Below are positions 1-56,661 of a stretch of DNA of 56,661 nt, one piece after another. Under the pieces are notes generated by a model. That model ran no database searches, was not told the origin of the DNA, and was given only the letters and a program-made list of their open reading frames with translations. Within the stretch, counting starts at the first letter, position 1, and every line of letters starts with the position of its first letter. Source of the stretch: a virus (Duplodnaviria > Caudoviricetes); IMG/VR virus record IMGVR_UViG_3300043395_002017, positions 1 through 56,661 of that record; one strand, 5' to 3'. A program made the position numbers and the translations under genes.

Positions 1-510
1 AGATGGGAACACAGGCACTCAAGCATCTGCTCCGCGTATTGGCGCAAATGCAAACGATCTGCTGTTCTATACGAACACTAGCGGCAACAACTCCACCGAA
101 CGCGCACGGATTACGTCGGCAGGTGAATTTCTTGTTGGCAGTACCGTAGTCAACGGAAACGAGAAACTGGGCGTTTATGGCGATCAAAACTCCTCGCTCA
201 ACATTCGTGTTCGCAACATCAACGCCGGTTCTTCTGCATCTTCCGCTATTGTATTGAACGCATCTGGCAATGCTTGGGGTATTGAGTGCGGTTCTTCTGC
301 TAAGAACAGTAATGCTTTAACGTTCCAGTTGGATTACCTCGGGACAAACTCAGAAAAAGCCCGCATCACCTCGGCAGGTGAATTTCTGATTGGCAAGACT
401 TCAACGAGCAACGCAGTACAAGGGTTGGCTCTTTACCCAGATGGTCAAATGCGAATGACCACAGATGGGACTGCCTCTAACACAATTATTGGGTTTTTTA
501 GAAATTCATC
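1..510. repeat. Terminal direct repeat copy 1 (circular assembly overlap)
   Basis: 1-510 is identical to 56152-56661, lies inside a reading frame, and the 56151 offset is divisible by 3 so the frame is preserved. Confidence 0.97.
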
Positions 511-847
511 CGCAACTTTAGTTGGTTCAATTACAACCACAAGTACTGCAACAGCTTACAACACCTCTTCCGACTATCGCCTCAAAGACAACCCACAGCC
601 TCTGACGGGTAGCGGCGCATTCATCGACGCGCTTAAGCCTAAGACTTGGGTGTGGAAGGCTGACGGCAGCAAGGGTGTGGGCTTCATTGCTCACGAGGTG
701 CAGGAAATAAGCCCCGGCAGCGTCACAGGCGAGAAAGACGGTGAGCAGATGCAGGCAATGGAGTACGGCTCGGCAGAGTTCATCGCCAACATCGTCGCTG
801 AACTGCAATCCCTCCGCGCCCGTGTGGCGCAACTTGAAGCCAAGTAA
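1..847 (+). CDS. C-terminal part of tail fibre with peptidase S74 intramolecular chaperone domain (continuation of the ORF starting at 52766)
   Basis: SDYRLKDN...GFIAHEVQE motif followed by a C-terminal coiled coil; in frame with the 52766 ORF across the overlap. Confidence 0.9.
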   Translation, partial: DGNTGTQASAPRIGANANDLLFYTNTSGNNSTERARITSAGEFLVGSTVVNGNEKLGVYGDQNSSLNIRVRNINAGSSASSAIVLNASGNAWGIECGSSAKNSNALTFQLDYLGTNSEKARITSAGEFLIGKTSTSNAVQGLALYPDGQMRMTTDGTASNTIIGFFRNSSATLVGSITTTSTATAYNTSSDYRLKDNPQPLTGSGAFIDALKPKTWVWKADGSKGVGFIAHEVQEISPGSVTGEKDGEQMQAMEYGSAEFIANIVAELQSLRARVAQLEAK

Positions 848-859
848 GAAAGGAAACCC

Positions 860-1150
860 ATGAACATCATCATCAACACCCTTGAACGAAATGCCACCGA
901 CGGCTTCGTAACCATCGTACATTGGAGCGTTACCAAAACGCAAGGTGAGCACACCGCTTCCCAATATGGCACCGAATCCTTCACTCACGAAGGCACCTTC
1001 AAACCTTTTGCAGAGCTTACCGAAGCTGATGTAACCGGTTGGCTTACAGAGCGTTGGGGTGAGGAAGGCGTTGCCGCTAAAGAAGCAGCATTGGATGCTC
1101 AATTGGCATCTCTTGCAAATCCGCCTGTGCTTTCTGGAGTTCCGTGGTAA
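860..1150 (+). CDS. Tail fibre-associated small protein
   Basis: Strong RBS (gaaagga); FKPFAELTEADVTGWL and C-terminal GVPW are typical of proteins following tail fibres. Confidence 0.65.
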   Translation: MNIIINTLERNATDGFVTIVHWSVTKTQGEHTASQYGTESFTHEGTFKPFAELTEADVTGWLTERWGEEGVAAKEAALDAQLASLANPPVLSGVPW

Positions 1151-1199
1151 CATGTTATAGGCGCTAACAACGCCTGTTCATGTTAACGAAAGGACTTTT

Positions 1200-1367
1200 A
1201 TGAACGACACTAAAATTGCATTGACGCTGCCCCTTGTGAACGCTGTGCTTCAATATTTGGCAACACGCCCCTATCAGGAAGTGTTTCAAATTGTTCAAGC
1301 TATTCAGGAGCAAGCAACCCCGCAGTTGCCAATGCCTGAAATTAAACCCGAAGAACAAGCGCAGTAA
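1200..1367 (+). CDS. Small hypothetical protein, 55 aa (not in ORF track): MNDTKIALTLPLVNAVLQYLATRPYQEV...
   Basis: RBS gaaagga, ATG at 1200, TAATG coupling to next gene. Confidence 0.75.
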   Translation: MNDTKIALTLPLVNAVLQYLATRPYQEVFQIVQAIQEQATPQLPMPEIKPEEQAQ

Positions 1368-1861
1368 TGGAGCCAATAAGCGGCATCCTCGCAGCAGTAT
1401 CGGCAGCGAATGCCGCTTTTGGCGCTGTTAAGAAGCTTGTTGCTGCCGGTAGAGAAGTGCAGGATGTTGCCGGTCAGATTGGCAAGTGGTATGGAGCCTT
1501 TGGTGACTTCAACCGACTTGCCAACGAGAAAGCCAACAAAAAGCCGTCAGTCTTCAAACGCCTATTGCATGACGGGTCTGTAGAGCAAGAAGCCTTGCAG
1601 ATTACCATGCATAAGCAGGCGCTTGTGAAGCAGGAGTATGAGCTAAAGATACTCATCATCGCTCATTACGGTGAGAATGTTTACAACGAGATGATCATGG
1701 AGCGCATCCGGCTGAAGAAGGAGCGCGAGAAAAGAGAGCGCGAGCATTATTTGCGTCAGCAGGCATTTATGCTTAATGTCAAATACGGCACAGGCATTGC
1801 ATTTTTATTGACTGCTTTGTCTGGAATAGTTTATTATATTATAGTTTCTGTCCAAAAATGA
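1367..1861 (+). CDS. Hypothetical protein with C-terminal transmembrane segment (lysis region)
   Basis: Coupled ORF; coiled coil and hydrophobic C-terminus. Confidence 0.65.
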   Translation: MEPISGILAAVSAANAAFGAVKKLVAAGREVQDVAGQIGKWYGAFGDFNRLANEKANKKPSVFKRLLHDGSVEQEALQITMHKQALVKQEYELKILIIAHYGENVYNEMIMERIRLKKEREKREREHYLRQQAFMLNVKYGTGIAFLLTALSGIVYYIIVSVQK

Positions 1862-2361
1862 GTCTAAAAAAACCTGCACCAACTGCCACTCGCTCGGAGA
1901 AAGAGGCGTATGTCAAAGCTCTTGCTGCGATTTCTATTAGCGTGTTTGCTCTACTCCTTGCTGTTACAAATTACTTTGCCGGGAGAAATTCCTCTGCTGT
2001 TTTGAATGGCACTATTAGCGCTAACAATTTGTGGACATGGTATGGTACCAAAAATGTTCGTGCGTCAATGTATCACATTGCTGCTGAACAGGGTGGTAAA
2101 AACGCAGACACATTTGATAAGCAAGCAATTCGTCTGCGTGCCGACATGGAAGAAATAGAGGCTAAGGCACGTGCTGCCGAAGCCACCAGAGACGCTGCCA
2201 AAACAAAGTCTCCGTGGTATTCGTATTCGGCAATGGCCCTACAACTTGCCATTGTGTTGTCGTCTGCTGCCATTTTGGCTGTGACGTTGTCTTTGTTTTA
2301 TGTGTCATTGGGCGTTGGTGCCATTGGCACGGCTTTGTTCTTTATTGCTTTAGGAGCTTAA
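1858..2361 (+). CDS. DUF4337-like membrane protein
   Basis: TM helix, ANNLWTWYGTKNVR, coiled coil, two C-terminal TM helices (LQLAIVLSSAAIL). Confidence 0.6.
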   Translation: MSLKKPAPTATRSEKEAYVKALAAISISVFALLLAVTNYFAGRNSSAVLNGTISANNLWTWYGTKNVRASMYHIAAEQGGKNADTFDKQAIRLRADMEEIEAKARAAEATRDAAKTKSPWYSYSAMALQLAIVLSSAAILAVTLSLFYVSLGVGAIGTALFFIALGA

Positions 2362-2362
2362 T

Positions 2363-2848
2363 ATGTTTGAGTTGTTGGGCGGTGGTGTATTGGGTAGCCT
2401 CTTCGGTGGCTTGTTTCGACTTGCTCCCGAAGTATTGAAGTTTCTGGACAAGGGCAACGAGCGCAAACATGAGCTTTCCATGTTCACGTTGCAAACCGAT
2501 CTGGAGAAGATGCGTGGTCAGTTTAAGATGGAAGAGCGCTATGTTGACTATTCCGTCACGCAGCTTGAAACCATCAAGGAAGCCTTTAAAGAGCAGTCTA
2601 AGACCGCCAAAGAAGCCGGATGGTTTGTTTCCGCTGTGTCGGCTCTGGTTCGTCCCGGCATCACGTGGGCGTTGTTCTTCATGTATGCGGCTGTCAAGAT
2701 TGCTGCCATCACTTTGGCAATGCAGACCGGTGGACATTGGGCTGAGATTTTGCGTCAGTCGTGGGACGTTGATGACTTTGCCATGCTCAATATGTGCCTA
2801 ACGTTCTGGTTCGTTGGTCGCTCCATCGAAAAATATAACAAGCAATGA
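2363..2848 (+). CDS. Putative holin (3TM-like)
   Basis: Hydrophobic segments, SALVRPGIT and FWFVGRSIEK motifs; directly upstream of endolysin. Confidence 0.65.
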   Translation: MFELLGGGVLGSLFGGLFRLAPEVLKFLDKGNERKHELSMFTLQTDLEKMRGQFKMEERYVDYSVTQLETIKEAFKEQSKTAKEAGWFVSAVSALVRPGITWALFFMYAAVKIAAITLAMQTGGHWAEILRQSWDVDDFAMLNMCLTFWFVGRSIEKYNKQ

Positions 2849-3312
2849 AAGAGGCTATTCAGATTGCCGGGGACGTTTTGGTGAAGCCCTTCGAGGGCTA
2901 TGCCAAGCGTCTTCCCAATGGCGACTGTACAGCCTATCCAGACCCCGGTACAAACGGTGATCCTTGGACGATTGGATGGGGCTGTACTGGTCCCGACATC
3001 AAACCCGGCACCGTCTGGACTGTCGAGAAAGCACAAGCAGAACTTGACAATCATTTAATGCATTTTTGTCACGGAGTATTGAAACTATCACCCGGATTGG
3101 CTGCTGAGCCTCCGAGACGCCTTGCCGCTGTGATATCTTTCGCTTATAACTGTGGACTAGGTAACTATCGGATAAGCACGTTCAAGAAGCGCGTTGATGC
3201 CAAAGATTGGCAAGGCGCGTATGAAGAAATCTTGAAGTGGAACAAAGCAGCAGGTCGCGTCCTACGAGGGTTAACATTGCGACGAGAAGCTGAAGGAAAA
3301 CTCTTACTTTAA
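2845..3312 (+). CDS. Endolysin, GH24 lysozyme
   Basis: FEG...AYPDP...WTIGWG, SFAYNCG, KWNKAAGRVLRGLTLRREAE. Confidence 0.95.
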   Translation: MKEAIQIAGDVLVKPFEGYAKRLPNGDCTAYPDPGTNGDPWTIGWGCTGPDIKPGTVWTVEKAQAELDNHLMHFCHGVLKLSPGLAAEPPRRLAAVISFAYNCGLGNYRISTFKKRVDAKDWQGAYEEILKWNKAAGRVLRGLTLRREAEGKLLL

Positions 3313-3314
3313 TT

Positions 3315-3506
3315 ATGGAAACCGCTCAACAAGTAACCGAATCCGCATCTGCTGTCGTTGCCAAAGTGGCACCGCCCGTTACAGTGTCGCTTGCCACTGT
3401 TGCGGGCTTCTCTGTTTCAGAAATATTGGTGTGGGCTACGTTGCTCTACACCGTCATTATGATTGGTCACAAGCTGTACCAAATCTATAAAGAAGTAAAG
3501 AAATAG
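3315..3506 (+). CDS. Small membrane protein (holin-like)
   Basis: Hydrophobic helix and basic C-terminus, next to endolysin. Confidence 0.5.
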   Translation: METAQQVTESASAVVAKVAPPVTVSLATVAGFSVSEILVWATLLYTVIMIGHKLYQIYKEVKK

Positions 3507-3507
3507 C

Positions 3508-3819
3508 ATGATTGCACCCACTTCGCTCCGCATCATTGGTAGAGAGTTTGAGGTGAAAATGCTTGACGAATATGAAGGTCAAGTTGGCGGTGTAGACTTC
3601 CCATCGTGTACAATAAACATCAAGAGTGGTCAGCAAAGACTCTTAGAGGCTGATACAATATTGCACGAGTCGTTGCATGTGTTAGACGAAATCTTTCAAC
3701 TTGGTCTAACAGAGCGTCATGTGTATTGTTTAACTGGCGGCATCATTGCCTTGTTGCGTGATAATCCAACACTGATGAACTATCTACGAGACGCAATCGA
3801 CAACCCGAGAACTGTATGA
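3508..3819 (+). CDS. Small HExxH zinc metallopeptidase-like protein
   Basis: DTILHESLH motif with downstream E. Confidence 0.6.
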   Translation: MIAPTSLRIIGREFEVKMLDEYEGQVGGVDFPSCTINIKSGQQRLLEADTILHESLHVLDEIFQLGLTERHVYCLTGGIIALLRDNPTLMNYLRDAIDNPRTV

Positions 3820-6527
3820 AAAACTTCACTGCAAAGCAAAAAGAAATCATTGCTCGAAAGCTTGGCTACGACGGCCCGATGCAAGGCTTTGACGAATTCG
3901 TTCAAAGCTCGCCTGCGCTTGCCATGAAATATGAGATGATTAATGACAAATACACCGAGCGTATGAATAAAGGCGGTGCAGTGATGCGTTATCAAGCTGG
4001 TGGTTCTGTTGAACAGCTTCGCAGCACTTTCGACACCTCAATCTTTAGCAAGACGCCACAAGAAAAAGCGACATATTACAACTCGCTTTTGGATACCGGA
4101 TATGATGACGAAACTATTCGTGCTGCTATTGGTGCTCCGTTAGATCAAAACTGGAGTGCTTTGACGAGCATGGCAAGCCAACAGCGAGCGGCAGCGCCTA
4201 CACCTGCGCCAGCGCCTACACCGACGCCTTCGCCTTCTCCAGCACCTGCTCTGGCTGCTACTCTTGCTACTGAACCAGCACCTGCGCCTGCTGCCGAGAG
4301 CGTTGTTCAAAATCAAACCCCAGTAGAACAATTACGATCATCATTTGATCAATCTGTCTTCAGCAAAACACCACAAGAAAAAGCCGCATATTACAACTCG
4401 TTGCTTGATGCGGGGTATGATGACGCAACCATTCGCGCAGCAATTAATGCCCCTGAAGATCAGAATTGGGCACAACTGCGAGACATCGCTCAGAATTTGC
4501 GAACTGGTGCGGGCGCTGGCGGTGGTGGCGGTGGCACACCCGCTACACAATCTGCTGTAGATCGTTTGCGTGCGTCATTCGATCAATCAATTTTCAGCAA
4601 GACGCCAACTGAAAAAGCTGCATATTATAATTCATTGCTTGCTGCGGGATATGATGATGCCACTATCCGTGAAGCTATTAATGCGCCTTTAGATGCAAAT
4701 TGGGCAGAGCTACAACGAATTGCTACAGGGCTGCGTACACCCGCACCAACGCCTGCACCTACGCCTGCACCAACGCCTGCACCAACGCCTGCACCTGCGT
4801 CGAGACTAAGCGCAGCAGATGTAACCAAACTCATTAGCACCACCGAAGCAGGTACAAATCCGGCAACGCAATATGATGAAACTGGCAAGCCTTTGATGGG
4901 TACAACAGCGACTGTTACCCCGTCTCAGACAGCTATTACCAGCGAGATGAAGCTTGATGCTTCTAAATATGCCGCAGCAGCGCAAGCACCAGAGGCGAAA
5001 CAAACGCTTGCTGTCGGTGCTGCTGATGTAACAAAACCCACTGCTGTTGCAGGACAATCTGTTACTGCTGCTACAGCAAAATCTGGTGTTGAACAAGCAA
5101 TGTTGGGCGTTGTTCCCGCCACCGGGACGGCACAGGCTATTCAGGCTGCTCAGCTTACCGAAGAACAAAAGCGAGCCGGCATGGCTCAGGCTCAACAGCT
5201 TGACAAAGCGCAACAGGCTCAATTGGCAACTCGCACTTTGCAAGAAGGTGAACTTGTTTCTGGCACTGCCGTGGAAATGCGTCGTGCCGAAGAAGCCATT
5301 GCCAAAACTCAAGCTGCACAGGGTGTTGTCACTGAAGACATGACGGTGCAGGGACAGCTTACAAAGCTTACGGCTAACTTTGACGCTAGCAATCCGCCGC
5401 CTTGGGCTGCGGGCGCTATCCGCTCTGTTACTGCACAACTTGCTGCTCGCGGTTTAGGTGCCTCTAGCATGGCTGGACAGGCTATTGTGCAGGCTGCGCT
5501 TGAGATGGCTACCCCGATTGCCTCTGCTGACGCTGCTACATATCAACAGATGGCAGCACAAAATCTGTCGAACCGGCAGCAAGTTGCCATTCTGTCAGCG
5601 CAACAACGTGCTCAGTTTCTGGGACAAGAGTTTGATCAGACGTTCCAGACTCGTGTATTGAATGCAGCAAAGGTTGCTGACATTGCAAACATGAACTTCA
5701 CCGCTCAGCAGCAGGTGTATTTGGAAAATGCACGGCTTGCTCAGTCGGTTGATTTGGCAAATCTGAACAATCGTCAAGCCACCACCATTGCAAATGCGGC
5801 AACGCTTGCTGGCATGGAAATGGCAAACTTGAACGCTCGTCAACAAACTGCTGTTGCCAATGCTCAAAACTTCCTGCAAATGGAAATGGCGAACATGTCC
5901 AACACGCAGCAAGCGGCGTTGTTCAAGGCACAGACATTGGCGCAAGCTGCGTTGTCAGACACTGCCGCTGAGAATACTGCTCGTCAGTTTAATGCCACGA
6001 ACAAACAGCAAGCTGATCAGTTTAACGCGAGTCTGTCAACGCAAGTTGCTCAGTTTAACACTGCTCAATATAATGCCATCCAGCAGTTTAATGCCGGACA
6101 AGCAAATGCGGTGTCGCAATTCAATGCGCAGATGCAGGGGCAACGTCAGGAATTTAACGCTCGTAACCGCATCATCATTGACCAAGCCAATGCTCAACTG
6201 ATTGCTCAGATTAGTACCGCTAACACTGCTGCCACCAATGCTGCCAACTTCCAAAACGCTCAAGCAATGAACAACATGACGCTTGCGCAATATAATAACG
6301 AAGTGCAGCTTTATCGCGATCAGGTCAAAATGGTGTTCGACAGCTATGAGCGTGCTGAAGATAGAGCAGCATCGATGGCAACGGCGGTGTTGCAAGCTGA
6401 CATTGCTCGTGAAAAGATTAGCGCCGAAACCAGTGCTGCATATGGTAAGCTGCTCGGCTCTGTCGTTGGAACCAAAGTTGGCGAGAAGGTGCTAGATGGA
6501 GTATGGAACTTCCTGTTTGGGCCTTAA
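3816..6527 (+). CDS. Putative internal virion/ejection protein with three ~55-aa repeats, Pro/Ala/Thr linkers and Gln/Ala/Asn-rich QFN-repeat coiled coil
   Basis: 903-aa ORF; composition and position typical of podovirus ejection proteins. Confidence 0.7.
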   Translation: MKNFTAKQKEIIARKLGYDGPMQGFDEFVQSSPALAMKYEMINDKYTERMNKGGAVMRYQAGGSVEQLRSTFDTSIFSKTPQEKATYYNSLLDTGYDDETIRAAIGAPLDQNWSALTSMASQQRAAAPTPAPAPTPTPSPSPAPALAATLATEPAPAPAAESVVQNQTPVEQLRSSFDQSVFSKTPQEKAAYYNSLLDAGYDDATIRAAINAPEDQNWAQLRDIAQNLRTGAGAGGGGGGTPATQSAVDRLRASFDQSIFSKTPTEKAAYYNSLLAAGYDDATIREAINAPLDANWAELQRIATGLRTPAPTPAPTPAPTPAPTPAPASRLSAADVTKLISTTEAGTNPATQYDETGKPLMGTTATVTPSQTAITSEMKLDASKYAAAAQAPEAKQTLAVGAADVTKPTAVAGQSVTAATAKSGVEQAMLGVVPATGTAQAIQAAQLTEEQKRAGMAQAQQLDKAQQAQLATRTLQEGELVSGTAVEMRRAEEAIAKTQAAQGVVTEDMTVQGQLTKLTANFDASNPPPWAAGAIRSVTAQLAARGLGASSMAGQAIVQAALEMATPIASADAATYQQMAAQNLSNRQQVAILSAQQRAQFLGQEFDQTFQTRVLNAAKVADIANMNFTAQQQVYLENARLAQSVDLANLNNRQATTIANAATLAGMEMANLNARQQTAVANAQNFLQMEMANMSNTQQAALFKAQTLAQAALSDTAAENTARQFNATNKQQADQFNASLSTQVAQFNTAQYNAIQQFNAGQANAVSQFNAQMQGQRQEFNARNRIIIDQANAQLIAQISTANTAATNAANFQNAQAMNNMTLAQYNNEVQLYRDQVKMVFDSYERAEDRAASMATAVLQADIAREKISAETSAAYGKLLGSVVGTKVGEKVLDGVWNFLFGP

Positions 6528-6546
6528 TTAAATCGAAGGATAGTTT

Positions 6547-6750
6547 ATGCAAAACTATAAAAAGTTTATGGCTCAAGTTAATGAGCGCATCGAAAAATCT
6601 GGTAAAAAGCCAACCAAGTCTGAAGGCGGCATCATGGCTCGTAAAGAGCGTGACATGAAAGCTGCTGACGACTACGTTGACACCATTGCGTCTTATGTCG
6701 CAGCCATCCGCAAAACAGCACAGAAAGTGAAGGCGAAGAATGCAGCCTGA
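6547..6750 (+). CDS. Hypothetical protein
   Basis: RBS aagga; contiguous gene packing. Confidence 0.65.
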   Translation: MQNYKKFMAQVNERIEKSGKKPTKSEGGIMARKERDMKAADDYVDTIASYVAAIRKTAQKVKAKNAA

Positions 6751-7198
6751 TTTCCTCCACCAGCCCATCCCCGGTATCTCGTTGACCGGTGAACTTGGCA
6801 ATGCCCCGTGGGAACAACCTCCGAAATATACGACGATTGATGAAGTCGTTGATTTCTATTCCGATAAAATCATAGAGCCTGATGTCACTAAAGACATGCT
6901 TGATGCTATTAAAGGCAACATTCCGTTGCTTACCATTGCAGACGGCATGTTGAAGATGGGTGTGATGGAAGGACTGCACAGCATCGATGCTGCTATGCTT
7001 GCTAAGCCGATTCTCGTTGAGTTGATGATTGCGATGGCTGAGATTTATGATGTTGGATATGTTATTGAAGCTGATGATTTGATTCGTCAGCGATTTATGC
7101 CATCTGATGTTGTTGAAAAAGTTGTTGAAGAAACAACGCAGAAAATTGCTGAAGGCAAAGAAGAATCCGGTGGTCTTATTGCTCGGAGGAAAAAATAA
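6740..7198 (+). CDS. Conserved phage virion-module protein
   Basis: PIPGISLT.ELGNAPWEQPP motif recognised from podovirus structural modules. Confidence 0.65.
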   Translation: MQPDFLHQPIPGISLTGELGNAPWEQPPKYTTIDEVVDFYSDKIIEPDVTKDMLDAIKGNIPLLTIADGMLKMGVMEGLHSIDAAMLAKPILVELMIAMAEIYDVGYVIEADDLIRQRFMPSDVVEKVVEETTQKIAEGKEESGGLIARRKK

Positions 7199-8631
7199 TG
7201 GCTTTTAGTCTTGTTGGATTTGGTGCCGGTCTTGCTGAAAGCTTGACTGAGCGCATCGAAGAAGAGCGTAAGTTTTCCAATCTTGCGTTGCAGGGTCGCA
7301 TTGAGCGTGCGTCCGTGTTGAAAATGCAGCAAGAAAAAGAAGCAAAAGCTATTGAAGAAGACCTCAAGGGCAGGCTTAATACGCTGAAAGAATTCGGTGT
7401 AAACGATCCTGAATTGCAGAAAGCATATTTGTCTGCCCCTACAGCGCTCGAAGCCTTGCAAAAGGCAAAGCTGTCTGGTCTTGAGGTTGATCCAAAAGCG
7501 CTTATCACCGTCAATAAAGACAAGCTCTTCGCGGGCACTCCGGAGGAAATGATTAGGGCAGCAACACGTCCGACAGGTACAGTGAAGGCTGCAACGATTA
7601 CGCCAACAGAAGGCGGCAGCATGTTTGCTCCGTCTGCTGGTATGCAACAACAGCGTTTCCAACAAATCGCTAGCATGCGCGGATTGACGCCGGAAGATGT
7701 TGGTCGTGCTGAAGCAGGATTTACTCCGCAGCGTCCTGAAGTGGCTGCGTCGATTAACTTCGAAGCGTTGAAGAAAGAAGACAAAGCAACGTGGAAACAA
7801 AAGCTTGAGCGCTACGAAACCAATTACGCTGACACGGTTCAGCGTTTTGGTGCCGACAGCCCAGAAGCAATCAAAGCAAAGGCTGCGGTAGATAGCTATC
7901 GGGTTACTACCAATAATTTGACGGAAGAGCAATTCGATCACGCTAAAAAGCTGTCTCGTGCTAATGCCATCATGTTCGATAAGACCATGACCAATGTAAC
8001 TGATCAAGATCGGGCATGGGCAAAAAGCTATTTGGACAGCTATAACGCATACAAGCGCCAACAAGAAGCTTTGGGTAAGCCTGACGAAAAGATTCCTGCA
8101 CCGGGATCACTCGTTAGCATTGCCCGCACCGCAGGCGCTAATGCTGTTCGCAACACCTACGGCACAGGTGTTACTCGTGCGCAACTTGCTTTCGTTACCA
8201 ATCAAGACGGCAGCACCTCTGTTCAATACTCTGGTGATGATCCTGAGATGCAAAAGCGCATTGTTCGTCGCGAACAAGAAGGCGTCGTTGCTTCGTTGCG
8301 GATGTACATGACGCAGGATGGTCGAGTGACGGATAAGAAAGTAGAGCAGGCGCTGTCTGCATTCGGTATCACACTTGATGAGAATCAAAAGCCGGTTCTC
8401 ATTGAAGCTGCTCCGATGCCTCCTGCTCGTGAGCGTCCTGCTGTTCCTCCGCGCACTCCGGCTGCGGCAGCTTCAGCGCCTTCGACACCGGCTCCAAAGC
8501 CTGCTACAACACCTGAAGGATTTCCTCCCGGTAGCAAAATTGCTCGCAATGAATTCGTTGCCGGTAAAGGATTCAAGGTTTATAATGCCGAAGGTAAGCT
8601 AATCGGCTACGCTCAATACAATCAAGAATAA
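7198..8631 (+). CDS. Putative internal virion/ejection protein
   Basis: 477 aa, Gly-rich N-terminus (GFGAGLAE), helical, coupled via TAATG. Confidence 0.6.
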   Translation: MAFSLVGFGAGLAESLTERIEEERKFSNLALQGRIERASVLKMQQEKEAKAIEEDLKGRLNTLKEFGVNDPELQKAYLSAPTALEALQKAKLSGLEVDPKALITVNKDKLFAGTPEEMIRAATRPTGTVKAATITPTEGGSMFAPSAGMQQQRFQQIASMRGLTPEDVGRAEAGFTPQRPEVAASINFEALKKEDKATWKQKLERYETNYADTVQRFGADSPEAIKAKAAVDSYRVTTNNLTEEQFDHAKKLSRANAIMFDKTMTNVTDQDRAWAKSYLDSYNAYKRQQEALGKPDEKIPAPGSLVSIARTAGANAVRNTYGTGVTRAQLAFVTNQDGSTSVQYSGDDPEMQKRIVRREQEGVVASLRMYMTQDGRVTDKKVEQALSAFGITLDENQKPVLIEAAPMPPARERPAVPPRTPAAAASAPSTPAPKPATTPEGFPPGSKIARNEFVAGKGFKVYNAEGKLIGYAQYNQE

Positions 8632-8640
8632 AGGATTGAC

Positions 8641-11600
8641 ATGCGTTTCGTACCTCTGAGCGAGGCAGAAACAACTACGGAACAACAACAAGCGCAGCCT
8701 AAACCCCTGCGCTTTGTTCCGCTAGACACTGCTGAAATAGCTCCCGCACCAAAGGCAAAGTTTGTGCCTGTAAGCGAGGCGCTTACGCCTGATGATATTC
8801 GCAAACAGGCAGAAGAAGATCGTAAACGCTATCGTGAACAAACCGGCCTAGCTCCTTCGACAACGGCTCCGGTTGAGGGCACTGGTGGTGCCGCCTTTGG
8901 TGTATTTGCTGTTCAAGGCAAACAGCGTCGTGAAAACATCGAAGCTCGAAAGGCTGCACAAGAGCCTAAGATTTCGATGGATGAACTCACCAATCGTGAC
9001 GATTATTTCTCCATTGCCAATCAATATATGAAGGCTGTCGGACAGCCAATGTTCGATGAGAAGAAAGAAAGCCGTAGAGACTTCATTGAACGCTTTTACA
9101 GCGAGCGGCGCTTTGCTGATTTCAATACCGTTCTCGGTACCATTCCTGAACTGGCAGCGCTAAAGAATTCCAATTTGGACACTCAAGAAGCCATTGCCCT
9201 TGGTCGAAGAATGTATGAGCAAGCAGAAAGTGCCGGTGCTCCGGGTGGACCGTCAGCACTTCGCGCCACATGGGACATTGTTAAGTCTGTTGCTACTGAC
9301 CCGTCAACCTATCTTGGTCTTGGTGCCGGTAAGGCGGTCTCTACAGGCGTTGTTCGCACTGGTGCAAAGAAGTTGTCTGAAGATGTTGCTACTCGTACTT
9401 TGGAAAAGCAGGCGTTGTCAAAGACAGCAAAGCGTGCAGAAGTTGGCGCATCTGCATTGACAGAAACAGCAGTGGCTGGTGCTGCTGACATCACTGCTCA
9501 GCGTGCAGAACGTGCTACAGCCGAAATTATGGGCGAGGAAGTGCCTGAGTATAGCGCCACTCGCACCGCAATCGTTTCTATACTGGGCGGCACACTCAGC
9601 GCTGCTGCATCTGCCAAAGCTACAAAGGCTCCGACGATTCGTGAGCGTGGTGAAATCATTTCCGACGAAATCACTCGTCGCAACATCACCCCCGCAAATC
9701 CGACAGCACCGCTAACAGAAGCTGAACAGCAAATTTCCAAGGCTTTGACGACAGACTTTGATGACGTGCATTCGCAGTATGTCAAAGCTTATGGCAAAGC
9801 GCTGTTGAATCAGCTTGACCCTGCAACGGCTGTCACCGACGCAAAGGTGCAGGAGCCGTATAGCCGCACGGCTGTCCGCGTTGCTTTGCAACTGATCAAA
9901 GACAATCCGACGCAATACGGCTTCAACCCTGCTAAAGAGCAAATCAGCGATGCCGTCTATCGCACGCTGTCGCAAGTCGATACCATTGACGATGTTGCCC
10001 TCGAAGCTGCTGTAAACAAGGCTGGTTTGCGTCCTGATCAGTTTGCGGCAATGATGAAGACGACGGTGTCTGAAGCTGCTAAGACGATGCAGGCATATTC
10101 TGCTGCGTCTCGTGTTGTCAATCGCATGCGTCAGATTGATTCGACATTCGATCAGCGCATGAAGGAGTTGTACAGCGTCGATAACGACGGTGTCAGCGCT
10201 TTGACAAAAGTCGGTGAAGGCATTCAGCGAGTCGAGCGCGAAAGTAAGGCACTCATCACTTCGGGTATTGACACGCTTGCTCGTAATTTGATTGGTAACA
10301 ACATTGCGTTGACCATCAAGACCGGTGTGCAAATGCTCGAAGGCTTGCGCTACAGCGTCGGCACTGCGCTTAGTGCAGCCGACGGCACTCGTGTTGCTAC
10401 ATTGAAGACCACGATGGGTGATGCGTTTAGCGATGCGTTGGGCACTTTCTATTATTTGCGCAATCGTGGGTTGGCAGAAGATGTCACGGAGAAAGTGCTT
10501 GAGAACAATCCTTCGTTGCTCAGTCGCATTAGCACCGCAACGCAAGATACTGAGATGGAGAATGTTAGTAGGCTTGCTAAATGGTCACAAACGCTCAACA
10601 ACGCAATGGACGGTATGTATCGGCGTGCATCGTTTGCATCTTCATTGGAGCGCGAACTGCGCCGTGTTGGCGTCGATTTGTACAAAGATGTGCTGGCACA
10701 GAACAAAGAGATTCCGGCGTCTGTGTTGAAGCGGTCAATGGACGAAGCGTTTAAGGACACCTTCTCGTATACACCTCAAATGTACGCAAAGTCGTTCTCG
10801 GCATTTGAAGATAGCTTTGAAAGAGTTGGAGCACAATTTGTTCGCATGGCGGAAGCGCCCGGTGCATCACTGGTGATTCCGTTCCCGCGCTTCGTTACCA
10901 ACGCCATTGCGTTCCAATACAAATACAGCCCGTTGGGCTTCATTGGTGCCACCGAATACGTCACGCAAGCGGCAAAGCTTCGTGCCGCCGGTCAGCTTGA
11001 TAAGGCCGAGATGGTGGCTCGTGAAGGTGCTACCAAAGCCATTCAAGCCACCGTCGGATTGGGAATGCTTGCTGCTGCCTACGACTATCGCGTGAACAAC
11101 CCTGACAAGCCGTGGTATCAATTGGGCGATGTTGACGTTCGTGCCATCTTCCCACTGTCGCCCTATCTCGGACTGGCAGATTGGCTTGCTCGCGATGTTG
11201 CCGGTGGTACAGGCAATGCTCCGACAAAGGAGATTGCTGAAAACATCATGGGCTTTAAGATGCCTGCCGGTAGTCAGAACAGTTTCCTCACCACCATTCA
11301 AGAGATGGCTGGTAGCGAAGAGAAGTGGGACAAAGTCGTTGAAGGGCTTGGTAAAGTTGCAGGCGACTTCATGGGTCGCTTCACGCAGCCGTTTGTTACC
11401 AAGCAAATTTTCGACCTAATCGATTTGATTCGTGGTGACGAAGCTGTAATGGCTCGCGACCCGAATGTGCTAACTGCTGAAACAGCCGGTGGAAAAGCTG
11501 TCGAGGCTGCTGCACAACGGGTACAAGCAAAACTTCCGGTTGTTAAAGAAGAGTTGCCACCCGCCATTGTTCGTTTCAAAGAACAAGAAACCCCGTCGAA

Positions 11601-12120
11601 GGAAGGTGAATTCTTCAATCGTATTGTTGGTTTCCGCACCATCCCGAATCCGACAGACGCCGAGAAAGAAATCAATAAGCACAGCACCGATCTGTTCAAG
11701 GTGTATGGTCGTCCCAGTGGCGATAAAGATTTTGACCGGGCATATATCAGCAACGTCAATGATTTTGCAATTAGCTTCGTAAACAGCGCCATTCGTCGTC
11801 CTGATTACAAAGAAGGCACTAGCGAAGAAAAGAAGATGATCATTGACAATGCTATCCGTGCTGCAACAGAGCGTGCTAAAGTAAAAACAGAAGGTCAATT
11901 CGCACAGGATTTCCCCGATAAAATTGATCGGATTCGTTATCTGCGCCTGTCGTCTGAAGAAAAGAAAATCGTTAATCAACGCTATGCAAAAGACAACAAC
12001 GGCAGGACGATGGAGGAAGACAAAGCCTATAAGCAGTTGCCGCTGTATTCAGACTTTGGTAACGTAAAATTTGCGATGGGCGGTGTGGTACAACAGATGC
12101 AACATTTGTTCGGAAGATAA
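8641..12120 (+). CDS. Large internal virion/ejection protein (LPD-like)
   Basis: 1159 aa helical protein with N-terminal RFVPL repeats and IPFPRF motif; near the end of the structural arm. Confidence 0.65.
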   Translation: MRFVPLSEAETTTEQQQAQPKPLRFVPLDTAEIAPAPKAKFVPVSEALTPDDIRKQAEEDRKRYREQTGLAPSTTAPVEGTGGAAFGVFAVQGKQRRENIEARKAAQEPKISMDELTNRDDYFSIANQYMKAVGQPMFDEKKESRRDFIERFYSERRFADFNTVLGTIPELAALKNSNLDTQEAIALGRRMYEQAESAGAPGGPSALRATWDIVKSVATDPSTYLGLGAGKAVSTGVVRTGAKKLSEDVATRTLEKQALSKTAKRAEVGASALTETAVAGAADITAQRAERATAEIMGEEVPEYSATRTAIVSILGGTLSAAASAKATKAPTIRERGEIISDEITRRNITPANPTAPLTEAEQQISKALTTDFDDVHSQYVKAYGKALLNQLDPATAVTDAKVQEPYSRTAVRVALQLIKDNPTQYGFNPAKEQISDAVYRTLSQVDTIDDVALEAAVNKAGLRPDQFAAMMKTTVSEAAKTMQAYSAASRVVNRMRQIDSTFDQRMKELYSVDNDGVSALTKVGEGIQRVERESKALITSGIDTLARNLIGNNIALTIKTGVQMLEGLRYSVGTALSAADGTRVATLKTTMGDAFSDALGTFYYLRNRGLAEDVTEKVLENNPSLLSRISTATQDTEMENVSRLAKWSQTLNNAMDGMYRRASFASSLERELRRVGVDLYKDVLAQNKEIPASVLKRSMDEAFKDTFSYTPQMYAKSFSAFEDSFERVGAQFVRMAEAPGASLVIPFPRFVTNAIAFQYKYSPLGFIGATEYVTQAAKLRAAGQLDKAEMVAREGATKAIQATVGLGMLAAAYDYRVNNPDKPWYQLGDVDVRAIFPLSPYLGLADWLARDVAGGTGNAPTKEIAENIMGFKMPAGSQNSFLTTIQEMAGSEEKWDKVVEGLGKVAGDFMGRFTQPFVTKQIFDLIDLIRGDEAVMARDPNVLTAETAGGKAVEAAAQRVQAKLPVVKEELPPAIVRFKEQETPSKEGEFFNRIVGFRTIPNPTDAEKEINKHSTDLFKVYGRPSGDKDFDRAYISNVNDFAISFVNSAIRRPDYKEGTSEEKKMIIDNAIRAATERAKVKTEGQFAQDFPDKIDRIRYLRLSSEEKKIVNQRYAKDNNGRTMEEDKAYKQLPLYSDFGNVKFAMGGVVQQMQHLFGR

Positions 12121-12122
12121 TC

Positions 12123-13874
12123 ATGGGACTTCTTTCAAAGGGCGCAAGTACACTTGCAAGTAAAACCACCGGCCTTGCCATTCGCAAGGCAACACCTCTT
12201 GTTGAAGAGGCGGCAGAGGGTGTTGTTGAAAAGACGCCTCTGGTGGCTCCTAAACGGGCGCTGAAGGCGACAAAAGCCACCGAGCCTACTCCGACCCCTG
12301 CTCAGGCTGTTGAAGCGCCTGAAGGCGAGCTTACGCTTTCCAATGCTGAAATGTTTGCCAAGCAACAAAGCGTTGCCAAACAAACCGAAGAAGCTCTACC
12401 TGCGCCCGCAAGCGAGTCTTGGTCACCCTACAGCTTTCCTAATAAAGTATTCACCGACGACCAATACTTTGCTGCTGAGATGGCGCTGGAGAATAGCTTT
12501 GCGATGGAAAGTTTGTACACGAAGCTGAAGGGCAACAAAGAAAAGTTTGCCAATGAGCTTCAGAAACAAGCGCAAAAGATGTTTGGCAAGAAAGGCGAAT
12601 CTGCCCCTGTTCCCTATGACATTCAGTCAAAGGCTAAGACGGTTGATGAAGCCATTGCCGAAGTAGAGGCTACAAAGGCTCAGAAGCCTGCTGCTGATAT
12701 CACCGGTGAAGAAGATGTTCTGCCGACTTCCACCATTGATCGGAAGAAAAGTATTTTCTCTGGAAAGCTTGGTACTAGCACTGGTCCTGATAGCAATAAA
12801 GTGTTGGAAGAGATTCGTCAACTACGCGAAGAAAACTATAAAATCTTGACGAATATGCCACAGGCTCAAAAGTTTGATGAGCCGGTGTTAGATGTGGCAC
12901 TTGGTGAATTTAGAAATAAGTACGGATATGAGTTTGATCCGGCAATTCGTCGAGATAGTAAACGCATTATCGGGCTAATGGAAGAAAAGCAGCAGGAATA
13001 TAATAGGCTGAAAAAGAAATATGCTGATACCCCTGACATTTCCATTTATCATGGTGGCAGCGACTTGAAAATTGCTTCAATCGAAGCGGAAGGATTCCGT
13101 CGTCCTTCACTTTCTAAGCGTACAGCGCAACAAGAACTTCGTACTGGATCAACGTCGCTGACGCGAGACATTGCTTTGAACTTCAATCCGGCAACGGGCT
13201 TTGGTGGTAAGGCAGAAAATGTTCTTGAAAAGAAGATTCCGTATGCTGAGTATGCGTTCACTCGCGTGAATATGTCGCCCACCGAATATCGCAACAAAGA
13301 CTTAGACGCCACTGCTCGCACCATCACTGGTTCACCAACGGGCGCTCGCGCTCTTCAGCTTCCTCGTACTTCTGGTTTCTTTGAAACTGAGTCGGCCTAT
13401 ATCGAATCCGATAAGCTGAAGATGGCAAGAAATCCTGAAGAACTTTCAAAGAAGAAAGACATTATCGATGAGTTTACGGAAAGAAAGCGTAAGCTTCAGG
13501 ACGAGCTAACAGACCTTGCGGCAAAGAATGTTTACACAAAAACTCTTTCGAAAAAAGAGGTGATGACGGGATATAAACTCATTAAAGAATATATTGATAA
13601 CGCAGGTAAACTGGCAAAAGTATCAAATGTTCGAAGCGGCATTGGTGAATCATATGAAAACGCAATGGCGTCATTGTTTTATCGACAAGACTATTTAAAA
13701 CTGTTGAGGGATTCACTAACACAATATGATCTACCGGAAAAAGCTGGTAATATTTCACAGCTAATTAATATATCAGAACGTGGTTTAAATCTTGGTAGCG
13801 ATACCAAGATCGGTAGTGACATGTTAAAGCTAGCCGACAAATTCAAAGACGGTGGTCTAGTCCGACGCAAATGA
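12123..13874 (+). CDS. Putative virion protein with ADP-ribosyltransferase-like domain
   Basis: IYHGG...SIEAEGF...STSLT...FETE pattern matches ART core strands; last gene of late arm. Confidence 0.55.
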   Translation: MGLLSKGASTLASKTTGLAIRKATPLVEEAAEGVVEKTPLVAPKRALKATKATEPTPTPAQAVEAPEGELTLSNAEMFAKQQSVAKQTEEALPAPASESWSPYSFPNKVFTDDQYFAAEMALENSFAMESLYTKLKGNKEKFANELQKQAQKMFGKKGESAPVPYDIQSKAKTVDEAIAEVEATKAQKPAADITGEEDVLPTSTIDRKKSIFSGKLGTSTGPDSNKVLEEIRQLREENYKILTNMPQAQKFDEPVLDVALGEFRNKYGYEFDPAIRRDSKRIIGLMEEKQQEYNRLKKKYADTPDISIYHGGSDLKIASIEAEGFRRPSLSKRTAQQELRTGSTSLTRDIALNFNPATGFGGKAENVLEKKIPYAEYAFTRVNMSPTEYRNKDLDATARTITGSPTGARALQLPRTSGFFETESAYIESDKLKMARNPEELSKKKDIIDEFTERKRKLQDELTDLAAKNVYTKTLSKKEVMTGYKLIKEYIDNAGKLAKVSNVRSGIGESYENAMASLFYRQDYLKLLRDSLTQYDLPEKAGNISQLINISERGLNLGSDTKIGSDMLKLADKFKDGGLVRRK

Positions 13875-13899
13875 AAAAGCCCCCGAAAGGGGGCTTGTT
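13874..13899. terminator. Bidirectional intrinsic terminator at convergence of the two arms
   Basis: aaaaagcccc-cgaaag-ggggctt hairpin with A tract on the left and ttgtt on the right. Confidence 0.85.
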
Positions 13900-13901
13900 G
13901 T

Positions 13902-13975
13902 TGGTGCCTCGTGACAGAATTGAACTGCCGACCTCGGACTACAAAACCGATGTTATACCGTTTAACTAACGAGGC
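13902..13975 (-). tRNA. tRNA-Thr (UGU)
   Basis: Cloverleaf: acceptor GCCTCGT/ACGAGGC, D arm GTTA/TAAC, anticodon loop TTTGTAG, T arm GGCAG-TTCAATT-CTGTC, encoded CCA. Confidence 0.92.
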
Positions 13976-14172
13976 TATTGAAGCAGTCCTGCACTGAACT
14001 CACCGTTCGGTATCTCTTCATCGTCATCGATGTCAAGATCGTCAACCGCATGCAAAGTCTCAATAAGAAGCTGCATTGTCTGTTCTTTTGTAAGCCCGCT
14101 GCTCACCTTTAAATCAAGCGAGTCAGCGGTGGCACTGATGACAATGGTGCCGGTGATATCATCGTTCTCCAC
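13975..14172 (-). CDS. Hypothetical acidic protein
   Basis: ORF fills the gap between tRNA and upstream gene. Confidence 0.6.
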   Translation of the reverse strand: MENDDITGTIVISATADSLDLKVSSGLTKEQTMQLLIETLHAVDDLDIDDDEEIPNGEFSAGLLQ

Positions 14173-14344
14173 TTTGCTTCTTTCGGTCTAGGTTGTCGAA
14201 ATAGGCGCGATCAAAACCTCGCTGCCACTCTTTGCCCTTGAGGCTGTCGGTGTTGTACTTCGACACAATCCATCCACGAGAGAAGGCATAGTAGCCTTCC
14301 TTGAAGGCGAAGGCGGATTCCTTAGAAATGAACTCTTTGTTCAT
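14159..14344 (-). CDS. Ribosome modulation factor (Rmf)-like small protein
   Basis: AFKEGYYAF...Y...EWQRGF pattern. Confidence 0.45.
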   Translation of the reverse strand: MNKEFISKESAFAFKEGYYAFSRGWIVSKYNTDSLKGKEWQRGFDRAYFDNLDRKKQSGER

Positions 14345-14829
14345 AGCATTTCTTTCAGTTGCGAAATAGGAAGATTGTAACAGTCTGCTTTGACAACATA
14401 CTTGTTGTCAGCATCCAATTGTCCTTTCTTCATAAACACAGCGTCTTTAAAGAACTGACTCTTTGAGTATACGCCACACCACCACCCCACTGTCAAGTCT
14501 TTCTTGATGCGAATAAACACATAATAGTCGCATTGCTGCTTCGTGTTGAAGTTGGCAACGCTGTTGCTGTAGTGTGGTAGCGGAGCAACAGAGGTTGACT
14601 TCGTTTTTACATCTACTTTGATGCCATCTACGACAAGATCGTAGTCGTATGTGTTTTCCTCGACAACCTTCTTTCCGGAATTACGCAGCACGTGTGCAGC
14701 CACTTCCTCGCCAATGAAGCCAACAAGGTTGCCCATGCCGCCTGTGATGCTGTTGTTGAGCCTGCCCATCTCCTTTGCCTTTTTACGGGCGCGATTGATC
14801 ATGCTGTCTGTAATATCTACTTCAATCAT
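14341..14829 (-). CDS. PD-(D/E)XK nuclease-like protein
   Basis: GFIGE...YDYDL...VDVKTK; likely start MIEVDI at 14829. Confidence 0.65.
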   Translation of the reverse strand: MIEVDITDSMINRARKKAKEMGRLNNSITGGMGNLVGFIGEEVAAHVLRNSGKKVVEENTYDYDLVVDGIKVDVKTKSTSVAPLPHYSNSVANFNTKQQCDYYVFIRIKKDLTVGWWCGVYSKSQFFKDAVFMKKGQLDADNKYVVKADCYNLPISQLKEML

Positions 14830-15025
14830 CTGCCATCTCCCGACGATCCATAAATTCACCAATGTGAATCGTCAGGAAAGGCACCTTAATCAGCAAGCCA
14901 ACAAAGCATAGCAATATCTCTTCTTCCCTTCCCTTGTCATCAATTGCTCCGGCACGGTAACAAATCTCTTCGTTGTGTTCAATGTCGAGTCCTATACCAA
15001 GGCGAGGACGAACCAAGATTTCCAT
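14822..15025 (-). CDS. Hypothetical protein
   Basis: RBS aggag before MEILVRPR at 15025. Confidence 0.6.
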   Translation of the reverse strand: MEILVRPRLGIGLDIEHNEEICYRAGAIDDKGREEEILLCFVGLLIKVPFLTIHIGEFMDRREMADD

Positions 15026-15039
15026 TCTGTTGCTCCTAG

Positions 15040-15072
15040 AAAAAAGCCGCTGAAGGTTTCCCAACAGCGGCT
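15040..15072 (-). terminator. Intrinsic terminator after RNR
   Basis: agccgctg...cagcggct stem followed by T tract on the - strand. Confidence 0.75.
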
Positions 15073-15081
15073 GTGAGTATA

Positions 15082-16995
15082 TCAGCGAATGGGACAAGCG
15101 CCAGTTGCGCAATCATCCTCTAAACCGATATTGGCTTCATCGACAGCAGTGATGAGTCGAGTGTTTGCTACCAATTCGTTGTATTGCTCTTCGGTGATTT
15201 CTTCGAGCGGAGCCTGCTTAAAACCGTGTTCGGAATGCAACAGGAACGACAAACTCTTGTGAGAATTCTTGTAATACTTCTTCAAGTATTTCCGAATCTC
15301 AGGAAGCTCTTCCTTACGATAGTAGACGGTGCAGCTAACGCTGTTGTCGCTCCAATTCTCTTGCAGCCATTTAATCGTCTCAAGCTGATCGATGGCAGTC
15401 ATGTCCTTCGCCAACACCGCGTGGTCGGGATGACGGAAGGGGAACGACACCACCACGGTGCTGTGGTCTTCGCTACCGTCGAAGTTCTGCTGATACTCGA
15501 CGTGGTAGCCGTGGTCACGACACACCTGCACAAGCGGGTGGTTGCTGCTGATACGGATACGCCGAATCATGAAGCGAGCGTAGGCAGGATGGCATCCCGG
15601 CGTAACACCCGGCAACAACGACAGCGTGCCCGAGGGCTTCACCGTGGTCAGCTTCACCGACTCGGGGAAGTTGTGCTCAGCGCTGTACTCCTTGTCGAAG
15701 GCACGAAGCTCTTCATACGCCCGACGCAGCCAACTCTTCTGCTCTTCCGTTGCCTGCAACACGCCCGTGACGCCAATGCCCATGCGCATGTTGGCATGCA
15801 CAATAGCTTCCGTTTCCTTCAGGTGGCACGGCAGCGCAAGCGAATGCTTGTTGATGCGATAGAGCAACGTTGCCACGTCGATGAATTCTTCGTAGCTCGT
15901 GATGTTGGGCAGGAAAATTTCTGCAAGGCAGCAGGTTTCCTTGTCAGCAAGGCTTTGCTCAGCACAGGGGTTGTAGCCCTGCACCTTTGGGTCGGGATAG
16001 CGGGTGTCGCCGAGCAGTCCAATCTTGCGCGACAGCTTCAGGTTGATGAGTCCATACGGCTCGCCCTTGCCCTCGTAGCCGTCCCAAAAGAAGTCGTGAA
16101 GGTCGGTCACGTCGTGGCACACCACGCTGTTGTTCGACATTGCACGCCACGACGGGATGTTGCCCATATCCCAACGCTTTGCCAATAGGTATTCGACGTC
16201 GTCAGGATCACCAATAGCGATCTGTGCCGAGCGACGAACGTTGCCTGCAACCACGACAGCGCCGATGATGTTCATCATATCAAGCGCGTCGATGGGCCGG
16301 ATTTTCTTACCGGCACGCTTTTCCAGCACCTTGCCAATCTCGGTGATGCCCCACACCAAATCTTCAGGACCGGATGCGGTGCCGCCAAAGCCTTTAATCG
16401 GAGCGCCCTTAGAGCGGATGAGTTGCGTCGAGTAGGTGAAAGTTTGCTTGCCGCTCTTATGCGCAAGGAAAGCAGCCTTGAGCGTCTTGCCGAGCAGCGC
16501 CACCCATCCCTCACGGCTGTCAGGGACGATGAAATCAGCGTCAGGTAGGTCAGTGCGCACCGGCACCTTGAAATCAACATTGACCGGGGGAAGCTTATCG
16601 ATGTTATCTTTTTGGATGTTGTAGCCAACGCCGCTTCCCAACATCAGCAAGTCCATTGCCCACGTGAACGGCTCAACCGGCTTGTCAACGACGGTGAAGG
16701 CGCAGTTTTGCAGCGACGACAAACCCAGACGTCCGACAGTGTCGGTGCCAAGTTGCCAAAGGAATCGTCCTGCAACAGTGCCCTTCAGTTCGAGCATATA
16801 GCGCTTCAGGCGCGTTTTTTCGTCGTAGGTGAAGCCACACCCTAGCTGCTCGTTAGAAGCGTTCAAAACGCGATCTACGGTGTCTTCAAATTCTTCGGTA
16901 GCGCTAGTAACATCTTGTTCGTTAAGACGGCGAGAGTAAGTGCGCTTGTAGGTGAGGTAGCCAACAGATGACCACGGGGTGTTGATTTTTTCCAT
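15082..16995 (-). CDS. nrdJ: Class II (adenosylcobalamin-dependent) ribonucleotide reductase, monomeric RTPR type
   Basis: NCAF, GNVRRSAQIAIG, NPCAE, TCCLAE, TTVKPSGT, C-terminal CATGACPIR; no beta subunit gene. Confidence 0.93.
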   Translation of the reverse strand: MEKINTPWSSVGYLTYKRTYSRRLNEQDVTSATEEFEDTVDRVLNASNEQLGCGFTYDEKTRLKRYMLELKGTVAGRFLWQLGTDTVGRLGLSSLQNCAFTVVDKPVEPFTWAMDLLMLGSGVGYNIQKDNIDKLPPVNVDFKVPVRTDLPDADFIVPDSREGWVALLGKTLKAAFLAHKSGKQTFTYSTQLIRSKGAPIKGFGGTASGPEDLVWGITEIGKVLEKRAGKKIRPIDALDMMNIIGAVVVAGNVRRSAQIAIGDPDDVEYLLAKRWDMGNIPSWRAMSNNSVVCHDVTDLHDFFWDGYEGKGEPYGLINLKLSRKIGLLGDTRYPDPKVQGYNPCAEQSLADKETCCLAEIFLPNITSYEEFIDVATLLYRINKHSLALPCHLKETEAIVHANMRMGIGVTGVLQATEEQKSWLRRAYEELRAFDKEYSAEHNFPESVKLTTVKPSGTLSLLPGVTPGCHPAYARFMIRRIRISSNHPLVQVCRDHGYHVEYQQNFDGSEDHSTVVVSFPFRHPDHAVLAKDMTAIDQLETIKWLQENWSDNSVSCTVYYRKEELPEIRKYLKKYYKNSHKSLSFLLHSEHGFKQAPLEEITEEQYNELVANTRLITAVDEANIGLEDDCATGACPIR

Positions 16996-17064
16996 ATTTT
17001 CCTTTGGTTAGAGACGAAAACGCCGACGTGATGTCGGCGTCGGGGGTGGATGTTATAGCAAAAG

Positions 17065-17385
17065 CTACCGATTGTCGCCGCTGCCCCCAATAACGCCACG
17101 GTCTTTTCGACTTTGCAGCTTAGCAAGATTCGCGCCAGCTACGTCCTGTAGGCTAAATCCGTTATAAAAAGCAATGGTGGCGACAAACCAAAGAATGTCA
17201 CCAAGCTCTTTACGGATGGCAATGGGATCACTGTTCTTTCCATCACGCACCTGCTTTGCAAACAAGCTCAGAAGCTCACCAACTTCACCGGCAAGACCCG
17301 GTAGCAGGTAGGCATTGGTCTTTGCAGACGGCAGCGCTAGCTTCCACGCCTCTTCTTGATAGGTGTCGAAGTTAAACTCCATCAT
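17065..17385 (-). CDS. mazG: MazG-like NTP pyrophosphohydrolase
   Basis: GLAGEVGE...KELGDILWF...NLAKLQSR...GSGDNR. Confidence 0.9.
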   Translation of the reverse strand: MMEFNFDTYQEEAWKLALPSAKTNAYLLPGLAGEVGELLSLFAKQVRDGKNSDPIAIRKELGDILWFVATIAFYNGFSLQDVAGANLAKLQSRKDRGVIGGSGDNR

Positions 17386-18004
17386 AGGCTCCAAAGATGT
17401 TAGGGATGTGGTCAGCCAAAACTGCTTTGCATTGCTGTGCAATTTCACGGTGTTCCTTTTGCGTTGACGGATCAGTACGCACTTCGATGAAATGCAACCA
17501 ACTGCGGATGGTGCCGCTCATGTACATGCGACTTGTCGTCAGCCCTTCAGGCAACACCTTGCGAGCCACTTCTTTGGCAATACCAACGTTCAAAGCGTTC
17601 TCATATGCCTTCTTAGCGGCACGGATGACGTCTTGTTGTTGTTCTTGCCAAAAGCGGTGTAGCTCTCGGTCTTGCACTTCAATGCTGTTCTGACGGTTTT
17701 TCTCGTCTTGTAGTCGAACTTCAGAAAATTCATAACCATTTGCCACTGCGTAGCGTTGACTGAATTCTTGGAAGCTGAAACTGCGGTGACGAAGTATCTG
17801 ACGGGCAATGTCACGGGTCGTCTCAATCTCAAGACAGGCTGACGCCATCTCAAACGGACTCCAATGCTTATGCTTCATGAGATATTTCAGCAGCTTTGGA
17901 GCCGTCGCCTCGTTGTTTTGATTCGCCGGGTTACTGACGCGAGCGCAATAGGCAATGGCTCGTTCGGCATCCGGCGTAATCCACACAAGCTTGACGCTGC
18001 TCAT
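17372..18004 (-). CDS. thyX: Flavin-dependent thymidylate synthase
   Basis: HWSPFE, RQILRHRSFSFQEFSQRY, TQKEHR. Confidence 0.97.
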   Translation of the reverse strand: MSSVKLVWITPDAERAIAYCARVSNPANQNNEATAPKLLKYLMKHKHWSPFEMASACLEIETTRDIARQILRHRSFSFQEFSQRYAVANGYEFSEVRLQDEKNRQNSIEVQDRELHRFWQEQQQDVIRAAKKAYENALNVGIAKEVARKVLPEGLTTSRMYMSGTIRSWLHFIEVRTDPSTQKEHREIAQQCKAVLADHIPNIFGAYDGV

Positions 18005-18294
18005 TCGTCGTTACCACCGTAGCTTTCTTTTTCGGTGTCGTATTCTTCCATGATAAATTCGCGAACAGATTTTGTAGTAACTTCGTCACGAATGTCATAT
18101 CCGAAAACAGATGACAGGAAGTTTAGAAACCGAGAATGAATCTCTGTCCAAAACATAGTGTCATCATCGTGTCGAGCATTGAATCGATATTCAATGTGTC
18201 GTCCGTCTTCAGGATTTACATAGATGAATGTGTACGTTCCGTTTGCGTTGTCATCAAAAAAAGGATTACGGCTCATTTTTGTTTTCTCCTTCAA
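18001..18294 (-). CDS. Hypothetical protein
   Basis: Contiguous ORF; start may be at MSRNPF. Confidence 0.6.
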   Translation of the reverse strand: MKEKTKMSRNPFFDDNANGTYTFIYVNPEDGRHIEYRFNARHDDDTMFWTEIHSRFLNFLSSVFGYDIRDEVTTKSVREFIMEEYDTEKESYGGNDE

Positions 18295-18490
18295 ACAAAT
18301 CTGTTTGTGTGTCGTCTTGCGGCATCACTTCACCCTTCACCGCAAGCTTCTTTCCTTCTTCAATGCCGCGCTTCAAGCTTTCAATAATTGCAAATCGCAT
18401 CAGCGCTTGACGCTCTTCGTCAGTCATGTCAAAGGTGTAGTCAGCGCTACCATCTTCATTTTCACGAATCAGTTTAACGTCCATCTTCAA
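18266..18490 (-). CDS. Hypothetical protein
   Basis: ENEDGSA motif common in small phage proteins. Confidence 0.65.
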   Translation of the reverse strand: MKMDVKLIRENEDGSADYTFDMTDEERQALMRFAIIESLKRGIEEGKKLAVKGEVMPQDDTQTDLFEGENKNEP

Positions 18491-18710
18491 ACTCCTTTAC
18501 TTGGTTTAGAAATTCATCACGTTGTGTTTGAGTGCTGTAGTACAACGTCAACAAAGTATACAGCGCATCCTTAACTGGGCGCATCCATTTTTCATCTTCC
18601 GGGTGTGGTGCGTCATTGAGGTCGCCACTCACCATAAAATAATGATCGATAAGTTGTGATCGAAACAACTCATCAAACATGTCGTCATTGACATCAATTT
18701 CTACTTTCAT
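18474..18710 (-). CDS. Hypothetical protein
   Basis: ATGA-coupled ORF. Confidence 0.6.
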   Translation of the reverse strand: MKVEIDVNDDMFDELFRSQLIDHYFMVSGDLNDAPHPEDEKWMRPVKDALYTLLTLYYSTQTQRDEFLNQVKEFEDGR

Positions 18711-19102
18711 TTCTTACGCTCCTTGCGCTCTCGTGCTGTCTTATCAGAATGACAGGGCTTGCACAGCACTTGCAGCCCGTCAGCTTCACAAAACATCCGT
18801 TCGACATAAGTGTTCCAGTCAACGAATCCAACCATTGTATCCACAACCGGATCGATATGGTCAACAACCACATTGGCAGCAGGGAAATTTGCCTTACATT
18901 TCGCACACTTGTAATGCTGCGCAAGCTTTCCTGTTTCTTTATTTGTTGTCTTGCCAACAAGCGCATCCTTCATCACTGCCCATTTGACAGGCCACCGACG
19001 GGACGCCGCACGTAGTGCGCTGACAACAAACGAACGAAACCGTGCCTCTGTCCATTCACCACCATTGCGTGTTTTAGAAGGGGTATTGCTCTTCTTCTTC
19101 AA
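18707..19102 (-). CDS. HNH endonuclease
   Basis: CAKC...VVDHIDPV...LQVLCKPCH. Confidence 0.85.
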   Translation of the reverse strand: MKKKSNTPSKTRNGGEWTEARFRSFVVSALRAASRRWPVKWAVMKDALVGKTTNKETGKLAQHYKCAKCKANFPAANVVVDHIDPVVDTMVGFVDWNTYVERMFCEADGLQVLCKPCHSDKTARERKERKK

Positions 19103-19439
19103 GATCGGTTTGCAAGATGAACATCAGGCTGCACATCGCATGAGCGAGATGTGGCAGACCTGATTCGGGGTCGTTAATTTCCCCGCTACGGTATGCCCAA
19201 ATGTGGCGCTGTGCTGCGTCAAAATAACGTTCGTGCAAATCAGGAACATATTTCCAATTGTCAACGCTATATTTGTTTGCACCATATGTCAAAACCTCTA
19301 CCACCTTCTCAAGAGACTGCGTCTTCAGGAGTCCGTATCGGGGTTTGTTGGAGTCGTATTTGCGCCCGACTTCTTTCGGCTGCGTGATGCCTTTTTCGAT
19401 GAAGAGGTCGGCAAGTGTCTTTTGTTCGGTGGAAGCCAT
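19074..19439 (-). CDS. dATP/dGTP diphosphohydrolase domain protein (DUF5664)
   Basis: GRKYDSNKPRYGLL, YGANKY..NW, DPESGLPHLAHA. Confidence 0.85.
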   Translation of the reverse strand: MASTEQKTLADLFIEKGITQPKEVGRKYDSNKPRYGLLKTQSLEKVVEVLTYGANKYSVDNWKYVPDLHERYFDAAQRHIWAYRSGEINDPESGLPHLAHAMCSLMFILQTDLEEEEQYPF

Positions 19440-20107
19440 AGTTCGTTTTCCTTTCTTCGAAGATAGAGAAGCCTAGCGTTTTCGATGACGCGCTCTTCAT
19501 TACCATCATAAGCTTCGATGCATGCATTGTACATATCAATCTCTTCAGTGTAGTCTTTGAGCAACGCTTCAGCACGCTTTGGACCGATACCAGAGATGCC
19601 AATGATATTATCGGCAGTGTCACCCATCAAGATTTGCATGTACAGAAATCGCAATCCATTCTCGGGAGTGACATAGAAATGTTCACGCTTGACGAAGTTA
19701 TAATGATGACCCGGCACTTGTCGAAAGTCTTTATCAATGCTGATGATGATGCATGCGTTGCCATGCTTTGTCGCCTCAGTGGCAATGGTGTCGTCTGCTT
19801 CTTGACCATCAACAATGATTGCACCCCAACGATCTACCAAGTGTTTTCTAACGCCCGGTAGATGCTCAGGTTTCGGTGCTGTTCGATTCCCTTTGTATGG
19901 CGCAGTCGTTGCAACTTGTTTGCGGAAGTTGTTAGAGCCGGTTAGGAACAGCTTCCACTTGTCGTAGAACACGTCGTCGTGATCACAATGAAGAAGAGCG
20001 TCAACTACGATGCTGTCCACAGTGAACAGCGCAGCAGTGACGCTCTCTTCTTTACAAGCTGCTGCGGCCCGATATGCCATAACATCCGAGTCCAGCAACG
20101 CTATCAT
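19325..20107 (-). CDS. 5'-3' exonuclease (T7 gp6/T5 FEN-like)
   Basis: LLDSD, YKGNR, EADD, DKDF, GDTADNIIGISGIGPK. Confidence 0.93.
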   Translation of the reverse strand: MIALLDSDVMAYRAAAACKEESVTAALFTVDSIVVDALLHCDHDDVFYDKWKLFLTGSNNFRKQVATTAPYKGNRTAPKPEHLPGVRKHLVDRWGAIIVDGQEADDTIATEATKHGNACIIISIDKDFRQVPGHHYNFVKREHFYVTPENGLRFLYMQILMGDTADNIIGISGIGPKRAEALLKDYTEEIDMYNACIEAYDGNEERVIENARLLYLRRKENELWLPPNKRHLPTSSSKKASRSRKKSGANTTPTNPDTDS

Positions 20108-20514
20108 TACAGCACTTCTTCGTCGTCCAAGTTACCTGCACCGGAGCTTTCGTACACCACCAAATCGGTGACAACAAGCTTCTTCAGGGACGGAGACACG
20201 CCCTTCTTGTTCTTGTACTTCCACTCGTAGCCGTTAACGATGGCTTTGGCCTTGCTGCCGTTGCCAATCTTTTCGGTGATGACGTCACCATCCGCATCAA
20301 AAGCCTTGATGGGGTTGGCAGACTTGCAGGTGATGAAGCGACCTTGTCCTTCTTTTTCACCAACGGTGATGCCCATCTCTTCGAGGGCAGTGACAGCCGC
20401 CTCAGACAGATTGCACAGGTTCACCTGATATTTACCCGACATTTCATTTACTTTGTCGAGTTGTGCCCACATGATGTCAGCCTTGAGCTTGACGACGGTT
20501 TGAGTATCAGCCAT
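20107..20514 (-). CDS. Single-stranded DNA-binding protein (T7 gp2.5-like)
   Basis: IGNGS motif, acidic C-terminal tail, strong RBS, location in replication module. Confidence 0.75.
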   Translation of the reverse strand: MADTQTVVKLKADIMWAQLDKVNEMSGKYQVNLCNLSEAAVTALEEMGITVGEKEGQGRFITCKSANPIKAFDADGDVITEKIGNGSKAKAIVNGYEWKYKNKKGVSPSLKKLVVTDLVVYESSGAGNLDDEEVL

Positions 20515-20573
20515 TTCAGTTCCTTTCGGGTTTACGACACAATTCAGCACGGTGTCGCTTCGTGTAGTCGGCA

Positions 20574-22673
20574 TTATAGAGCCGCCATTTCTTCAATGTC
20601 AACACTGTTGTTAATTAGCAACTTCTGTGCTGCATCCACATAATATTGATAATCGATGTCGTTGCCGAAGTCAGCCATGTTGTTGCATGTCTTCAGCAGG
20701 TAGTCGGTGTCGATGCCGATGCGTCTTGGCTCTGCGTCAGGCATCAGCGGCGGCATTATCTTGATGAGTTTGCCTCCGTTGATGCTTGCGTAGTAGCGGC
20801 AGATGTTTTGCTGCTGTATCTCGGTGCCATCTTCCTGCACCAACACCAGACGGCTGCTGCGCGGCACCTTCGTTCGCATCATGAAGTCGTAAATGTTTTC
20901 ATGATTGCGGATGAAGGTTTCGATATCGACACCGTCAAGCATGTGCGCCTCGGCTGCACGGGGGATGATGAGTCCACCCTGATCCTGATGCCACCCGAGT
21001 CCTTCATACTGATAGGCACCCTTGCGCTTCACCTTGCCATTGGTGTAGACGGCAATGTAGTTGTTGACGTCACGCAGATACATCGCTGAATACTCTGCAA
21101 ACTCAAGCTGCAAGCCAACTTGCTGCTGCCAATGCTTGCACGTCATGTTGTACCAATGACGATATTTACGCGGCAGCTTCACCGTGATGCCGTCGGTGTT
21201 CACCTGAATCAACGACAGCCCCTTGATACGCAATAGCTGTTCAGCCAACAGGCACAGGCTAAGTTGCCCGTTGATGGTGATCGACATCGTATATTGCGGG
21301 TCGTAGAACGGGCTGTACTGGTTGTTGCTGTCCCCGTAGACGCCATTCAACGCGAGCTTGAGCATGGCGTTCTCAGCCGTGCCTTTTGCGTAGCTCTTGC
21401 GCTGATTGTAGACGTCCTCGTAAATGTCGCAGAACTTCTCCGACAAGTGTTCGGGATAGACGCGGTTGGCAATGGCAATGTTCGGATACATAGACGCCAC
21501 GTCAGCGTCGATGATGATGTGTGTGTCATCTTCGCGAACGATGGTGTTTTCTAAACTGCCGTGAATGCCACCGGTTCCGAAGTCGAAGCGAAAGTCGTCA
21601 ACGATGACGTTGAGGTTGTCGGCTTCTTTCCAACACATCCAATGGCTGTGCTGTGTTTCGCCTTTCTTCTTCGCCTTCAACTCTATCTGCTCGGTCCATC
21701 CCAAAGGATGCTGCTGCTTGAAGTCGTCAATGTCCTCAAACGATGGCGTGCGTGGAAACTTCTTGCGCTTGGTGTACATCTGCGCATATTGCGCAACGTC
21801 GCCTAGATCAGCTTCATCAATCTCGCTGAAGACACCTTTGGTTTCGCTAATCTTCTGACGGCTAAACCATTCCTGCACCGCAATGAATTCAGGACGGTTG
21901 AAGTCGTAGTAGTCAAACAGACAGTCGGCAATTTTGATTTGCTTGCGCTTAGTCTGATTGATGGTGCGCCTACCTTTGTTGTCGTACTTGTAGCAGCTAC
22001 CCGGCAACTCTTCTTCGAGTCGCATGATGAAGTAGTCCTTACCAATCTTCGTGTCGTTGTGGTTGAGGAAGTTACGTCCGTACTTCTGCGTCAACTCTTC
22101 ACGAAACTTGATGAGGTCTTTGCTTGCGTTGTAGAAATCGAGTGTGCGCAGGACGTCGTGCAGATTATATTTCAACAGCACATCAATCTGCTCGTCAGTC
22201 AACGCAATGCCAACATCGAACGGCAAGTCTTCGATGGTGTCGCTCTTCATATTAAACTGAAGCATCTTCAGCGAAGTGGCGCGAGCTTTGTTGTCGAAGT
22301 GATGTATCTTGTACAGGTCAAGTTGCGGCACATGCTCATCAGCAGTGCGTATGATATGCTCAAACTTCTCTTCGCTGCGAATGAGTTCCATTGCCTTCTT
22401 GTAGGCACGCACAGCAACGGCTTTGCCGCTGACGGTGGGAGCCTTTTCTCTTACAGATAAGAGATCATGGACAACAGGATAATCGAACCCAATGTTATTG
22501 AAGCCCACCATGCGGTGTTGTTCAGTACGCAAACGATCCAAGAATGCGAACACATCAGCGATTTGATTCTTTCTAGTAGAGCATTCATAAACCACCGTTT
22601 CTGATTTGTCGGCTGCGATAGCGGTGAAGCTGAAGCAGGTTGGATATGTTTCAATGTCGTATATAAAATCCAT
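20574..22673 (-). CDS. DNA polymerase, family B type with 3'-5' exonuclease
   Basis: YDIET, FNNIGFD, YNLHD exonuclease motifs; DVASMYP, KLALNGVYG, NTDG polymerase motifs. Confidence 0.9.
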   Translation of the reverse strand: MDFIYDIETYPTCFSFTAIAADKSETVVYECSTRKNQIADVFAFLDRLRTEQHRMVGFNNIGFDYPVVHDLLSVREKAPTVSGKAVAVRAYKKAMELIRSEEKFEHIIRTADEHVPQLDLYKIHHFDNKARATSLKMLQFNMKSDTIEDLPFDVGIALTDEQIDVLLKYNLHDVLRTLDFYNASKDLIKFREELTQKYGRNFLNHNDTKIGKDYFIMRLEEELPGSCYKYDNKGRRTINQTKRKQIKIADCLFDYYDFNRPEFIAVQEWFSRQKISETKGVFSEIDEADLGDVAQYAQMYTKRKKFPRTPSFEDIDDFKQQHPLGWTEQIELKAKKKGETQHSHWMCWKEADNLNVIVDDFRFDFGTGGIHGSLENTIVREDDTHIIIDADVASMYPNIAIANRVYPEHLSEKFCDIYEDVYNQRKSYAKGTAENAMLKLALNGVYGDSNNQYSPFYDPQYTMSITINGQLSLCLLAEQLLRIKGLSLIQVNTDGITVKLPRKYRHWYNMTCKHWQQQVGLQLEFAEYSAMYLRDVNNYIAVYTNGKVKRKGAYQYEGLGWHQDQGGLIIPRAAEAHMLDGVDIETFIRNHENIYDFMMRTKVPRSSRLVLVQEDGTEIQQQNICRYYASINGGKLIKIMPPLMPDAEPRRIGIDTDYLLKTCNNMADFGNDIDYQYYVDAAQKLLINNSVDIEEMAAL

Positions 22674-22691
22674 TAACGCATCCTGAAGATG

Positions 22692-22919
22692 TCAAAGATT
22701 GTTAGAAGGAAATTGAGAATGTCTGTCAATATCTCTAGCATCTAGCTGCTCCATGATGTTTTGTCGTTCAGTTTCAGTCATGTATGCCCATAGCGTTATC
22801 TCTTCGACAGTGCGCCGACACCCGACGCACATGCCTTGCACAAGCTTACAGACTTTGGTGCATGGTGTCAACTCAGAGAACGTCGTCATCGTCGTCGTCA
22901 GGTGGTGGCGTGTACTCAA
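22692..22919 (-). CDS. DUF1289-like Cys-rich (putative Fe-S) protein
   Basis: PCTKVC...CVGCRRTVEEITLW; true start probably slightly downstream. Confidence 0.75.
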   Translation of the reverse strand: MSTRHHLTTTMTTFSELTPCTKVCKLVQGMCVGCRRTVEEITLWAYMTETERQNIMEQLDARDIDRHSQFPSNNL

Positions 22920-24492
22920 GCATACGCCCCGTCTCTTTGGTGTACAACAGCGAACAAGCAGGCCCGGTCATGCCGCTGTAGCGATTCTTGAGCACACGCA
23001 GATAGGTGGTGTTACGCTTGACCGGGTCTTCGTCTTGCCCGTTACGTTCAGCACCCAACACCATGTCGCTAAGCTGCGCAATGGAGCCGCTGCCTCGAAG
23101 CTGAGCAAGCGACGTTGCAGCCCCTTCCTCGTGTCCTCGACCATCCGGACGCTTGAGGTGCGAGACAACGAACAACGCAATGTTAGTTTCCTGCACAAGC
23201 ATACGAAGCTTGGTCATGATTTCATCGATGGCTTTGCGCTCGTCGCCGTTCTCCTGAGCCGAGACGATGATTGAAATGTGATCGACGACGATGTACTTGC
23301 AGTTGAGAGCCTTCGCCATGTAGCGCACGCGGTTGACAATGTTGTCTGTGCTCGTGCTGCCAAAATGGTCGAACAAGAATAGCCTACCTGTGCCGAGTGT
23401 GCGCTCGAATGCGTCTTTGCGTTCTTCTTCGTTCGCCACCGTGTCAGGCAAGTGCAACGGCTTATTTGCAGCAAGCGACATGACAGACAAGCCCGTCTTG
23501 CGAATGCCTTCTTCGAGGAACATCAGGCCGATGTTATCTTCGGTGTTCTGAAGCAGGTGCCAAACAATTTCGCGAAGTATCTGCGACTTGCCCAGTCCGC
23601 TACCGGCTGTGATGGTGACAAGCTCGCCGTGTCGAATGCCGTAGGTTAAGGCATTGAGTCCATCCCACGGGTACATGCACTGGGCAGGGGCAGGTGGCAT
23701 TGACACCAAATCCCACAGGTTTGTACCGGCAACGATGCCGTCGGGGATGAAGGCTTCAGCAGCCCACCAACGTTGTACAAAGGTGGCTTCTTTATTTGCG
23801 GCAACGTAGTCGCAAGCATCCTTCATTTCAGGATCGTGCTTGAATATCTTTGCCTTGTTGCCAAACAACTCGGCAACTTCCTTTGCTGCCTTCTTGCCCG
23901 GTTCGTCGTTGTCAAAACAGATGACAATGTTCTCGAAGCTGTTGAGCCATTCGTATGCGGCACGACAATCCTTCAGCGCACCCGTTGCACCATTGCGGAT
24001 GCTGACGCAGGGCCATTTGCTGCCGGTTGCCTGAAACACAGCGAGCGAATCAAACTCACCTTCGGTGATGGTGATGTACTTGCCGCCACTGCTGAAAATA
24101 TTTTGACCAAACAGCGTTGACTTTGTCCATTCACCTTCGGTGCTGAACTTCTTCTCCGCCTTGGCTCTCACCTTAGCAGCGACAAGCGTGCCGTTGGCGT
24201 CGTAGTATGGGAAATAATAATTGTGAGCGTCCGACGTCACCCCGAAGCGTTCAGACGTAGCTCGTGTCAGTCGTCGAGCACTCACTGCGGGAGCGTCGTT
24301 GTCTGTGAAATGTCGCTGAAAATTCATGTTCACCTTTTTGGTTACGGGTTTGGAATATTCGATGACGACATCGTCATCCGGTGGTGTGTAGTTGGTGCAG
24401 GAAAAGCAGTAGCTGCTGCCGTCAGCATTGATGCTTCGGGCGTCGCTGCTACCGCATTCATCACATGCAACGTGGGTGCGAAGAAATGCCAT
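22873..24492 (-). CDS. T7 gp4-like primase-helicase
   Basis: Zn finger CDECGSSD/YCFSC, TOPRIM TEGEFD/FDND, Walker A GSGLGKS, VDH, LRGSGSI, KNR. Confidence 0.95.
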   Translation of the reverse strand: MAFLRTHVACDECGSSDARSINADGSSYCFSCTNYTPPDDDVVIEYSKPVTKKVNMNFQRHFTDNDAPAVSARRLTRATSERFGVTSDAHNYYFPYYDANGTLVAAKVRAKAEKKFSTEGEWTKSTLFGQNIFSSGGKYITITEGEFDSLAVFQATGSKWPCVSIRNGATGALKDCRAAYEWLNSFENIVICFDNDEPGKKAAKEVAELFGNKAKIFKHDPEMKDACDYVAANKEATFVQRWWAAEAFIPDGIVAGTNLWDLVSMPPAPAQCMYPWDGLNALTYGIRHGELVTITAGSGLGKSQILREIVWHLLQNTEDNIGLMFLEEGIRKTGLSVMSLAANKPLHLPDTVANEEERKDAFERTLGTGRLFLFDHFGSTSTDNIVNRVRYMAKALNCKYIVVDHISIIVSAQENGDERKAIDEIMTKLRMLVQETNIALFVVSHLKRPDGRGHEEGAATSLAQLRGSGSIAQLSDMVLGAERNGQDEDPVKRNTTYLRVLKNRYSGMTGPACSLLYTKETGRMLEYTPPPDDDDDDVL

Positions 24493-24678
24493 CAGTCGCG
24501 GACAACAAGTTCACAGTCAGTCTTGAGAATGAAATTGAGACAATGATATTCGTCAAGTTCTCTCACCCAAAAACGATCAATGTCGGTTGATATCACAATA
24601 AATTCTTTACCGACATGCTGCGTGTACCAAAACAGGGCATCACTGCTCTTCTTGACTCTGACTCGCATCGTATAACCT
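24492..24678 (-). CDS. Hypothetical protein (start uncertain)
   Basis: 3' part of ORF 24492-24791, coupled to primase start. Confidence 0.45.
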
Positions 24679-24893
24679 GAGTAGTGGACGTTGTTGGAAC
24701 TGCTCTCCGTTGCGGCATTCATTGGTAGCGGTGCAGCTACCTTTCTTGCCCAAGAATACACAGTTGTTGCAATCGATCTGATCATGCTCATTTAAAGCTT
24801 CCTTCAACGCGTCAATGTGAAAAACACGGTCGTGTCTGCGACCACCAAATTCGAGAAAGTCAAGTGCCGCTAGTGCGGCGTTACGAAGATTGT

Positions 24894-25037
24894 TCATGAT
24901 GCAAGTTTATAAAGGCCGATGTTGGCAAATGCGTAGCCAAGATAACAGATGAACATTGGCACGTTGCCTTTGTAAAGCTGTTCAATGGCTACCCCGAGGT
25001 AAATAATACCGGTTACAGCAATGAGCCATGCGCTCAT
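24894..25037 (-). CDS. Small two-TM membrane protein, 47 aa (not in ORF track): MSAWLIAVTGIIYLGVAIEQLYKG...
   Basis: RBS gagga, ATGA coupling on both sides. Confidence 0.65.
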   Translation of the reverse strand: MSAWLIAVTGIIYLGVAIEQLYKGNVPMFICYLGYAFANIGLYKLAS

Positions 25038-25297
25038 GATGATTCCTCAATCATGCGGGCAATGAATCCGTAATAGTTATGGCGCTCTTCTTGCTTGTGA
25101 CGTTCGCGCAGCATGGCACAGATGCGCTGACGTTCATGCGCGGCGACAAGAGCAGCGAAGCGTTCAAGGTCAGGCAGGCAGTCTTCCTCTGCATCAAGGG
25201 AGCCATACTCGCTTGAATACCCCTCAAGCATTTCCCACAAACCTACCTCTCGCGCCAGTCGGAGAATGGTGTCACGAAAACTCATCTCACTACCCAC
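25034..25297 (-). CDS. Small protein of the 'IIRLAREAG...ERFAALVAAHER' family
   Basis: Paralogue of 26658-26876 and 27052-27279. Confidence 0.7.
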   Translation of the reverse strand: MGSEMSFRDTILRLAREVGLWEMLEGYSSEYGSLDAEEDCLPDLERFAALVAAHERQRICAMLRERHKQEERHNYYGFIARMIEESS

Positions 25298-25533
25298 ACA
25301 TAAAGACCCATCAACACAACAAACACGGCAGCGACTCGCATTAATATTTCAATCAAGTCCCGCAACATGTCGTATTCCATTTCGCGATAGTCGTCTTCGT
25401 TCATGTTCATCCTTCCATTTTTTTAGCTGAATGATTCCAATAATTGCGTTAGCAATTTCGTCTTCTGTTGGCGGTGTTTCAGCATCACACACTGCAAAAA
25501 GCAATAGCTCAAGCGCACCATCAACAGCATCCA

Positions 25534-26661
25534 TCATGCACTCCTTTGCATAAGCTGCACATCTTCAACAAGCTGTGTCGGGAACTGTCTTATCTCCTGT
25601 GCCTTCGCTGCGCCTCGTCGAGTGTGAACGAAGTACGGCATCACAGACGACACATCCTGATGCCCGCTCATCTGCATCACGGTGATGAGGTCACCACCAT
25701 TCTCAATAGTTTCGGTGATGGCTGTGCGACGAAGGTCACGAAGCTGAAGCTCTCGACCAAGCTTTGCCGCTTCACAAATGTCGAGATAATATTTGTTGAT
25801 GGTGCTGACGGGATAGGGAATGAACTTGCCCTGTCGTCTCACCATCTGCGGGGCAACATAGTCGGACAAGAAGAAGTCCTTCTGCTGTTGCTTGAGCATT
25901 TTAGCAAGCCCTTCAGAGATTGGCAACTGCACTTTCGCATCACGTTTGCTCTGACGGATGGTGACGGTGTTGGTTTCGAAGTTGATATTTTCCCACTTCA
26001 GGTTGAGGATGTCGCTGACGCGCTGACCCCACTCGTACAGCATGTAAAACACAAGCCCTGCGTTGCGCCATTGCCAACGCGAGAATGCTGTGTTGAGAAA
26101 TGCTCGGACGTCTTCGCGTCGCCACATCACCTTGCGGTGTTTCAATTGCTTACATTTTATTTTCTCGAACGGATTGTGTCGAGTGTAGCCACAGCGGATG
26201 GCATAGTTAAGTAGCAGCTTATATATGGTGAGATGGGTGTTGGCAACACGCGGTGTTGTCTGACGCACCTGCTCGTCATACATGCGCTGTATCATGGGCG
26301 TTTCCAACGTTGACAGCTTCGCGTGCTGCAACGCAACACCGGCAACCTTGACGTTGCGCCATGCCTCGATTGAGAGTCGATATTGTTTCTTCGTTACTTC
26401 GGCAAGCGAAGTGAAGTTGACGCTATGCAGGTAGGCATAGATGACGTCTTTGATTTTGCCGTCCTTGCGCAGGTCGGCAATGTGTTTCATTGCGCTGCGC
26501 CATTCTTCCATACGGGCGTTGCTTTCGACGGCATAGGCTTCGGCGTCTTCGCGCTTGTCGAGCGGGAAAGACTTACGCTTGACGACGCCTGCATCGATTG
26601 CATTCTGTGGAGGATTGTAATAAATGTCAGAGACTCGAAAGCGTAAGTTTTGTGGTGTCAT
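25534..26661 (-). CDS. int: Tyrosine recombinase/integrase
   Basis: GQRVSD (R), QSKR (K), RDLRRT, SGHQ (H), MPYF (Y); SAM-like core-binding domain; start MTPQNL coupled to upstream gene. Confidence 0.88.
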   Translation of the reverse strand: MTPQNLRFRVSDIYYNPPQNAIDAGVVKRKSFPLDKREDAEAYAVESNARMEEWRSAMKHIADLRKDGKIKDVIYAYLHSVNFTSLAEVTKKQYRLSIEAWRNVKVAGVALQHAKLSTLETPMIQRMYDEQVRQTTPRVANTHLTIYKLLLNYAIRCGYTRHNPFEKIKCKQLKHRKVMWRREDVRAFLNTAFSRWQWRNAGLVFYMLYEWGQRVSDILNLKWENINFETNTVTIRQSKRDAKVQLPISEGLAKMLKQQQKDFFLSDYVAPQMVRRQGKFIPYPVSTINKYYLDICEAAKLGRELQLRDLRRTAITETIENGGDLITVMQMSGHQDVSSVMPYFVHTRRGAAKAQEIRQFPTQLVEDVQLMQRSA

Positions 26662-26876
26662 GTCCTGCTCCTGATGCATCTTGCCTGCTCCCGCAACACA
26701 GTCTGAACTGGACCGGGTGCGCAAATGTTGGAGCTATCGTCAATGGCTTTTGCGCATTCCTCACGCTCATGCGCGGCGACAAGTTCGGCGAAGCGTTCAA
26801 ACGCATCGGTGTGGTTCCATAGCCGAGGCTCAAGCCCTGCTTCTTCTGCCAGTCGGATGATGGTGTCACGATCCAT
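26658..26876 (-). CDS. Small protein, MxRDxIIRLA family
   Basis: Paralogous motifs ERFAELVAAHEREECAK. Confidence 0.7.
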   Translation of the reverse strand: MDRDTIIRLAEEAGLEPRLWNHTDAFERFAELVAAHEREECAKAIDDSSNICAPGPVQTVLREQARCIRSRT

Positions 26877-27055
26877 TATTTCCCCCAGAACATTGCAAAC
26901 GGAAAGTCTTTTTCGGTGTAGTCACGCTTCTCCAGACTGGGTGCGTACTCCCAAGCGTGGAAGTCAGGCATACGGAGGCCTTTCTCAGAAGGCAGATACA
27001 GAACGCGCCGAAAACCGATCATGTTCATAAAGTGCCACCAGAGCCAGTTAATCAT
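26876..27055 (-). CDS. Hypothetical protein
   Basis: RBS aggag, MINWLWWHF. Confidence 0.55.
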   Translation of the reverse strand: MINWLWWHFMNMIGFRRVLYLPSEKGLRMPDFHAWEYAPSLEKRDYTEKDFPFAMFWGK

Positions 27056-27279
27056 TCCTGCCCCCTTGCTCTGATGGCGGTGGCTATCTGTTCGTTTACC
27101 CAATCTGGCAGCGTCATATCGTCAGCCACCTTCGCACAAGCCTCACGCTCGGCAGCGGCAACCAAGGCAGCGAAGCGTTCAATGGCCTCCATGCCCACAA
27201 GAGATTCTGCGTGGAAGGTGTCTGTTTCAAAGCCGGGATCAGCCTCCCGCGCCATGCGGATGATGTCGTCGCGGGTCAT
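27052..27279 (-). CDS. Small protein, MTRDDIIRMA family
   Basis: ERFAALVAAAEREACAK...AIRARG. Confidence 0.75.
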   Translation of the reverse strand: MTRDDIIRMAREADPGFETDTFHAESLVGMEAIERFAALVAAAEREACAKVADDMTLPDWVNEQIATAIRARGQE

Positions 27280-27575
27280 GTCTTCTCTCCTAGTCGTTCG
27301 CGCAGGGCGGTAAGGGCATCTCGAACATTCCCATCGATGGCATTGGGCGGGTGCTCATCCACCGTGCTGGCGTAGCAGATCAGACTGTCGGTGTAGGGAT
27401 AGACAGACTCCAACGCCTCCAACGCCTGCCGCAGCAGGGCGGTGTCGCGCTCGGCAACAAGTGAGACGAAGTGCTCTATCTGCTCTAGGGTTGTTAATCT
27501 GAAGTCCAAGGGATTACGATTTGAATCAGTAATAATGACTTCTTGAACCATCGAAACAATGTCATCGCGGGTCAT
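27276..27575 (-). CDS. Chimeric small protein (MTRDD N-terminus + DTALLRQALEAL module)
   Basis: Shares DNA blocks with neighbours. Confidence 0.7.
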   Translation of the reverse strand: MTRDDIVSMVQEVIITDSNRNPLDFRLTTLEQIEHFVSLVAERDTALLRQALEALESVYPYTDSLICYASTVDEHPPNAIDGNVRDALTALRERLGEKT

Positions 27576-27760
27576 GTATTTTCTCCGTCAATCCACTCCC
27601 AACCTAACAGCACGCGCATCATCACGCGGTGCAGCCATATAGGTTTCTTTTCAAAGTTGATTTGCAACCCGATTGGGCCACCGATGCGATATCCGCCAAC
27701 GTACTTTCGGTGAAGGTATGCAAAACTGCCCTGTGCTACATACACGGTTTCGTCTTTCAT
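27572..27760 (-). CDS. Hypothetical protein
   Basis: MKDETVY start with aggag RBS; WLHRVMMRVLLGWEW. Confidence 0.6.
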   Translation of the reverse strand: MKDETVYVAQGSFAYLHRKYVGGYRIGGPIGLQINFEKKPIWLHRVMMRVLLGWEWIDGENT

Positions 27761-28005
27761 ATTTTCTCTCCTAGTCGTTCGCGCAGGGCGGCTGTGAGTC
27801 CTTCTAAGTCTTGGCCCCAAGCGCCACGCTCAATGTGCCATTCCAACGCCTCCAACGCCTGCCGCAGCAGGGCGGTGTCGTCGGGGGGGTGGGTGTAGAG
27901 GGGCGTCCCGTCACCATGTTGATTGAACACAATGCGTCCACTCCAAAGGCCGTCATCGTCAACGAAGTTTTCAGTCTTTACCCACGCCACAGGCTCATTG
28001 CTCAT
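27757..28005 (-). CDS. Small protein (EPVAW...PLYTHPP + DTALLRQALEAL modules)
   Basis: Modular motifs. Confidence 0.7.
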   Translation of the reverse strand: MSNEPVAWVKTENFVDDDGLWSGRIVFNQHGDGTPLYTHPPDDTALLRQALEALEWHIERGAWGQDLEGLTAALRERLGEKI

Positions 28006-28358
28006 GCTTCACCTCCAATCCCGTGTGCGCGTTCGATAAGGCGCACTATGTCGCGCACTGTTGCCGTACCGCTTGGTGGCAGCGGGAGCGCGTCAATCTC
28101 CTCATCCGTCAGCGGCTTGCGCTGCGGTGGGTGGGTGTAGAGGGCCATTCCTGTAGTCAGAACAAGTGCAGGGTTAGTCGGAACAACAGTGAAGTGCCCC
28201 GCATATGAGCCGCTCACATACGCCATCGGCTCCTGCTCAGGCTCCGCAAGCGCGGTGCGGAGGGCGGCTCTCGCTGCGTTCACCTGCTCCCACGAATATG
28301 CGTCCAACGCCTCAAGCGCCTGCTGCGCGGCTTGTCGTAAAGTTATTTCAGCTTGCAT
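28002..28358 (-). CDS. Small protein (LRQAAQQALEAL + EPMAY...LYTHPP + PLTDEEI modules)
   Basis: Modular motifs. Confidence 0.7.
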   Translation of the reverse strand: MQAEITLRQAAQQALEALDAYSWEQVNAARAALRTALAEPEQEPMAYVSGSYAGHFTVVPTNPALVLTTGMALYTHPPQRKPLTDEEIDALPLPPSGTATVRDIVRLIERAHGIGGEA

Positions 28359-28494
28359 TCGTACACCTTGCTGTCAATATAAAATGAAGAAAGCTTGTCG
28401 CAGTCTCTTTGAATACGTGACATTCCAATGATGCCACCGAGTGCAAATGATGCTGCGACAACAATGGCAAATATCACAAGCTCTACACTGTCTT

Positions 28495-29328
28495 TCATTT
28501 CTTTTCTCCTTGCTCAAACAAAGCGTTAGCAACTTCAAAGATGCGCTTTTTATTTTGAAGCGCGTTGATGTATTCTTGCGGAAAGCAGTCGATACCATTC
28601 ACTGAACCAATCCACATGCCTGCAACGCAAGCATTGGTGTCGGTGTCCCATCCATAGGATACGGCATGACGCAACGTAGCGCCACCATCACCCCTGCCGT
28701 AATGCACAGCATGTCGTGCAGCGTTGAAGGTGTACATGATGGAGCCTTTCTTGACGCGAGTAGCCGTCGGATTGAAATACAACGAATGGAACTGGGGCTG
28801 CACCGGCCCCATCAACTCAGCAACGAACGCGGCGGTGTAGTTGATAATATCGGCGTTGCCGTGTGTCATCAAGCTTGCAGCAACAGCGTCGGCAAGCGCT
28901 TGTGTGCTGTTGTTGTGGTTGGCAGCAAGGCAGGCAGCGATGCGCATGATGCTGCCGTTGCCGCTGTCGTGTGTGTCGCCTGTCGAAGCAAAGGGTCGGT
29001 CATGCTCCATGCGATCAATGGCAGCAGCGGTGGTGCGTCCAATGTCAAAGACATATCCACGGGTGCCATAGTTGCCCGTCTTGCGCCAGTCCTTGAAGCG
29101 ACGTGCTGCATCCTGCGGATCGAACTTACCACGGGCAACGTAGCTCTCGCCCAATGCCAACGTCAATGCGCCATCGTCGGTGTACTCACCGAGACTAACA
29201 TCGTGTGCGCCACCAGTTGTCAGCTTAACATCATCCGGGTTCATTGGTTCACCAAACTCATAAGGTGCGCCAAGCATATCGCCTAGAAACGCACCGACAA
29301 ACATGCCGACAACTTGATCACGGGTCAT
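28495..29328 (-). CDS. ADP-ribosylglycohydrolase (DraG/ARH family)
   Basis: GDMLGAPYEF, YTDD, DIGRTT, GNGSIMR, THG, DTDTNACVAG. Confidence 0.93.
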   Translation of the reverse strand: MTRDQVVGMFVGAFLGDMLGAPYEFGEPMNPDDVKLTTGGAHDVSLGEYTDDGALTLALGESYVARGKFDPQDAARRFKDWRKTGNYGTRGYVFDIGRTTAAAIDRMEHDRPFASTGDTHDSGNGSIMRIAACLAANHNNSTQALADAVAASLMTHGNADIINYTAAFVAELMGPVQPQFHSLYFNPTATRVKKGSIMYTFNAARHAVHYGRGDGGATLRHAVSYGWDTDTNACVAGMWIGSVNGIDCFPQEYINALQNKKRIFEVANALFEQGEKK

Positions 29329-29552
29329 TGTGTATCCTTTTCTTTCGGAGGTTTTCGAAGCGGCGTTACTTGCGCCGCAGCAGGAATGTGGAAAATATTT
29401 CCGGTCATGTCGAGGCAGTAACTGAACATGCCGTCGAGATGATCGAAGAAGAAATAATTATCGCACCACTTCACGTAGTTCCGTTTCGGAACGCTGTATA
29501 GTGGTGTAGGTTGCAGGTGTATCCAATCACGCAGGTCTACTTCGCTGATCAT
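29325..29552 (-). CDS. Hypothetical protein
   Basis: FDHLDGMFSYC; coupled ORF. Confidence 0.65.
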   Translation of the reverse strand: MISEVDLRDWIHLQPTPLYSVPKRNYVKWCDNYFFFDHLDGMFSYCLDMTGNIFHIPAAAQVTPLRKPPKEKDTQ

Positions 29553-29704
29553 GATGTTCCTTTCGACAACACCTGCTTCGGTGTCTTGCGTTGAACACGA
29601 TTGCTCGGATGACAGAGATATTTTTCACCAAGCTTTAGAATGGCTTGCTTGGCACGTTCGAAGTTTCGTTGCTGAATCTCTTGCAATTGCTGTTCGATGG
29701 TCAT
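29549..29704 (-). CDS. Hypothetical protein
   Basis: MTIEQQL start, LGEKYLCHPSN. Confidence 0.6.
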   Translation of the reverse strand: MTIEQQLQEIQQRNFERAKQAILKLGEKYLCHPSNRVQRKTPKQVLSKGTS

Positions 29705-29774
29705 ATTAATAGCCTCAAGAAAAATGGTAGCGTCAGAATGACGACGATGAGTATCAGTCCGTCGTCGTCGTCTA

Positions 29775-30041
29775 TCACACGCTATACCGTTCGTAGTTGC
29801 GGATGCGGCTCTGCTTGTCTGTGTGCTTCTCGACGAAGCGCAACGCTGTGCCGTGGTCACGCAGGGCTTGCATCAACAGGGACAGGTCGCAGTCCTCTTC
29901 GAGGAACGCATAGTCTCCACGTTGATACGAATACGATGATACCTTGTCGGCAATGCCGAGGTTGGTGAGCACACTCTTACGTACCTTGGCCCATGCATGA
30001 CCGGGGTCACTGTAGACAGTGACGGTGAATTGTTTGCGCAT
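29775..30041 (-). CDS. Conserved hypothetical phage protein
   Basis: DPGHAW...SSYSY...LEEDCD...SRIRNY. Confidence 0.75.
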   Translation of the reverse strand: MRKQFTVTVYSDPGHAWAKVRKSVLTNLGIADKVSSYSYQRGDYAFLEEDCDLSLLMQALRDHGTALRFVEKHTDKQSRIRNYERYSV

Positions 30042-30046
30042 TTTGT

Positions 30047-30262
30047 TTACTCCTTGATGTAGTCGTCCATGTTCTCTGCTTCGACAGCAACGTAGAACGT
30101 GTTGAGGGTTTCGAAGCTTCCGTCTTCGCCGATGAGCGTCACCATCTGTGACGTGATGATGCGCTCATACCCCAATCGTGGGTGGTCGAGGGCAAGGACA
30201 GTGACCTGCTTATCGTTGAGACGATGTAAGCTATCGCGGACATAATGTACAGTGGGTTTCAT
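30047..30262 (-). CDS. Hypothetical protein
   Basis: DHPRLG...ITS...FETLNTFY. Confidence 0.7.
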   Translation of the reverse strand: MKPTVHYVRDSLHRLNDKQVTVLALDHPRLGYERIITSQMVTLIGEDGSFETLNTFYVAVEAENMDDYIKE

Positions 30263-30422
30263 AGCATAGCCTCCGGCATGTTGGCGAGCGCTTGCTTACT
30301 TTGTTCGCGCTGTCGCTGTTTCAAAAAAGAACGCTGCCGTTGTCGTTGTGACTCAGGCAGCGCCTTACCTTTGTAGGTATTAAAGGGCCACACCAACGGT
30401 AGCCCTTCGTTGTTGCGTTGCA

Positions 30423-31277
30423 TTATGCAGGCAGCAGGTCGAACAACTCGCGGTTGATACGAACGTGCTCAGCCACTGCGGTGACAGGGCGAGCCTTACG
30501 CATGCCGACGTTGTTGTCGGTGATAGACTTGATCATCACGTTACCACGCAGCACATTCTCCTGAATGCGATTCCACACAGTGAAGGCATCGCTCAGGTTG
30601 TCCTCGCTACGCTGCACGCCGAGTGCATCACGGATGGTCTTGTCAACAGCGTAGCTGCCCTTGATGGGGCGACCATCGACGTCGACAATGCTGTCGTCCC
30701 ATGCACCCCAACGCTTCATCACGGCTTGCTTGGCAAGCTCATACTGCTGCATGCCATCAAGGTTGATGTTACGGGCAACCTCGAACTGCTGCAACACCGA
30801 AGGCAAAGCCTCAATGACAGAGCGCAGGGATTGCTCGAATCCTGCAATCGACTTCGTCGTGTGGTAGATACGCTGCTGCATACCTTCCCCGGCAACGATG
30901 CCGTTGGAGCAGATGAAGCGGTATGCTCCGGCAAACAAACGCAGGGCAGAGCTACCATCGTGGCTGTTGTAGACGATGATCTCACCACGGGTTTGACCGT
31001 CGCCTTGGTCGCCTCCCTTGCTGAAAGCAACCATGTGGGTCTTGTGCTCAGCCTTGGTCGGGCTGTTCTTCGTGGGACGCTTCTGTGCAGCTTGCACAGG
31101 GAAGTAGTCGTAGTCTGCCATGATGGGCAACAGATCCGCAGTGCGGAAGGCTGCATAGCGATCCGTCAGACGCTCCGCCTTAGTGTCCGAGAACATAGCG
31201 GGAGCACGCTGCTGCATGTCTTCGACAGTGAGCACGCCATTGTCGTTGCGGCGGGAGAAGATGAGTGATTGACGCAT
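30423..31277 (-). CDS. DUF932/DUF945-family protein
   Basis: NSHDGSSA.RLFAGAYRFICSNG, WNRIQEN, N.ELF. Confidence 0.85.
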   Translation of the reverse strand: MRQSLIFSRRNDNGVLTVEDMQQRAPAMFSDTKAERLTDRYAAFRTADLLPIMADYDYFPVQAAQKRPTKNSPTKAEHKTHMVAFSKGGDQGDGQTRGEIIVYNSHDGSSALRLFAGAYRFICSNGIVAGEGMQQRIYHTTKSIAGFEQSLRSVIEALPSVLQQFEVARNINLDGMQQYELAKQAVMKRWGAWDDSIVDVDGRPIKGSYAVDKTIRDALGVQRSEDNLSDAFTVWNRIQENVLRGNVMIKSITDNNVGMRKARPVTAVAEHVRINRELFDLLPA

Positions 31278-31356
31278 GGTGTTTCCTTTCGGGGTTGTGA
31301 CGGCGACAGTGCCGTCGATGGGATCAATTGTACAGCGAAATAAATAGTCGAGTCAA
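31278..31356 (-). promoter_or_regulatory. sigma70 promoter + 5' hairpin + RBS cassette
   Basis: TTGACT-18-TACAAT, CCCATCGACGGC hairpin, GAAAGGAAACACC-ATG. Confidence 0.8.
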
Positions 31357-31364
31357 GTATGGGG

Positions 31365-31583
31365 TCATTCGTCCTTGGGTCGGATGTCAACCCATGACAG
31401 CGTGTCACTGCACCACATCATAGGTGACAGGGGCAAGCGCCACTGTATGACAACCTCAAGCGCTTCCGTCATCGTAGACTTCGTTGCACACAAGGGCATG
31501 CCTGCCCTAGCGTCGATGACAGCATAGCCCTGCGACTCGCTACCGGAAATATAAAATTGATGTTCAAGCATAGCTTGCCTCAT
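31365..31583 (-). CDS. Hypothetical protein
   Basis: Coupled ORF. Confidence 0.55.
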   Translation of the reverse strand: MRQAMLEHQFYISGSESQGYAVIDARAGMPLCATKSTMTEALEVVIQWRLPLSPMMWCSDTLSWVDIRPKDE

Positions 31584-31939
31584 AGAAGATCTTCGGGAAT
31601 GTCAACGTCATCACCGAACACCGACGATACATAAGCACGCATCGCTGCGATGAGCGGTGTTGCACCATACTCCTCAGCACCACTTCGTGTCGTAGCTATC
31701 CAAGGTCTGCCTTCGTTGGGGTTGAGCGGGTTGTAGTCGAGGGTGATGAGTTCACGTTCGATGATGGCTCCGGCTTGCGACCAATTCGTTGATGGTTGCC
31801 ACACTAGGCGATACGCATTGCTGAGAATAACTTTCCACGAAACAACTTCGTTGTCGTCGAGTTCTGCCTTGTGTCCTTCGGCGGTTGCCACTGCCCAGTC
31901 AAGGGCAACACCGTTGAGAATGCTTGTCTTTACTTTCAT
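31580..31939 (-). CDS. NinX/DUF2591-like protein
   Basis: LDWAVA...PSTNWSQAGAIIERE...GATPLIAAMRAYV. Confidence 0.8.
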   Translation of the reverse strand: MKVKTSILNGVALDWAVATAEGHKAELDDNEVVSWKVILSNAYRLVWQPSTNWSQAGAIIERELITLDYNPLNPNEGRPWIATTRSGAEEYGATPLIAAMRAYVSSVFGDDVDIPEDLL

Positions 31940-31949
31940 AAGTTTCCTT

Positions 31950-32420
31950 TCAGGAAAAGCTGTATACACCAATGACACGGGTACGGGGTCGGGTTGGGAA
32001 CGTATCGATGATACGTCCGTTGATGAGTGCAAACACATGTCCACGCACCGACACAATGTGTCGTCCCGTGGGATAGCGTGATGCAATGTTGGCAACTGTG
32101 CAGCCTTTGCTGTCGACATCGTCAGCACCGCATTGGTACAGCGACATCAGCCTGTCGCGCTTCTTGCCCGTCTCACCCAGTGTGGTGAAGGTAGCGCCAA
32201 ATATCTTCGCCACTTCGTGGGTTGTCGTCACCTTCGTACCACGGAATTGCTTGCGTCCCTTGCGGAAGAACAGGTCACGCAGGTTGGGGTAGGTATCGAC
32301 GCCAACGTTAGCGAATGCTCGAATGACGCAGTCATTTTTATCTTCGAGTCCGAAGTCCGCCGCCATGTATCCGGGTTCGGCAGGGTGATGGGGCAGATGG
32401 GTGATGAAGATTGTTCGCAT
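31950..32420 (-). CDS. Hypothetical protein with DCVIRA...GHV (papain-like Cys/His) motifs
   Basis: NDCVIRA and GHVFALING.IIDT; start MRTIF. Confidence 0.6.
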   Translation of the reverse strand: MRTIFITHLPHHPAEPGYMAADFGLEDKNDCVIRAFANVGVDTYPNLRDLFFRKGRKQFRGTKVTTTHEVAKIFGATFTTLGETGKKRDRLMSLYQCGADDVDSKGCTVANIASRYPTGRHIVSVRGHVFALINGRIIDTFPTRPRTRVIGVYSFS

Positions 32421-32433
32421 GTTGCTGAGCCTT

Positions 32434-32613
32434 TCAGTAAAAGCTGACGATGACAGCCGAAGCTTCGGCAGGGTATGCAGCAGCCCATTCGTCAGCGCTG
32501 TTGCGCTTGATGGTGTAGTGCATGAACGTTGCGTTGCCCCATACGACGACGACAACGTGTCGTGCAAAGGTACGGATGAAGCTGCGGCGGATGGCGCTGA
32601 TGATGTCACGCAT
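32434..32613 (-). CDS. Small hypothetical protein (not in ORF track)
   Basis: MRDIISAIRR... directly behind promoter/RBS cassette. Confidence 0.6.
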   Translation of the reverse strand: MRDIISAIRRSFIRTFARHVVVVVWGNATFMHYTIKRNSADEWAAAYPAEASAVIVSFY

Positions 32614-32692
32614 TGCTGTGTCCTTTCAGGAATTCGACAGCGGGATGCCGTCGATGGGTTGAAGTATATGGGATAAATAATCTCCGAGTCAA
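32614..32692 (-). promoter_or_regulatory. sigma70 promoter + 5' hairpin + RBS cassette
   Basis: TTGACT-18-TATACT, CCCATCGACGGC...GCTGTCGA, TCCTGAAAGGA. Confidence 0.8.
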
Positions 32693-33093
32693 GCGGAGGG
32701 GTTTTGTCGGCATTCCTGACCGAAGATTGCGCCTCTGCCGTTACGTGATGCAACGACAACGTGTCGCGCCGTTGTCACGGGAAGCTCGCTCACGGCAGTG
32801 ACGAAGCTGTCGAACTTGTACGGATTGTATTTGATGGGGGTGAACAGCGCTTCGATGCGGTTGATGAAGCTGTCGCTCACGTTGGTGTTGATCATCTCAC
32901 CGACGACACCGGCATGTACGTTCTTGCGTTGCTCACGGATGACACGCTGACGTCCGGCTTCGGACACCTTGAACGTGGCGTTTGCAAGCAATACAGAGTC
33001 AGCATGGGCAATGACACGCCCTTTGCGCTCACCTTCGAGTGCCTTCACGCTCAGGCATTTACGATTCAAGTTGAAGTAGACCATCACACGCAT
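32689..33093 (-). CDS. Conserved hypothetical phage protein
   Basis: YFNLNRKCLSV...FKVSEAGRQRV.REQRKNVHAGVVG...YNPYK; aggaga RBS. Confidence 0.75.
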   Translation of the reverse strand: MRVMVYFNLNRKCLSVKALEGERKGRVIAHADSVLLANATFKVSEAGRQRVIREQRKNVHAGVVGEMINTNVSDSFINRIEALFTPIKYNPYKFDSFVTAVSELPVTTARHVVVASRNGRGAIFGQECRQNPSA

Positions 33094-33514
33094 TTGTTCT
33101 CTCCTTGAGATAGTCGATTGCACATTGCAATCGGTTGATGTCATCTTTCATATGTCCAATTGCAACATTGCAACAATGACAGATGATGCCGCGAACCTTA
33201 CCCGTTGCATGACAATGATCTACCACCGCCTGATTAGGCGGTCGAGAATCATTTCTTTTGATTGGTTCCACATGTAACTCTACGCTACATACTGCACATT
33301 TTCCATCTTGCGTGGCAACCATTGCCTCCCATTGTTGTCGAGTCAACCCGTAACGATGCTTCATTTGTTTCCATCTCTGGATACTTGGATCAGCCCGTTG
33401 TCTTTCAATGAGCGCTTTGTTGTGGCAAGATTTACAGGTAAATCTATGTCCCGTTGGCGTTTTGTAGAATTCTGTCAGTTGCTTTTCAACTGAACATGTT
33501 TTGCATTTGAACAT
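33059..33514 (-). CDS. Endonuclease VII-type (His-Me finger) putative homing endonuclease
   Basis: CKTC...CKSC, YGLT, CAVC, VDHCHATGKVRGIICHCCNVAIG. Confidence 0.9.
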   Translation of the reverse strand: MFKCKTCSVEKQLTEFYKTPTGHRFTCKSCHNKALIERQRADPSIQRWKQMKHRYGLTRQQWEAMVATQDGKCAVCSVELHVEPIKRNDSRPPNQAVVDHCHATGKVRGIICHCCNVAIGHMKDDINRLQCAIDYLKERTNACDGLLQLES

Positions 33515-33652
33515 TGTTTCCTCACTAATGTGAGGATTGTTGTATCACAATGTGCAGGTTAACGCCAGTAATACCTACATCAGAATGCGTCGCGTTCAAT
33601 CAATACGAACACGATGATGAGTGCTACGATGATGGCAAGGAAATAGTACATG

Positions 33653-33808
33653 TCAGAATCCTTTCAAAAGGATTTTCATGAGGAACGGAACAGCAAGTCC
33701 CGTCAGATTAGATAACTCTTTTAGAGTTAAGTTGGGATTGTTGTCGTATATCCTACGGATATCATCGTAGGTTAATCCGTGGAGCGAACGCTTCATTGTG
33801 TATGCCAT
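33653..33808 (-). CDS. Small HTH-like protein, 51 aa (not in ORF track)
   Basis: MAYTMKRSLHGLTYDDIRRIYDNNPNLTLKELSNLTG...; gaaagg RBS. Confidence 0.55.
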   Translation of the reverse strand: MAYTMKRSLHGLTYDDIRRIYDNNPNLTLKELSNLTGLAVPFLMKILLKGF

Positions 33809-34004
33809 GTCACAAACCTTTCAGGTTTTGTTGAACGCTCACCATTGAACGCTCAAGAAAACCCCCTATCGCAAGAGCACCCACTCTCACTTGGGGACAG
33901 ATGGTATAGATGCCGCACTCTATCCAATGCATGATGCCTTAACGTATGCATCATTCACGCCAGCCCATAGTGCATCTGTCACATGCACCGACACTGGTAA
34001 CGGG

Positions 34005-34032
34005 TTGTTAAAGAGCGGGAAGCTTTCGCTTC
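34005..34032 (-). promoter_or_regulatory. boxB-like hairpin plus boxA antitermination element
   Basis: GAAGC-GAAA-GCTTC then CGCTCTTTAACAA immediately after promoter. Confidence 0.75.
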
Positions 34033-34044
34033 GTGTTGCTTTCT

Positions 34045-34074
34045 ATTATAAGGGCGTCGCATTTCCCTTGTCAA
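34045..34074 (-). promoter_or_regulatory. Consensus sigma70 promoter
   Basis: TTGACA-18-TATAAT. Confidence 0.88.
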
Positions 34075-34224
34075 CTGTATGGGCTTTCACCCCGTCGTCA
34101 ACGGTTCGCATAGCGTCGTCTGTAACATACAGGCTAAGCTACGCTTCGATACTACGCTTGTGTCGTAACCCGGCATCACCCGGCTAGCTTCTCACCGACT
34201 CGGCGTCGTCTCGCATTGGCTTCT

Positions 34225-34254
34225 ATTATTACCGCCAACGAAAAACCCTGTCAA
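34225..34254 (-). promoter_or_regulatory. sigma70 promoter, tandem partner of 34045-34074
   Basis: TTGACA-17/18-TAATAAT, same upstream GAAAGCCCxTACAG block. Confidence 0.7.
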
Positions 34255-34299
34255 CTGTAGGGGCTTTCGTTGACGTCCCCCGAAGGGGATCGTCGCATG

Positions 34300-35169
34300 T
34301 TAGTGCACAGCGATTGCAATCACCTTGCCCTTGAACACGTCGCTACCGCAAGCATGCCCCACGTTGGTGCATGTGCCGCACTTGCCGGGGCAGGGAAACA
34401 CTTTGCTATCAAAGATAGCACGAATGGCATCGTTCACCGGCTTCGTGCCATAATCGGCAGCTTTGATCTTGCGACCAATGCTGACAGCGACGAAGTCGCC
34501 ACGGGTAAACGCTTGCTGACGGATGAAACCTACGGTGGAGTCGTCCGCATTGTGACCCGAGGAAATATTCAACTTATAGTTGACCGGCACCACGCCGCCA
34601 GCTTCGACGAAGCTCTTCAGCAGAGCGAAGCTCTTGCTGTAGCCGTAGGCTTTCACCTTCGGCAGGACCGACAGCAGGCCCATCCAAAATTCAATGTCAG
34701 AGACATTGGAAAAATCGCCGTCCACATAGAGACGGAAATCAAAACCCTTCGGGTTTGCGTCATTAACGGCATTCAATGCATCAATAATCGCAAAGCGATT
34801 GAAGCGCATCAAGTATGCATTCTGAGCCTGACGGAAGAACGCCGACGGATAACGCCATGCCCTGAAGCTGTAGCAGAATGCTAAGCATTCTCCAGCACCG
34901 GGACAAGTGACGCCGGGCAGAGTAGAAAACGCATAGAACGGCAGCTTGCTGTTGCCTTCGGCAAACACGCTGAACGGCACAGCGTTATCGAAGATAACGG
35001 ACGAAAACTTCGTCATGGCAGCTTGCCAACCCTTCGAAGCGAACAAAGGCAGAGCCTTTAGGGCAACGAATGCGTTGACGATATCAGCTTCGCTGCCGGT
35101 TTGGACGACGACGGCAAAGCGCTGAAGTTCTTCGAACTTCGGGGCGTTGGTGAATGAACGTGTTTGCAT
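34300..35169 (-). CDS. Gp88-like Cys-rich protein
   Basis: GNSKL...TCPGAGEC...CYS, RLYVDGDF, YGYSK, CPGKCGTC. Confidence 0.75.
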   Translation of the reverse strand: MQTRSFTNAPKFEELQRFAVVVQTGSEADIVNAFVALKALPLFASKGWQAAMTKFSSVIFDNAVPFSVFAEGNSKLPFYAFSTLPGVTCPGAGECLAFCYSFRAWRYPSAFFRQAQNAYLMRFNRFAIIDALNAVNDANPKGFDFRLYVDGDFSNVSDIEFWMGLLSVLPKVKAYGYSKSFALLKSFVEAGGVVPVNYKLNISSGHNADDSTVGFIRQQAFTRGDFVAVSIGRKIKAADYGTKPVNDAIRAIFDSKVFPCPGKCGTCTNVGHACGSDVFKGKVIAIAVH

Positions 35170-35248
35170 GGTGTTTCCTTTCAGGAAAGCGACGGAATCG
35201 CCGTCGTCGATGGGGTCAATTGTAGGGGCCGATGAAAGCCCCTGTCAA
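35170..35248 (-). promoter_or_regulatory. sigma70 promoter + 5' hairpin + RBS cassette
   Basis: TTGACA-18-TACAAT, CCCATCGACGACGG...CCGTCG, TCCTGAAAGGAAACACC-ATG. Confidence 0.8.
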
Positions 35249-35256
35249 CTGTGGGG

Positions 35257-35439
35257 TTATTCGCCAACTGTCCAGATTTTAACAACGTAGTTGTTAGGGT
35301 TGATGCACTCTACACGGGCTACGTTGATGCCATCATCGTAAACGATGACGTTGTTTTTCCATGCGGTAACGGCAGTGAATCCTTCGGATTCGAGCCATTC
35401 GGCGGGATCAGCGAAAAAATGCTTCATCGTGACGTTCAT
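35257..35439 (-). CDS. Hypothetical protein (first early gene)
   Basis: MNVTMKHF behind promoter cassette. Confidence 0.65.
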   Translation of the reverse strand: MNVTMKHFFADPAEWLESEGFTAVTAWKNNVIVYDDGINVARVECINPNNYVVKIWTVGE

Positions 35440-35522
35440 GCTATGTATCCTTTCAGGATTGCGACGCCGGGAATCGGCATCGATGGGAACGGACTGTAGC
35501 GACAAACAATACCTGAGTCAAG
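35440..35522 (-). promoter_or_regulatory. sigma70 promoter + 5' hairpin + RBS cassette
   Basis: TTGACT-17-TACAGT, CCCATCGATGCCG...CGGCGTCG, TCCTGAAAGGA. Confidence 0.7.
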
Positions 35523-35737
35523 CGAAGGGTTTTTCGACGTCGGCTTTGGCAGCGAAGCTGCTGCGCGTGTGCGCGTGCTACGTCACGTGTAGCGCGATGC
35601 GGTGCGTGATGCGCGGATGACGTGCGACGTCGTGCGTTAGCGGGTGGGGTAGTTCGATGCGAAGCTTTGCTTCGGTCGACGTCGAGCGGGGTAGTTCGAT
35701 GTTGTACATCGAAAGAGGGGGTATGCTCTACCGCTAA

Positions 35738-36006
35738 GTTAGTGGTCACTAACATAGGGATTTTATCGCTCTGACGACAAAAGCACTTATTCCTACGGAA
35801 TAGACCTAAGCTGTTGATTTGCAAAGCAAATGACGTAGCGCGAGATCGTGCGCTAGAGCGCATTATGCGCGATCACACACACGCATCATGTGCGCGGATG
35901 ACGTGAGCATGACGTGGGCGGGCGTGGGCCACCCGGGGGTGCTAGCGCTATTGTATATAGCCTAGCACACAGATCAGGATTTTTAACTTTGTTAGTGGTC
36001 ACTAAC
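35738..36006. repeat. Two copies of near-palindrome GTTAGTGGTCACTAAC (35738-35753, 35991-36006)
   Basis: Exact 16-nt repeat read directly. Confidence 0.9.
35807..35819 (-). promoter_or_regulatory. IHF consensus site
   Basis: AATCAACAGCTTA matches WATCAANNNNTTR. Confidence 0.6.
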
Positions 36007-36198
36007 TTAGCATGCCAATAAAAACAACGACCTATCCCGATCTTGTGCATCCTGCCGCACACACCATCACCTACATCACCCAACACCACACGACACCATC
36101 CGGCACCAAACGACACCATCCTGCACTACAATGACAGCAAAAACATAGCTTTGTCGCATTGACGACGCGGGGTCAGCAACAACACCATGCTATGGTGA

Positions 36199-36213
36199 TG
36201 AGAATCATTCGCA
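36199..36213. promoter_or_regulatory. Fur-box-like site
   Basis: TGAGAAT-C-ATTCGCA versus 7-1-7 consensus TGATAAT-N-ATTATCA. Confidence 0.5.
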
Positions 36214-36290
36214 TTTACATAGAATAAATGGGGACAGAGACACAACAGAGTTGCTTTTGCTTGACAAAGACACGCAAGCTATGTAAAACT

Positions 36291-36462
36291 GGGGCTGTCG
36301 ATTGGACGGGTAACGGTGGCAATCGGCAACGACTGTAAAGTCGTCATAGCGCTACCACGGGAGAGACATTGAAACAGCGCAAATGGATGGCGAAGATAGC
36401 GTCCTAATGTCGAAAGGCTGTCGTAAGAGCTAACAAGCTCTAAAGGCTCCCCACAGGAGTCT
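36291..36462 (+). ncRNA. Candidate structured non-coding RNA of unknown family
   Basis: Several complementary stems, a GNRA loop, no ORF, TTGACA promoter upstream at 36261. Confidence 0.5.
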
Positions 36463-36703
36463 TAGTGTATCTATAGAGTGTTAATGAACAATAATAACAT
36501 TTTGATGCATGCTTCTAGTTGGTTTCATCTTTATACCTTGTTAACAATTTAAACACGCCAGTATCAGCACTCTAATAAATAAACATTGTTTTTAATCTAA
36601 CAAACATTGTTACTTCTAACATTGCTAATGTTAGAAACATAAAATAACAAAGATGTTGTTCTAAGTCGCTAATGTAACCGATAACAACCTATATAGTCTA
36701 CAT

Positions 36704-36731
36704 AAGGGAATTCTAACGAGTTCCCTTTTTT
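36704..36731 (+). terminator. Intrinsic terminator
   Basis: aagggaattc-taac-gagttccctt followed by T tract. Confidence 0.75.
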
Positions 36732-36753
36732 GTTAACTAAAAGCAGGGTGTTG

Positions 36754-36782
36754 TTGACACACAACGTATTTTGGTTTACATT
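36754..36782 (+). promoter_or_regulatory. sigma70-like promoter at start of late arm
   Basis: TTGACA-17-TACATT. Confidence 0.7.
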
Positions 36783-36804
36783 GTTACCCCGAAAGGAATG
36801 TGTT

Positions 36805-37059
36805 GTGGCCCGCTTCAAAACACGAAAAGAACTCGGAGCACTTGTTAATAGTCCGCCGCACAGCTATTATGCTGTTGCCATGAAACAGGTGTTCAAAGAC
36901 AAAGAAGAGGTGAAGACGATTGGATATCACTCTGATGTCTATTACGTCAGAGCAGCGTTAGAAAGGCATACAGGCTTGTTAATTCCGCTTCCGGCTGTTG
37001 ACAAAGCAATGCGTGACGAAGGCTGGTATGAAGGCGTTGTCAATAGACGTCGCTATTAA
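36805..37059 (+). CDS. Hypothetical protein
   Basis: GTG start after gaaagga; HSDVYYVRAALE.HTG. Confidence 0.7.
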   Translation: MARFKTRKELGALVNSPPHSYYAVAMKQVFKDKEEVKTIGYHSDVYYVRAALERHTGLLIPLPAVDKAMRDEGWYEGVVNRRRY

Positions 37060-37082
37060 TTTCTGTTACAACGCGGAGTAAT

Positions 37083-37358
37083 ATGACCATCAAACGAGGC
37101 AACGAAACTTTCAGTGGCTACAACAAGCCTAAGCGTACTCCTTCTCATCCGAAGAAGAGCCATGCTGTTTTGGCTAAAGAGGGCGACAAAGTGAAGCTCA
37201 TTCGTTTTGGTCAACAAGGCGTTAGTGGTTCTCCAAAGAAAGAAAACGAAAGCGAAGCCTATCGCAAACGTCGTGAAAGCTTCAAAGCTCGACACGCCAG
37301 TAATATAGCTAAAGGCAAAATGTCTGCTGCGTATTGGGCTGACAAGGAGAAGTGGTAA
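37083..37358 (+). CDS. Conserved small basic phage protein (DUF6321-like)
   Basis: GYNKPKRTP.HPKKSH...KLIRFGQQG...SFKARH...AAYWA. Confidence 0.8.
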   Translation: MTIKRGNETFSGYNKPKRTPSHPKKSHAVLAKEGDKVKLIRFGQQGVSGSPKKENESEAYRKRRESFKARHASNIAKGKMSAAYWADKEKW

Positions 37359-37624
37359 TGCCGTTTCAGTCGAATGGAAAACGACAATATAGTCGTGAGC
37401 TTCAATGGGAAAAAGACAGCAAGCCGCAGCGTGTTAAACAGCGTGCTCAACGCAATGCTGCCAGAGCTAAGCTGATGGACGAAGGCGCAGTTAAGCCGGG
37501 TCATGATGTTGACCATAAGCGTCCTCTGTCAAAGGGTGGTAGCAATACACGTAGCAATTTGCGTTCTGTTCCGGCGTCAAAGAACAGAAGCGTTAAGCGT
37601 AAAGCTGATGGAAGTTTGCGATAA
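37358..37624 (+). CDS. HNH endonuclease-like protein
   Basis: DVDHKRPLSKGGSN.RSNLR...NRS. Confidence 0.8.
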   Translation: MPFQSNGKRQYSRELQWEKDSKPQRVKQRAQRNAARAKLMDEGAVKPGHDVDHKRPLSKGGSNTRSNLRSVPASKNRSVKRKADGSLR

Positions 37625-37998
37625 TGGGACGCACCAACGAAAAGCTGTGGGAAGCTGCCAAGGCGCAAGCGAAGGCAAAGATGGGTGGTAAACATTCTGC
37701 CCGAGCTATGCAGCTTGCTGGTAAAATATATAAAGATAAAGGCGGCGGCTACACTGGCGAAAAGACAGAAGCGCAGAAGTCCATGACGAAATGGACGAAG
37801 CAGGAATGGACAACGTCTAGCGGCAAGCCCTCTGAAGGCAAACGTCGTTATCTGCCGAAGGCTGCATGGGGTGCGTTGTCTGAGTCTGAGAAGAAGGCAA
37901 CGAATGCCGCAAAAGCTGCGGGTAATAAAGCGGGTAAGCAATTTGTTGCCCAACCGAAGGCTGTCGCAGAAAAGACAGCGAAATATCGAAAGAAATAA
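37624..37998 (+). CDS. Conserved small basic phage protein (DUF5872-like)
   Basis: SARAMQLA...GGGY...KWTKQEW...RYLPK...GKQFV.QP. Confidence 0.75.
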   Translation: MGRTNEKLWEAAKAQAKAKMGGKHSARAMQLAGKIYKDKGGGYTGEKTEAQKSMTKWTKQEWTTSSGKPSEGKRRYLPKAAWGALSESEKKATNAAKAAGNKAGKQFVAQPKAVAEKTAKYRKK

Positions 37999-38000
37999 AG

Positions 38001-38837
38001 ATGGCTCTTTCTAAACTATTTGGTCGTGGCGTCGGTGCTGCCACTCGTCGTGGTGCTCCTACAGCGGGTAAAAATCGCTTGATGGCTGATCTTAGCGACG
38101 ACGTCGTTAGCGAAACCAAGAGCGACCTTGCTCAAATGCGCAAGGCGTTGTCTGCCCGTGCTGCTGAAGCTGAAGACGACAAGCCCGGTGCTGCCCTGCG
38201 TCGTATAAGCGTGCAAGAAGCCGGTGGTAGGGCTGCGTTGCGTACCGGTAGTCGTGCAGGTGCTGTTGGCGCTGCCGGTGCTGGCGGTGTAGCTTTGGGC
38301 ACGGCTGCTAGCGAGCGTGCTAACGAAACCCGTCGTCGTATGATGGAGGACGAAGAAGACAAGACGCCTAAGCGCGTTGCTGTTGCCTCTCGGACGATGG
38401 ATGATGACGAGATGGACACCATCAAGAAGCGTCTTGATGAAGAAAAGAGCAAGCGTGAAGACAAGAAGGAGATGTCCTTCAAAGAAGCCTTTGCTGCTGC
38501 GCGTAAGGACGACAAAGCCACCTTCACGTGGCAGGGCAAGCGTTATACGACGGAGCTTGCCAAAGAAGGCCCGAAGCCGTCTGTGCGTGAAGGCAAGAAT
38601 GAGAACATTGACGACGAAACCCGTGGTCGCGCTGAGATGAACAAGGGTGGTGTCGTGAAGAAGAAATATAGCATGGGTGGTGCTGCCATTCCTGTTGTGT
38701 ATGCAGGTGCTAAGAAGCCGGTGAAGAGCATGCCCAATCCTGCTCTGGCTGCAAAGCGTCTGAATAAGCCTAAGCCTCCTGTTGTTGCAAAGACAAAGAT
38801 GGCTAAGGGTGGTGCTGTTAAAGGAAAGAAGAAATGA
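38001..38837 (+). CDS. Basic low-complexity protein with SFKEAFAAAR...FTWQGKRYTT domain and xGG motifs
   Basis: ORF sequence. Confidence 0.7.
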   Translation: MALSKLFGRGVGAATRRGAPTAGKNRLMADLSDDVVSETKSDLAQMRKALSARAAEAEDDKPGAALRRISVQEAGGRAALRTGSRAGAVGAAGAGGVALGTAASERANETRRRMMEDEEDKTPKRVAVASRTMDDDEMDTIKKRLDEEKSKREDKKEMSFKEAFAAARKDDKATFTWQGKRYTTELAKEGPKPSVREGKNENIDDETRGRAEMNKGGVVKKKYSMGGAAIPVVYAGAKKPVKSMPNPALAAKRLNKPKPPVVAKTKMAKGGAVKGKKK

Positions 38838-39061
38838 AAGCTTGTGCTGGATGTCCCAACCCCGCTGCCTGTGCCAAAGCAGGTAAGTGCATGATGGCAG
38901 GTAAGAAGATGAACTATGGTGGTGCTGTCAAGCCTATGATGGCTAAGGGTGGCGCTGTTAAAAAGAAGCCTGCGGCGCTAGCTATCATGATTGCTATGCC
39001 TGCTAAGGGCAAGGGCAAGACGAAGATGGCTATGGGCGGTTGTGCCACTAAGAAGAAGTAA
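38834..39061 (+). CDS. Small basic protein with Cys cluster and three MxxGG motifs
   Basis: ORF sequence; ATGA coupling. Confidence 0.65.
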   Translation: MKACAGCPNPAACAKAGKCMMAGKKMNYGGAVKPMMAKGGAVKKKPAALAIMIAMPAKGKGKTKMAMGGCATKKK

Positions 39062-39062
39062 A

Positions 39063-39467
39063 ATGGCTCTCATCAGCAAGCGTTCATGCCCCATTGCGAC
39101 TCAGGATGTTCATGTCAACCTGAAAAATCGCAATGAGGCTTTCAAGGAGTACGGATACGGACCTCCTGATCCCAACGCTGTAAACAAAGAGTTTTGGGAT
39201 AAGAAGGCTAAGATGTACAACGCGCCTGTTTCTGAAATCAAGAACATGCGTTGTGGCAATTGTGCAGCCTTCATTCAAACGCCTTCGATGATGAAATGCA
39301 TCATCGGTGGATTGGAGAAAGATGAAAATGAAGGTGAATTGTCATATGATGAAGCCTTTGTTGAAGCTGCCGATTTGGGCTATTGCGACTTGTTTCAATT
39401 CACCTGTGCCGCTGCTCGTACATGCGACGCATGGAAGTCTGGTGGTCCGATAAAGAAGGATAAATGA
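39063..39467 (+). CDS. Conserved Cys-rich phage protein
   Basis: NLKNR...YGYGP...RCGNCAAF...GYC...CAAARTCDAW. Confidence 0.75.
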   Translation: MALISKRSCPIATQDVHVNLKNRNEAFKEYGYGPPDPNAVNKEFWDKKAKMYNAPVSEIKNMRCGNCAAFIQTPSMMKCIIGGLEKDENEGELSYDEAFVEAADLGYCDLFQFTCAAARTCDAWKSGGPIKKDK

Positions 39468-39637
39468 TGGCTACGAAAATGACGCCTAAGCAACAGGCTA
39501 AAGTTGGTAAAGTGATGGATGAGTTTAAAATGGGAACTCTTCATCAAGGAGCAGGTAAGAAGGCTCCGGTGGTAAAGAGTCAAAAGCAGGCAGTGGCTAT
39601 TGCGCTGTCTCAGGCTCGTGGAATGAAGAAGAAGTAA
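39464..39637 (+). CDS. Small basic protein, DUF6496-like, 57 aa (not in ORF track)
   Basis: KVGKVMDEFKMGTLH...VKSQKQAVAIALSQAR. Confidence 0.75.
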   Translation: MMATKMTPKQQAKVGKVMDEFKMGTLHQGAGKKAPVVKSQKQAVAIALSQARGMKKK

Positions 39638-40876
39638 GTGTCAATAACGCACTATCCTGAACTTGTTCGCATTGCTCCCGACGGTAACACAATTACTATC
39701 GGGGGCACTTCTGTTGACGCATTTGGTCGAGCAAGAACTTCAGCGCCCTTCACACTGTTTGACAGTCAAAATCGCTATGCAAAGAATGACATGTTTAGCG
39801 AGTCAACAGCAACCGGTGGCGCTGTCTCTTATTTAGCAAACGAAAGTACGGTGGAGATGACGACAACAACGTCGTCAGGCTCTGAAGTAGTTCGTGAAAG
39901 CAAACGTGTGTTTCCTTATCAACCCGGCAAGTCGTTGTTGGTGTTGAACACGTTTGTCATGAGCGCTGCGCAAACAAACTTGCGTTGTCGCGTTGGTTAT
40001 TTTTCTACACAAAACGGTGTCTTCTTTGAACGAAACAACTCCACGCTTAACATTGTCCGTCGCTCTTATGTTACGGGCAGCGTCGTTGATACGGCTGTTG
40101 CTCAAAGCAGTTGGAATGGTGATAAGCTCGACGGTACAGGCGCAAGCGGATATACGCTCGACACGACAAAAGCACAAATCTTTTGGATGGACTTCGAATG
40201 GCTAGGCGTCGGTAGCGTTCGCTGCGGCTTTGTCATCAACGGGCAATTTATTGTTGCTCATACATTCAATCACGCAAACTCGCTGTCCACCGTCTACATG
40301 ACGACAGCCATCTTGCCCGTTCGCTATGAGATTACGAACACGGGAGCTACAGCGTCTGCTGGCAGCTTCAAGCAAATCTGCTCCACTGTCATTTCTGAAG
40401 GCGGCTATGAGCGTAAGGTGGCTGTACAGACGGCGTCAATGACAGCATTAAATACGAACATTAGCACAAGCTGGATGCCGCTTGTTTCCATTCGACTTGA
40501 TCCAACTCGACTCGACAGCGTCATCATCCCCGATGGATATAGCGTGCTGCCAACGTCGGCAAGTAGCGCTGTCTTTGAAGTGGCAATGTTTAAGAATGCT
40601 ACGCTAACGTCTCCGTCATGGACGCAGACTACGAGCGACAATGTTGAATTTGATATTTCTGCCACCGCGCTCACTGGCGGTCATCTAATCTATCACAACT
40701 TCACCATTGCATCAACTCAAACAGCCGGTACCACCAACAACGGTGGTGAATACAACTTTGACTTGCAACTGGGCAGAACTTTAGCAGGTGTTAGTGACAT
40801 CTACACCATTGCGGTTAAAACGTTGTCGGGCACTCACAATGCCATTGGATCAATGTCTTTCTGGGATTTGACATGA
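39638..40876 (+). CDS. Beta-rich putative virion structural (lectin-like) protein
   Basis: DAFGR...TLFD, YQPGKS, DFEWLGVGSVRCGF; Ser/Thr-rich. Confidence 0.7.
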   Translation: MSITHYPELVRIAPDGNTITIGGTSVDAFGRARTSAPFTLFDSQNRYAKNDMFSESTATGGAVSYLANESTVEMTTTTSSGSEVVRESKRVFPYQPGKSLLVLNTFVMSAAQTNLRCRVGYFSTQNGVFFERNNSTLNIVRRSYVTGSVVDTAVAQSSWNGDKLDGTGASGYTLDTTKAQIFWMDFEWLGVGSVRCGFVINGQFIVAHTFNHANSLSTVYMTTAILPVRYEITNTGATASAGSFKQICSTVISEGGYERKVAVQTASMTALNTNISTSWMPLVSIRLDPTRLDSVIIPDGYSVLPTSASSAVFEVAMFKNATLTSPSWTQTTSDNVEFDISATALTGGHLIYHNFTIASTQTAGTTNNGGEYNFDLQLGRTLAGVSDIYTIAVKTLSGTHNAIGSMSFWDLT

Positions 40877-41214
40877 CGACAAACAAGACACGCTCTGTAG
40901 CATTGGTGTTGACAACAAGTCCGCAGGACATTTATGTTGTTCCTGCTGCGTTTAAGTCAGAAGTTGACAGCATCCTTGTTTCCAACGGCAGCGACTCTAA
41001 TGTTCGTGTCACGCTGCAATGGTATAGCGCTGTTAACACGACGTCATACGACATCATGGATGCTGTGGAACTAAAGCCGCGCAGCATTCTCCAAATCACC
41101 AACCCGTTGTTCCTTGACAGGAACGATAAGATAACGGGCTTTGCCACTGTCGGCAGCAGCGCTATTACGGTGACGGTGAGGACGCAAGAAAACTTTGGTA
41201 ATTACACATCATGA
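40873..41214 (+). CDS. Small beta-rich putative structural protein
   Basis: IYVVP...SILVSN pattern. Confidence 0.6.
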   Translation: MTTNKTRSVALVLTTSPQDIYVVPAAFKSEVDSILVSNGSDSNVRVTLQWYSAVNTTSYDIMDAVELKPRSILQITNPLFLDRNDKITGFATVGSSAITVTVRTQENFGNYTS

Positions 41215-41579
41215 AAAAAGAACTTAACGAACAGCAACGCAAATTCATCGAAGCTTTGTTGGGCGAAGCCAATGGTAGCCCCGTTCGCGCCAAAGAAATG
41301 GCAGGCTATAGCAAGAACTATCCGACCAAGGAGTTGATGTCTACGCTGAAAGAGCACATCATCGAAGCTACGCAGCTATACATTGCCATGCATGCGCCGA
41401 AAGCGGCAATGGCTGTTATCGGTGGCATTGACGATCCGACGGAGTTGGGCATCAAAGAAAAGCTTGCGGCTGCGAAAGATTTGCTTGATCGGGCCGGTGT
41501 TGTCAAAACCGAAAAGCTTGAGGTACAATCTAGCGGTGGCATTATGATATTGCCTCCGAAAGAAGCTTCAGCGGAGTAA
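41211..41579 (+). CDS. Putative terminase small subunit
   Basis: LNEQQRKF...A.EMAGYS HTH, AAKDLLDRAG; upstream of terL. Confidence 0.7.
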   Translation: MKKELNEQQRKFIEALLGEANGSPVRAKEMAGYSKNYPTKELMSTLKEHIIEATQLYIAMHAPKAAMAVIGGIDDPTELGIKEKLAAAKDLLDRAGVVKTEKLEVQSSGGIMILPPKEASAE

Positions 41580-42035
41580 ATGAGAGAACATTTGGGCAGT
41601 TGGCTGCTTCCGCAGCCTGTTCGCACTAAAGAATATGTAAGGGTGCCGAAGCTCAATCCATACGGCAGGGTTCCTTTCGGCTATAAAATTGACCCAGATG
41701 ATCCAGATTGGTACGTTCCTATTCCTCATGAGCTTGATGCGCTTAAACTGGCAACAAAGTATTGCGCACGATATAGCTTCAGACAGGTTGCCGCATGGCT
41801 TACAAAGCAAACCGGCAGACCTATATCGCCTGATGGACTTAGAAAGCGCATAAGGGATGACAGACGACGTAAAAATCGCAGAAATTTCTATCTCGCCCTT
41901 GCAGCCAGATACAAAGACGCGCTCGAAAAGGCGAAGTCCTACGAAGAAACGCTCGGCAGGCAAGAGCGCACCGTCTTCTTCGACGAAGAACCCTACATCA
42001 GTCTCTACGAGCGACATCCAATACCCGACCGTTGA
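41580..42035 (+). CDS. DNA-binding protein resembling the serine-recombinase 'recombinase' domain
   Basis: GRVPFGYK...YSFRQVAAWL...ISPDGLRKR. Confidence 0.65.
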   Translation: MREHLGSWLLPQPVRTKEYVRVPKLNPYGRVPFGYKIDPDDPDWYVPIPHELDALKLATKYCARYSFRQVAAWLTKQTGRPISPDGLRKRIRDDRRRKNRRNFYLALAARYKDALEKAKSYEETLGRQERTVFFDEEPYISLYERHPIPDR

Positions 42036-43434
42036 GATTGAAAATGTAATTTTTAAGCCTAACGTCGGCCCTCAGACAGCGTTTTTGGCTGCTGCTGAGC
42101 GCGAAGTGCTGTACGGTGGTGCTGCTGGAGGTGGTAAAAGCTACGCTATGCTGGCTGATCCGCTTCGCTACATCACCCATCCGCAGTTTTCAGGACTACT
42201 TTTGCGTCACACCACCGAAGAACTTCGTGAACTGGTATGGAAGTCGCAGGAGATATACCCCAAAATCATCCCCGGCATCAAATGGAGCGAGCGAAAGTTC
42301 CAATGGGAGGTGCCGGGTGGTGGCAGATTATGGATGTCCTACCTTGATCGGGACGAAGACGTACTGCGCTATCAGGGTTTGTCGTTTAGCTGGATTGGTT
42401 TTGACGAATTGACGCAGTGGGCTACCCCGTTTGCGTGGAACTACATGCGTTCTCGTCTGCGTACAGCCGCCCCAGACCTGCCGGTGTACATGAGAGCGTC
42501 TACAAACCCCGGAAATAAGGGGCATGCGTGGGTGAAGAAGATGTTTATCGATCCCGCCCCACCCGGAGATGCGTTCTGGGCCACCGATATTGAGACGGGT
42601 GAGACGATGACCTACCCCGAAGGTCATAGTAAGCAGGGGCAACCTCTTTTCAAGCGTCGTTTCATCCCTGCTCGACTCGCTGACAACCCATATCTGACCA
42701 AATCGGGTGATTATGAGACAATGCTGCTTTCGTTGCCGGAGCATCAGCGCCGACAACTGCTAGAAGGAGACTGGGATGTCGCTGAAGGTGCCGCTTTCTC
42801 GGAATTTAAGCGTTCAATTCACGTTGTTGAGCCTTATTCTATTCCCTCTGACTGGGCTAGGTTTCGTGCTTGTGACTATGGCTATGGGAGTTTCACTGCT
42901 GTTCTGTGGTTTGCTGTGGCACCTGACGAGTCTCTTGTCGTTTATCGCGAACTTTATGTTACAAAGGTGCTTGCCGAAGATTTGGCAGACATGATTTTGA
43001 ATATTGAGTCGGGTGAGCGTATTCGATATGGTGTTTTGGATAGTTCATGCTGGCACCGGCGCGGGGATACCGGTCCATCTATTGCCGAGCGAATGATTGT
43101 TAAAGGGTGCAAGTGGCGGCCATCGGATCGAAGCGCTGGTAGTCGTATTGCCGGTAAGAATGAGATACATCGTCGTCTACAAATTGACCCGTATACCAAT
43201 CATCCGCGCATGACCATCTTCGAAAACTGCACACAACTCATTGCAGATTTGCCAACTATTCCGTTGGATAAGAGCAATCCTGAAGATATTGATACTAAGG
43301 TGAAAAATGACCATACCTATGACGCCCTGCGTTATGGTGTAATGAGTCGCCCGCGAAGCGCTAGTATCTTTGATTTTGACCCATCTAAGCAATCGCGTGG
43401 TATAACCGCAGTTGATCAAGTTTTCGGCTATTAA
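41857..43434 (+). CDS. terL: Terminase large subunit
   Basis: YGGAAGGGKS, IGFDE, ASTNPG, DYGY, DHTYDALRYG; start uncertain. Confidence 0.95.
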   Translation: MTDDVKIAEISISPLQPDTKTRSKRRSPTKKRSAGKSAPSSSTKNPTSVSTSDIQYPTVEIENVIFKPNVGPQTAFLAAAEREVLYGGAAGGGKSYAMLADPLRYITHPQFSGLLLRHTTEELRELVWKSQEIYPKIIPGIKWSERKFQWEVPGGGRLWMSYLDRDEDVLRYQGLSFSWIGFDELTQWATPFAWNYMRSRLRTAAPDLPVYMRASTNPGNKGHAWVKKMFIDPAPPGDAFWATDIETGETMTYPEGHSKQGQPLFKRRFIPARLADNPYLTKSGDYETMLLSLPEHQRRQLLEGDWDVAEGAAFSEFKRSIHVVEPYSIPSDWARFRACDYGYGSFTAVLWFAVAPDESLVVYRELYVTKVLAEDLADMILNIESGERIRYGVLDSSCWHRRGDTGPSIAERMIVKGCKWRPSDRSAGSRIAGKNEIHRRLQIDPYTNHPRMTIFENCTQLIADLPTIPLDKSNPEDIDTKVKNDHTYDALRYGVMSRPRSASIFDFDPSKQSRGITAVDQVFGY

Positions 43435-43446
43435 TAAGGAAACAAT

Positions 43447-45525
43447 ATGGCTATTCGTGACGATAAAAATTTCATCGATGACAAAGCCGTCGCCCTACCG
43501 GACGATAGCGGCGAAAACACCTTTGCCGGTGGCGGGCTTATCGACTTCGTAAAAGAACGATATAGCCGTTCTAAGCAGGCTCGTCGCTATGACGAAGAGC
43601 GTTGGTTGCGTGCCTATCGCAACTATCGTGGCATCTACGGTCCCGATATGAAGTTCACCGAGACTGAGAAGTCTCGCGTCTTCATCAAGGTGACCAAGAC
43701 GAAAGTGCTTGCCGCATACGGTCAAATCATTGACGTCTTGTTCTCTGGTAACAAGTTTCCGCTGTCTGTCGATCCGACGCCACAGCCCATCGGTGTAGCC
43801 GAACACGTTCACATCGACGTTGCCGAAGAACAAAAGAAGACGGCTGGACAGCCCTCATCTCCTTCATTCGAACCCGGTAAGGCATTGCCTCCGGGCACGC
43901 GCATTAGCGATCTGTTGGGGTCGATGAAGAATGCGTTCAAGGGATTGAACGTCAAAGAAGGCGCAGGCAAGTTGCCGACGCAAATCACCTTCTCGCCTGC
44001 TCAGGTTTCTGCGCGGAAGATGGACAAGAAGATTCGCGATCAGCTTGATGAGAGCCGCGCCACCACGCATCTGCGTTCCACCGCGTTCGAATGTGCCCTC
44101 TTCGGCACGGGTGTGATGAAGGGACCATTTGCAATTGACAAAGAATATCCCCGTTGGGAAGACGGCAAGTATAAGCCAATTATGAAGACGATGCCAAAGG
44201 CTGAGCATGTCAGCGTTTGGAATAGCTATGTTGACCCTGACGCAAACAACATTGAAGAGTCATCTTATTTCATTGAGCGTCACAAGCTTAGCAAGACTAA
44301 GCTGCTCGAACTCAAGCGTCGTCCGATGTTTCGCAAGAGCGTCATTGATGCGCTCATTCAAGATGGGCCAAACTACACCAAAGAGTATTGGGAAGACGAC
44401 CTGAGCGACTACGAACCCAACATGGGCGTCGAGCGTTGGGAAGTGTTGGAATATTGGGGTGCTGTTGATATCAAGATGTTGCAAGACAACGACATCGACA
44501 TCCCCAAAGAGTTTGAGGACAGCGTTGAATTGCAGGCAAACATTTGGTTCAGCGGTGGCAAGATCATACGACTTGTCCTCAATCCTTTTAAGCCTGCTCG
44601 CATTCCGTACTACGTGGTGCCGTATGAGCTAAATCCGTATTCGATGTTTGGCGTTGGCGTTGCCGAGAATATGGACGACACCCAAACGTTGATGAACGGC
44701 TTCATGCGACTCGCTGTAGACAATGCCATTCTGTCGGGCAATCTCGTCTTTGAAATCGATGAAACCAATCTCGTTCCGGGTCAGGACATGAATGTCTACC
44801 CCGGCAAGGTGTTCCGTCGTCAAGGTGGTGCTCCGGGTCAGGCTCTGTTTGGAACGTCGTTCCCCAATGTCGCACAGAGCAATCTGCAACTGTTCGATAA
44901 AGCTCGTGTACTTGCTGATGAATCCACCGGCATGCCGTCATTTGCTCACGGACAGACTGGTGTAAGCGGCGTTGGTCGCACCTCATCCGGCATCTCAATG
45001 CTGATGAATGCTGCGTCTATCAACATTAAAACCGTCGTCAAGAATATGGACGACTATTTGTTGCGCCCACTGGGAGAAGCATTCTTTAGCTTTAATATGC
45101 AATTCGATCCTGATCCCGACATCGTTGGCGATTTGGAAGTGAATGCTCGCGGCACTGAGTCTTTGATGGCTAACGAAGTGCGCAGTCAGCGTCTGTTGCA
45201 ATTCTTGCAGGTGGTGCAGAATCCGGTGTTGGCTCCGTTTGCTAAGCTGCCTTATATTGTTAAGGAAATTGCCAAGTCAATGGATTTGGACCCCGAACTT
45301 GTTTCTAATGATATGGAAGAGGCGGCTAAGCAAGCCATCTTGTTGCAGCGTATGCAGCCGCCTGCTCCGGCTATGCCGGGTGCTGCGCCGGGTGGTGAAC
45401 AGCCTTTGCCGGTGTCTGACACAAGCGGTGGTGGTGGTGGTAACATTGGCGTTGGCAGCGCTCCTGTTCCGGGTGAGCAAGGCTTTAGCGCTGCGCCCCC
45501 GCAACAACGACCCCCGATGCAATGA
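43447..45525 (+). CDS. Portal protein
   Basis: 692 aa after terL; FGTGVMKGP, GVGVAE, GRTSSGISML, Pro/Gly-rich tail. Confidence 0.9.
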   Translation: MAIRDDKNFIDDKAVALPDDSGENTFAGGGLIDFVKERYSRSKQARRYDEERWLRAYRNYRGIYGPDMKFTETEKSRVFIKVTKTKVLAAYGQIIDVLFSGNKFPLSVDPTPQPIGVAEHVHIDVAEEQKKTAGQPSSPSFEPGKALPPGTRISDLLGSMKNAFKGLNVKEGAGKLPTQITFSPAQVSARKMDKKIRDQLDESRATTHLRSTAFECALFGTGVMKGPFAIDKEYPRWEDGKYKPIMKTMPKAEHVSVWNSYVDPDANNIEESSYFIERHKLSKTKLLELKRRPMFRKSVIDALIQDGPNYTKEYWEDDLSDYEPNMGVERWEVLEYWGAVDIKMLQDNDIDIPKEFEDSVELQANIWFSGGKIIRLVLNPFKPARIPYYVVPYELNPYSMFGVGVAENMDDTQTLMNGFMRLAVDNAILSGNLVFEIDETNLVPGQDMNVYPGKVFRRQGGAPGQALFGTSFPNVAQSNLQLFDKARVLADESTGMPSFAHGQTGVSGVGRTSSGISMLMNAASINIKTVVKNMDDYLLRPLGEAFFSFNMQFDPDPDIVGDLEVNARGTESLMANEVRSQRLLQFLQVVQNPVLAPFAKLPYIVKEIAKSMDLDPELVSNDMEEAAKQAILLQRMQPPAPAMPGAAPGGEQPLPVSDTSGGGGGNIGVGSAPVPGEQGFSAAPPQQRPPMQ

Positions 45526-45746
45526 AAGAAAAGCAATATCTCGCCAAACTCGGTACTCTGACGCAATACCATCAATGGGAAGCGTTTATGGAAATGCTCA
45601 ATGCTCATATGGATAATCATCAGCGAAAACTTGAGCAGGCGTCAGAGGTGACAGAGCTATATAGAGCACAAGGTGCCATCATGGCGCTAAAAGCGCTCAC
45701 AAAACTGAAGGACGAAATCAATGGGCTTCGGAAAGAAACGCAGTAG
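45522..45746 (+). CDS. Small conserved protein following portal
   Basis: YRAQGAI..L..L..LKD. Confidence 0.75.
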   Translation: MKEKQYLAKLGTLTQYHQWEAFMEMLNAHMDNHQRKLEQASEVTELYRAQGAIMALKALTKLKDEINGLRKETQ

Positions 45747-47286
45747 CAAGGTTGGCGTTGGTGCCATCACTACGAGCAAAAAGAAGTTGTTTGCCGAAGG
45801 CGGCATGATGGATGACGGCAAAGACGTCGATCCTGTCAGTGGTAATAAGGTGCCTGTTGGTAGCCTTGCTGAAGAGGTGAGGGACGACGTTGACGCTAAG
45901 TTGTCACCGGGCGAATTCGTCTTTCCCGCTGACGTCGTTCGCTTCATTGGACTTGAACGTCTGATGCAGTTGCGTGATCAAGCTAAGAAAGGCTTGTCGC
46001 GCATGAATGACATTGGTCAAATGGGCAACGCCGAAGACGTTGGCGAAGACGCTAATGACACCTATGAAAACGAAGATGAATTCGAAAGTGAAATCGATGA
46101 CATCATGAAAGAGGTTGATCGTGAAGAAATGGACGATCAAACTAGGGCTGCGTTTTCTACTGGTGGCTTTGTAAACGATGCTTATTACGATTTGTCAAAA
46201 GCTCCAAAAAATCCAGCCCTTGACATTCGTTATTTCACTGACGCTGAAGGCAAAACCTTTTACATGCCATTTATTAATGGTAAGCCCATGCGCCCATTAC
46301 CCAATGGTGCGCTTCAAACTGGTACGCCTACAAAAACGATTCCAACTACACCAACTGATAAAGAAACAACCACTGGCGGAATAACTACAGGTGTTGGTGT
46401 TGGTGGTGCTTCTCTGTTTAGCGGAACAGGTACATCCGCAACTGCTGGCACTAGTGGAACAACTGCTGGTGCAGGCACTAGCGTCAGTGTTGCCGGTACG
46501 TACACTGGAAGCAACATTGCTGACTTTGGTCGTTCTGACTTGATTTATAACCCCGGCGGAACCGGTAAGGCGGGTGAAATTGTCACCGAAGACTTGTATA
46601 GTGGCATCACCCGTGGACAAGCTCAATTGGGCAATGCGGCTGTCACTACTCTTGCTGCTGTTTCCGGCGTTCCCGGCATCATAACACAAGGTGTTCGTTG
46701 GGCAATCAAGACGTATGGACAAGATGCTGTCAATCAATTCATGGGCAAGCTCAATCAAGAAATGGTTGGCAGAGCCGGTGGCGTTGATGTAACAAGCTCA
46801 ACTGGTCTTGCGTCTGCAATGGCTCAAATTGATCAAATTCGTGATAGGAATGACGCCACTGCTGCTGCATCTGCCGGTGCGTTAGGTACTGGCGGGCGTG
46901 CTGCTGATGTTGGTAAGTATGTTTACGAACAACTTAAAGATACTGGTTTGACAGATTCTGAAATTGCTGCTGCTTCACAAAACGCAGTAGATGCTGTTAT
47001 TCGTGGTAAGTCTATGTCAGATGCGATTAGTGAATCAATTAAAGCCGCTAAGCCTGACTTCGGTGTTCGACTGTCTGATATGGATGCTTTCAAAACAAAC
47101 GAAGGCAGCATGTATGGCGGAGATCAATCCTTTGGTGTGCTGATGTCTGATATGGACTTTGCTGATGTAATTAAATTCTCAAAAGATATTGGTTTTGATT
47201 ATGGTACAATGGGTGACTTTGGGTCTGTTAGCGGTGGCAGCGGACTAAAGGGATTCGGCAACAATGACATGATTGTTTCCGATTGA
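45721..47286 (+). CDS. Head-module protein with FAEGG + DDVDAKLSPGEFVFPADVV domain
   Basis: ORF sequence; located between portal and scaffold. Confidence 0.7.
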   Translation: MGFGKKRSSKVGVGAITTSKKKLFAEGGMMDDGKDVDPVSGNKVPVGSLAEEVRDDVDAKLSPGEFVFPADVVRFIGLERLMQLRDQAKKGLSRMNDIGQMGNAEDVGEDANDTYENEDEFESEIDDIMKEVDREEMDDQTRAAFSTGGFVNDAYYDLSKAPKNPALDIRYFTDAEGKTFYMPFINGKPMRPLPNGALQTGTPTKTIPTTPTDKETTTGGITTGVGVGGASLFSGTGTSATAGTSGTTAGAGTSVSVAGTYTGSNIADFGRSDLIYNPGGTGKAGEIVTEDLYSGITRGQAQLGNAAVTTLAAVSGVPGIITQGVRWAIKTYGQDAVNQFMGKLNQEMVGRAGGVDVTSSTGLASAMAQIDQIRDRNDATAAASAGALGTGGRAADVGKYVYEQLKDTGLTDSEIAAASQNAVDAVIRGKSMSDAISESIKAAKPDFGVRLSDMDAFKTNEGSMYGGDQSFGVLMSDMDFADVIKFSKDIGFDYGTMGDFGSVSGGSGLKGFGNNDMIVSD

Positions 47287-47386
47287 TAAAGGAGAAAAGA
47301 TCGACTATACTTAACACATAAACGGCAACCCGTTTCCCCGCACTAGCGGCTACAAATGGCCCCATAACTTTAGAAAGGAGTTAATT

Positions 47387-48268
47387 ATGGCTGATCCTAT
47401 TGCTGTACCTACACAAACTCGCGTTGCACCATTTTCCATGCGTCGCAATGCAAACGATGACCGCATCAAGAAAGAAGAAGAAGAACTCGAAAAGCTGAAA
47501 GCTGCACAGGCGCAGTCAGCAGAAACGCAGGAGACAAAAAATGAAGAGGAAACTTCTGAAGAAAATCTTAATGCTGAAGAGAAAACTTTCAAGAAGCGTT
47601 ATGGCGATTTGCGACGCCATTCGCAAAAAGTGGAAACTGATCTTCGAAAAGAAATCGACGACCTAAAGAAGTTGGTTGAGCAATCCACCGAGAAGCAGAT
47701 GAAGCTTCCGGCACGCGACGAAGACATCGATGCGTGGGCAAAACAATATCCCGATGTCTATCGTATTGTAGAATCTATTGCGCTAAAGAAAGCTAAGGAA
47801 ACGCAGAAGACTCTTGAAGAGCGAATGAAGCAGGTCGATGAAACTGAGCGTGAAACTGCTCGGCAAAAGGCCCGAGTCGAGCTTTTGAAGATTCATCCTG
47901 ATTTTGATAAGATTGAAGATGATGACGATTTCCATGACTGGGCAGAAGAGCAGCCAAAATGGGTGCAAGATGCCCTCTATGAAAACGACGCCGACTATCG
48001 CTCGGCTGCTCGCGCCATCGATCTTTACAAAGCAGACAAGGGATTGTCAGGAAAAAAGCAAAAAGAAGACGATAGCCGCGCTGCTGCGCAAGCCGTAAAC
48101 ACCAAAGGACGATCTGCGCCAAGTGCTACGGCAGACCAAGAAGGTGTTTTCTATGAGAGCCAAGTGCAGAAAATGTCCATGCAGGAATACGAGGCCAAAC
48201 AAGAAGATATTGTAAAAGCAATGCGTTCGGGCAAGTTTGTTTATGATATTAGCGGAAATGCTCGCTAA
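47387..48268 (+). CDS. Capsid scaffolding protein
   Basis: Charged coiled coil, KKRYGDLRRH, HPDF; directly upstream of MCP. Confidence 0.8.
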   Translation: MADPIAVPTQTRVAPFSMRRNANDDRIKKEEEELEKLKAAQAQSAETQETKNEEETSEENLNAEEKTFKKRYGDLRRHSQKVETDLRKEIDDLKKLVEQSTEKQMKLPARDEDIDAWAKQYPDVYRIVESIALKKAKETQKTLEERMKQVDETERETARQKARVELLKIHPDFDKIEDDDDFHDWAEEQPKWVQDALYENDADYRSAARAIDLYKADKGLSGKKQKEDDSRAAAQAVNTKGRSAPSATADQEGVFYESQVQKMSMQEYEAKQEDIVKAMRSGKFVYDISGNAR

Positions 48269-48300
48269 CGCTTGACAAACACAAAGAAGTCTGTTCTAAC

Positions 48301-48335
48301 GGGGGCGTTGTCAGAAATGGCAACGTCCTTTTTTT
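48301..48335 (+). terminator. Intrinsic terminator between scaffold and capsid genes
   Basis: gggcgttgtca-gaaa-tggcaacgtcc followed by T7. Confidence 0.75.
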
Positions 48336-48484
48336 GTTCCTGTCAATAAGTTTTGTCGAATACCCAAGCGGGTAGCCGTCAATCCTAATCGAACTCTAGA
48401 GCGATTAGCATTGACCACCTATCCCTAGCGAGGCCCGAATAAGACGCAGACAGATAGTAAATGCTAATATAGGAGAATACTCAA

Positions 48485-49555
48485 ATGGCATTCGCTTCTG
48501 CTCCCGGTTGGGGCAACCTTCCTAACGGTAACTGGTCCCCGGTTATCTATTCCAAGCAAGTTCAGCTTGCTTTCCGTAAGTCGTCTGTGGTTGAAGCTAT
48601 CACCAACAACGACTATTTTGGTGAAATCGCCAACGTTGGTGACTCTGTTAAGATCATCAAGGAACCCGAAATCGCCGTCAAGAACTACGCTCGTGGCACG
48701 CAAGTTACGGCCCAAGACCTCGACGACAGCGACTTCACTCTGGTGGTTGACAAGTCGGCTTACTTCGCTTTCAAGGTGGACGACATCGAATCTTCGCAGT
48801 CGCATGTGAACTGGATGTCTCTGGCTTCTGATCGTGCTGCCTATCGCCTGAAGGACAACTACGACCAAGACGTGCTTGGCTACATGACTGGCTTCCAACA
48901 AGCCGCTCTGGGTGCCAACGCCACCGTGGCTCGTACCACCGCTTCTGGTACCAAGGCTGTTTCGACTGCTGACAGCGATGAACTGCTGGCTTCGATGAAG
49001 CTGAAGAAAGGCTCGTTCGCCAACATCACCACGGCTTCTGCCGGTGAGCATTCGATTCCGGTGACCCCGCGTCTGCCGGGTACGACCTCGCTGCCGACGG
49101 ATCGTGTGTCCCCCTTGATGATCATCTCTCGCATGGCTCGTCTGTTGGATCAACAGAATGTGGACACGCAAGGTCGCTTCCTCGTGGTTGACCCGATTTT
49201 CGTGGAAATGCTGAAGGACGAAGACAGCCGCTTGCTGAACAGCGACTTCGGCGGTGCTGGTCTGCAAAATGGTTTGGTGCTGAGCAATCTGCACGGCTTC
49301 AAGGTATTCGTGTCGAACAACCTGCCCGCTATCGGTACCGGCCCCGGCACCGCTGGCACTGCCAACCAGAACGACAACTATGGTATCATCGTTGCCGGTC
49401 ATGAGGCTGCTGTGGCTACGGCTGAGACGATCACGAAGACCGAAACCTATCGTGACCCCGACAGCTTCGCTGACATCGTGCGTGGCATGCATGTCTACGG
49501 CCGTAAGCTACTGAAACCCGAGGCTATTGTCAGGGCCAAGTATAACGTAGCGTAG
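48485..49555 (+). CDS. Major capsid protein
   Basis: PVIYSK, GEI...GDSVKI, GFKVFVSNNLP, FADIVRGMHVYG; strong codon bias and RBS. Confidence 0.93.
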   Translation: MAFASAPGWGNLPNGNWSPVIYSKQVQLAFRKSSVVEAITNNDYFGEIANVGDSVKIIKEPEIAVKNYARGTQVTAQDLDDSDFTLVVDKSAYFAFKVDDIESSQSHVNWMSLASDRAAYRLKDNYDQDVLGYMTGFQQAALGANATVARTTASGTKAVSTADSDELLASMKLKKGSFANITTASAGEHSIPVTPRLPGTTSLPTDRVSPLMIISRMARLLDQQNVDTQGRFLVVDPIFVEMLKDEDSRLLNSDFGGAGLQNGLVLSNLHGFKVFVSNNLPAIGTGPGTAGTANQNDNYGIIVAGHEAAVATAETITKTETYRDPDSFADIVRGMHVYGRKLLKPEAIVRAKYNVA

Positions 49556-49572
49556 TGTGCTAAAATAGCAGA

Positions 49573-50019
49573 ATGAAGATACCACTTACGCTCCGCGATG
49601 ACCACCCGTATAAAGATGGTAGAGAGTGTAGTGTTTGTGGTATCTTTAAGTTAGCATCAGAGTTTCAGTTAGAACGAGACGAAAAAGCAAGGGGTGGAGT
49701 TTCTTTGCGGGGTCAATGTAAACCCTGTAGAGAACATATCAAGTGGAAGACATTTATTGTTCGAACTTACGGAATTACTCCCGAACAATATTATCAATTG
49801 CTTGATGAACAAGAAGGAAAGTGTGCAATTTGCAAATCCGAGTCTCCAAATTCTGAAAGAATTGGAAGCGGAAAATTGTTTATTGACCATTGCCACGACA
49901 CTAAAAAAGTTCGCGGTCTTCTTTGTGCTAAATGTAATCTCGGTATCGGCTACTTGAACGACGATGTTGACCTTCTGCAATCGGCAATAGAATATATTAA
50001 CTCTTCAAAGGAAAAATAA
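49573..50019 (+). CDS. Endonuclease VII-type putative homing endonuclease
   Basis: CSVC...CKPC, YGIT, CAIC, IDHCHDTKKVRGLLCAKCNLGIG; AT-rich relative to flanks. Confidence 0.9.
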   Translation: MKIPLTLRDDHPYKDGRECSVCGIFKLASEFQLERDEKARGGVSLRGQCKPCREHIKWKTFIVRTYGITPEQYYQLLDEQEGKCAICKSESPNSERIGSGKLFIDHCHDTKKVRGLLCAKCNLGIGYLNDDVDLLQSAIEYINSSKEK

Positions 50020-50426
50020 TGGCTGCTGTTCAATCTCTTCGAAATAAAGCCTACGTTGTGGAAAAGGATGTGACGCTCGCCGCCACTTCCGGTACCGCTG
50101 TAGGTATTCCTGTGGGCGCTGGCACTCTGGTGTTGGCTGTCGGTTTTCAAAACTATACGACGGTGCCTGATGTCACCACGTATACGATGAACATTACCGA
50201 TGGTACTACCACCTTCGCTAGTGCTCTGAACTTCGACAACACCGCTGCTAACACCATTCGTGTTGGCACCACCGCCGGTCTGGTGGCTGCGGCTGACACC
50301 ATCGACGTCGTGACGACGATCTCCGGTTCTCCCGGCACGATCCGTGGTCGCGTGTTCGCTGTGGTGGTCGATGTCAATGCTGACTGGGCTACTCCGGGCA
50401 CTGTTGACAATGACACGCTTGCCTAA
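50019..50426 (+). CDS. Putative capsid decoration/cement protein
   Basis: Beta-rich, capsid-like codon bias, followed by terminator. Confidence 0.65.
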   Translation: MAAVQSLRNKAYVVEKDVTLAATSGTAVGIPVGAGTLVLAVGFQNYTTVPDVTTYTMNITDGTTTFASALNFDNTAANTIRVGTTAGLVAAADTIDVVTTISGSPGTIRGRVFAVVVDVNADWATPGTVDNDTLA

Positions 50427-50451
50427 GTCTGGGAAGACGTAAGCAAAATGG

Positions 50452-50474
50452 AAAAGGCTCTACGGAGCCTTTTT
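50452..50474 (+). terminator. Intrinsic terminator
   Basis: aaaaggctc-tacg-gagcctttt. Confidence 0.85.
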
Positions 50475-50497
50475 CTGTTGTATAACTAGGAATACTT

Positions 50498-51214
50498 ATG
50501 GCAACCTTTCTCTCACTCACTAACGAGCTTTTGCGCCGTCTCAACGAAGTGGAGATGGACTCAAACAATTTCAGCGGTGCGCGAAATATTCAAGCTCTGG
50601 CAAAGGATGCCATCAATGCCTCTGTCCGTGAAATCTTGCATGTTGCGCAAGAATGGCCTTTTACGCTTGCCACTGGAACTACAACCACCGTTGCAGGCAC
50701 TGCTGAATATAGTTTTCCCGCTGACTTGTCTAGTGTAGACTGGGACAGCTTTTATGTCCGTCAGCATGGTGATCAAACGAATATTCCACAAAAACTAGAG
50801 CCGTTGCCATATGTAGAGTTTCTACGACACTATCGTAGTCGTGATGAAACAGGTGGCACCGCTGCTCGTGAAGCGCCTCGTCGCGTTTACATGACGCAGG
50901 AAAGCAAGTTTGGCTTAACTCCGCCGCCTGACAAAGACTATGTTATTGAATATAAATATTGGACGTTTCCGACAGAAATGTCTTTGTATAGCGATACCTG
51001 CATTGTTCCTGATAGATTTAAGGGCGTCATCATTGATGGTGGAATGATGTTTCTAATGATATTCCGCAGCAACGAACAAAGTGCTGCTATCCATCGTGAA
51101 AAGTTTGATAACGGCATCCGCACCATGCGGCGCATTCTCATTGACGATCCGGTATCTATGACATCGACAATGATTTTGAAGCCTGCGGTATCTGCACGAG
51201 TATTAAATGGCTGA
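50498..51214 (+). CDS. Tail adaptor (tail tubular protein A-like)
   Basis: FLSLTNELLRRLNE, EWPF, P.PDKDY; synteny. Confidence 0.75.
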   Translation: MATFLSLTNELLRRLNEVEMDSNNFSGARNIQALAKDAINASVREILHVAQEWPFTLATGTTTTVAGTAEYSFPADLSSVDWDSFYVRQHGDQTNIPQKLEPLPYVEFLRHYRSRDETGGTAAREAPRRVYMTQESKFGLTPPPDKDYVIEYKYWTFPTEMSLYSDTCIVPDRFKGVIIDGGMMFLMIFRSNEQSAAIHREKFDNGIRTMRRILIDDPVSMTSTMILKPAVSARVLNG

Positions 51215-52763
51215 TCGTATTCAAGCGCTAAAAGTTAGCTGTCTTGGTGGGCTTGATACCAACAAAGACTTGCTAACGCAAGCTGAGCGCTATCCCGGTA
51301 GCGCTTTACAGCTTATCAACTATGAGCCGTCCACATCGGGTGGATATAGGCGCATTAGTGGATATGCAAACAGCTACGGCACTCTTGCGGGTGAAGGTGG
51401 TGTCTTAGGCATCAACATCTTTGATGGTGTTAATAACGGCATCTTTGCTTGCCGTAAGCCTTCTGCTGGCACCAACTACTTCTACCGCTGGAATACCAGC
51501 ACTAGCGCATGGGTGGCTGTTACGACTCCCGGCACCGTCACTATGGTTGGTGTCAAAAAGGTGAGATTTGAAAACCTCACATGGGGCGTAAATAAGATGG
51601 TGCTGGTTGATGGCGTCAACCCCGCTGCTGTCTATGACGGCACCACCTACACTCAGATCACAGCATCTACAGCACCTGCTGCTCCGAAATATGTAACGCA
51701 GTTTGCCAATCACTTGTTCTTAGCAGGCGACAGCAGCGCCCCTTACAATCTCTATTTTTCTGCACCAACCGCTGAAACCAACTTTACCCCTGCCGCTGGC
51801 GCGGGCGTCATCAACGTTGGCTTCCCCATTGTACAGATTAAGTCGTTCCGCGACGTGCTCTATATCTTTGGCAAGAACGCAATTAAGCGACTTGTTGGCA
51901 CAAGCATTGCTGACTTCAATGTGCAAGAGGTGACGAACAACCTCGGCTGTATTGTTCCCGATAGCGTTGTTGAATTTGCCGGTAATCTGGTGTTCTTGAG
52001 CTATGACGGTTTCCGTCCCATTGCCGGTACAGCTCGAATCGGTGACGTTGAACTTGAGAATTTGTCTAAGCAAATTCAGACAACAGTGAACACTTTCATT
52101 GATGAAATTGTTCAGTCAAACCTTGATGTAGAAAAGTTTACAAGCGTTGTCTATAATAAGAAGTCTCAGTTTAGATTTTTGTCTACCACCGACGGACTCT
52201 TCGGCATCTTAGCCGGTTTGCGTCGCATGGATCAAGGCATTGCAATGGAGTTTGGTCAGCTTTTCGACATAACCGCAACCTCTGCTGCTAGTGGTTTGAT
52301 TGGCACTGAAGAAATTCTTTTGCACGGAGACGCTACTGGTAAAGTGTATAAACAAGAGACAGGAAGCGATTTCGATGGTCGTCCTATTCTTAGCATTTAT
52401 CAGACCCCGTATTATTACTTTGAAGACCCAACGATTCGTAAAAATCTTTACAACGTCACCACGTTCTTACGAGCTGAAGGCTCTGTGAACATTGCGTTCG
52501 CAGTGTCTTATGACTTCGATGATAGCGTAAATGTTTTTAATCCGACAGACTATGATATAACGACGCAATATGCTGCTGCTTACTACAGTAGCGCAGTTTA
52601 TGACAGCGCTGCCGTCTATGATGGCAATCCATCCCCGGTTGTTAAAACAAACATCTCCGGCTCTGGATTCTCTGTCTCGTTTACATATGTCACCAATGAC
52701 ACAAATCTAAGTCACAATATTCAGGGCTTAGTGATGAACTTCTCATACAACGATAGGAGATAA
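51207..52763 (+). CDS. Tail nozzle (tubular protein B / P22 gp10-like beta-propeller)
   Basis: GGL...NYEP...GGYRRISGY, NHLFLAG, LGCI..DSV.E; synteny. Confidence 0.75.
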   Translation: MADRIQALKVSCLGGLDTNKDLLTQAERYPGSALQLINYEPSTSGGYRRISGYANSYGTLAGEGGVLGINIFDGVNNGIFACRKPSAGTNYFYRWNTSTSAWVAVTTPGTVTMVGVKKVRFENLTWGVNKMVLVDGVNPAAVYDGTTYTQITASTAPAAPKYVTQFANHLFLAGDSSAPYNLYFSAPTAETNFTPAAGAGVINVGFPIVQIKSFRDVLYIFGKNAIKRLVGTSIADFNVQEVTNNLGCIVPDSVVEFAGNLVFLSYDGFRPIAGTARIGDVELENLSKQIQTTVNTFIDEIVQSNLDVEKFTSVVYNKKSQFRFLSTTDGLFGILAGLRRMDQGIAMEFGQLFDITATSAASGLIGTEEILLHGDATGKVYKQETGSDFDGRPILSIYQTPYYYFEDPTIRKNLYNVTTFLRAEGSVNIAFAVSYDFDDSVNVFNPTDYDITTQYAAAYYSSAVYDSAAVYDGNPSPVVKTNISGSGFSVSFTYVTNDTNLSHNIQGLVMNFSYNDRR

Positions 52764-52765
52764 TT

Positions 52766-55700
52766 GTGGCAGGATATTCCCGTCAATCGGCAGCGAGCAT
52801 TGTTCCGACAGCAGTTGTTCGTGCTACCCCTCTGAACGATGAGTTTAACGCTCTTCGTGACGCCTTTGTCGTTGCCACTGGACATAAGCACGACGGCACT
52901 TCCACCGAAGGCGCGTACATTCCGCTAGTCTCCGATACCAACGCTCGCAACAAGGTTGTTGTAGATAGCACGAACAATCGGATTAGTCTCTTCATCAATG
53001 TTAGCAGTGCAGCAGTAGAACAACTTCGTCTTATCGACGGAGCTATTCTGCCTGTCACTGACAACGACATCGACCTCGGCAGCAGCACGTTCGAGTTTAA
53101 AGACCTTTTCATTGACGGCACCGCCAACATCGACAGCCTTGTTGCTGACACTGCTGCCATCTCTGGCGGCACTATCAACAGCACTGTCATCGGTGGCACC
53201 ACCCCCGCTGCCGGTACGTTTACGACGGTTAGCGCCACTGTAAGCGCAACGATTCCGACTGCTACCATTTCTGGTGGCACCATTAACAACACCATCATTG
53301 GCGCAACGACGCCTGCCGCAGGCACCTTCACCAATCTGACGGTGAACACTGCGGCAACAATTGCGTCTGCTGCTATCAGCGCTGGCACCATCAATAACAC
53401 CGTTATCGGTGGCACCACGCCTCAAGCTGTCACCGGCACCACCATCACCGCTAACACCGGTTTTGTTGGCGCACTCACCGGCAACGTCACCGGAAACGTA
53501 ACAGCTTCTAGTGGCACTTCGACGTTCAATAACGCCACCGTCAACGGCACATTGTCGGCTACGTTGACAGGCAACGTTAATGCCTCTAGTGGCACGTCAA
53601 CGTTCAACAACGTCACCATCAGCGGCACGTTGAATATGGATGGCGCAACTGCTGCGACCATCACCAATCTGTCGTCGCCAGTTAATAATAGTGATGCAGC
53701 TACAAAGCTGTATGTTGACACGTCGATTTCCAATCTTGTTAATTCTGCGCCGGGAACGCTGGATACGCTGAATGAACTGGCTGCGGCACTGGGCAACGAT
53801 CCCAGTTTTGCCACGACAGTGACCAACTCCATTGCAACGAAGTTGTCGTTGAGCGGCGGCACCATGACGGGTGCTATTGCGATGGGGACGAACAAGATCA
53901 CCGGCATGGGTGATCCTACTTCTGCTCAGGATGCTGCTACCAAGACCTATGTAGATACGCAGCGCGACACACGTCTTGCGTTGAGCGGTGGCACCATGAG
54001 CGGTGCTATTGCGATGGGGACGAACAAGATTACAGGTCTTGGTGATCCGACATCGAATCAAGACGCCGCAACAAAGATTTATGTTGACGGCATTTTAGGC
54101 TCGGCAACGTCGGCTGCGGCATCTGCGGCAGCAGCGGCAACGAGTGCTAGCAATGCTGCAACGAGTGCTAGCAATGCGTCTACAAGCGCTACAAATGCTG
54201 CATCAAGCGCCAGTGCTGCGGCAGCGTCTGCGGCAGCAGCAGCAGCAAGCTACGACAGTTTTGATGATCGTTATCTCGGCGTTAAGACCAGCGATCCGAC
54301 TCTGGACAATGACGGTAATGCGCTAATTACCGGCGCTATCTATTTCAATAGCAGTGCTGGTGAAATGCGTGTTTGGACGGGATCGGCATGGGCGTCTACG
54401 CTTTTGACCACCGGGGCACAGACATTTATTGGCGTCAAGACATTCGCCAGCAACCCGATCCTATCCGCAGGAACCGCCAATGGCGTGGCCTACCTCAACG
54501 GCAGCAAGGTGCTGACCACGGGGAGTGCGCTGACGTTTAACGGAACTCGTTTTAGCACTTACGTCACCAGCGACACGAATACAAACATTGCTCGGTTTGG
54601 TGTCGTTAACAGTGCTGTCACCGATGACGCTGTTTTGGACATCAGCGCAGATGCCGCCAACAACCTGATTACGCTGAACTCTACTGGCAACAACGCAGGT
54701 TCGTTTGCGTTTCAGACTGGCAACACCGAACAAATGCGCCTGACCTCTACCGGGTTGGGCATTGGGACGAGTTCGCCTGCTTATAAGTTGGATGTATCAA
54801 GTGCATCTACGCCAGTTGCAAGATTTACAGGCTCGGCCAACGCTTATGTAGATTTCTCTGACGGCACGGTAACTTCAAGGCTGCAAAACAGTGGTGCGTT
54901 GCTATTTGGCACTACATCAAACCACTCCTTATTGCTGAGAACTAACTCGACAACACAAGCAACGCTAGATACCTCCGGCAACCTCGGTTTGGGGGTGACG
55001 CCGAGTGCTTGGATTAGCAGTTATCGGGCTTTGAACATTGGTGATTCGGGCCTTGTATCTTCTCGTACAGGCGCATCAATCAACAACATTGAAATCGGCG
55101 TTAATTGGTTTAGAGATAGTGGGGCCGCCTTCCGTTACAAAGCCAATGGTTTTGGCACGAATTATCAACAATTTGATGGGGCACATTACTGGTACACCGC
55201 AGCCTCCGGCACCGCAGGAAACGCCATCAGTTTCACGCAGGCGATGACGCTGGATGCGTCGGGTAACTTGGGGGTGGGTACTACATCGCCCGGTTCAAGA
55301 CTAGATGTTGTTGGCACCGGCACATTTAGCGGCTCTCTCGGGCGCGTCATCATCAGTTCGACGGTACAAAACAGTTATGCACTGCAAGTATCTTCGACCA
55401 ATGGCACGTCGGCTCAAGGCGTGGACATTGATAGCCGCTCTCCGACTGGAGTGGCCGGGAACCAAACCGCACTGCGCGTTCGCAATAACACCGACGTATG
55501 GATGCAAATTGATGCCTTTAATGGCAATGTCGGCATTGGGACGAGTTCGCCTGCTACGAAACTGCAAGTCGTTGGTACGGCAACTTTTGGCGATGGGACA
55601 AACGGGCAGATACGTTTGACTTCCAACTCGTCAATCAACTATTTGGATTCGCTTAACAACGCCGCAACTGGTTGGCAAAACATTGTCAGCAGGGCGACTA

Positions 55701-56661
55701 GTTTTGATTGGTACACCGCGCCGTCTGGGTTGCCTTCAACGGGCATGACCCTCAACTCCTCCGGCAACCTCGGTCTGGGGGTGACGCCGAGTGCGTGGGG
55801 TCTCAGTGGCGCAAAAGCTGCTCAGGTAATGAACGCTTCGTTTTGGGGCTACCTGAACAACGCCTACGTAAGCGCAAACAACTACAACGACGGCACGGGC
55901 AATAAGTACATCGCAACGGGCTTTGCAAGCCGCTACGAACAATCATCTGGCGCTCATGTATGGCAAACCGCCCCCTCCGGCACAGCAGGAAACGCCATCA
56001 GTTTCACGCAGGCGATGACGCTGGATGCGTCGGGTAACTTGGGAGTGGGTCAAACCTCCCCGGGATATAGGCTTGATGCGCGTACATCCGGCACCAACGA
56101 TATTGCATTTTTTGCAACCTCAGCAGGTGGCGGGTCGCGCATTTTGTTCTCAGATGGGAACACAGGCACTCAAGCATCTGCTCCGCGTATTGGCGCAAAT
56201 GCAAACGATCTGCTGTTCTATACGAACACTAGCGGCAACAACTCCACCGAACGCGCACGGATTACGTCGGCAGGTGAATTTCTTGTTGGCAGTACCGTAG
56301 TCAACGGAAACGAGAAACTGGGCGTTTATGGCGATCAAAACTCCTCGCTCAACATTCGTGTTCGCAACATCAACGCCGGTTCTTCTGCATCTTCCGCTAT
56401 TGTATTGAACGCATCTGGCAATGCTTGGGGTATTGAGTGCGGTTCTTCTGCTAAGAACAGTAATGCTTTAACGTTCCAGTTGGATTACCTCGGGACAAAC
56501 TCAGAAAAAGCCCGCATCACCTCGGCAGGTGAATTTCTGATTGGCAAGACTTCAACGAGCAACGCAGTACAAGGGTTGGCTCTTTACCCAGATGGTCAAA
56601 TGCGAATGACCACAGATGGGACTGCCTCTAACACAATTATTGGGTTTTTTAGAAATTCATC
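52766..56661 (+). CDS. Tail fibre protein, about 1410 aa once joined to 511-847 (absent from ORF track because it runs off the end)
   Basis: GTG start after aggag: MAGYSRQS...NDEFN...GHKHDG; DAATK.YVD, APGTLDTLNELAAAL and GNLG.G.T.P repeats; frame continuous with the S74 domain. Confidence 0.9.
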   Translation, partial: MAGYSRQSAASIVPTAVVRATPLNDEFNALRDAFVVATGHKHDGTSTEGAYIPLVSDTNARNKVVVDSTNNRISLFINVSSAAVEQLRLIDGAILPVTDNDIDLGSSTFEFKDLFIDGTANIDSLVADTAAISGGTINSTVIGGTTPAAGTFTTVSATVSATIPTATISGGTINNTIIGATTPAAGTFTNLTVNTAATIASAAISAGTINNTVIGGTTPQAVTGTTITANTGFVGALTGNVTGNVTASSGTSTFNNATVNGTLSATLTGNVNASSGTSTFNNVTISGTLNMDGATAATITNLSSPVNNSDAATKLYVDTSISNLVNSAPGTLDTLNELAAALGNDPSFATTVTNSIATKLSLSGGTMTGAIAMGTNKITGMGDPTSAQDAATKTYVDTQRDTRLALSGGTMSGAIAMGTNKITGLGDPTSNQDAATKIYVDGILGSATSAAASAAAAATSASNAATSASNASTSATNAASSASAAAASAAAAAASYDSFDDRYLGVKTSDPTLDNDGNALITGAIYFNSSAGEMRVWTGSAWASTLLTTGAQTFIGVKTFASNPILSAGTANGVAYLNGSKVLTTGSALTFNGTRFSTYVTSDTNTNIARFGVVNSAVTDDAVLDISADAANNLITLNSTGNNAGSFAFQTGNTEQMRLTSTGLGIGTSSPAYKLDVSSASTPVARFTGSANAYVDFSDGTVTSRLQNSGALLFGTTSNHSLLLRTNSTTQATLDTSGNLGLGVTPSAWISSYRALNIGDSGLVSSRTGASINNIEIGVNWFRDSGAAFRYKANGFGTNYQQFDGAHYWYTAASGTAGNAISFTQAMTLDASGNLGVGTTSPGSRLDVVGTGTFSGSLGRVIISSTVQNSYALQVSSTNGTSAQGVDIDSRSPTGVAGNQTALRVRNNTDVWMQIDAFNGNVGIGTSSPATKLQVVGTATFGDGTNGQIRLTSNSSINYLDSLNNAATGWQNIVSRATSFDWYTAPSGLPSTGMTLNSSGNLGLGVTPSAWGLSGAKAAQVMNASFWGYLNNAYVSANNYNDGTGNKYIATGFASRYEQSSGAHVWQTAPSGTAGNAISFTQAMTLDASGNLGVGQTSPGYRLDARTSGTNDIAFFATSAGGGSRILFSDGNTGTQASAPRIGANANDLLFYTNTSGNNSTERARITSAGEFLVGSTVVNGNEKLGVYGDQNSSLNIRVRNINAGSSASSAIVLNASGNAWGIECGSSAKNSNALTFQLDYLGTNSEKARITSAGEFLIGKTSTSNAVQGLALYPDGQMRMTTDGTASNTIIGFFRNS
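56152..56661. repeat. Terminal direct repeat copy 2
   Basis: Identical to 1-510. Confidence 0.97.

Follow-up and report, generated by a model that had tools for sequence, protein, structure and literature searches.

Phage HK022 (put RNAs) and Bacillus (EAR RNA) provide examples of RNA-only processive antiterminators, and put consists of two simple hairpins of about 70 nt. RNA II of ColE1 works through pairing between a G-run and a C-run, and the primary origin of T7 consists of a promoter and an AT-rich tract. Other structured phage RNAs, the C4 RNA of P1 and P7 and the CI RNA of P4, are antisense RNAs that are processed by RNase P and flanked by repeated target words; the accession of the C4 family we take to be RF01695. 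Compact folds with two pseudoknots are typical of small ribozymes and riboswitches. Closest to the locus described here is Betaproteobacteria-1 RNA (RF02932), which Rfam types as "Gene; sRNA" and which reportedly stems from a survey of 224 motifs in 2017 and has been in Rfam since then. The motif is not mentioned in the main text of PMC5737381, taken to be this survey, the supplement of which may say more, and searches by the family name "Betaproteobacteria-1" or by RF02932 found no papers on the function of the family. The principle of RNA II, a transcript that primes the origin of ColE1, is outlined in PMC5043065. Here we compare with these systems a structured RNA encoded in the control region of a phage genome.

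Family identity and genomic position

We analyzed the record of an uncultivated virus, of 56,661 bases (the window, that is, the whole stretch of DNA), which represents a complete phage genome with direct terminal repeats and a completeness rated at 100%. The sequencing runs that contain the stretch carry freshwater labels, and a blastn comparison of positions 35800-37100 to 50,697 phage records gave no match. An Infernal scan of the whole window against Rfam returned two matches above the gathering scores, a tRNA (13905-13975) and Betaproteobacteria-1 RNA, and at the latter site only the + strand matched (Table 1). The preliminary description of this DNA, made from its letters, had reported a structured RNA here that it could not assign to a known family, and had proposed Infernal against Rfam as a check; as the RF02932 match lies above the cut-off, this novelty is gone. 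Our own covariance model, R1, which was made from seven diverse members and three nested helices, scores the window RNA at 63.2 bits.

The window RNA shares with the catalogued family the helices P1, P2 and P4, all of which the cmscan alignment shows, P1 with one non-standard pair, as well as the invariant blocks CGGGTAAC, GGGA, GGCGAAG and CGAAAGGCT. Across 16 diverse sequences, the window included, 38 columns are invariant, and the segments CGG-TAAC, GGG, TGA-A, GG-TGGCGAAG, AGCG-CC and CGAAAGGCT do not vary. The single insertion in the alignment to RF02932 is the hairpin ACGACT-GTAA-AGTCGT, an extra 16 nt between the first and second helices (P1 and P2). We are as good as certain that the stretch is a real non-coding RNA gene of this catalogued family, both in its membership and in its fold. 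It is a somewhat aberrant member: besides the extra hairpin it has, right at P1, a promoter of its own, with a terminator 280 nt past the model end, it runs about 50 nt beyond the model where most relatives run about 75 nt and end in ACCA, and it carries neither ACCA nor the duplicated word that relatives have. In positions 35800-36900, no known ribozyme or riboswitch family matched at E <= 1. The sole other match at that threshold in the same interval, SQ2397, was rejected, since it scored 29.5 bits against a cut-off of 100 and is positioned downstream of the RNA. ARAGORN called no tRNA or tmRNA at the site, either in the window or in 10 relatives, and the tail without ACCA likewise sets the window RNA apart from tRNAs and tmRNAs.

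Within the genome, the RNA lies at the point where a leftward replication arm and a rightward structural arm diverge. Leftward, small genes and a GP88-like gene are nearest, and farther on lie genes for endonuclease VII, an integrase, a T7-type primase-helicase, a DNA polymerase, a gp2.5-like protein and an exonuclease, together with thymidylate synthase and ribonucleotide reductase. Rightward, small genes and an HNH protein are accompanied by virion proteins, terminase, portal, major head, tail and lysis genes. The ORFs scanned in this phage did not include a phage RNA polymerase. GC skew tracks gene direction in the window and does not place an origin. The RNA stretch had been called free of ORFs, and the only frames of at least 30 aa that touch it are indeed two short ones, 36228-36338 on the + strand (36 aa) and 36215-36322 on the - strand (35 aa). 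The surrounding control region also holds other repeats and palindromes, for example TTAGTGGTCACTAA, which occurs twice.

Table 1. Features of the RNA locus, in window coordinates.
Feature	Position	Strand	Details
Predicted sigma-70-type promoter	36261..36290	+	TTGACA 36261-36266, 17-nt spacer, TAAAAC 36284-36289 within TGTAAAACT (36282-36290)
Core RNA, Rfam RF02932 Betaproteobacteria-1	36295..36426	+	67.1 bits vs gathering score 49.4; model positions 1-120 of 120
P1 hairpin, TGTCGATTG/CAATCGGCA	36296-36304 / 36320-36328	+	Eight pairs, all changed on both sides
P1 conserved loop, ACGGGTAACGG	36306-36316	+	
Clade-specific inserted hairpin, ACGACT-GTAA-AGTCGT	36329..36344	+	Outside Rfam model
P2 hairpin, GCGCT/AGCGC	36349-36353 / 36376-36380	+	Five pairs changed on both sides
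Pseudoknot K, GACATT (P2 loop)/AATGTC (P4 loop)	36365-36370 / 36406-36411	+	Five pairs, all compensated
Pseudoknot P3, GGATG/CGTCC	36385-36389 / 36400-36404	+	Spans invariant GCGAAG (36390-36395)
P4, GATAGC/GCTGTC	36395-36400 / 36417-36422	+	Encloses CGAAAG
Tail outside Rfam model	36426..~36478	+	Conservation beyond model end in all clade members
Tail hairpin, AGAGCT-AACA-AGCTCT	36426-36441	+	Followed by AAAGG
Tail hairpin, GGCTCC/GGAGTC	36445-36450 / 36456-36461	+	Conserved sequence on to about 36478
AT-rich tract, 225 nt	36479..36703	+	28% GC vs 49.8% in genome; four copies of AACATTGNTA, 10/3/10 palindrome
Intrinsic terminator, AAGGGAATTC-TAAC-GAGTTCCCTT then TTTTTTG	36704..36735	+	Stem-loop 36704-36727 plus T-run
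Second promoter-like site	36754..36782	+	TTGACA 36754, 17 nt, TACATT 36777-36782; 10/12 consensus matches; called from consensus match alone

Fold and transcription unit

The + strand folds at -59.6 kcal/mol (z = -2.46, with 3 of 200 shuffles as good), compared to z = -0.68 for the - strand, which 48 of 200 shuffles equal. For covariation, we aligned 90 relatives below 97% identity, taken from the matches listed, with a model built from the nested helices P1, P2 and P4 only, leaving out the crossing helices P3 and K. Across the five core helices of these 90 relatives, 93.4% of 2609 cells hold standard pairs versus 63.5% in shuffles, a level that 0 of 500 shuffles reach; the covariation score is 0.738, compared to 0.181 in shuffles and at most 0.104 in slid registers, and 25 of the 30 pairs show changes on both sides. 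Pairing across the 90 sequences amounts to 98.0% for P1, 84.5% for P2, 97.0% for P4 and 89.9% for K, where the figures for P1, P2 and P4 lean upward because the alignment was fitted to those helices. The pseudoknots P3 and K both covary although they are absent from the alignment model. The outer pairs of P3 covary (for example, GC in 48, AU in 23 and CG in 17 of 90) and its inner pairs are invariant or G.U; three of the six pairs of P4 covary (for example, UA in 43, CG in 36 and AU in 11). The core thus consists of the P2 and P4 hairpins linked through two pseudoknots, namely P3 and the loop-loop helix K, the 5' strand of which lies with GGGA in the P2 loop. Within the clade of the window phage, the P1 stem is fully compensated in two members (L004 and L008), the inserted hairpin is variable and compensated (bigger in L008, missing from L020), and the stems of the tail are compensated as CTCC/GGAG, CTCAG/CTGAG and CTTAGC/GCTAAG.

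Each helix listed in the preliminary description is present where it was placed or within a few bases, and the multiloop with a crossing pairing that it proposed is real, because nested and crossing helices both covary in the homologues. Its set of helices is the same as ours and its pseudoknotting stands; its labels differ from the Rfam drawing, for it took GCGCT/AGCGC as the crossing element, whereas that drawing nests P2 with P4 and leaves P3 and K as the pseudoknots. Its broader reading, a phage non-coding RNA of several helices that is read rightward from a promoter at 36261, agrees with the one-strand Rfam match, the covariation and the conservation of that promoter.

The clade of the window phage has eight members, on which the comparisons of promoter, stems and terminator are based. 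The promoter that had been picked out by its TTGACA and a -10-like TAAAACT is there, with TTGACA and TGTAAAACTGG invariant in all eight members; the spacer and the upstream flank vary. A consensus scan missed it because its -10 matches TATAAT at too few positions. Judged by spacing, transcription is predicted to start at about 36293-36296, at the base of P1. Past the tail, directly downstream as previously described, comes the AT-rich tract. The window contains 3 copies of the motif AACAWTGTT where 0.82 would be expected, a count attained by 4 of 100 shuffles, and a related 10-mer, repeated from the tract, overlaps the -10 of the second promoter. The tract would suit a control region no less than an origin, because of its AACATTGNTA repeats, the 10-mer over the next -10 and the intrinsic terminator at its end. 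The window and two further members (L018 and L004) keep this terminator, and in L008 its place is taken by another G+C stem with a T-run. Four subclade members retain the second TTGACA, and the site precedes the first rightward ORF. A metatranscriptome contig of 250 nt is identical over 36312-36561 and thus extends 83 nt past 36478, at a depth of 3.4; such contigs from RNA libraries are of low depth, give neither ends nor strand and may stem from carried-over DNA, and the parts they leave uncovered are uninformative.

We propose that host RNA polymerase would start at the conserved sigma-70 promoter, with a transcript beginning on the first pairs of P1, and would continue through the AT-rich tract to the terminator, and that the downstream genes would be served by the second promoter, their own. 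On this reading the window would have an independent unit of about 440 nt, with the folded RNA at its 5' end, and the RNA would not be the 5' UTR of a gene. The invariant -35 and -10, the terminator kept in function and the kept second TTGACA point to such a unit, and on these sequence features the window RNA looks like a self-contained RNA gene in this phage.

Relatives and their tails

A scan of IMG/VR with a conserved word from the 3' half of the RNA found 22 contigs, all 22 of which pass the Rfam cut-off (59.5-100.5 bits), and a relaxed form of the word found at least 119 stretches. Among the matches listed, R1 recognizes 136 of 144 sources, namely the window, 132 of 135 viral loci and 3 of 8 cellular contigs; those that failed are the viral loci L044, L070 and L086 and the cellular contigs L025, L026, L028, L029 and L031. 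Six loci that are low with R1 score 86.8-102.4 bits with RF02932, and in these six no known ribozyme or riboswitch matched at E <= 0.1. The matches listed comprise 122 distinct sequences, 94 of them below 97% identity. A cellular scan, with one genome for each of 185,579 species, found the conserved word in the 8 contigs above; the three that R1 confirms bear the titles Roseateles and Rhodocyclaceae. Among genomes related to one carrier, 0 of 150 others in its class and 1 of 150 in its order had RF02932. Given this scarcity in cellular genomes, the family is essentially phage-borne, and its carriers are mainly phages and not cells. Overall, its carriers are overwhelmingly phages, and many unrelated freshwater phages have it in their early or replication control regions.

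Four layouts recur around the RNA. In the first, a cro-like HTH gene is followed by a structured leader with a terminator, the RNA and a replication-initiator gene, and recombination genes diverge leftward. In the second, the RNA directly follows the stop codon of a primase gene that comes after a helicase gene, and in the third it lies between RusA or HNH and ParB-like plus helicase genes. The fourth is that of the window, with its own promoter in a divergent control region. In 74 of 80 scorable loci (from a set of 94, among the matches listed), the first downstream ORF that is conserved or long shares the strand of the RNA, often only 20-100 nt past the tail, and the last upstream ORF shares it in 68 of 84. 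Of the 94 loci, many of them truncated, 52 have a replication gene within about 3 kb. Four primase-type loci (L101, L051, L118 and L131) have a terminator 127-143 nt past the model end; counts of downstream terminators are lower bounds, because the finder misses long bulged ones. Upstream of the RNA, the same simple finder detects terminators in 6 of 102 loci, and a T-run is present in 63 of 119.

In most relatives the RNA extends about 75 nt past the model end as a tail that the catalogue lacks. It is composed, in this order, of a hairpin with the loop GGCTCC-R plus a variable word, GAAGG, a second hairpin, and YGYYCACC-A plus a near-identical word. Both word motifs are present in 63 of 92 sequences, and the duplicated word is phage-specific: the two copies of a sequence agree at 7.92 of 12 positions, compared to 4.66 +/- 0.21 when pairs are permuted (maximum 5.44 in 2000). 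The clade of the window phage has neither the word pair nor ACCA. The tail of the relatives ends in C-ACCA in 56 of 65 cases, in ACCG in 5 and in ACCT in 4, and the word after it consists of 75% purines, with the next 80 nt or so being 65-70% AT. A hairpin of the size of a tRNA acceptor/T-arm minihelix is found in 29 of 69 distinct segments, namely those of 27-31 nt, and most of these 29 fold as about 11 pairs plus an A.C before ACCA. A tRNA-like minihelix common to the whole family was rejected, as in a 12-position register to ACCA positions 4-9 are paired in 62% versus 58% in shuffles; U stands at position 70 in 41 of 65, so there is no fixed alanine-type G.U.

The tail recalls C4 and CI RNA in the relatives, though not in the window, in that a small hairpin ending in ACCA lies between direct copies of a word in an early leader. 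It differs in that no complement of the repeated word is found within 220 nt upstream and no further copy in the loci. Specifically, the complementarity of a word to its own 220 nt upstream is better than that of the words of other loci in 42 of 80 cases (Wilcoxon p = 0.54), and 85 loci hold no further copy on either strand. Apparent partners near -140 were rejected as A-runs facing the U-run of the upstream terminator, and GYYCACC was rejected as an iteron, having one copy per locus and no local excess. The C4 family is not among the Rfam matches of the window region and the six related loci. A search for trans targets of the P1 loop and the tail within the window returned their own site or matches at chance level only.

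Candidate roles

We see about an even chance that the product of the locus is a stand-alone, stable early RNA that binds one conserved partner, rather than base-pairing with a phage-specific target. The partner may be a host machine, for example RNA polymerase or an enzyme that handles RNA or tRNA. We read the roughly 40 nucleotides that are invariant across phages with unrelated replication and structural genes as a surface for one conserved partner, and the presence of one core amid unrelated neighbors (at the 5' end of a unit, behind a terminator, behind a primase gene) favors a portable, self-folding RNA. Action in trans is something we infer from the architecture alone, and in the relatives action in cis would be equally natural, because an ORF on the same strand often begins so soon after the tail. 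The duplicated word of the relatives is left unaccounted for by a stand-alone RNA.

Such action in cis could take the form of antitermination, in which the nascent RNA would make polymerase read through terminators in the manner of put or EAR, here from the promoter at 36261 past 36704-36735 into the structural genes. We consider this unlikely, though it has much of the expected geography: the window shows a promoter, the RNA, a terminator and a long co-oriented operon in that order, so that, as with put and EAR, a folded RNA stands early in a long transcript, upstream of terminators and on the strand of the genes, and the downstream ORFs of the relatives keep to that strand in the proportion given above. 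Many relatives also place the RNA at the position of nutR or putR, between a cro-like gene and replication genes, and strong sequence conservation would suit binding to host polymerase. However, the relatives of the cro type have the RNA behind a terminator, not before it, the four primase-type loci have a terminator no more than about 140 nt on, as though a unit ended there, and in the window a conserved second promoter follows the terminator. The fold itself, with at least five helices and two pseudoknots, is unlike the two hairpins of put, and the tRNA-like end and duplicated word of the relatives would be left unexplained.

Rather improbable in our view is an origin RNA, where transcription through the folded RNA into the AT-rich tract would open the DNA or prime a T7-type replisome; in the relatives, the RNA would be tethered to the template strand by the copy of the downstream word in its loop. 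The likeness to ColE1 RNA II and the T7 origin is one of layout and composition, with a promoter of host type, a folded RNA and an AT-rich tract close to replication genes. It is strengthened by the T7-like primase-helicase, DNA polymerase, gp2.5-like protein and exonuclease that the window phage encodes, by the lack of a phage RNA polymerase among its scanned ORFs, and by the place of the RNA where the arms diverge, before 225 nt of 28% GC. The relatives add a replication gene within about 3 kb in over half of the loci (the 52 of 94 above) and, like the G-run of RNA II, a purine-rich downstream word, which is repeated in an upstream loop and followed by AT-rich DNA. On the other hand, the invariant core is common to phages with different initiators (O-like, primase-helicase and T7-like), and an origin RNA need not keep one core across unrelated replicons; the clade of the window phage has no duplicated word. 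The AT-rich tract itself has operator-like repeats, one of them over the next -10, and ends in a terminator, AT-richness is usual in intergenic DNA, and the GC skew, following gene direction, gives no origin position.

A bolder proposal, which we offer as a speculation with little chance of being right, is that the core is a docking module for a host machine, through which phages with unrelated replication genes would all link early transcription to replication initiation. As a primer or opener of the RNA II kind, it would be portable between replicons and, in most relatives, matured at the tRNA-like ACCA and anchored by the loop word; or else the RNA would represent a new class of RNA-only antiterminator.

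An undescribed class of self-cleaving ribozyme or ligand-sensing aptamer is very improbable. The compact core with two pseudoknots and the invariant purine-rich joiners GCGAAG, CGAAAG and GGGA would suit one, but neither the window region at E <= 1 nor the six related loci at E <= 0.1 gave a known family of this kind, a conserved expression platform was not seen, and the many unrelated kinds of downstream genes argue against a metabolite switch. That the stretch is not an RNA at all, and consists of protein-binding DNA repeats or chance complementarity, as might be thought of a divergent control region with other repeats and palindromes (TTAGTGGTCACTAA twice), has a next to negligible probability given the strand-specific compensation in 25 of 30 pairs, the Rfam match on one strand and the strand-biased folding z-score.

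Whether or not the stand-alone early RNA with a conserved partner proves to be the right reading, RF02932 is an orphan family that is found here mainly in phages, in a form larger and more knotted than the catalogue model, and our analysis adds phage carriage, the tail and the pseudoknot statistics to its entry. The result for the window alone is modest: a correct annotation and a clean version of the gene, from promoter to terminator, that is suited to experiments. An RNA conserved across such different phages, we argue, must engage a central component of the host or of phage development, and identification of its partner could uncover a novel way in which RNA takes part in phage gene control or replication.

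Sequences flanking the RNA in relatives

In cro-type relatives, though not in the window, the RNA is preceded by a leader of about 125 nt that is not catalogued and that follows a -10-like TGnTATAGT. The leader was aligned across L093, L105, L122 and 13 further relative loci carrying the RNA (alignment A6), and it consists of a hairpin followed by a long two-part stem around an inner hairpin, with a U-run at its end that lies 10-25 nt upstream of P1, the first 5' hairpin of the RNA. RNAalifold predicted 37 pairs for the leader, 26 of them compensated. When the sequences were read by eye, the 7-nt hairpin loop was complementary to the 7-mer directly 5' of the terminator 3' strand in all instances (12 out of 12; e.g. 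GTGAAGT/ACTTCAC and CTGGAAT/ATTCCAG). Scans of six loci, four of which are in A6, returned no Rfam match for the leader at E <= 0.1.

Behind the RNA, about 10-75 nt past the end of the Rfam model, most relatives carry a phage-specific word of 10-15 nt that is present twice, first in a hairpin loop after GGCTCC and again after the CACC of the tail. The two copies of a pair are identical at 7.92 of 12 positions, compared to 4.66 when permuted; the word is 75% purine and is followed by AT-rich DNA. No partner for it was found, either as complementarity in the 220 nt upstream or as further copies on both strands of 85 loci. The window's clade is without the duplicated word. Two of the relative loci (L114 and L134) belong to a single IMG/VR contig of 44,384 bases, on which two RNA copies lie about 35 kb apart with nearly identical cores but unlike duplicated words; either a pair of related elements or a join made during assembly may account for this.

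Repeats in the control region

Location of the leader in relatives and of repeats and genes in the window
Feature	Position	Strand	Remark
Leader, cro-type relatives	L093:856-1020, L105:3197-3361, L122:3097-3261 (- strand)		alignment A6
Palindrome TTAGTG-GT-CACTAA, two copies	35739-35752 and 35992-36005		leftward part of control region
Tandem ACACCA-type repeats, 10-nt spacing	36073-36122		three 20-mers, 75-100% identity
ACGACACCATCC, two copies	within 36073-36122
Endonuclease VII-like gene	33062-33514	-
Endonuclease VII-like gene, second	49573-50016	+	between major head and tail genes
HNH gene	18710-19102
HNH gene	37352-37624
Tyrosine-integrase-like gene	25537-26724	-	phrog_1, E = 3.9e-42

The palindrome copies are 253 nt apart, and the genome holds no other. 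They give four strand-matches against 0.30 expected, a number reached in none of 100 shuffles, and they are operator-like. Both the ACACCA-type repeats and the ACGACACCATCC copies fall in a weak 77-aa reverse frame, immediately left of the promoter.

Nuclease and integrase genes

The small-nuclease load of the window phage is high, with HNH genes and two endonuclease VII-like genes, one per arm. In this podovirus-style genome with a T7-like replisome, the tyrosine-integrase-like gene has T7-type replication genes as neighbours, and the phage may therefore be temperate.
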